This document shows, one piece after another, positions 1 to 25,857 of a stretch of DNA of 25,857 nt. Every line of letters begins with the position of its first letter. The stretch's first letter is position 1. The position numbers and the translations under genes are program-made. The stretch is from Thermodesulfobacteriota bacterium (GTDB lineage: Bacteria; Desulfobacterota; Binatia; DP-6): contig JBKPBB010000157.1 of the NCBI GenBank assembly GCA_046744245.1, positions 1 through 25,857 on the forward strand, read 5' to 3'. The notes below the pieces were generated by a model. The model saw only the letters and a list, made by a program, of their open reading frames with translations. It did not search any database and had not been told where the DNA came from.

Positions 1-317
1 GCGTGCAGCAGGCGCGTGCCGAGGCCGCGCCCGCGCGCCGCGGGCTCGACGTACAGCTCCTCGAGCCATGCGGACCGGCCGCCGTGCTCGAGCGGCCACA
101 CGAACGACAGCGCGGCCATGCCGACGGGTCTTCCCCTCTCGATCGCGACCAGGATCCTCCCCCGCTCGGGATGACGAAGGACCCAATGGATGGCGCTGGC
201 GAGCTTCGCCTCCGGGGTCGCCACGTGGTGCTCGCGGAGCTGCGCGACGAGGAGCGCCGTCACCGCTTCGAGCTCGGCCTCGGTGGCGAGACGCACGTCT
301 ACGGCGCCTTCAGGCAT
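1..317 (-). CDS. GNAT family N-acetyltransferase, partial (3' end runs off the left edge)
   Basis: Not in the ORF track; translated by hand from the ATG at 317: MPEGAVDVRLATEAELEAVTALLVAQLREH...GRILVAIERGRPVGMAALSFVWPLEHGGRSAWLEELYVEPAARGRGLGTRLLHA. Contains the GNAT acetyl-CoA motif A (LYVxPxxRGRGLG). Confidence 0.88.
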   Translation of the reverse strand, partial: MPEGAVDVRLATEAELEAVTALLVAQLREHHVATPEAKLASAIHWVLRHPERGRILVAIERGRPVGMAALSFVWPLEHGGRSAWLEELYVEPAARGRGLGTRLLH

Positions 318-350
318 GGATCCTTGGATGCCGGCTGCCGGCGGTTGGTG

Positions 351-2086
351 TCAACGCTCGACCAGGTACTCGTCCCCGTGGAGCCGGAGCAGCGGCGCGC
401 ACCCCGGGCGCACGCCGAGCTCCCAGGTGACGTCGTCGGGCGCCGTGCCCCAGGCCCGCACGCGTCCCTGGTGAATGCCCCGCAGGTGGTGCCAGGCGCA
501 GACGGTGATGCGGTTGTCGCGCGCATTGCCGCCGCCGCGGGAGCGGAAGAGCAGGTGGTGGTCATGGAGGTTGCGGCGCGATGTGCAGGCCGGCACCGCG
601 CACCGCCAACCGTCGCGCGCGAAGACCGGGTCGCGGTGCCGCGGCTGGCGCTGCCACTCGGCCTCGACGTGCTCGAGCAGGCGCTCGAACCCGCACCAGC
701 GCGGCTCGCCGGGCTTGGCAAAGACCGCGATCGCCTCGCGCAGCAGGACGGCGAGCGAGGCGGGCGCGTAGAAGACGATCTGCGCGTCGAGGGGCGGGCA
801 CTCGTCGTGCGCACGCATTTGCCGCTCGCGCCGCCCCCGGCGGGGGCGGCCCGCTCGCCGCCGCCGGGACCCCGGCCGCGGCCTGCCGCTCGACCACCCA
901 CTCCACCTCGTCCACCAGCCGCCGCACCGTGACCGCCTGCGCCCGCCCGATCCAGGCCGGCGCGTTCTCCTCGCTCAGGACGGGCAGGAGCATCAGCGCC
1001 CGCAGCCAGGAGAGCTGACCCTCGCGGTAGGCGGCCAGAAGCGCCGGCGCCTCCCACGTCTTGCGCTCGAGCGCGACCAGCGCCCGCGCCTTGCGCGGCG
1101 AGAGCCCGAGCCGCTCGCGCGCGTACGCCGCCGCCGAGGGGAACCCATCAGGCGGTGCGGGGGCAGTGCGAAGAAGGTGCGCAGGAGGCGGCCCATCTGC
1201 CAGTCGATCCGTTGCCGGGCGCGCACGAGCGTTCGCATCCGCTGGTCGAGCGCGAAGGCGTTCAGCGCGCCGGCGCCCTCCCCAGCCGCTCGAGGTCCCC
1301 GGGTAGCGCCTCCGTCACCGCGGTCCAGTCGAGGTCGGCGGGCGTCTCGTGCAGATCGATCGGCTCGGGCGGCGGAGTCGCCTCCGGGCCGGGTGTCCCC
1401 GCCATCGGGTCCGCGAGCTCGCCGCCGCGCGCCGAGAACCCCTCGGCCGCCACGGCCTCGGCGACCTGCCACGGCGCGACCTCCGCACCCAGGACCGCGC
1501 GGGCGGGCACCGTGACCGCGTGCCAGCGCTCGCGCACCCGGCGCGGGCAGGCGAGCCGGATCTGCACGCGCGGCTCCTCGTCGAGCGTGTCGTCGCGCTG
1601 AACCGGGCGCCCGGTCTCCTGCGCGATCGTGGCCTCGAGCGCGCGCACCGTGCGCGAGCGGGCCGTCTCGACCCAGGCCGCCGCGGTCTCGGCCGTCGCC
1701 ACCCCGACGAGCAACCGCACCTGCGTCCAGGAGAGCGCGCCGGCCGCGAACGCCGCCGCGACCGCGGGCAGCTGGGCCAGCCGCGCGCTCACGTGGGCGA
1801 GCGACTGGAGCTCGCGGGCGGAGAGGCCCAGGCGCTCGCGGGCAAAGTCCCCGAGCCGGGCGAAGCCGAGCGCGTGTTGGCCTTTCTGCGCGAGGAAGGC
1901 GCGGGCCAGGGTGCCGAGCACGCGGCGGCCGCACGCCTCCTGGCGGGCGAGGCGGCGGAGGTAGCCGTCGAGCAGGAGCGCGCACTCGTCCCGCACGACA
2001 TACCGCTGCTGGTCGCCGGGCGGCGGCTCGAGATGCTCGGGCGGGACGAGATCGAGGCCCGCGGGGGAGGAGGCCGGCAGCGCCAT
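351..2086 (-). pseudogene. DUF222-like (two copies) plus C-terminal HNH endonuclease, about 578 codons, broken by three frameshifts
   Basis: Pieces of ORFs 1262..2086, 993..1985 (short central part), 562..993 (with its in-frame upstream part) and 351..818 join into one coherent protein. C-terminal HNH/Zn motif: RDGWRCAVPACTSRRNLHDHHLLFRSRGGGNARDNRITVCAWHHLRGIH. Frameshifts near 1280-1283, 1144-1146 and about 820-905. Confidence 0.8.
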
Positions 2087-2093
2087 ATATATG
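2084..2093. promoter_or_regulatory. AT-rich perfect palindrome CATATATATG overlapping the HNH gene start; candidate operator or promoter element
   Basis: 10-bp self-complementary AT-rich sequence in very GC-rich DNA, located between divergent genes. Confidence 0.35.
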
Positions 2094-2198
2094 ATGGGGA
2101 GCCCCGGGCGAAGATTAGGCGAAAAATCCTCTCCGAGTCAAGCGTGGAGGAGCCGCCGCCCTGGCCGCGAGCCGATCGAGCTTGGTACACCCACCCCC

Positions 2199-2870
2199 GT
2201 GGGCGAGCGGATCGACTTCCTCCCGTTCGATGGATGGGTCCGGCACACCTTCGACCACCCGGCCCCCGGGCCCGAGTGGTACTTCGACCTCGACGCACCC
2301 TTCTGGGCAGGTCCCCCGAGACTCACCATCGCGTACGTCACGCGGCTCTTCGAGGACCCCTGCCCCGTGCTCGCGGGATACACCGACGAGCAGCTGAACC
2401 GGGGATTCTGGTACCTCCTCTCGAACGGCCTCAGCGACTACATGTGCGCGCTCGCCGACGCGTCGGTCCCGCTGGCGGACCGCGTGCGCTGCGTCCGCTC
2501 GTTCGTGCCCGTCTTCGAGAACCTGCTCGCCGTGCGCTGCACGCCGCATCTCTCGCACCTGGACGAGCCGGGTGCCGGTCCCCTCAACCTGGCGTCCTAC
2601 ATGTGGTGGGACATCATCCCGTTCGGCGTGGCGCCGACCGACGCGGGTGGTCGCGAGCTCGGGGAGGCGGCATTGGGTGCCATGGCCGACATCCTGGCGA
2701 TCGAACGGGTGGCCTGCCAGGAGAGCGCGCTCCACGGGCTCGGGCACTGGCAGCGCCGCTGGCCGACCGAGGTCGCACGGATCATCGACGAGTTCCTCGC
2801 CCGCAACGCGAACGCCCGCGCCGAGCTCCTCGCGTACGCGCGGAGCGCCCGGGGCGGGTGCGTGCTGTAG
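2199..2870 (+). CDS. Hypothetical protein (Trp/His-rich, probably helical)
   Basis: ORF 2091..2870 has strong GC3 bias from about 2199 (GTG GGC GAG CGG ATC). Distinctive motifs WYF, GFWYL, YMWWD, ESALHGLGHW and YARSARGGCVL. The start is uncertain (GTG 2199 preferred over ATG 2091). Confidence 0.75.
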   Translation: MGERIDFLPFDGWVRHTFDHPAPGPEWYFDLDAPFWAGPPRLTIAYVTRLFEDPCPVLAGYTDEQLNRGFWYLLSNGLSDYMCALADASVPLADRVRCVRSFVPVFENLLAVRCTPHLSHLDEPGAGPLNLASYMWWDIIPFGVAPTDAGGRELGEAALGAMADILAIERVACQESALHGLGHWQRRWPTEVARIIDEFLARNANARAELLAYARSARGGCVL

Positions 2871-2879
2871 GCGACGCCG

Positions 2880-5168
2880 TCAGGCGGCGCGCTCGACCCG
2901 GCAGCGCACGTGGCGATGGTGGGGGATGCCGGTGAACGGATCGCGGTCGGTCACGTCGGTGAGCTCGTTCTGGTTCGCGCCCTGCACCATCCCGTCGGAC
3001 GAGACCATGCCAAAGCCGTTCGGCATCCAGACGTGTCCCGCCATGAGCTTGGCGTCGACCTGCGCGGGCAGCGTGACGCTCCCGCGGCTGGTCGAGACGC
3101 GGACCGTTTCGCCGTCCCGAACGCCGATCGTCTTCGCGTCGGCGGGCGAGAGGTTGAGCGCGCAGTGCGGGCCCCTGCCCTTCCGCCACGCGGGGTCGCG
3201 CTGGATCGTATTCGCGGTCCAGCGCGTGCGGAGGCCCGCCGCCAGCACGAGCGGGAAGTGCGGGTCCACGGTCGGCTCGGTCGCGAGCGCGCGGCGGATC
3301 TCCGGCATCATCGGCTCGGGTGCGAGCCGGATCCTCCCGTCGGCGAAGCCGAGGTGGTCCTCCAGGTTCGTCTCCATGCGCTGGCGCGCGATCTCGACGC
3401 CTTCGGGGTGGGCGAGGAAGCGGCGGAAGAGCTCGCTGCCGATCTCGGACGGCATCTTCCCTTCCCAGTCCGGCCCGAGGGTCCGCACCACGTTCTCCGT
3501 GCGGAACATGGCGTTCAGGTGCGCGATGAAGAACATCGACGCGAGCGACGGCGACGGCAGGTGCGGCCCGAGCGCACGGTACGCCCAGACGAGCATCTCG
3601 TTCTCGCCGCCCTGCGCCGCGGCCTGCGCGGTGCCGAGGAACGCCATCGCGCCCTCGGGCGTGAGGGCGTCCTTCGCGAGCGCGTGGAGCTCGGCCGGCG
3701 GCGTGCCGTAGAGCCCCATCGCCTCGCAGAGGCGCACGTAGATCTCGGGCTCGGGCAGGGCGTCCGGCGGCGGGGGAACGACCGGCGGCCGGATCTGCAT
3801 GTAGATCTCCGGCACGCCGCGCGGGAAGGCGGACGTCTCCCACTTCTCGTAGCCGACGGGAGTGGGCAGCACGTAGTCCGCCAGGCGCGCGGTCTCGGTC
3901 ATGGCGGGATCGATCACCACCAGGAGATCGAGCCGCTCGCGGGCCTCGCGCCAGCGCGACGCGTCCGAGTAGGAGAGGATCGGGTTGGAGCCCTCGACGA
4001 CGAGCGCGCGGATGCGCTCGGGATGGTCGAGGAGGACCTCCTCGGGCACGAGCGTGGGCGAGAACATGCCGCCGTTGCCGAGCGCGCGGATGGCCGGGAT
4101 GCCCGAGGCGAGCGCGCGCTCGGGCTCCTTCACGCGCGCCGGGTCCTGCAGGGGCGGCAGGAACGACTCGAGGAACATGCAGCCGCCCGGCCGGCCGAGG
4201 TTGTCGGTGAGCACGAGGAGCACGCGGATCAGGTACGAGACCAGGGTGGAGAAGGGGGTCTGCTCGACGCCCAGGTCGTAGAAGATCGCCGCCGACTCGG
4301 CCCGCGCGAACCCGCGCGCGGTCTCGAGGACGGCGTCCACGGTGAGCCCGCAGCGCGCCGCCATGCGCGCGACGTCGACCGCCGCCAGCTCGGCGCGGAG
4401 CTGCTCGAGCCCGAGCGTGTGGCCGGCGACGAAGGCCTCGTCGGCGAGCCCCTCGCGCACGATCACCGCCGCCAGGGCGAGCAGGAGGTAGACGTCGGTG
4501 CCGGGCCGCACGCGGAGGTGCCGCGTCGCGGTGCGCGCCGTCTCGGTCTCGCGCGGATCGACGACCACCACCGTGCGCCCGGGGTCCTCGGCGAGCATCT
4601 TGAAGGTGTCGGTCGCGTTGTGGCCGCGGTTGGAGATCTTGGGATTCGTCCCGAGCACGAGGAGGAAGCGCGCCCGCGCCGTGTCGGCGTGCAGGAAGCT
4701 CGCCGGCGAGGCGTCGAACATCCACTGGTCGAGGAGGCTGTGCTGCGTCTTCTCCTGCGCGAAGGCGTTGAACCACCGGCGCGAGCCCGTGCCGCGGAGG
4801 AAGGCCATCGCGTAGGGCGCGTCCATGTGGTTGCCCTGCCCGCCGATGCCGACCAGCGCGATCGCGCGCGGCGAGTGCCGCCGCCGGATCTCGTTCAGCC
4901 GGGCGGCGATCTCGGCGATCGCCGTCGTCCAGTCGATCGGCTCGAAGGAGCCGTCGGGGGCGCGGCGCATCGGCTGGCGCACGCGGTCGCCGTGCTCGAC
5001 GTAGTGGGCGATGCCGAACGCCTTGTTGCAGACGTAGCCCTTCGTGATGGGATTCGTCTCGTCGCCCCGCACGGCCACGATGCGGCCGTCCTCCACGTCG
5101 ACGCGCAGCCCGCAGTTGTGGCTGCAGAGGACGCACACGGTGGGAAGGTTGGTTCCGCTCTCGGTCAT
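2880..5168 (-). CDS. Molybdopterin (Mo/W-bisPGD, DMSO reductase superfamily) oxidoreductase with an N-terminal 4Fe-4S cluster, cytoplasmic
   Basis: CVLCSHNCG...GYVCNK Fe-S motif; LLVLGTNPKISN, VVVVDPRETETA, LVVEGSNP, ETARLADYVLP; C-terminal molybdopterin-binding domain (LSPADAKTIGVRDGETVRVSTSRG). The ATG at 5168 overlaps the hxlR-like stop (ATGA). No Tat signal. Confidence 0.95.
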   Translation of the reverse strand: MTESGTNLPTVCVLCSHNCGLRVDVEDGRIVAVRGDETNPITKGYVCNKAFGIAHYVEHGDRVRQPMRRAPDGSFEPIDWTTAIAEIAARLNEIRRRHSPRAIALVGIGGQGNHMDAPYAMAFLRGTGSRRWFNAFAQEKTQHSLLDQWMFDASPASFLHADTARARFLLVLGTNPKISNRGHNATDTFKMLAEDPGRTVVVVDPRETETARTATRHLRVRPGTDVYLLLALAAVIVREGLADEAFVAGHTLGLEQLRAELAAVDVARMAARCGLTVDAVLETARGFARAESAAIFYDLGVEQTPFSTLVSYLIRVLLVLTDNLGRPGGCMFLESFLPPLQDPARVKEPERALASGIPAIRALGNGGMFSPTLVPEEVLLDHPERIRALVVEGSNPILSYSDASRWREARERLDLLVVIDPAMTETARLADYVLPTPVGYEKWETSAFPRGVPEIYMQIRPPVVPPPPDALPEPEIYVRLCEAMGLYGTPPAELHALAKDALTPEGAMAFLGTAQAAAQGGENEMLVWAYRALGPHLPSPSLASMFFIAHLNAMFRTENVVRTLGPDWEGKMPSEIGSELFRRFLAHPEGVEIARQRMETNLEDHLGFADGRIRLAPEPMMPEIRRALATEPTVDPHFPLVLAAGLRTRWTANTIQRDPAWRKGRGPHCALNLSPADAKTIGVRDGETVRVSTSRGSVTLPAQVDAKLMAGHVWMPNGFGMVSSDGMVQGANQNELTDVTDRDPFTGIPHHRHVRCRVERAA

Positions 5169-5632
5169 CGTCCGTCCTCCGTCCGATATGCCGGGCCCGG
5201 GCGCGCCTGCATGTCGCGTGCGGTCACGGGCTCGCCGCAATGCTCGCAGGTGAGGTGGAGCGTCGCCACGTGCCCGCAGCGGCGGTGCACGCGCTCGACG
5301 GGCGGCCCCTTCGGGCCCGCCATGTGCCGGTCGCCCCATCCGGCGATGCTCACGACGACGGGGTAGAGGTCGAGCCCCTTCTCCGTGAGCCGGTACTCGA
5401 AGCGCCGCGGCCGGTCCTGGTAGCGCTCGCGCCGGAGCACGCCGTGCTTCACGAGCTTCGCGAGCCGATCGGCGAGGCGGTGGCGGGTGATGCCGAGGCT
5501 CGCCTGGAACGCCTCGAAGCGGCGCGTGCCGAGGAACGCATCGCGCAGGACGAGGAGCGTCCAGCGGTCGCCGATCACGGAGAGCGTCCGCGCGATCGTG
5601 CAGTCGAGCTTACCGACCTCGCTCCAGCGCAC
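5165..5632 (-). CDS. HxlR-family winged-helix transcriptional regulator
   Basis: CTIARTLSVIGDRWTLLVLRDAFLGTRRFEAFQASLGI...LADRLAKLVKHG...EYRLTEKGLDL...WGDRH is the canonical HxlR pattern, with N-terminal Cys11. Confidence 0.95.
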   Translation of the reverse strand: MRWSEVGKLDCTIARTLSVIGDRWTLLVLRDAFLGTRRFEAFQASLGITRHRLADRLAKLVKHGVLRRERYQDRPRRFEYRLTEKGLDLYPVVVSIAGWGDRHMAGPKGPPVERVHRRCGHVATLHLTCEHCGEPVTARDMQARPGPAYRTEDGR

Positions 5633-5637
5633 GCGCC

Positions 5638-5667
5638 TCTATAGTTCCAAAATGGAACTTGATGCAA
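5638..5667 (-). promoter_or_regulatory. Putative sigma70 promoter with an embedded inverted-repeat operator
   Basis: On the minus strand: TTGCAT (5667-5662), 18 nt, TATAGA (5643-5638), 5 nt, then the GTG start. A perfect inverted repeat AGTTCCA-AAA-TGGAACT (5643-5659) lies in the spacer. Confidence 0.65.
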
Positions 5668-5683
5668 GCGGGGGGACCGCGCG

Positions 5684-6655
5684 TCACCAGGCGTACGCTT
5701 CGGGCGCCTCGCCGCCCGGGCCCGGGAAGATGCGGTCGAGCTTCGCGGGCGCGTCCTCGGAGAGCCGGAGCTCGAGTGCGCCGAGGCTCGCGTCGAGCTG
5801 CTCCAGGGTGCGCGGCCCGACGATGGGCGCCGTGACGGCCGGGTTGTGCAGCACCCATGCCAGCGCCACCTGGGCGGGAGGCTGGCCCAGCTCGCGACAG
5901 AGCGCCTCGTAGGCCGCCACCCGGTCGCGGTGGCGCTCGAGCAGGCGCTGCTGCCGCTCGCTCGCGCGCCGGCCCTCAGCCGCCTTCTCCAGGGCCCCGC
6001 CCAGGAGCCCTCCCGCGAGCGGGCTGTACGGAACGAGCCCGATCCCGTGCGCGCGGCAGGCAGGGATGACCTCGAGCTCGACCGTGCGCGCCACCAGGCT
6101 GTAGACGCTCTGCTCCGACACCAGACCCAGGAAGTTGCGCGCCGCGGCCGTGGCGCTCGCCTGCGCGATCTGCCAGCCGGCGAAGTTGCTGCTCCCGACG
6201 TAGAGCACCTTCCCCTGCTGGACGAGCACCTCCATCGCCTGCCAGACCTCGTCCCACGGCGTGTCCCGGTCGATGTGGTGCATCTGGTAGAGGTCGATGT
6301 GGTCCGTGCGCAGGCGGCGCAGGCTGCCCTCGCACGCCTGGCGGATGTGATAGGCGGAGAGGCGCCCGTCGTTCGGACCCGGGCCCATCCGCCCGTAGAC
6401 CTTGGTCGCGAGGACGATCCGCTCGCGCCGGCCACCGCCCTGCGCGAGCCAGCGGCCGATGATCTGCTCGGTGACGCCCTCGCCCGTGCGCCAGCCGTAC
6501 ACGTCGGCCGTGTCGAAGAAGACGATCCCGAGCTCGAGCGCGCGGTCCATGATGGCGAAGCTGTCGCTCTCGCTGGTGAGTGGGCCGAAGTTCATGGTGC
6601 CGAGGCAGAGCCGGCTGACCCGGAGCCCGCTCTGGCCGAGACGGACGTGGTCCAT
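5684..6655 (-). CDS. Aldo/keto reductase (Tas/aryl-alcohol dehydrogenase-like)
   Basis: LGQSGLRVSRLCLGTM, FFDTADVYG, VLATKV, SLRRLRTDHIDLYQMH, GKVLYVGSSN, YSPLAGGLL and QVALAWVL motifs. Confidence 0.96.
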   Translation of the reverse strand: MDHVRLGQSGLRVSRLCLGTMNFGPLTSESDSFAIMDRALELGIVFFDTADVYGWRTGEGVTEQIIGRWLAQGGGRRERIVLATKVYGRMGPGPNDGRLSAYHIRQACEGSLRRLRTDHIDLYQMHHIDRDTPWDEVWQAMEVLVQQGKVLYVGSSNFAGWQIAQASATAAARNFLGLVSEQSVYSLVARTVELEVIPACRAHGIGLVPYSPLAGGLLGGALEKAAEGRRASERQQRLLERHRDRVAAYEALCRELGQPPAQVALAWVLHNPAVTAPIVGPRTLEQLDASLGALELRLSEDAPAKLDRIFPGPGGEAPEAYAW

Positions 6656-6702
6656 GCGAGCGTGTCTACCACGCCGCGCGGCGTCTCAGAACATGGTCCT
6701 CG

Positions 6703-9700
6703 TCACAGGCCGAGGTCCCGCTCGACGTGCGCGGCGCGCAGGGGGGCACGCAGCTCCGCGAACAGCCGCTGCGCCTCGCGCAGCTCCCGCTGGCGCACGG
6801 CTTCATCGCCCGTGAACAGCGCCAGGCGCGCGCGCGTGGCATGGATGAACGGCGCGTATGCGCGCGCCTCGGTCATGGTCACGAGCGCGGCGGCCTCGCG
6901 CAGCATCGCGTCCACCTCCGCGGCGCCCTGGGCGCCGTCGAGCGCGAGGAGCACCCGCGCGCAGGCGACGAGCGCGCGGATGGCGTAGACCGGCGCACGT
7001 CGCCGCCGGCCGACCTCGAGCGCGAGCGACATCGTCTCACGCGCGCGGGCGCGGTCTCCCAAGCCGACGCACGCCTCGGCCAGCATCGCCAGCGTGACCA
7101 TTTCCATGAAGAGCACCGTCCGCCGCTCGCGCATCAGGGCGAGGGTGGCGCCGAGGGTCCCCGCCGCGTCGCTCCACCGGCGAGCGCCGAGCTGCGCGCG
7201 GCCGAGCGCGCCGAGGGCGAGCGTTCGCGAGAGAGCGGTTCCGACCGCTTCGGCATGCTCGACGGCCTGCCGCGCCTGCTGCAGCGCCCGCTCGCCGTCG
7301 CCGGTCATGAGGCCGAGCAGGCTGAGGGCGTTCAGAACGATGCACAGGGACTCGCGGTCGGTGCGCGCTCGCGCGACGTCCATCGCCGGCCGCGCGGCGC
7401 GTTCCGCCTCCTCGAAGCGGCCGAGATGCACGAGGACGGAGGTACGATGCGCCAGCAGGAGCCCGAGGGGGCTGGCCCCGACCTCCGCGTCCAGCTCCGG
7501 GGCGCCCCGGCCGAGCGCCTCGGCCTCCTCGCTGAGCGCCAGGGCTTCGCCGAGCGGCCCGGTCGCGTGGAGGGCGGCGACGAGCGGCAGGCGAGCGATG
7601 AAGCGGAGAAAGCCGCTGCCCGACTCCTCGGCCAGGCGAAGGCTCTCACGCAGATGGGACATGCCCTCGTCCATCTCGCCCAGCGCGAGCCTGGCGACGC
7701 CGTAGCTGCTGAGGAGACGGACACGAGGGCTCGCATCCTCGAGCCGTTCGGCGAGCGCCATGCCCTCCGCGAACACGGCCGGTGCGTCGTCCTCCCACGA
7801 CCCGAGGGTGTACGAGCCGTAGATGATGTTCCGCCGCGCCAGGACGCCGAGCGCGAGGGTCTCCGGCGACTCGGGCACGCCGGCGAGGAGCGTCCGGACC
7901 TGCCGCCAGTGATGCACCCGCTCGGACCGGTTGCGCGACCCGATCCAGTCGGCCGCACGCCGGTGCCACTCGGCCGCGAGCCGCGCCTCGCCGGCCCGCT
8001 CCCAGTGGTAGGCGAGGAGGCCGGCGCGCTCGTCGAGCTTGTCCCGATGGAGCTCCTCGAGGGCGCGCGCCAGCGTCGCGTGCACGCGCGCCCGGCGCTC
8101 GCCCAGCTGCGACCGATAGGCGACCTCCTGCGTCAGCGGGTGCTTGAAGGCGTACTCGACCTCCGGATACGGCGCCGCCTCGTACAGGAACTCGGCCGCC
8201 ATGAGAGACTGCACGGCGGCAGCGAGCTCGGTCGGCGGCAGCTCGGCGACCCGCCCGAGCAGCGGCTCGGGCAGCTCCCGGCCGATCACGGCGGCCGTCT
8301 GGAGCACCGCCTTCTCCCGCTCCGGCAGCCGATCGATGCGCGCTGCCAGCACGGCGTGCACGGTCGGCGGGATCGCGAGCTCCTCCACGGGCCGCACGAG
8401 GCGGTAGGCCCCCTTCGAGCCGGTCAGACTTCCCGCCTCGACCAGCGCCTGCACCACCTCCTCGATGAAGAACGGGTTGCCGCCCGTGCGCTCGCGGATG
8501 CGGTCCGCCAGGGCCATGACGGACGGATCGGTGCCGAGGAGATCGCGCAGCAGCTCGGCGAACGCGCCGGCGCCGAGCGGCTGTAGCGCAAGCTGCCGGT
8601 AGCTCGACTTCTCGAGCCACAGCCCGTCGTACTCGGGCCGGAAGGTGAACACGAGGAGGGTCGGTGTCTCCTTGAGCAGCTCGTGCGTCGCGGCGAACAG
8701 CGCCTCGCTGGCGCGGTCGAGCCAGTGGAGATCCTCCAGGAGGTACACCGACAGCTCTCCGCGACGAGCCCGGTCGCGCTGGAAGCGGCTCACGATGCCG
8801 ACCAGCTCGCGCTGCATCGCCTCGGGCGTCAGGCGCGGCGCGGGTCGCGCGGGGTCGGGGACGCCGAGGAAGTCGAACATCACCGGGAGGGCGTCGTGCA
8901 GGCCGGGGGCGGGCAGCAGCAACCGGCCCGCGATCTTCTGGCGGGCCGTGTCGTCGCCGTCCTGCTTCGTGATGCCGAACGCGTTCCGCACGAGCTCCAT
9001 CCACGGCAAGAGGGGGATGTTCTTCCCGTGCGCGACCGCGTGGGCCTCGACGACGCCGATGCCGCGGGCGCGGCAGCGTTCGGCGAACTCGTGGCAGAGC
9101 CGGCTCTTGCCCACCCCGGGCTCGGCCACGACGGCGACCGCCTGCCAGCTGCCCCCGAGCGCGCGCTCGAGGGCCGCCTCGAGCGCGGCCATCTCGACCG
9201 CGCGTCCGACGAAGCGCGAGAGGCCGCGCGTGCGGGAGACGTCGAAGCGGGTCCGCAGCCGGCCCGGACCCTCCAGCTCGTAGAGCCGCAGCGGCTCGCT
9301 CGCGCCCTTCACGCGCGACGGCCCGAGGTCGCGCAGGGTGAAGAACCCCGCGACCAGCTTCGCGGTGTTCTCGGTCAGGAGGGGCCTGCCGGGCTCGGCC
9401 AGCTGCTCCATCCGCTGCGCGAGCCCCACCGCGTGGCCCTGCGCCGTGTAGTCCATGCGGAGGTCGTCGCCGATCTTGCCGACCACCACCTCGCCCGAGT
9501 TGAGGCCCATGCGGACGGCGAAGCCGACGCCGCGCGCGGTCCGCAGCTCGTCCGCGTAGCCTCGGACCTCGTCACGGAGATGGAGCGCCGCCCAGCACGC
9601 GCGCTGGGCGTGGTCCTCGTGCGCGATCGGCGCCCCGAAGAGCGCCATGATACCGTCGCCGGTGTACTGGTTCACCGTGCCCTCGAAGCGGTGCACGCCC

Positions 9701-9999
9701 TCGGTCAGCAGCTGGAAGAAGCGGTCCATGATCCGGTGCCACTCTTCGGGATCGAGCTGCTCCGCCAGCTCCATCGAGCCCTTCACGTCGGCGAAGAGCA
9801 CCGTCACCTGCTTGCGCTCGCCTTCGAGCGCGTGGCGTGCGCGGAGGATCTTCTCGGCGAGGTGTCTCGGGGTGTACGCGCGCGGATCGGGCTGCCCGGA
9901 AGAGACGAGCGCGAGCCGGCGCCCGCACTCACCGCAGAACTTGACGCCCGGCGCGTTCTCGAAGCCGCAGCTCGAGCAGCGGAGCGAGGAGCCGCTCAT
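6703..9999 (-). CDS. Zinc ribbon + class III nucleotide cyclase + AAA/STAND-like ATPase + TPR-like helical repeat protein (about 1098 aa)
   Basis: CSSCG...FCGECG ribbon; VTVLFADVKGS and YTGDGIMALFGAP cyclase motifs; Walker A-like AEPGVGKS; LLEDLHW; TGGNPFFIEE; ARIDRL; YAFKHPLTQEVAY; Ala/Leu-rich helical C-terminus. The start is placed at ATG 9999, not the ORF-track start at 10182. Confidence 0.93.
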   Translation of the reverse strand: MSGSSLRCSSCGFENAPGVKFCGECGRRLALVSSGQPDPRAYTPRHLAEKILRARHALEGERKQVTVLFADVKGSMELAEQLDPEEWHRIMDRFFQLLTEGVHRFEGTVNQYTGDGIMALFGAPIAHEDHAQRACWAALHLRDEVRGYADELRTARGVGFAVRMGLNSGEVVVGKIGDDLRMDYTAQGHAVGLAQRMEQLAEPGRPLLTENTAKLVAGFFTLRDLGPSRVKGASEPLRLYELEGPGRLRTRFDVSRTRGLSRFVGRAVEMAALEAALERALGGSWQAVAVVAEPGVGKSRLCHEFAERCRARGIGVVEAHAVAHGKNIPLLPWMELVRNAFGITKQDGDDTARQKIAGRLLLPAPGLHDALPVMFDFLGVPDPARPAPRLTPEAMQRELVGIVSRFQRDRARRGELSVYLLEDLHWLDRASEALFAATHELLKETPTLLVFTFRPEYDGLWLEKSSYRQLALQPLGAGAFAELLRDLLGTDPSVMALADRIRERTGGNPFFIEEVVQALVEAGSLTGSKGAYRLVRPVEELAIPPTVHAVLAARIDRLPEREKAVLQTAAVIGRELPEPLLGRVAELPPTELAAAVQSLMAAEFLYEAAPYPEVEYAFKHPLTQEVAYRSQLGERRARVHATLARALEELHRDKLDERAGLLAYHWERAGEARLAAEWHRRAADWIGSRNRSERVHHWRQVRTLLAGVPESPETLALGVLARRNIIYGSYTLGSWEDDAPAVFAEGMALAERLEDASPRVRLLSSYGVARLALGEMDEGMSHLRESLRLAEESGSGFLRFIARLPLVAALHATGPLGEALALSEEAEALGRGAPELDAEVGASPLGLLLAHRTSVLVHLGRFEEAERAARPAMDVARARTDRESLCIVLNALSLLGLMTGDGERALQQARQAVEHAEAVGTALSRTLALGALGRAQLGARRWSDAAGTLGATLALMRERRTVLFMEMVTLAMLAEACVGLGDRARARETMSLALEVGRRRRAPVYAIRALVACARVLLALDGAQGAAEVDAMLREAAALVTMTEARAYAPFIHATRARLALFTGDEAVRQRELREAQRLFAELRAPLRAAHVERDLGL

Positions 10000-10358
10000 G
10001 GCGCCCACGAGCGCTCCACGGCTCGAGTCGGGATGCGTGGAAGCGTAGGGAGGAATCGGTCCCTCGATTCCGGCAGCTTTCGGCACGGGCCCGCACCGAA
10101 CGGACGGAGCGGCGGCGGCCACCCGCTCAGGGCAAGAAGCGCTGAGCGGCTCACGCGAGCTCCCCGGCGGCCTGCTTCGCACGGAGCGGCGCTCCCATCG
10201 CGGCGACGGAGCCTCGAGCCGGGAGGCTTCTCCCGCCCGCAGGCCGCGCAGCGTGCGACAGCCCGCGGGTCGTCGCCCGCCTGACGGCTCACGGTTCCCT
10301 CGCGCAGGAGCTACGACGATCGCCGGCCGGGTTCAAGCGGGCGGCGGCTGCCCCGGCC

Positions 10359-10868
10359 TCAGCCTTCCTTCGTCGGAATCGAGCCGATGTACTCCATCTT
10401 GCCGAGGTCGACGCCGTTGTGGCGGAGGATCGCGTACGCCGTCGTCGCGTGAAAGAAGAAGTTCGGTAGCGCGATGTGCACCAGGTAGTCGTCGCCGCGG
10501 AGCCACTTCCCGCCAAGCCAAGGCGGAGACACCTTCCGCTCCTCGGCTCCGGCCAAGTCCTTCGCCTGGACGCTCTCGAGGAAGGCGAGGCACTTCTGAA
10601 CGCGTTGCCGGAGCTCGGCGAAGGTCTGCTCGGTGTCCGGGTGGGACGGCGGCTGCCTGCCGGCGAGGTACGCGGCCGCGTACTTCGCCTGGTCGCAGGC
10701 GGACTGCACCTGGCGGACGAAGGGGTACTGATCCGGCGCCAGGCGGGCCTGGGCGAGCACCTCGACGTCGAAGGATTTGGCCTTCGCGTATGCGGTGGCC
10801 TTGTCCATCCAATGCTCGAGGTTCTGCAGGGTCTTGGCGAACAGCCGGATGACATCGTCGTGCTTCAT
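10359..10868 (-). CDS. DUF1993 family (DinB-like helical bundle) protein
   Basis: ARLAPDQYPFVRQVQSACD, DTEQTFAELRQR and LPNFFFHATTAYAILRHNGVDLGK motifs. RBS GAGGAGG lies upstream of ATG 10868. Confidence 0.93.
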   Translation of the reverse strand: MKHDDVIRLFAKTLQNLEHWMDKATAYAKAKSFDVEVLAQARLAPDQYPFVRQVQSACDQAKYAAAYLAGRQPPSHPDTEQTFAELRQRVQKCLAFLESVQAKDLAGAEERKVSPPWLGGKWLRGDDYLVHIALPNFFFHATTAYAILRHNGVDLGKMEYIGSIPTKEG

Positions 10869-10973
10869 GCGATCCTCCTCTCGTGAGCGCCGGACGATAG
10901 TCCAGCGTGTACCCTCAAGCCACCCCCCGCGGCGCTGGCGAGCAGTTGAGGGACCGACCCACAGGCCGCCCCC

Positions 10974-11106
10974 TGCTGGTCGTCTACGACGGGCGCGAGC
11001 GACGCAGGCCTGGTCCGAGGATTTCGGTTGGGTCAACTGCAGCGGCGGCACGAGCGCCGACAGCTTTGGGGTCCGTGCGGTGCGGCTCGTGATGGCGGAG
11101 CGGTGA
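10974..11106 (+). pseudogene. Decayed C-terminal remnant of a DUF1566 (Lcl C-terminal-like) gene
   Basis: CWSSTTGASDA (10974-11006), then after a +1 shift AWSEDFGWVN...FGVRAVRLVMAER* (11008-11106). This matches the DUF1566 tail pattern YWSSTT...AW.V.F..G...VRAVR. Confidence 0.55.
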
Positions 11107-11129
11107 TCGGAGCCTGCCGGACGGGATTT

Positions 11130-11951
11130 TCACTGCAGGCCCGCGAGCCAGCCGCGCAGCGCGTGCCGGAACGCCTCGGACTCCTCGACGAAGGGATAGT
11201 GCCCGCTCTGCTCGAAGACGACCAGCTCCGAGCCCCGGATTCCCTGCCGCATCCGCTCCGCCTGCGACGGCGGGCAGAAGAAGTCGTGCCGGCCGGTCAG
11301 GATGAGCGTGGGCACGTCGATCTCGCCTAGGCGCGACACCACGTCGCAGTCCGCCATGAGCTCCCGGCTGCGCGCGTTGGCCGACGGGCTCCAGCGGGTC
11401 TCCCTGAAGAGCCGCTTCGCGCGCGCGGGATCGAAGGCGCGAAGGCCGAGGCTGGCGGCCACCAGCTCCTGGTTCCGCGCGAAGGTGGCGTCGTCCGCCG
11501 GGACGTCGAGGAAGGCGCTGAGAACCTCTGCGCCGGGGGCCCGTCGCTGCAGCTCCACGATGATCTCGTCGGTGTAGTCCCACGCCGCGGTGGTGCCGAC
11601 CAGCAGGAGATGGCTCAGGTGGCGGGAATGGCGCAGCGCGTACTGGAGCGCGAGGCAGCCGCCGTACGAGTGGCCCAGCACCGCGACCTTCTCGCACCCG
11701 AGATGAGCTCGCAGGGCATCTGCATCGTCGGCGAGCTGCGCGAGCGTGAGCGTCTCGATGGGCGGCCGGCCGGAGCGGCCGTTGCCGCGATGATCGTAAT
11801 AGACGAGGCGGAGCGCGTCGCCGAGCGGGTCGAGCCCGTCGCGGAACTGGGTGTGATCGACGCCGAGCCCGCCGTGCATGACGAGGCACGGCACGCCCGT
11901 CCCCACCTCGAGGTAGAAGAGCTCGGTGCCGTTGACGGGCGCGAGGGGCAT
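11130..11951 (-). CDS. Alpha/beta hydrolase (proline iminopeptidase-like)
   Basis: HGGLG oxyanion motif, YDHRGNGRS, nucleophile elbow GHSYGG, GRHDFFCP and SGHYP. The ATG overlaps the upstream stop (TGATG). Confidence 0.93.
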   Translation of the reverse strand: MPLAPVNGTELFYLEVGTGVPCLVMHGGLGVDHTQFRDGLDPLGDALRLVYYDHRGNGRSGRPPIETLTLAQLADDADALRAHLGCEKVAVLGHSYGGCLALQYALRHSRHLSHLLLVGTTAAWDYTDEIIVELQRRAPGAEVLSAFLDVPADDATFARNQELVAASLGLRAFDPARAKRLFRETRWSPSANARSRELMADCDVVSRLGEIDVPTLILTGRHDFFCPPSQAERMRQGIRGSELVVFEQSGHYPFVEESEAFRHALRGWLAGLQ

Positions 11952-12442
11952 CAGGCGCCCTCGGCGGTGAGCGCCTCCCCGAGCGACCACCCGGCCGCGC
12001 CGAGCAGCACCACGTCCTTCAGCAGGAACTGCCCGGGCACGACCGAGAGCGCGGGGAAGCCTTCCAGGCTCGCCTCCCAGCCGGGCGTGGAGAAGAGGAA
12101 GCTGAGCGTGGTGAGGAACATCATCACCGCCATCCCGCTCCCCACCGCCGCGATCCGCGGAGACACCGGCCGGAGCGCGATCATCGCGGCGACCGCGATC
12201 TCGACCGTTCCGAGGAGATTCGAGAACCCCTGGACGCTGAGGAAGCCGTACATCCAGCTCATGAGCGGGCTCTTGGCCACCAGCGGCTGGATGCCGGCCG
12301 CCTCGTACCCCGTGAACTTCATCGCGCCGATCCAGCCGACGACCAGGACGAGGCCGTAGCGGACGAGGCCCTGCCCCACCACCTCCAGCGTGGCCGTTTC
12401 CTGGACGGTGCTGCTCTGCGTGTGCATGACTCCAATCGCCAT
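11951..12442 (-). CDS. YkgB/RclC (DUF417) family inner membrane protein
   Basis: RYGLVLVVGWIGAMKFTGYEAAGIQPLVAKSPLMSWMY...FLTTLSFLFSTPGW...GQFLLKDVVLLG. RBS GGAGG lies upstream of ATG 12442. Confidence 0.93.
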   Translation of the reverse strand: MAIGVMHTQSSTVQETATLEVVGQGLVRYGLVLVVGWIGAMKFTGYEAAGIQPLVAKSPLMSWMYGFLSVQGFSNLLGTVEIAVAAMIALRPVSPRIAAVGSGMAVMMFLTTLSFLFSTPGWEASLEGFPALSVVPGQFLLKDVVLLGAAGWSLGEALTAEGA

Positions 12443-12456
12443 GACTCCATCCTCCT

Positions 12457-14052
12457 TCACGGGCGAATGCCCGGAATCTTGAGGCGAATGCGATACAGCC
12501 CCGTGCGCGCGGTCATGTAGAGCGCCCTGCCGTCCTCGTCGCCCCAGGCGAAGTTGGCGGGCAGCTCCGGCGCCTTGATGGTTCCCAGGTGCTTCGCCGC
12601 CGGCGAGATGATCCACACCCCGCCCGGCCCGGAGACGTAGAGGTTGCCCTGCTGGTCGACCTTCATGCCGTCGAGCGCCTGCTCGCCCGGCTCGCTCGTC
12701 ATGTCGAAGAAGACCTCGCCGTGCGAGAGCGTGCCGTCCGCCTCCACCCGGTAGCGCATGACGACCTTCTTCTTCACGTCCCAGTCGTCGACGTAGAAGA
12801 ACTTCTCGTCCGGCGAGAAGGCGAGCCCGTTCGGACCCGTCAAATCCGTGGTGAGGAGCCGGACCTTGCCGTCGGCGACGCGGAATACGCCGCTGTAGGG
12901 CAGCTCCTTCCGCGGATCGTCGAAGAACTTCGGCAGCCCGAAGGGTGGATCGGTGAAGTAGAGGGCGCCGTCCGACTTGTAGACCAGGTCGTTCGGGCTG
13001 TTGAGACGCTTGCCCTCGTAGCGTTCGGCCAGCACCGTGAGCTGGCCGTTCTTCTCGAGGCGGGTGACGCGCCGGTTGCCGTGCTCGTCGATGGTGAGCC
13101 GCCCCTCGCGGTCGAGCGCGAGGCCGTTCGAGCCGGGCTGCCCGTACTCGGCGATGTTGGCCCCGGTGTAGCCGCTCTTCGTCCGGTAGACCGAGAGGTC
13201 GCCGTCGGGCGTCCAGCGGTAGATACGGTTGTCGTTGGGGTCGCTGAAGAGGAGGTAGCCGCCGTCGCGCACCCAGACCGGCCCCTCGGTGAAGAGGAAG
13301 CCGCCGGCGAGCTTCTCGACACGCGCGGGCGTGGGCACGATCTCGTCGAGCGCCGGATCGAGGCGCACCACCTCGCCCACGTTCTCCCCGGGCTCAGGCG
13401 CCTTGTAGAAGTCGAGGGTGGCAGACTTGACCCAGATGAAGTTCTGCGGGCTCGCGGAGACCGGGCCGTTCATGCCGAAGACGGCGAGCTGGATCTGCTG
13501 TCCCGGCTTCACGTTGCGGCCGATGACGACGCGGTTCGGTGCGTTGAAGCCGGCCACCACCGCGCCCCCGGTCTGGCCGAGGACGGGCGTCACCTTTCCG
13601 TCCACCCACACCTCGGCGTAGTCGTCGATGACGATCTCGAACACGACCGTCGAGCCGCTCGGGTCGAAGCTGCCGATGCGCTCGGGGACGGTCAGCTTGA
13701 TGCGGTACCAGTTGAAGCACACCTTCCCCGTCGAGCGGCGGGTGTCGAGCGTGGTCGGCTCGATCGCCTCCCACCCCGAGTCGTCGAAGTCGGCCGCGCC
13801 GGCCTTGGGCGCGTAGTCGTAAGTCCGGATCGGCGCCCCGGAGGGTTTCAGGTCGGGCCCCGGGCCCTGGGCGTCGACCTCGACGATCTTCACGTCGCTG
13901 TAGCGCCACTGCCCCTTCACCAGCCGCACACCCTCCGCGCTGCGGAGGTCGACGAGCGCGTCGGGGCGGCCGAAGGGGCGGACCAGCGTCGTCGGGAGCG
14001 CGGCGGCCGGGCCCGCGAGCGCGAGGAGGACGAGCAGCGGAGTGGCGCGCAT
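12457..14052 (-). CDS. Secreted SMP-30/gluconolactonase/LRE family beta-propeller with an N-terminal galactose-binding-like jelly-roll domain
   Basis: Signal peptide MRATPLLVLLALAGPAAA. N-domain FDDSGW...WYR...DDYAEVWVDG. Propeller motifs FTEGPVW, GSNGL, LNSPNDLV, FTDPPFG, PNGLAFSPD, DGMKVDQQGNLYV and PANFAWG. Confidence 0.93.
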   Translation of the reverse strand: MRATPLLVLLALAGPAAALPTTLVRPFGRPDALVDLRSAEGVRLVKGQWRYSDVKIVEVDAQGPGPDLKPSGAPIRTYDYAPKAGAADFDDSGWEAIEPTTLDTRRSTGKVCFNWYRIKLTVPERIGSFDPSGSTVVFEIVIDDYAEVWVDGKVTPVLGQTGGAVVAGFNAPNRVVIGRNVKPGQQIQLAVFGMNGPVSASPQNFIWVKSATLDFYKAPEPGENVGEVVRLDPALDEIVPTPARVEKLAGGFLFTEGPVWVRDGGYLLFSDPNDNRIYRWTPDGDLSVYRTKSGYTGANIAEYGQPGSNGLALDREGRLTIDEHGNRRVTRLEKNGQLTVLAERYEGKRLNSPNDLVYKSDGALYFTDPPFGLPKFFDDPRKELPYSGVFRVADGKVRLLTTDLTGPNGLAFSPDEKFFYVDDWDVKKKVVMRYRVEADGTLSHGEVFFDMTSEPGEQALDGMKVDQQGNLYVSGPGGVWIISPAAKHLGTIKAPELPANFAWGDEDGRALYMTARTGLYRIRLKIPGIRP

Positions 14053-14057
14053 CGGCG

Positions 14058-14486
14058 TCAGCGGACCTTGACCACGTAGTAGAGCACCGGTCCCTCGACC
14101 GCCTTGAACCAGTGCGGGGTACCGTTCGGGACGATGATCACGTCGCCCTTGGAGAGGCGGCGGCTCTCGCCGTCCTCGATCGCCGCGCCGCGGATCTCGT
14201 CGGGCGCCGTGGTCCTGCCGTCCACCACCGTGCCGCCCGTGACGAACGTCGTCGACCCCGCGAGCACGTAGATGATGTCCGTGTCCCTGGTGTGCACCTC
14301 GGCCTGCCCCGCGGCCTCGCGCCGGCTCGCGTGCACCATGTAGTTCCGGCCCTGCCCGTCGAAGAGGACGGCGCCCTTGGCGAAGGCCGCCGCGACCCTG
14401 TCGGCCGGGAAGTACGTCACGTCCGCGCCGAGCACCGGCGCGGCGCTCGCGAGGAGCAGTGCGAGGATCGTCGATCGAACGTGCAT
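14058..14486 (-). CDS. Secreted cupin-domain protein
   Basis: Signal peptide MHVRSTILALLLASAAPVLG. Cupin motifs AEVHTRDTDIIYVLAG and GDVIIVPNGTPHWF. RBS AGGGAGG lies before ATG 14486. Confidence 0.88.
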   Translation of the reverse strand: MHVRSTILALLLASAAPVLGADVTYFPADRVAAAFAKGAVLFDGQGRNYMVHASRREAAGQAEVHTRDTDIIYVLAGSTTFVTGGTVVDGRTTAPDEIRGAAIEDGESRRLSKGDVIIVPNGTPHWFKAVEGPVLYYVVKVR

Positions 14487-14499
14487 CGGCTCCCTCCCT

Positions 14500-14976
14500 T
14501 CACCTGAGCGCGACCGCACCGGCCTTGGCGACCTCTTCGTCGCGCTGCTGGTTGGCGGCGCCGCTGACGCCGATTGCGCCCACCACCTTGCCGTCGACCT
14601 CGATCGGCACACCGCCCTGGAGCGGCGTGAAGTCCTCGAGCGCGATCATCGGCGTGCGGCCGCCCCGGATGATCTCCTCGAAGGCCGCGGTCGGCTTCTT
14701 GAAGAGCGCCGCGGTGCGCGCCTTGCCGATCGAGATGCGCGCGCCGGCGGCGAAAGTGTTGTCGAGCCGCTCCAGGTAGATGAGGTTGCCGCCATCGTCC
14801 ACGACCGCGATCGCGCTGCCCTCGCCGTGCGCCCTGGCGTCGGCGGCGGCTGCGGCCGCGGCCTTCTTCGCGCCTTCGAGCGTGAGGACCTTCTTGTCCG
14901 CGACCTGCGCCGCGCTCCAGGTGGCGGCGCCGAACAGCACGGCGGCGGCGAGGACGCCTCGTTGAACGGATGTCAT
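14500..14976 (-). CDS. Secreted GlcG/HbpS-family (haem-binding/degrading-like) protein
   Basis: Signal peptide ending WSAA-Q. IAVVDDGGNLIYLERLD, GKARTAA and GGVPIEVDGKVVGAIGVSG motifs. Confidence 0.92.
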   Translation of the reverse strand: MTSVQRGVLAAAVLFGAATWSAAQVADKKVLTLEGAKKAAAAAAADARAHGEGSAIAVVDDGGNLIYLERLDNTFAAGARISIGKARTAALFKKPTAAFEEIIRGGRTPMIALEDFTPLQGGVPIEVDGKVVGAIGVSGAANQQRDEEVAKAGAVALR

Positions 14977-14988
14977 CGGTGTCCCTCC

Positions 14989-15381
14989 CTACTTGACCGG
15001 CTTCTCGAACGCGGCCTCGCCGAGCAGCGTCTCGGCGAAGGCGCACCAGATCTGCACCTTGGCGACGTCGGGCACGTAGGCGGGGACGACGATCAAGCGG
15101 TTCACCTTGTCACCCTTCACCGGGAGGCGCTGGAGCAGGTACGTCCTCCCCTTGGAGTCCACCACCTGCCAGTGCGGATCGGGGGTGTCGGGCACCTTGA
15201 AGTCGTCCGAGAGCGTAAGCACGCTCCGGCTCCCCTCCTTCGAGTGCGTGACCGTCCCCGTGTTCGCCTTGACGCCCGCGAAGGGTTTGCTCGTGTGGGT
15301 GTGCGTGCCGGCCGCGTGGCCGCTGTTCGCGAGCGCGAACATCAGCACGGCCAGCGCAGTTGCGGCGATCAGCTCGCGCAT
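14989..15381 (-). CDS. Secreted DM13-like domain protein
   Basis: Signal peptide MRELIAATALAVLMFALANSGHA. LTLSDDFKVPDTPDPHW and VQIWCAFAETLLGEA resemble the DM13 signatures F....GPD..V and V.IWC..F....G.A. GAGGAGG spacing favours ATG 15381 (alternative 15387). Confidence 0.7.
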   Translation of the reverse strand: MRELIAATALAVLMFALANSGHAAGTHTHTSKPFAGVKANTGTVTHSKEGSRSVLTLSDDFKVPDTPDPHWQVVDSKGRTYLLQRLPVKGDKVNRLIVVPAYVPDVAKVQIWCAFAETLLGEAAFEKPVK

Positions 15382-15709
15382 GGTCATCCTCCTCGCGCCC
15401 TTGGATGCCGTCGGGCGAGGAGACGTGTCAGGCGGAGAGCCCCGCCTACCTATGCTAGCTAGGGCGACCAGGTCATCCCGTCTCGCGCTCTCCGTCACAA
15501 GGGATTGACCAACGGGTCCCTTCCGGATTCCGTGGCGGCGGGGGCGGAGATCGGCGCCCTGTCCGCCGTCACGGTTCCCGGAATCACCCTGCCGCTGACG
15601 ACCTCCACGGTCACGCTCCCGGCCACTAGATCCGTGCGTAATAACGACGGCGCCGCCCGGCTAGCCAAGCTCGCGCGCAGCGAGTACAGTCTCGCTCGGA
15701 GGTCGGATC

Positions 15710-17167
15710 GTGAGCCACGAGGCCGACGCAGGAACGCGCGGGGCGTTTCGTGCTGCCCATGCGCTTTTGCAGGCCTCGCTCGCCCTGATGGTCGCGTCCT
15801 GGCCGGCGCTCGCCGCGGGGCCCGATTCGACGACGCAGCCCCTCGAGGACGGATGCCAGCGCAATCCCGAGGGGCTGCTCACCTTCACGTCACCCGAGTG
15901 GGTCTTCGTCTTCAAGGACCCGAGCGCGAAGGTGGTGGAGGGAACGGCGCGCTCCACCCACACCGCCGGCGCCGACCTGCCGCAAGGCCACGACTGGTAC
16001 GACCTCAACTCGAACGTCGATGTCGACCCGCAATATCAGTCCCTGCTCGGGACCGGCAACTTCGCCGGCGCCGGCGAGGAAACGGGGCGGCTGCACGTCG
16101 AGTGGGAGACCGGCTCGGTCCCGACCTTCGTCTGGCCAACCGAAGGCGACAGGGTCAAGCTCTTCGGGTCGTGGATCTGGGACTGCGGCCACTGGGGCCA
16201 GAGCTTCACGGACCCGGACTACTTCCTGCCGGGCAGCGGCGAGACGCCGTTCTCGACGAACGTGCCCGGTGAGAGCACCGAGTTCCATCCGATGCAGGCG
16301 ATGATCGTGACGCGCGCGAACCCTTACCTGCCGCAGGTCACGGAGACGGAGAGCGACGTCTACATCTCCAACGACGGCACGATCGCGCATGCCGAGGAGC
16401 AGTGCGCCCTCGAGCATCCGCCGCCCGCCGGTTCGACGACCTATGGGCCCGATTACAGCGCCTGCCTGAACGACCCGACGAAACGCCACCAGACCATCAA
16501 CGACCGCAACTACACGTTTTTCGTGCCCGCGCCGCCCAAACCCACGCAGAGCGCGACGCTGGGGTTCCGGGTGGTCGACATGGGGAGTAACGGCCCGCAG
16601 GAGCAGGTCCAGGTCCTGCAGGACGGGATCAACGTGACGATCCCGTTCCATGGGTTCCCCGACAGCGGCGCGCCCCTCCGCTACGCCAAGAGCTTCTTCG
16701 TCCGCTGGCAAGGGACCGCCAAGCCGCCGGTCCATCTCCAGGTGACGTTCAAGACGCTGACGGTCATCCACTCGCTCGATCCGAACCCTGCGCGCGGCAC
16801 CCAGACCGGCGTCCCGCCCGGCGAGTACAACCTCTACCTCGACCTCAACGGCTTCTGGAAGTTCCTGAACGACTGGGCGCCCGGCCTGGGCGCGGTCAAC
16901 GACGGCCAGCGCTTCGCGCTCAACCGCACCGTCGACATCTTCGTGCCGGCCCGCAAGGGGGTGCGCGTCTTCGTGCACGGGCGCGAGTGCGACCTGCCGA
17001 AGATCAATCCGTGCCCCGACACGGCGGAGATCTCCGACGACAACGACAACCCCGGTGACGCGATCGACCAGTTCGCCTCGGCCTCCGCTGCGGTCGGCGA
17101 CCACACGCTCCGCCCGCCGTCGGGCAACTATACGCTGACCTACTCGGTCCGGCGGGTCACTCCGTAG
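15710..17167 (+). CDS. Large secreted hypothetical protein (485 aa)
   Basis: GGAGG RBS 7 nt before GTG 15710; hydrophobic signal segment ending WPALA-A; strong GC3 bias; six Cys. No family recognised. Confidence 0.88.
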   Translation: MSHEADAGTRGAFRAAHALLQASLALMVASWPALAAGPDSTTQPLEDGCQRNPEGLLTFTSPEWVFVFKDPSAKVVEGTARSTHTAGADLPQGHDWYDLNSNVDVDPQYQSLLGTGNFAGAGEETGRLHVEWETGSVPTFVWPTEGDRVKLFGSWIWDCGHWGQSFTDPDYFLPGSGETPFSTNVPGESTEFHPMQAMIVTRANPYLPQVTETESDVYISNDGTIAHAEEQCALEHPPPAGSTTYGPDYSACLNDPTKRHQTINDRNYTFFVPAPPKPTQSATLGFRVVDMGSNGPQEQVQVLQDGINVTIPFHGFPDSGAPLRYAKSFFVRWQGTAKPPVHLQVTFKTLTVIHSLDPNPARGTQTGVPPGEYNLYLDLNGFWKFLNDWAPGLGAVNDGQRFALNRTVDIFVPARKGVRVFVHGRECDLPKINPCPDTAEISDDNDNPGDAIDQFASASAAVGDHTLRPPSGNYTLTYSVRRVTP

Positions 17168-17187
17168 GCCTTGCCGGGGCGGCGCAC

Positions 17188-17229
17188 CGCGTGGTGATTC
17201 ATCTCGACGCCGCAGCTCGGGCAGATCAT
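17188..17229 (-). pseudogene. Possible N-terminal remnant of a small CxxC (zinc-ribbon) protein
   Basis: ATG ATC TGC CCG AGC TGC GGC GTC GAG ATG AAT CAC CAC GCG = MICPSCGVEMNHHA, followed by unrelated-looking sequence that runs into the convergent gene. Confidence 0.3.
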
Positions 17230-17359
17230 CGAGGGGAGCTTGCTTATTCCACTACTCTGCTTCGCGGCCGTGACGGAGCGTCCGCGCGCTTGCGCTCGAA
17301 TAGCTCGCCTGATCCCGCCCCTTGGCGTGGAGGCTCCCGGTCGTCCATGATGACCGTCC

Positions 17360-18772
17360 ATGGCGGCCATCGACGGGTTGCTCGCCCTCATCGAGATTCA
17401 GAAGGCGAGCGGGCTCGTATTGGTGACCGGCGAAGTGCCAGCCCTGCTCGTGGGCGGCGCCACGCGTCCTCTCAGCATGCCGGCGCTGGCGCCGGCGCTG
17501 TTCGACGCGCTCATCGACGAGGTCCTCGACCCCGAGCAACGGGAGCGTCTGCGCGCGCAAGCCACCGTCGAGCTCGTCTACAGGTCCAACCGAAACAACA
17601 AGTCCTTCAACGTCACGGCGCAATCGACCGGCGAGCGGACGGTCCTCCGGTTCGTCGTGGGCGGCGCGCTCGCGGCGCGTGCGACGTCGGCGGCGGTGCG
17701 CCGACCCGCCAGCCTCGAATCGCTCGTCGTCGAGGCGCTCGACCGCGGCGCCTCGGACATCGTCCTCTCGGAAGGGCGCTCGCCACGGCTGCGCTTCGCC
17801 GGCCAGCTCGAAAGCGAGGACGGACCCGTCACGACGGCGCAGGACATCGAGACCTTCCTCGCCGCCCACATGACGTCCGAAACCCGCGCGCGGTTCGATG
17901 AGACCGGCAGCGCCGATCTTGCCTGTACACTCGACACCGCGGAGGAGCCGCGTCGGTTCCGCACCAATCTCTTTCGGCACCAGGCCGGCCTTTGCCTGAC
18001 GCTCCGCCCCATTCGCGACCGCATTCCCACGTTGGAGGAGCTGGGGCTTCCGCGCTCGCTCGCTGCGCTGGGTGCCCTGCTCGACGGAATGGTGCTCCTC
18101 AACGGACCGGCCGGCTCGGGCAAGTCGACGACGCTCGCCGCGCTCGTCGGCGAGATCAACCGAACGCGGGCCGTCCACGTGATCACCCTCGAAGATCCCA
18201 TCGAGTACCTGCACACGCCGCAGCGCAGCCTCATCCACCAGCGGGAGGTGGGCGCCCACGTGGAGAGCTTCAGCTCGGGTCTGCGTGCAGCTCTGCGCGA
18301 AAGTCCCGACGTCATTCTGGTGGGCGAGATGCGCGACCTCGAGACCATCTCGCTCGCGCTGACCGCCGCCGAGACCGGCCACCTCGTCCTCTCGACTCTC
18401 CACAGCGGCGCCGGCGCCATGGCCATCGACCGCATCATCGACGTCTTCCCGGACGCGCAACAGGCGCAGGTGCGCACTCAGCTCGCCTCGGTCCTGCGCG
18501 CCGTCGTGACGCAGCGGCTTCTACCGTCGACGGAGCCCGGCGGACGCGTGCCCGCGGTCGAGGTTCTCCGCGCGAGCTACGCGATCGCCGCCCAGATCCG
18601 CGAGAGCAAGACGCATCAGCTCGCCACACAAATTCAACTCGGCCAGGACGAGGGCATGATCCCCCTCGAACGATCCCTCGTCGATCTCGTGCGCGCGGGC
18701 CGCATCACCCGCGAGACGGCCCTCGCCGCCGCGCGGAGCCCCGAAGAGCTGCAGCGCTGGCTGAAGGACTGA
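17360..18772 (+). CDS. pilT: PilT/PilU-family type IV pilus retraction-type ATPase with an extra N-terminal domain
   Basis: GASDIVLSEG, Walker A GPAGSGKSTTLAA, ITLEDPIEY, QREVG, AALRESPDVILVGEMRDLETI, His box TGHLVLSTLH and an AIRNLIRE-like AIAAQIRE. It is a paralogue, not necessarily the main motor. Confidence 0.92.
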   Translation: MAAIDGLLALIEIQKASGLVLVTGEVPALLVGGATRPLSMPALAPALFDALIDEVLDPEQRERLRAQATVELVYRSNRNNKSFNVTAQSTGERTVLRFVVGGALAARATSAAVRRPASLESLVVEALDRGASDIVLSEGRSPRLRFAGQLESEDGPVTTAQDIETFLAAHMTSETRARFDETGSADLACTLDTAEEPRRFRTNLFRHQAGLCLTLRPIRDRIPTLEELGLPRSLAALGALLDGMVLLNGPAGSGKSTTLAALVGEINRTRAVHVITLEDPIEYLHTPQRSLIHQREVGAHVESFSSGLRAALRESPDVILVGEMRDLETISLALTAAETGHLVLSTLHSGAGAMAIDRIIDVFPDAQQAQVRTQLASVLRAVVTQRLLPSTEPGGRVPAVEVLRASYAIAAQIRESKTHQLATQIQLGQDEGMIPLERSLVDLVRAGRITRETALAAARSPEELQRWLKD

Positions 18773-18801
18773 CGCTCGGGCTCCAGAACCCGATTGACCG
18801 C

Positions 18802-18843
18802 GCGGTCGTCGGCGTCCCTCACGAGAAGTGGGGAGAAGCGGTC
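18802..18843 (+). pseudogene. 14-codon relic of an AMP-dependent acyl-CoA synthetase C-terminal domain
   Basis: Reads AVVGVPHEKWGEAV, matching the family motif AV(I/V)GVPDxxWGEAV. No flanking coding context. Confidence 0.55.
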
Positions 18844-18934
18844 CGGGTCCTGACCGAGCGCCGCCCGCGCGCGGGCGCTGCCCGCGCCGTCCCCCGCGCG
18901 CGAGCTCGCCGCGACCGGAAGCCGTTGACGGTTC

Positions 18935-19867
18935 TCAGAGTAGTCCGGCCCGCTCGAGGACCCCGTCGAGGCGAGAGGCGAGCTCGGGAGCCGCCGGCAT
19001 CATCGGGAGTCGGTGCGCGTTCTCGGCGAGGAGCCCCATCCGCTTCATCATGTACTTGATCGGGATCGGGTTCGTATCGAGGAAGACGGCGCGGTTGAGC
19101 TCGAAGAGATCGAAGTGGAGGCGTCGTGCCTCGGCGAGCTTCCCCTCCGCGACCGCGCGGTAGAGCGCGGCGACCTTGCGCGGGGCGAGGTTGCCGACCG
19201 CGTTGATCAGGCCGGCGGCGCCGAGGGCGAGCATCGGGAAGGAGAGCTCCTCGAGGCCGGCCATCACGCGCAGCTCGCTGCCGAAGCGCGCGAGCGCCTC
19301 GGTGACGAGGCCCAGGTCGTCGGCGGCGTGCTTGAAGCCGACGAAGGTGGGAGCGCGCTCGGCGAGCGCGCTCAAGGTGTCGAGCGTGACCGCTACGGCC
19401 GCCCGGCCGGGGATGTGGTAGAGGAGGAACGGCAGCGGGCTGCGCCGTGCAAGATCGGCGAAGTATTCGACCAGACCGCGCTGCGGCGGGCGGACGTAAT
19501 AGGGAGTGACGACCAGGAGCGCGTCGGCGCCGACCGCAGCGGCGTGCTCGGTGAGCTCGACCGTCTCGGCATGCGACTGGCTGCCGGTGGCCACCACGAC
19601 CGGCAGACGTCGCGCGGCCGCCTGGAGCGCGACCTCGCACAGGCGCTTTCGCTCCGCCACGCTGAGCAGGCTCGGCTCGGCGGTCGTGCCGTTCACGACG
19701 ATGCCGTGGCTGCCCTCCCTCACCTGGAAGTCGACGAGCGAGGCGTAGGCGTCGCAGTCGACCCGGTCGCCACGGAACGGCGTGACGAGCGGCGGATAGG
19801 AGCCGCGCAGGAACTGAGCGGGGAGTGCGATCAGGTTGCCCTCCGTCTCTCGAGCGAGCGGCCTCAC
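18935..19867 (-). CDS. DapA/N-acetylneuraminate-lyase family aldolase (HpaI-type/NahE/PhdJ-like catabolic aldolase rather than biosynthetic DHDPS)
   Basis: RGSYPPLVTPF, GTTAE, ADALLVVTPYYVRP, LYHIPGR, Schiff-base Lys in GFKHA, and TNPIPIK. The start is either GTG 19867 (GTGA overlap with the upstream stop) or CTG 19834 after GGAGG. Confidence 0.9.
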   Translation of the reverse strand: MRPLARETEGNLIALPAQFLRGSYPPLVTPFRGDRVDCDAYASLVDFQVREGSHGIVVNGTTAEPSLLSVAERKRLCEVALQAAARRLPVVVATGSQSHAETVELTEHAAAVGADALLVVTPYYVRPPQRGLVEYFADLARRSPLPFLLYHIPGRAAVAVTLDTLSALAERAPTFVGFKHAADDLGLVTEALARFGSELRVMAGLEELSFPMLALGAAGLINAVGNLAPRKVAALYRAVAEGKLAEARRLHFDLFELNRAVFLDTNPIPIKYMMKRMGLLAENAHRLPMMPAAPELASRLDGVLERAGLL

Positions 19868-20955
19868 TCGACCTGCGAGCGATTGGTGGCGAACCCGGCC
19901 TCGGCGCCGAGGACGCGCGGGGGCCGCGTCAGGTCCTCCTGCCAGAGCAACGATTCCATCGCGATGTTGAGCGGCTGGTCCTGGACGGTGAGCTCGTAGA
20001 CGGCGTCGTCGTCGCTCGAGGCGTGGTGGTGCACCGCCCAGCCCGGGGCGCTGAGCATCAGGTCGCCCGCCTTCCACTCGTAGCGCCTGCGGTCGACGAC
20101 GCTCCAGCCGCGGCCGCGGAAGTAGTAGTTGATCGCCGCCGACACGTGGCGGTGCGGCCGGTCGACGATTCCCGGCGGGCGGACGGTGATGGTAGCGAAG
20201 AAGCTCGGGGTCGTACCGTTGGTGCGGCCGGTCGCCGGGTTGTAGAGGAGATAGAGCCGCCGGCCTACGTAGTCGGCCCCGAGCGCGTCGAGCTGGTCGA
20301 GGTGCGCCTTGACGCTCCGCCAGGGCCAGTGCAGCGCCCGCGAATCGACGGGCGGCGGGTTGATGAGCGTCTCGTAGGGCATGAGCATCGCGCCCTCGCC
20401 GGCGAGCGGGACGGCGCCGGAGGCGCCCCGTCGCGGCGCATCGCCCGGCGATGGCTCGGCTCCGGCGGCGATCGCGTCCTCGCGAGGGCTCTCCTCGACC
20501 AGGTGGACGTTCATCTTCTCGAGCAGGGGCGCGTTCGAGTAGGTGAGCCGCACCTGCAGCTCGTCGGCGTCGTTCACCTGCCAGGCGGCGTGCCAGGAGG
20601 GATGATTCCAGACGTCGTACTGCGAGAAGGCGATGCGCTTTCGGCCGACGACCGCCGAGCCGCCGCCGCGGATGCAGAACTCGACCTCGGTCGAGTTCCG
20701 GCGGACGGGCTCGGTGCGCTCGCCGGGCCTGAGGACCGAGAGCGTCACGCGGATTCCCGGCAAGAGGCCGAGGCCGGGCTCCGTCGAGCGTGGATGAACG
20801 AAGAGCGATTCGCGCCGGCCGTTGGCGGGGCGCGGCAGTGACGCGAGGCGCTCGGCCTCGGCGTCGATCTCCTCCTGCGTGAAGATCACCGGCTCCCAGA
20901 GCTCGGGCTCCGGGGCGGTCTGGCCGGACACGTCCTGGAAGAAGGGCTTCGCCAT
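19864..20955 (-). CDS. Bicupin, gentisate/salicylate/1-hydroxy-2-naphthoate 1,2-dioxygenase-like ring-cleavage enzyme
   Basis: Two cupin repeats. The C-terminal one has RPHRHVSAAINY...GDLMLSAPGWAVHHH. The ATG at 20955 overlaps the upstream stop (TGATG). Confidence 0.82.
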   Translation of the reverse strand: MAKPFFQDVSGQTAPEPELWEPVIFTQEEIDAEAERLASLPRPANGRRESLFVHPRSTEPGLGLLPGIRVTLSVLRPGERTEPVRRNSTEVEFCIRGGGSAVVGRKRIAFSQYDVWNHPSWHAAWQVNDADELQVRLTYSNAPLLEKMNVHLVEESPREDAIAAGAEPSPGDAPRRGASGAVPLAGEGAMLMPYETLINPPPVDSRALHWPWRSVKAHLDQLDALGADYVGRRLYLLYNPATGRTNGTTPSFFATITVRPPGIVDRPHRHVSAAINYYFRGRGWSVVDRRRYEWKAGDLMLSAPGWAVHHHASSDDDAVYELTVQDQPLNIAMESLLWQEDLTRPPRVLGAEAGFATNRSQVE

Positions 20956-21956
20956 CACGATCCTCCGTGCAGCCGGGGCAGAGCCTGCGCCGGGTGCGGA
21001 AGGCGGCGGCCGATGCCTCGTGCGGCCGCGCGGCCGAGCACCTCGACCGCGACCGCGAGGTCGGCGAGACCGATGCCCATCGCCTTGAAGAGGGTGACGT
21101 CCGCCTCGGGCGGCCGGCTGCGCCGCGCGGCCACGATACGGGACAGCGGCGTGATCTCGGTCGCGTCGCCGAGCTCGGCGGCGAGCCGGCGGGCCGCCGA
21201 AGGGCTGTCGGCGACGACCAGCGAGCAGCGTCGCACGAGGTCGCTCGAGAGCTCCCGGCGCTCGGGCGTGATCGCGCCGATCGCGTTCACGTGGGCGCCC
21301 GCGGCGACCATGGCGGCGTCGAGCAGCGGCTCGCGGGCCCGGGTCGCGGTCGTGATGATCGGGCACCCCTCGACCGCCTCAAAGACCGAGCGCGCCTCGG
21401 TGACCCGAAAGGCGAAGCCGGAGGCGGCCAGGCGTGCGACGAACGCGGCTCGACGCTCCGCCGTCGGGCTGAACACGCGCACGCGGGAGAGGGGACGCAC
21501 CGCGGCGACGGCGGCCACCTGCGGCAGGGCCTGCTTGCCGGTGCCGATGAGCGCGAGCTCCGCGGCGTCGCTCCGCGCCAGCCAGCGCGTGGCCACGCCC
21601 GAGACCGCGCCGGTGCGGAGCTGCCCGAGGACGAACGCCTCGATCACCGCCTTGAGACGCCCCGAGCCGCTGTCCCAGAGGATGAGGAGCGGGGTCGCGC
21701 CGCCGGCGGTGTGGGCCCAGGTCTTGGTGCCGACGAATCCCGCGCTCGCCGCCTCGCCGCCGAGCGCGTGCAGGCTGTGTCCCTAGCCCCACACGACGTG
21801 GGTCTTCTCCATGGTCTGCGCGCTCCCCGAGGCCTCGAGCGCGAGCCAGCGCTCGACGGCCGCGATCGCCCCGGGAAGGCTCACCAGGCTCGCGACCTCC
21901 GCCTCGGTGAGCCAGAGCGGGTCCTCCGCCGTCGAGGCGGCCGTGCGCGACGCCAT
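20955..21956 (-). pseudogene. Ornithine cyclodeaminase/mu-crystallin family protein with an in-frame TAG at codon 58
   Basis: ORFs 21783..22349 (from ATG 21956) and 20955..21647 share a frame: ...KTHVVWG*GHSLHALGG...GTKTWAHT...LRTGAVSG...IGTGKQA...ITTAT...HVNAIG...TLFKAMGIGLADLA. Confidence 0.85.
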
Positions 21957-21958
21957 CG

Positions 21959-22438
21959 TCAAACCGGGTAGATCAGCGAAATGGGGATGATCGGCGCGTC
22001 GTAGACCGCGACCTTGCGCCGGAACTTGAGCGCTCCGTCGACGGACACGACGAGGTCCACGTAGCGGCCGGCCAGGTGGACGCGGGTCGGCTCGTCGCCG
22101 AGCGACTCGGCGACCAGGAAGCTGGCACGGACCTCCAGCCCCGAGTCGCTCTCGCGCTGGGGCCGGATGCCCGAGACGAAGCGGCGCAGCGCCCGCGGCG
22201 CGAAGGTCTGCGTCCTGCGGATGGTGTGGATGCGATCGGCGAGCATCCTGCGGCTGTCGCACCGCATCGTCGCGAGCGGCAGGCCGCGCTCGAAGTTCTC
22301 GCGCGAGACGACCCGGTACTCGCTCTCCTCCACGAACAGATCGAGCCACGAATCGAAGTCGCCCTCGTCCAGGTAGGCGACGTAGTCGTCGTAGAAATCG
22401 CGCAGGCGCGCGCGCTCGACCGCCCCTCCCGGGCTCAT
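21959..22438 (-). CDS. Aromatic ring-hydroxylating oxygenase beta subunit (NagH-like)
   Basis: YDDYVAYLD...WLDLF...YRVVSRENFERGLPLA...DRI...GRYVD...YDAPIIPISLIYPV. The ATG at 22438 overlaps the alpha-subunit stop (ATGA). Confidence 0.93.
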   Translation of the reverse strand: MSPGGAVERARLRDFYDDYVAYLDEGDFDSWLDLFVEESEYRVVSRENFERGLPLATMRCDSRRMLADRIHTIRRTQTFAPRALRRFVSGIRPQRESDSGLEVRASFLVAESLGDEPTRVHLAGRYVDLVVSVDGALKFRRKVAVYDAPIIPISLIYPV

Positions 22439-23682
22439 AACTCCATGACCCGGCGGTAGTGCGCGTAGAAGGCGCGAATCGCGGCCTCGGTCACGATGTG
22501 CTCGCTGTCGGAGAGGTCGCGTCCACCCATCTCGACGAGGGCCGACGCCCCCTCGCCCGCCCGGCAGCCGAGCTGGGCGAGGCGCAGGACCTCGCTGTCG
22601 TCGATGGAGACCAGCCCCGCGGGCCCCATCAGGTTCGCCTGCCGCAGGCGCCGGGTGGTCATGTCCTCGTCGTCGTCGGCGTACCCGAAGAAGGTCCAGT
22701 GAAGCTCGAACGCGCCGGGCCCGCGCGTGACCAGCTGCCGGGTGGCGAGCGTGTTCGACTGCTGCTGGACGATCAGGTTCGGCCAGATCGTCTGCATCAC
22801 CACGGTGGCGCTCCCCGGGAACTCCCGCACGGGATCGAGGAGGCGAGGGTCCGCGAGCGTCAGGTCGCTGCGGAAGGACTTCATCTCGGCCGTGGCCTCG
22901 CTCGCCTTCTGCTCCCCCTTGCTCGAGACGAGCACGGCGTGCTGGCCGCTCGCGTCCATCTGCACGGCCGAGGGCATGTCGGCGCGGAAGAGGCCGAAGC
23001 TCACCAGGAACACGTGCAGCAGGCTCGCGTGGTACGGGTCCTTGATGTTCTCGAACATGAGCTTCCAGTTGGCGGGAACGATCTGCCGCTGGTAGCCGAG
23101 AACGCGAAGCTGCCGTCCGTCGAAGACCCGGTCGAACCATCCGAGGTTGGTCTGGCCGAGATAGTCCTCGAGCGCCGGCATGCAACCCTCGAACGAGGCG
23201 AAGACGACGCCGTGGCGCTCGGCGACGGCGAGCCGCTCGAGGCCGTGCTCGGCGAGCGAGAAGTCGGCCGACATTCCTCCGGCGCCCTTGACCCCGTGCC
23301 GGAAGGGGACGCCGCGGAGGTTGCCATCGAGATCATAGGTCCACTGGTGGTACGGGCACATGAAGCTCTTGGTGCTTCCGTACGCCTCCGTGCAGAACTG
23401 GACGCCGCGGTGCGCGCAGCGGTTGACGAGCACGTTCGCCCGGCCGTCGGCCGCGCGGACGACGACCACCGGGACCTCGCCGATCGTCGAGCGCTTGAAG
23501 TCACCCGGGCGCGGGATCTCGGCGGCGAGCGCGACGTAGCTCCAGCTCGCGCCCCGGAAGATCCGCTGCTGCTCGCGCCGGTAGACCTCGGCGTCGGTGT
23601 ACACCCAGTAGGGGACCCGGCTCACGCCCTCCGCCGGCCACGTGCGCTTCGCGGGGCGATCGAGGTCGTCGAGGGGTTCCAT
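22435..23682 (-). CDS. Rieske ring-hydroxylating oxygenase alpha subunit, salicylate 5-hydroxylase (NagG)/anthranilate dioxygenase (AndAc)-like clade
   Basis: Rieske ligands NRCAHRG and CPYHQW; mononuclear Fe region NWKLMFENIKDPYHASLLH and GPAGLVSIDD; clade-typical WPxEGxSRVP, GVPFRxG and RLRQANL. Confidence 0.95.
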   Translation of the reverse strand: MEPLDDLDRPAKRTWPAEGVSRVPYWVYTDAEVYRREQQRIFRGASWSYVALAAEIPRPGDFKRSTIGEVPVVVVRAADGRANVLVNRCAHRGVQFCTEAYGSTKSFMCPYHQWTYDLDGNLRGVPFRHGVKGAGGMSADFSLAEHGLERLAVAERHGVVFASFEGCMPALEDYLGQTNLGWFDRVFDGRQLRVLGYQRQIVPANWKLMFENIKDPYHASLLHVFLVSFGLFRADMPSAVQMDASGQHAVLVSSKGEQKASEATAEMKSFRSDLTLADPRLLDPVREFPGSATVVMQTIWPNLIVQQQSNTLATRQLVTRGPGAFELHWTFFGYADDDEDMTTRRLRQANLMGPAGLVSIDDSEVLRLAQLGCRAGEGASALVEMGGRDLSDSEHIVTEAAIRAFYAHYRRVMEL

Positions 23683-23710
23683 TTTTCGCTGAGAGACCCT
23701 CTACCCTCGT

Positions 23711-23731
23711 GTGTCGACACCCACGATCATA
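23711..23731 (-). promoter_or_regulatory. Possible -10 element and adjacent palindrome upstream of the aromatic operon
   Basis: TATGAT on the minus strand (23731-23726), with the palindrome GTGTCGACAC (23711-23720) just downstream. No clear -35. Confidence 0.3.
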
Positions 23732-23894
23732 CCGTCCTCCGGCACCACAGCCGCGCATGGTGCGGACTCAGCGCTTCTTCCGGCCCCCGAGAGCTTACCG
23801 TGCAGGCCGGATGGGCGAGGATAGTCTGCAGGGCGGGCTGACGACAAGGTCGGATCCGATCGCCGTCGCATGAGCCGCGTTCCCTTCGATGGCG

Positions 23895-25768
23895 TCACGC
23901 GAGCAGGCGTGTCAGGCGCAGCGCCTCGCCCACCGACCATGCCTGGAACGGGCAGCCGCGCGGCGTGTGCGGCGGGTCGCCGTCGGCGATCTCCGGCAGA
24001 TGCCCGAGCCCCGCGTCGGAGAGGTGCGCGAGCAGGGGGTCGAGGAAGTGCGCGCGCGCCTCGGCGCGCGCCGCCGGCGTGCCGCCCCGGACGCGCACCC
24101 AGGCCTCGACGAACCCGCCCATGAGCCACGGCCAGGCCGTGCCCTGATGATACGCGCCGTCGCGCTCGCGCGGACCGCCCGCGTAGCGCGGCGTGTAGCC
24201 GGGCTCGCCGGGGGCGAGCGAGCGGAGGCCGAGCGGGGTCACGAGCCGCGCCTCGACCGCGTCGACGACACGGCGGGCGCGGTCCCCTTCGAGCACCGCG
24301 AACGGCAGGCCGCCGACCGCGAAGATCTGGTTCGGGCGAAAGGTCGCATCGACCGTCCCGGACCTATGATCGACGTCGACGACGTCGGCGAGATGGCCGC
24401 GCGCCTCGTCCCAGAAGCGCGCCGCGAAGGCGGGCCGGGCCCGGGCGTAGAGCTCGGCCCAGCGCTCGGAGAGCTCGTTCCCGATGCGCAGCGCGTTCAG
24501 CCAGAGCGCCTGCACCTCGACGGGCTTGCCGATGCGCGGCGTGACCACCCAGTCGCCCACCTTGGCGTCCATCCAGGTGAGCTGCACGCCGGGCTCGCCC
24601 GCGGCGAGGAGGCCGTCGCCGTCGACGTGGATCCGGTAGCGGGTCCCGGCCACGTAGCCCGCGAGGATCGCCTCCACCGCGCCCGCGAGCGTCTGCCGGT
24701 CACGCGGCGCGACCTGGGGCGCAGCCTCCAGGAAGTCGTGGACGGCGACCACGTACCAGAGCGCGGCATCCACCGCGTTGAACTCGGGCGCCTCGCCGCG
24801 GTCGGGAAAGCGGTTCGGCAGCATGCCCTCGGAGACCGCGCCCGCCCACTCGAGGAGGATGGCGCGCGCGTCGTCGAGGCGGCCGGTCGCGAGGCAGAGG
24901 CCCCGCATGGCGATGAAGGTGTCGCGGCCCCAGTCGGTGAACCACGGGTAGCCGGCGACGATCGTCTTCCCGCTCCCGCGCCGCACGAGGTACGCGTCCG
25001 CCGCCCGATGCAGGCGCGAGGGGAACCGCCGCCGGCGCCGCTCCTCTGCGGCGCGGAGCGCGGCGACATCCTCCGCGGGCTCGTGCCCTTCCGCGGCGAG
25101 CACCAGGACCGCCTCGCCCCGGGCGAGGTCCCAGCGGAAGATGCCGGGCGAGGCCAGGTCCTCGACGTGATCGAGGCCGCGGTCGCGCTCCTCGGTGTAG
25201 AGGAAGCTCCGGTACCAGTCCGGCTGGTGCACGTACGTGCCGTTGGCGCGCGCGACGATCGCGGGCAGACCTGGATAGGGCCGCCAGACGACCCGTCCGT
25301 CCGCGACCTCGGCGTCGAAGCGGAAGGCCGGGTTCTCGTGGTGGAGGGCGTGATAGTCGCGCCCCGAGACGAGCGGCCGCACGGCGAGCGTCCCGCCCGG
25401 TCCCTCGTGGAGCCGCCAGTAGAGCGCCGTCGCCGCGCGTGCGGGCTCGACGAGGACGCCGTGCTCGATCAGGCTCCCGTCGGGCAGGCGGAACGTCCAG
25501 CGTGGCCACGGCTCGGCGGCGAAGCTCTCGATGCGCTCGGCGCCGTCGGGGTGAATGACGTCCGGCGCGTAACGCTGCGAGGAGAGCGCGACTGGCCCGT
25601 CCGGGGTCTCGACCCACGCCTCGAGCCCGTTCACCAGCACGACGCGGCCGGCGGGCGGCGCTGTCGCAGCGAGGAGGAGCGCGTGGTAGCGCCGTGTGCG
25701 GATCCCACTCGCCGTACCGGAGGCGAATCCGCCGAGGCCGTCGGCCTCGAGCCACTCGGCGCGGCTAT
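23895..25768 (-). CDS. Amylo-alpha-1,6-glucosidase / glycogen debranching enzyme (GDE N + C domains); start codon apparently damaged
   Basis: The conserved N-terminus EWLEADGLGGFASGT...RTRRYHALL lies upstream of the ORF-track start (25640) and in frame with it. Further motifs AGYPWFTDWGRDT, GMLPNRF, NAVDAALW, LTWMDAK, GKPVEVQALW, YHQGTAWPW and GCPFQAWS. Confidence 0.9.
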
Positions 25769-25857
25769 GCGAAGGTGAGGACGTTCTTGATCCCGCGCGC
25801 CGGGCCGAGCAGCAGGTCGCGGTACGCCTCCACCGGGTAGCGCCCGGTGATGAGCGA
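25765..25857 (-). CDS. C-terminal end of a probable Zn-dependent (MDR) glucose 1-dehydrogenase-like protein, partial
   Basis: Reads LITGRYPVEAYRDLLLGPARGIKNVLTFA*, typical of an MDR tail (LIT.R.P......GIK.VL). Only 29 codons are visible. Confidence 0.55.
   Translation of the reverse strand, partial: SLITGRYPVEAYRDLLLGPARGIKNVLTFA

Follow-up and report, generated by a model that had tools for sequence, protein, structure and literature searches.

Which compound is degraded by the five tightly coupled minus-strand genes at positions 18935-23682, and by what route, is the question that this locus raises. A preliminary description of the window, by which we mean the whole 25,857-nucleotide stretch analysed, had proposed a new pathway for an amino- or N-substituted aromatic acid. 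The idea of a new pathway was supported, as the cluster matched no pathway found in the published literature that we searched; the amino- or N-substituted substrate was not supported. The module is most likely a widespread yet uncharacterised pathway for an aromatic carboxylic acid.

Organization of the operon

Re-reading every junction from the sequence confirmed the overlaps and 2-nt spacing described earlier for the five genes (Table 1). The alpha and beta subunit genes overlap by 4 nt (ATGA), beta and the OCD-like gene are separated by 2 nt (TGA-cg-ATG), the OCD-like and bicupin genes overlap by 1 nt (TGATG), and the bicupin and DapA-like genes by 4 nt (GTGA). The family assignments behind the proposed logic of a NagGH-like hydroxylase, a gentisate dioxygenase (GDO)-like bicupin and a DapA-type aldolase in one coupled catabolic operon also hold, and genes for maleylpyruvate isomerase and an FAH hydrolase are indeed missing from the window. 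Nor were ferredoxin, reductase, CMD-like, transporter or regulator genes found within the window; two Rieske-ferredoxin candidates lie on other contigs.

Table 1. Features of the operon and its flanks (gene coordinates include the stop codon)
Feature	Position	Strand	Remarks
Rieske oxygenase alpha	22435..23682	-	415 aa; NagG/AndAc/TphA2 aryl-carboxylate subfamily
Rieske oxygenase beta	21959..22438	-	159 aa
OCD/mu-crystallin family gene	20955..21956	-	332 codons, in-frame stop at codon 58
Bicupin dioxygenase-like (P0001)	19864..20955	-	363 aa; His triad only in C-terminal cupin
DapA/DHDPS-family class I aldolase paralogue	18935..19867	-	310 aa
Upstream intergenic region, presumed promoter/5'UTR	23683..23894	-	GAGGG Shine-Dalgarno-like motif and A5 run before alpha ATG
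GC-rich inverted repeat	18863..18905	.	Between convergent PilT-like gene and DapA-like gene

No sigma-70 consensus was found in the upstream intergenic region. Sibling contigs (runs X1 and X18) have four letters fewer at 23682, within the A run. At the other end of the operon, the inverted repeat has 13-nt arms (92% complementary) and a 17-nt loop with no T tract, and is possibly a bidirectional terminator hairpin.

The earlier assignment of the third gene to the OCD family stands, but its premature stop had been overlooked: translation reveals an in-frame TAG at 21783-21785 (minus strand), codon 58. The part after the stop matches PF02423 (OCD_Mu_crystall) with 160 bits and, the stop aside, all residues conserved among 37 orthologues are kept; the orthologue column at codon 58 is itself variable (D/G/K/A/E/H/Q/R). 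A soil-metagenome contig of 3063 bp, 99.5% identical, has C at plus-strand position 21785, giving GAG (Glu) and an intact OCD gene. Four of the five other differences from this sibling allele in the N-terminus are non-synonymous. Because of the nonsense codon, the pathway may be impaired in this strain.

Distribution and origin of the module

The bicupin family comprises more than 2,700 homologues (65-76% identity), and at least 468 loci were confirmed in genomes from many phyla; carriers include Alpha-, Beta- and Gammaproteobacteria, Acidimicrobiales, Mycobacterium, Binatia and others. Neighbourhoods were counted at 60 well-flanked bicupin loci. The OCD gene adjoins the bicupin gene at 34 of these and is thus a conserved member of the cluster, a point that the preliminary description had put forward as a test; the DapA-like gene adjoins it at 33, and alpha/beta genes are nearby at 14. 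At 11 of the 60 loci the bicupin and DapA-like genes occur without an adjoining OCD gene, and four of five genomes with such a pair have an OCD orthologue elsewhere. Frequent partners are a CMD-like protein, a TAXI-TRAP transporter, MarR, an AndAb-like ferredoxin and a PhtD-like protein. Since the arrangement is conserved in dozens of unrelated genomes, it is not due to chance. The upstream hydroxylases vary among genomes (Rieske NagG-like, HsaA/C2-type flavin enzyme or VanA-like), so more than one hub intermediate is conceivable.

The bicupin was absent from all 24 sampled genomes of the host's family and all 200 of its phylum (the host being placed as probably Gemmatimonadota), which makes horizontal acquisition likely. 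The operon in the window is thus likely a horizontally acquired copy of a widespread module.

Proposed pathway

The explanation that we favour, and give somewhat better than an even chance, is that an aromatic acid is hydroxylated, its ring opened and the product converted to pyruvate and a C4 semialdehyde, the copy studied here having been acquired horizontally and maybe freshly damaged.

In the first step the two-subunit NagGH-like Rieske oxygenase would hydroxylate an aryl carboxylate to an o-hydroxy acid of the salicylate or gentisate type, with electrons supplied by a ferredoxin and reductase encoded elsewhere. The alpha subunit has Rieske and Ring_hydroxyl_A domains (Pfam), and its closest relative is the salicylate 5-hydroxylase NagG, the top PDB match (7c8z, 470 bits); its score against the NCBIfam AndAc model (440 bits) is under the cut-off of 750. 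We infer this step from the ∼55% identity to NagG and from R315, the conserved equivalent of the aryl-carboxylate-binding Arg of NagG (R323) and TphA2 (R309) (PMC9060491). L251 occupies the position of TphA2 S243. The beta subunit matches Ring_hydroxyl_B and SnoaL_4 (Pfam) and scores 120 bits against NCBIfam AndAd (cut-off 230).

The bicupin would then open the ring beside the carboxyl-bearing carbon, using a 3-His iron site in its C-terminal barrel, to give a linear 2-oxo-C7-dicarboxylate akin to maleylpyruvate or 2-oxohepta-3,5-dienedioate. This role is suggested by its gentisate/salicylate 1,2-dioxygenase (GDO/SDO) fold: these enzymes are its matches among PDB sequences (E about 1e-17) and the top Foldseek matches of its AF2 model (2d40/3bu7/2phd, TM 0.65-0.69). 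Cupin_2/AraC_binding matches fall in the C-terminal half, where H268, H270, H309 and H311 are invariant, and the N-terminal cupin has R85/N87 in place of His. Against NCBIfam models it reaches 71 bits for GDO, where the cut-off is 442, and 73 bits for MabB (a weak, co-linear match), where it is 650. In the alignment the carboxylate-binding Arg of GDO falls on an invariant Asn276, so the substrate may be a compound other than gentisate or salicylate.

For the third step, the OCD-like enzyme would carry the ring-fission product, in an NAD(P)-dependent reaction, into the 2-oxohept-3-enedioate/4-hydroxy-2-oxoheptanedioate series, most simply by reduction, e.g. 1,6-hydride addition to 2-hydroxyhepta-2,4-dienedioate, followed by isomerisation; a CMD-family protein also accompanies the module in most other genomes. 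We know of no enzyme of the OCD/mu-crystallin family that acts on other than C-N bonds, so that a nitrogen-free reduction or isomerisation would be without precedent. Such novelty makes this the weakest of the four steps, and a purely inferred one. Two reductions separate gentisate from 4-hydroxy-2-oxoheptanedioate and the window holds one candidate reductase, which counts against the proposal, as do the variety of upstream hydroxylases, the lack of ferredoxin and reductase genes in the window and the interruption of the OCD-like gene.

Finally, the DapA-like protein would act as a class I (hydratase-)aldolase whose products are pyruvate and the semialdehyde of a C4 acid, with succinic semialdehyde the likeliest. 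It scores 238 bits against PF00701 (DHDPS), 250 against TIGR00674 and 286 against TIGR02313 ('HpaI-NOT-DapA'), its best NCBIfam match (cut-off 397). Housekeeping DapA proteins of relatives reach 344-356 bits, versus 264 for the module copy of Algihabitans, and the DapA-like protein is a paralogue separate from the housekeeping dapA. The motifs GTT(A)E, PYY, Y-x-I-P-x-R (the Arg138 equivalent) and GFKHA (the Schiff-base Lys) align with DHDPS 2ehh, and the Lys, Tyr and Arg138 positions of DHDPS are all present. In DHDPS, Arg138 binds the carboxylate of the C4 semialdehyde. On the megaplasmid of Ralstonia solanacearum the order is CMD-like, OCD, bicupin (62% identity), hpaH, hpaI and a GabD-type succinic semialdehyde dehydrogenase (SSADH; 714 bits against TIGR01780, over the cut-off of 646), the last three standing in for the DapA-like gene. 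This replacement, with the retained DHDPS residues, points to cleavage of a C7 dicarboxylate into pyruvate and succinic semialdehyde, and the DapA-like protein is probably a 4-hydroxy-2-oxo-C7-dicarboxylate (HKHD-type) aldolase. The Ralstonia hpaH, hpaI and gabD genes could be part of a neighbouring pathway. The DapA-like gene is annotated in Paraburkholderia as 2,4-dihydroxyhept-2-ene-1,7-dioate aldolase, and at one other locus (L077) an SSADH-like ALDH gene follows it.

Alternative explanations

The operon could instead be a decaying, non-working remnant of a recent horizontal transfer, an account compatible with any function of the intact module, and one to which we give an appreciable though minority chance. 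The in-frame TAG and the preponderance of non-synonymous changes in the OCD N-terminus would fit decay, as would the run of A residues ahead of the alpha start codon, which at four nt longer than in the sibling contigs stretches the spacing between Shine-Dalgarno motif and ATG, the missing accessory genes in the window, and the absence of the module from the family and phylum members searched. However, an error of assembly or consensus could account for one base in a MAG of 500 contigs, and the sibling allele has no such stop. The remaining four genes are uninterrupted and keep their conserved catalytic residues; in addition, the 5' part of alpha is matched at 100% identity by two metatranscriptome contigs, and ferredoxin candidates exist on other contigs.

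The substrate originally proposed, an amino-substituted or N-heteroaromatic acid (aminosalicylate, hydroxyanthranilate or hydroxypyridine-carboxylate) whose nitrogen is removed or relocated by imine/amine chemistry of the OCD-like enzyme before aldol cleavage, we consider unlikely. The nitrogen idea derives solely from known OCD-family chemistry: characterised relatives are all imine reductases, amino-acid dehydrogenases or cyclodeaminases, the top PDB matches being the Pyr2C reductase 6t3e, archaeal AlaDH, CRYM, lysine/ornithine cyclodeaminase and BhcD. The conserved GTK and LRTGA motifs, to which an alpha-carboxylate binds in OCD and CRYM structures of known members, are also kept, which would suit such a substrate. 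So would the weak co-linear similarity of the bicupin to the 5-aminosalicylate dioxygenase MabB, a 3-hydroxyanthranilate-dioxygenase (HAO)-like monocupin in the cluster at four loci (two in Mycobacterium), the closeness of the DapA-like protein to true DHDPS, whose product bears an amino group, and the inclusion of anthranilate and hydroxypicolinate oxygenases in the NagG subfamily (PMC9060491). Against it, genes for an amidase, a deformylase, RidA or any other deaminase are missing from the core module, the alpha subunit is nearest to NagG, matches to the MabB and HAO models fall well short of the cut-offs, the mab cluster is composed differently, and the bicupin-DapA-like pair can occur without an adjoining OCD gene. 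Moreover, the Ralstonia module feeds a nitrogen-free C7-dicarboxylate lower pathway. A further alternative is far less probable still: a 'reverse diaminopimelate' route for a pyridine-dicarboxylate such as dipicolinate, in which the Rieske enzyme would form 3-hydroxydipicolinate, the bicupin would open it, and the OCD- and DapA-like enzymes would act on piperideine- or imino-dicarboxylates. Dipicolinate is indeed first converted to 3-hydroxydipicolinate by the A. faecalis monooxygenase DipD, in an account that leaves the other dip genes undescribed (PMC11472048). 3-Hydroxydipicolinate is an aza-salicylate, DapA-like and P2C-reductase-like enzymes both handle a C7 2,6-dicarboxylate skeleton, TAXI-TRAP/TTT transporters and the PhtD-like decarboxylase suggest dicarboxylates, and the Mycobacterium locus has a GntR/FCD regulator beside it. 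Yet at all but the Mycobacterium loci the regulators are MarR or HTH-citrate-synthase-like rather than DipR-type GntR, a search of 317 genomes from one carrier's family did not turn up the published DipR operator (a weak test), L251 stands where TphA2 binds the second carboxylate, and succinic semialdehyde as end product does not suit this route.

Comparison with known systems

Four known systems come closest to the module. Comamonas sp. QT12 uses its mab cluster to turn 3-aminobenzoate into 5-aminosalicylate, whose ring MabB cleaves. There too a bicupin cleaves a gentisate analogue, but the window bicupin is far below the MabB cut-off, and mab uses a flavin hydroxylase (MabA), a deaminase and a hydrolase and lacks OCD-like and DapA-like genes. 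The nag pathway of Ralstonia sp. U2 comprises the salicylate 5-hydroxylase NagAaGHAb, the gentisate 1,2-dioxygenase NagI, the isomerase NagL and the hydrolase NagK. The window operon resembles it in its alpha subunit, with the same carboxylate-anchoring Arg and an adjoining beta, and in the succession of hydroxylase and GDO/SDO-fold bicupin. Unlike nag, it lacks ferredoxin and reductase genes, has OCD-like and DapA-like genes in place of NagL and NagK, and its bicupin is only about 17-20% identical to GDOs, differing from them in which barrel holds the His triad and in having Asn for the carboxylate-binding Arg.

The lower homoprotocatechuate pathway employs the hydratase HpaH, the aldolase HpaI and GabD, and 'HpaI-NOT-DapA' aldolases (TIGR02313) occur in Thermus and Oceanobacillus. 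The window DapA-like protein matches this family best, albeit under its cut-off, and Ralstonia has hpaH, hpaI and gabD right after the bicupin gene, which suggests that 2-oxohept-3-enedioate or 4-hydroxy-2-oxoheptanedioate yields pyruvate and succinic semialdehyde; the module's upper pathway, however, is not the HpaD/E/F/G route. PhdI and PhdJ of Nocardioides sp. KP7 are a 1-hydroxy-2-naphthoate dioxygenase and a DapA-family hydratase-aldolase releasing pyruvate. The module differs in its probably monocyclic substrate, in its aldehyde (probably the semialdehyde of a C4 acid and not 2-carboxybenzaldehyde) and in the OCD-like enzyme placed between the ring-cleavage and DapA-like steps. The PhdI/PhdJ logic invoked in the preliminary description fits the adjacency of the bicupin and DapA-like genes across loci: as in PhdI/PhdJ, ring cleavage by a GDO-type bicupin would be coupled directly to a pyruvate-releasing enzyme of the DapA family.

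Organization and surroundings of the operon

Direct reading of the contig confirmed the coupled five-gene operon of the preliminary description (18935-23682) and its junctions, which from alpha to the DapA-like gene read ATGA, TGA-cg-ATG, TGATG and GTGA, and added a premature stop codon in the OCD-like gene. The window covers a complete contig (C157), the longest of a 2.6-Mb metagenome-assembled genome (MAG; 500 contigs, 79% complete), and its GC content of 72% is the same as that of the remaining MAG. The operon is flanked upstream by a glycogen-debranching-type gene and downstream by a convergent PilT-like gene. Within the window the operon has no ferredoxin, reductase, regulator or transporter genes of its own, and the only Rieske-ferredoxin candidates in the MAG are on contigs C63 and C235. 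Scans for sigma-70 promoters and intrinsic terminators gave no usable signal at the genome's GC content of 72%. The 5' part of alpha is 100% identical to two metatranscriptome contigs, a weak hint of transcription given that DNA carry-over is possible. Genes of the FAH family are found on other parts of the MAG, but since this family is near-universal they are not informative on the standard gentisate route.

Genes of the operon; coordinates include the stop codon
Gene	Coordinates	Strand
alpha (NagG-like Rieske oxygenase subunit)	22435-23682	minus
beta (partner Rieske oxygenase subunit)	21959-22438	minus
OCD/mu-crystallin gene (OCD-like)	20955-21956	minus
bicupin (GDO/SDO-like)	19864-20955	minus
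DapA-family gene (DapA-like)	18935-19867	minus

The Rieske oxygenase subunits

Alpha has the Pfam Rieske and Ring_hydroxyl_A domains, with the Rieske motif CAHRG...CPYHQW visible in its sequence, and beta, whose gene overlaps the alpha stop, has Ring_hydroxyl_B. The nearest curated models, both far below cut-off, are AndAc for alpha (440 bits; cut-off 750) and AndAd for beta (120 bits; cut-off 230). The closest solved relative of alpha is NagG, the salicylate 5-hydroxylase subunit (7c8z; 470 bits, ∼55% identity), followed by the terephthalate dioxygenase TphA2. NagG R323, like TphA2 R309, is the Arg that forms a salt bridge with the aryl carboxylate of the substrate (PMC9060491). Alpha R315 aligns with 7c8z chain residue R342, which is native NagG R323, and Leu251 stands at the place of TphA2 S243, the binder of the second carboxylate of terephthalate. 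Because the carboxylate Arg is kept and a Leu occupies the S243 site, the residues of the predicted pocket indicate that the alpha substrate is likely an aromatic mono-carboxylate. In its Rieske and catalytic domains, its beta partner and its carboxylate Arg the enzyme resembles the salicylate 5-hydroxylase NagGH, whereas the dedicated ferredoxin and reductase genes are absent from the window operon.

The OCD-like gene and its premature stop

The OCD-like protein matches PF02423 at 160 bits (cut-off 24) but could not be placed in a functional subfamily: none of the NCBIfam equivalog cut-offs was reached for OCD, Pyr2C/Pip2C reductase, AlaDH, BhcD, EutC or SbnB (best 160 versus 417 bits). Structurally it is nearest to Pyr2C reductase, archaeal alanine dehydrogenase, CRYM, cyclodeaminases and BhcD. 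The Pfam match lies on residues past codon 58, which is an in-frame TAG (21783-21785) that the preliminary description did not report.

In 19 soil-metagenome runs from 17 studies, 86% or more of the words sampled from the operon were recovered. A near-identical contig from one of these runs (X1; 3063 bp, depth 11) spans 19969-23031 with 14 differences from the window, one of which, C for A at plus-strand 21785, gives GAG (Glu) in place of TAG. The codon-58 column is variable among 37 orthologues, Glu included, and all conserved positions are kept in the remainder of the gene. Given the sibling GAG allele, the variable column and the otherwise conserved gene, the TAG is either a nonsense allele of very recent origin or an error in the MAG consensus; the GAG allele comes from one independent contig, the stop site falling outside the coverage of the sibling contigs from two other runs, X18 and X19. 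The A5 run right before the alpha ATG (23680-23690) is 4 nt longer than in the X1 and X18 contigs, so that the spacing from a GAGGG Shine-Dalgarno-like motif to the ATG is 4 nt greater in the window.

Interrupted OCD-like orthologues were also seen in two other MAGs, at locus L007 (4765-5764), where two adjacent tblastn segments suggest a frameshift, and in genome G351 (C2:1739481-1740317), where TGA stands in frame. Both interruptions may stem from errors of assembly or sequencing, or may reflect recurrent inactivation.

The bicupin

The bicupin gives a distant sequence match to gentisate and salicylate 1,2-dioxygenases (GDO and SDO; E about 1e-17). It scores 70.6 bits on the GDO model TIGR02272 (cut-off 442) and ∼73 bits on the curated MabB model (cut-off 650), and its look-alikes in the ESM Atlas are “cupin domain-containing protein” clusters only. 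The best Foldseek neighbours of its AlphaFold (AF2) model (pLDDT 73, pTM 0.78) are 2d40, 3bu7 and 2phd, with TM scores of 0.65-0.69 over ∼330 columns at 16-20% identity, and the predicted fold is thus that of the GDO/SDO class. In class III cupin GDO and SDO the 3-His iron site is in the N-terminal cupin, whereas the invariant His set of the window bicupin (H268, H270, H309 and H311; HRH...H.H) is in the C-terminal cupin and the N-terminal ligand positions are held by invariant Arg85 and Asn87. In a low-identity alignment, invariant Asn276 aligns with the carboxylate-binding Arg of GDO/SDO (“HRH..SALRF”, eight residues after the first His).

The DapA-like aldolase

The closest structure to the DapA-like protein is a true dihydrodipicolinate synthase (DHDPS), 2ehh (222 bits). 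Its GFKHA, YHIPGR and PYYVRP segments align with the 2ehh motifs, so that it retains a Schiff-base Lys, Tyr residues including the Tyr133-type Tyr, and an equivalent of Arg138; the roles of these residues are those in E. coli DHDPS. The top curated family is TIGR02313, “HpaI-NOT-DapA” (2,4-dihydroxyhept-2-ene-1,7-dioate aldolase), at 286 bits and below its cut-off of 397. The protein scores 250 bits on TIGR00674 (cut-off 206), on which the canonical DapA of relatives reaches 344-356 bits. In Algihabitans a canonical DapA (348 bits) coexists with a module copy (264 bits), the latter beside the bicupin. Although the TIGR00674 cut-off is passed and a second dapA was not found in the 79%-complete MAG, these scores suggest that the DapA-like protein is a paralogue and not the housekeeping enzyme.

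Conservation of the module

The bicupin belongs to a large, tightly conserved family with more than 2,700 homologues, the best 120 of which share 64-76% identity with it; their source names are only “cupin domain-containing protein”, “AraC family ligand binding domain-containing protein” and “gentisate 1,2-dioxygenase”. A scan with one genome per species confirmed at least 468 genome loci, in Alpha-, Beta- and Gammaproteobacteria, Acidimicrobiales, Mycobacterium, Binatia, Thermodesulfobacteriota and Vulcanimicrobiaceae.

Neighbourhoods were counted in the best 60 loci having at least 3.5 kb on each side of the bicupin. The OCD-like gene was present in 37 of these and adjoined the bicupin in 34, so that this gene, which the preliminary description had made a member of the cluster, is indeed conserved in it. 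The DapA-like gene was found in 34 loci (adjoining in 33), alpha/beta in 14, and all five genes in 8. Four of five genomes whose bicupin-DapA pair has no adjacent OCD carry an OCD orthologue elsewhere (48-51% identity). An Acidimicrobiales MAG has exactly the gene order of the window, with 75% identity between the two alpha subunits. Clustering of every neighbouring ORF over 80 loci revealed further recurrent partners, and a typical complete cluster, that of Algihabitans albus (strain ac2; NZ_CP159482.1, around 1.98-2.00 Mb), reads beta-alpha / MarR / TRAP-TAXI / CMD-OCD-bicupin-DapA-SDR. We take the label PhtD-like to denote resemblance to 4,5-dihydroxyphthalate decarboxylase.

Recurrent partners of the bicupin among 80 loci
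Partner	Loci	Remark
CMD-family protein	30/80	193 aa; just upstream of OCD
PhtD-like protein	20/80	Pfam: weak sub-threshold Phosphonate-bd match only
TAXI-TRAP transporter	about 10/80	
MarR regulator	10/80	
SDR	10/80	
AndAb-like Rieske ferredoxin	9/80	
HTH-citrate-synthase-like regulator	9/80	

Several variant arrangements were observed. A bicupin 65-67% identical to that of the window stands alone, with neither OCD- nor DapA-like genes, at eight loci of Candidatus Binatia and one Thermodesulfobacteriota MAG (L029, L031, L032, L034, L041, L047, L053 and L060), in a conserved context, named by sequence reading, of amidase, CocE/NonD hydrolase, alpha/beta hydrolases, amidohydrolase_2-like protein, CN-hydrolase and LLM oxidoreductase, which suggests that substrate enters by another route, for instance through amide or ester hydrolysis. 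In seven Alphaproteobacteria loci, including Defluviicoccus MAGs (L027, L046, L054, L056, L057, L064 and L065), the bicupin and the DapA-like gene form a pair that immediately follows the ribosomal-protein-secY-adk cluster, and the OCD orthologue is elsewhere, beside a Bug/TTT binding protein. A Rhodovibrionaceae MAG (L050) has two module copies within 17 kb; the second, whose bicupin and alpha are ∼50% identical to those of the window, appears to be a divergent paralogue.

Two Mycobacterium loci (L014 and L025; ∼10756-11325) and L008 encode in the cluster, beside TAXI genes, a 185-189-aa monocupin weakly like 3-hydroxyanthranilate 3,4-dioxygenase and ending in a C-terminal Cys4 rubredoxin-like motif. 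Its neighbours in Mycobacterium are a dienelactone hydrolase, an FAD/NAD(P) oxidoreductase, a CoA-transferase and a divergent GntR/FCD regulator. Immediately upstream of CMD-OCD-bicupin in Ralstonia solanacearum (L090; CP049788.1, 1428787-1433278) are five genes, encoding a two-component phenol hydroxylase of the HsaA/C2 type together with its flavin reductase, an NTF2-like and a BKACE-family protein, and a short protein annotated “homogentisate dioxygenase”; these genes may represent an alternative upper pathway into the same module.

Origin in this genome

The bicupin was found in none of 24 other genomes of the host family, including the same-genus G001 (99% complete), and in none of 200 sampled genomes of the phylum, and no close OCD orthologue was found in 18 members of the family. 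Horizontal acquisition is the straightforward reading. At the nucleotide level the window resembles G001 (93%) in the PilT-like gene (17285-18791) alone; this similarity stops exactly at its 3' end (18791) and the flanks differ on both sides. The region is poorly synteny-conserved even inside the genus. Boundaries of a clean insertion relative to G001 were sought and could not be defined, because the PilT-like gene alone is shared. The PilT-like protein is 92% identical to one from a “Gemmatimonadetes bacterium” MAG, which makes a soil member of the Gemmatimonadota the probable host.

Proposed pathway and alternative readings

The operon belongs to aromatic-acid catabolism by cupin ring cleavage, as a variant with a different lower part. 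Ring cleavage of gentisate and salicylate is textbook chemistry with a fixed isomerase and hydrolase lower part, and the classical outcome is fumarate or maleate plus pyruvate. The most telling locus for the lower end is on the R. solanacearum megaplasmid, where CMD-like, OCD and bicupin genes (the last at 62% identity) are followed, in place of a DapA-like gene, by hpaH, hpaI and the gene for a GabD-type succinate-semialdehyde dehydrogenase, which passes the TIGR01780 cut-off. HpaH is 2-oxohept-3-enedioate hydratase and HpaI is 4-hydroxy-2-oxoheptanedioate aldolase. The Paraburkholderia orthologue of the DapA-like protein is annotated as 2,4-dihydroxyhept-2-ene-1,7-dioate (HKHD) aldolase, and the Arg138 equivalent in the window protein would fit a C4 acid semialdehyde as aldehyde partner. 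From these three lines together, the lower end is most likely the conversion of a linear C7 dicarboxylate to pyruvate and succinic semialdehyde. Only ring opening beside the carboxyl-bearing carbon turns a benzoate into a linear C7 2-oxo-dicarboxylate; this is the GDO/SDO reaction, and ring opening of this type agrees with the predicted fold of the bicupin.

By mass balance, salicylate-type cleavage would yield 2-oxohepta-3,5-dienedioate, from which one reduction and one hydration would give 4-hydroxy-2-oxoheptanedioate, and gentisate-type cleavage would yield maleylpyruvate, from which two reductions would be needed. The sole candidate in the core for the reductase is the OCD-like NAD(P)-binding enzyme; no such role is known in the OCD family, and of all the steps this one is the least secure. 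The CMD-like protein could serve as isomerase. We therefore put forward, tentatively and as a possibility well short of an even chance, a “reductive” salicylate/gentisate pathway in which a new bicupin family with a C-terminal iron site opens the ring, the OCD-like enzyme, outside the known C-N repertoire of its family, reduces the ring-fission product with NAD(P)H, a CMD-like isomerase assists in most genomes, and the route joins the homoprotocatechuate lower route to end in pyruvate and succinic semialdehyde.

The preliminary description had favoured an amino- or N-substituted substrate from which the OCD-like enzyme removes nitrogen. All OCD relatives with known function do carry out C-N chemistry, the bicupin is co-linear with MabB and weakly similar to it, a 3-hydroxyanthranilate-dioxygenase-like cupin occurs in four loci, and the DapA-like protein is near real DHDPS. 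However, the core module has no N-handling enzyme, the Ralstonia lower pathway is N-free, alpha is closest to NagG, and the published mab cluster is composed differently. We consider a nitrogenous substrate rather improbable. It is likewise unlikely that the module is of the type of the dipicolinate cluster of Alcaligenes faecalis JQ135 (dipA-dipM; CP021641, afa_17785-17845), which is controlled by the GntR/FadR regulator DipR with GWATAC operators (PMC11472048): the DipR operator 24-mer was absent from 317 genomes searched, a weak test confined to the family of one carrier.

Significance and comparison with known systems

The suggestion of a candidate new pathway is supported, and our literature search returned no published description of this gene combination; one of the queries was poorly discriminating. 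To our knowledge, the OCD-like and DapA-like families have never before been tied to aromatic catabolism. Soil and marine bacteria of many phyla, several hundred species at the least, carry the module, and its cultured carriers (Paraburkholderia, among them P. kururiensis and P. caribensis, R. solanacearum, Mycobacterium and Algihabitans) make the case directly testable. Identification of the substrate would give a function to thousands of genes named “cupin domain protein”, “OCD family protein” or “DapA”, possibly reveal new chemistry in the mu-crystallin family, and add an extra route of aromatic-carbon turnover in soils.

In place of the isomerase and hydrolase of the textbook routes the module has the OCD-like and DapA-like enzymes, and the active site of its bicupin is in the opposite barrel. 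Judged by curated scores or defining features, the operon belongs to none of the nag, PhdI/PhdJ and Hpa systems; it combines features of each, namely the upper part of a nag-type hydroxylase with a GDO, the “bicupin then DapA-type aldolase” succession of PhdI/PhdJ, and an Hpa-type end.
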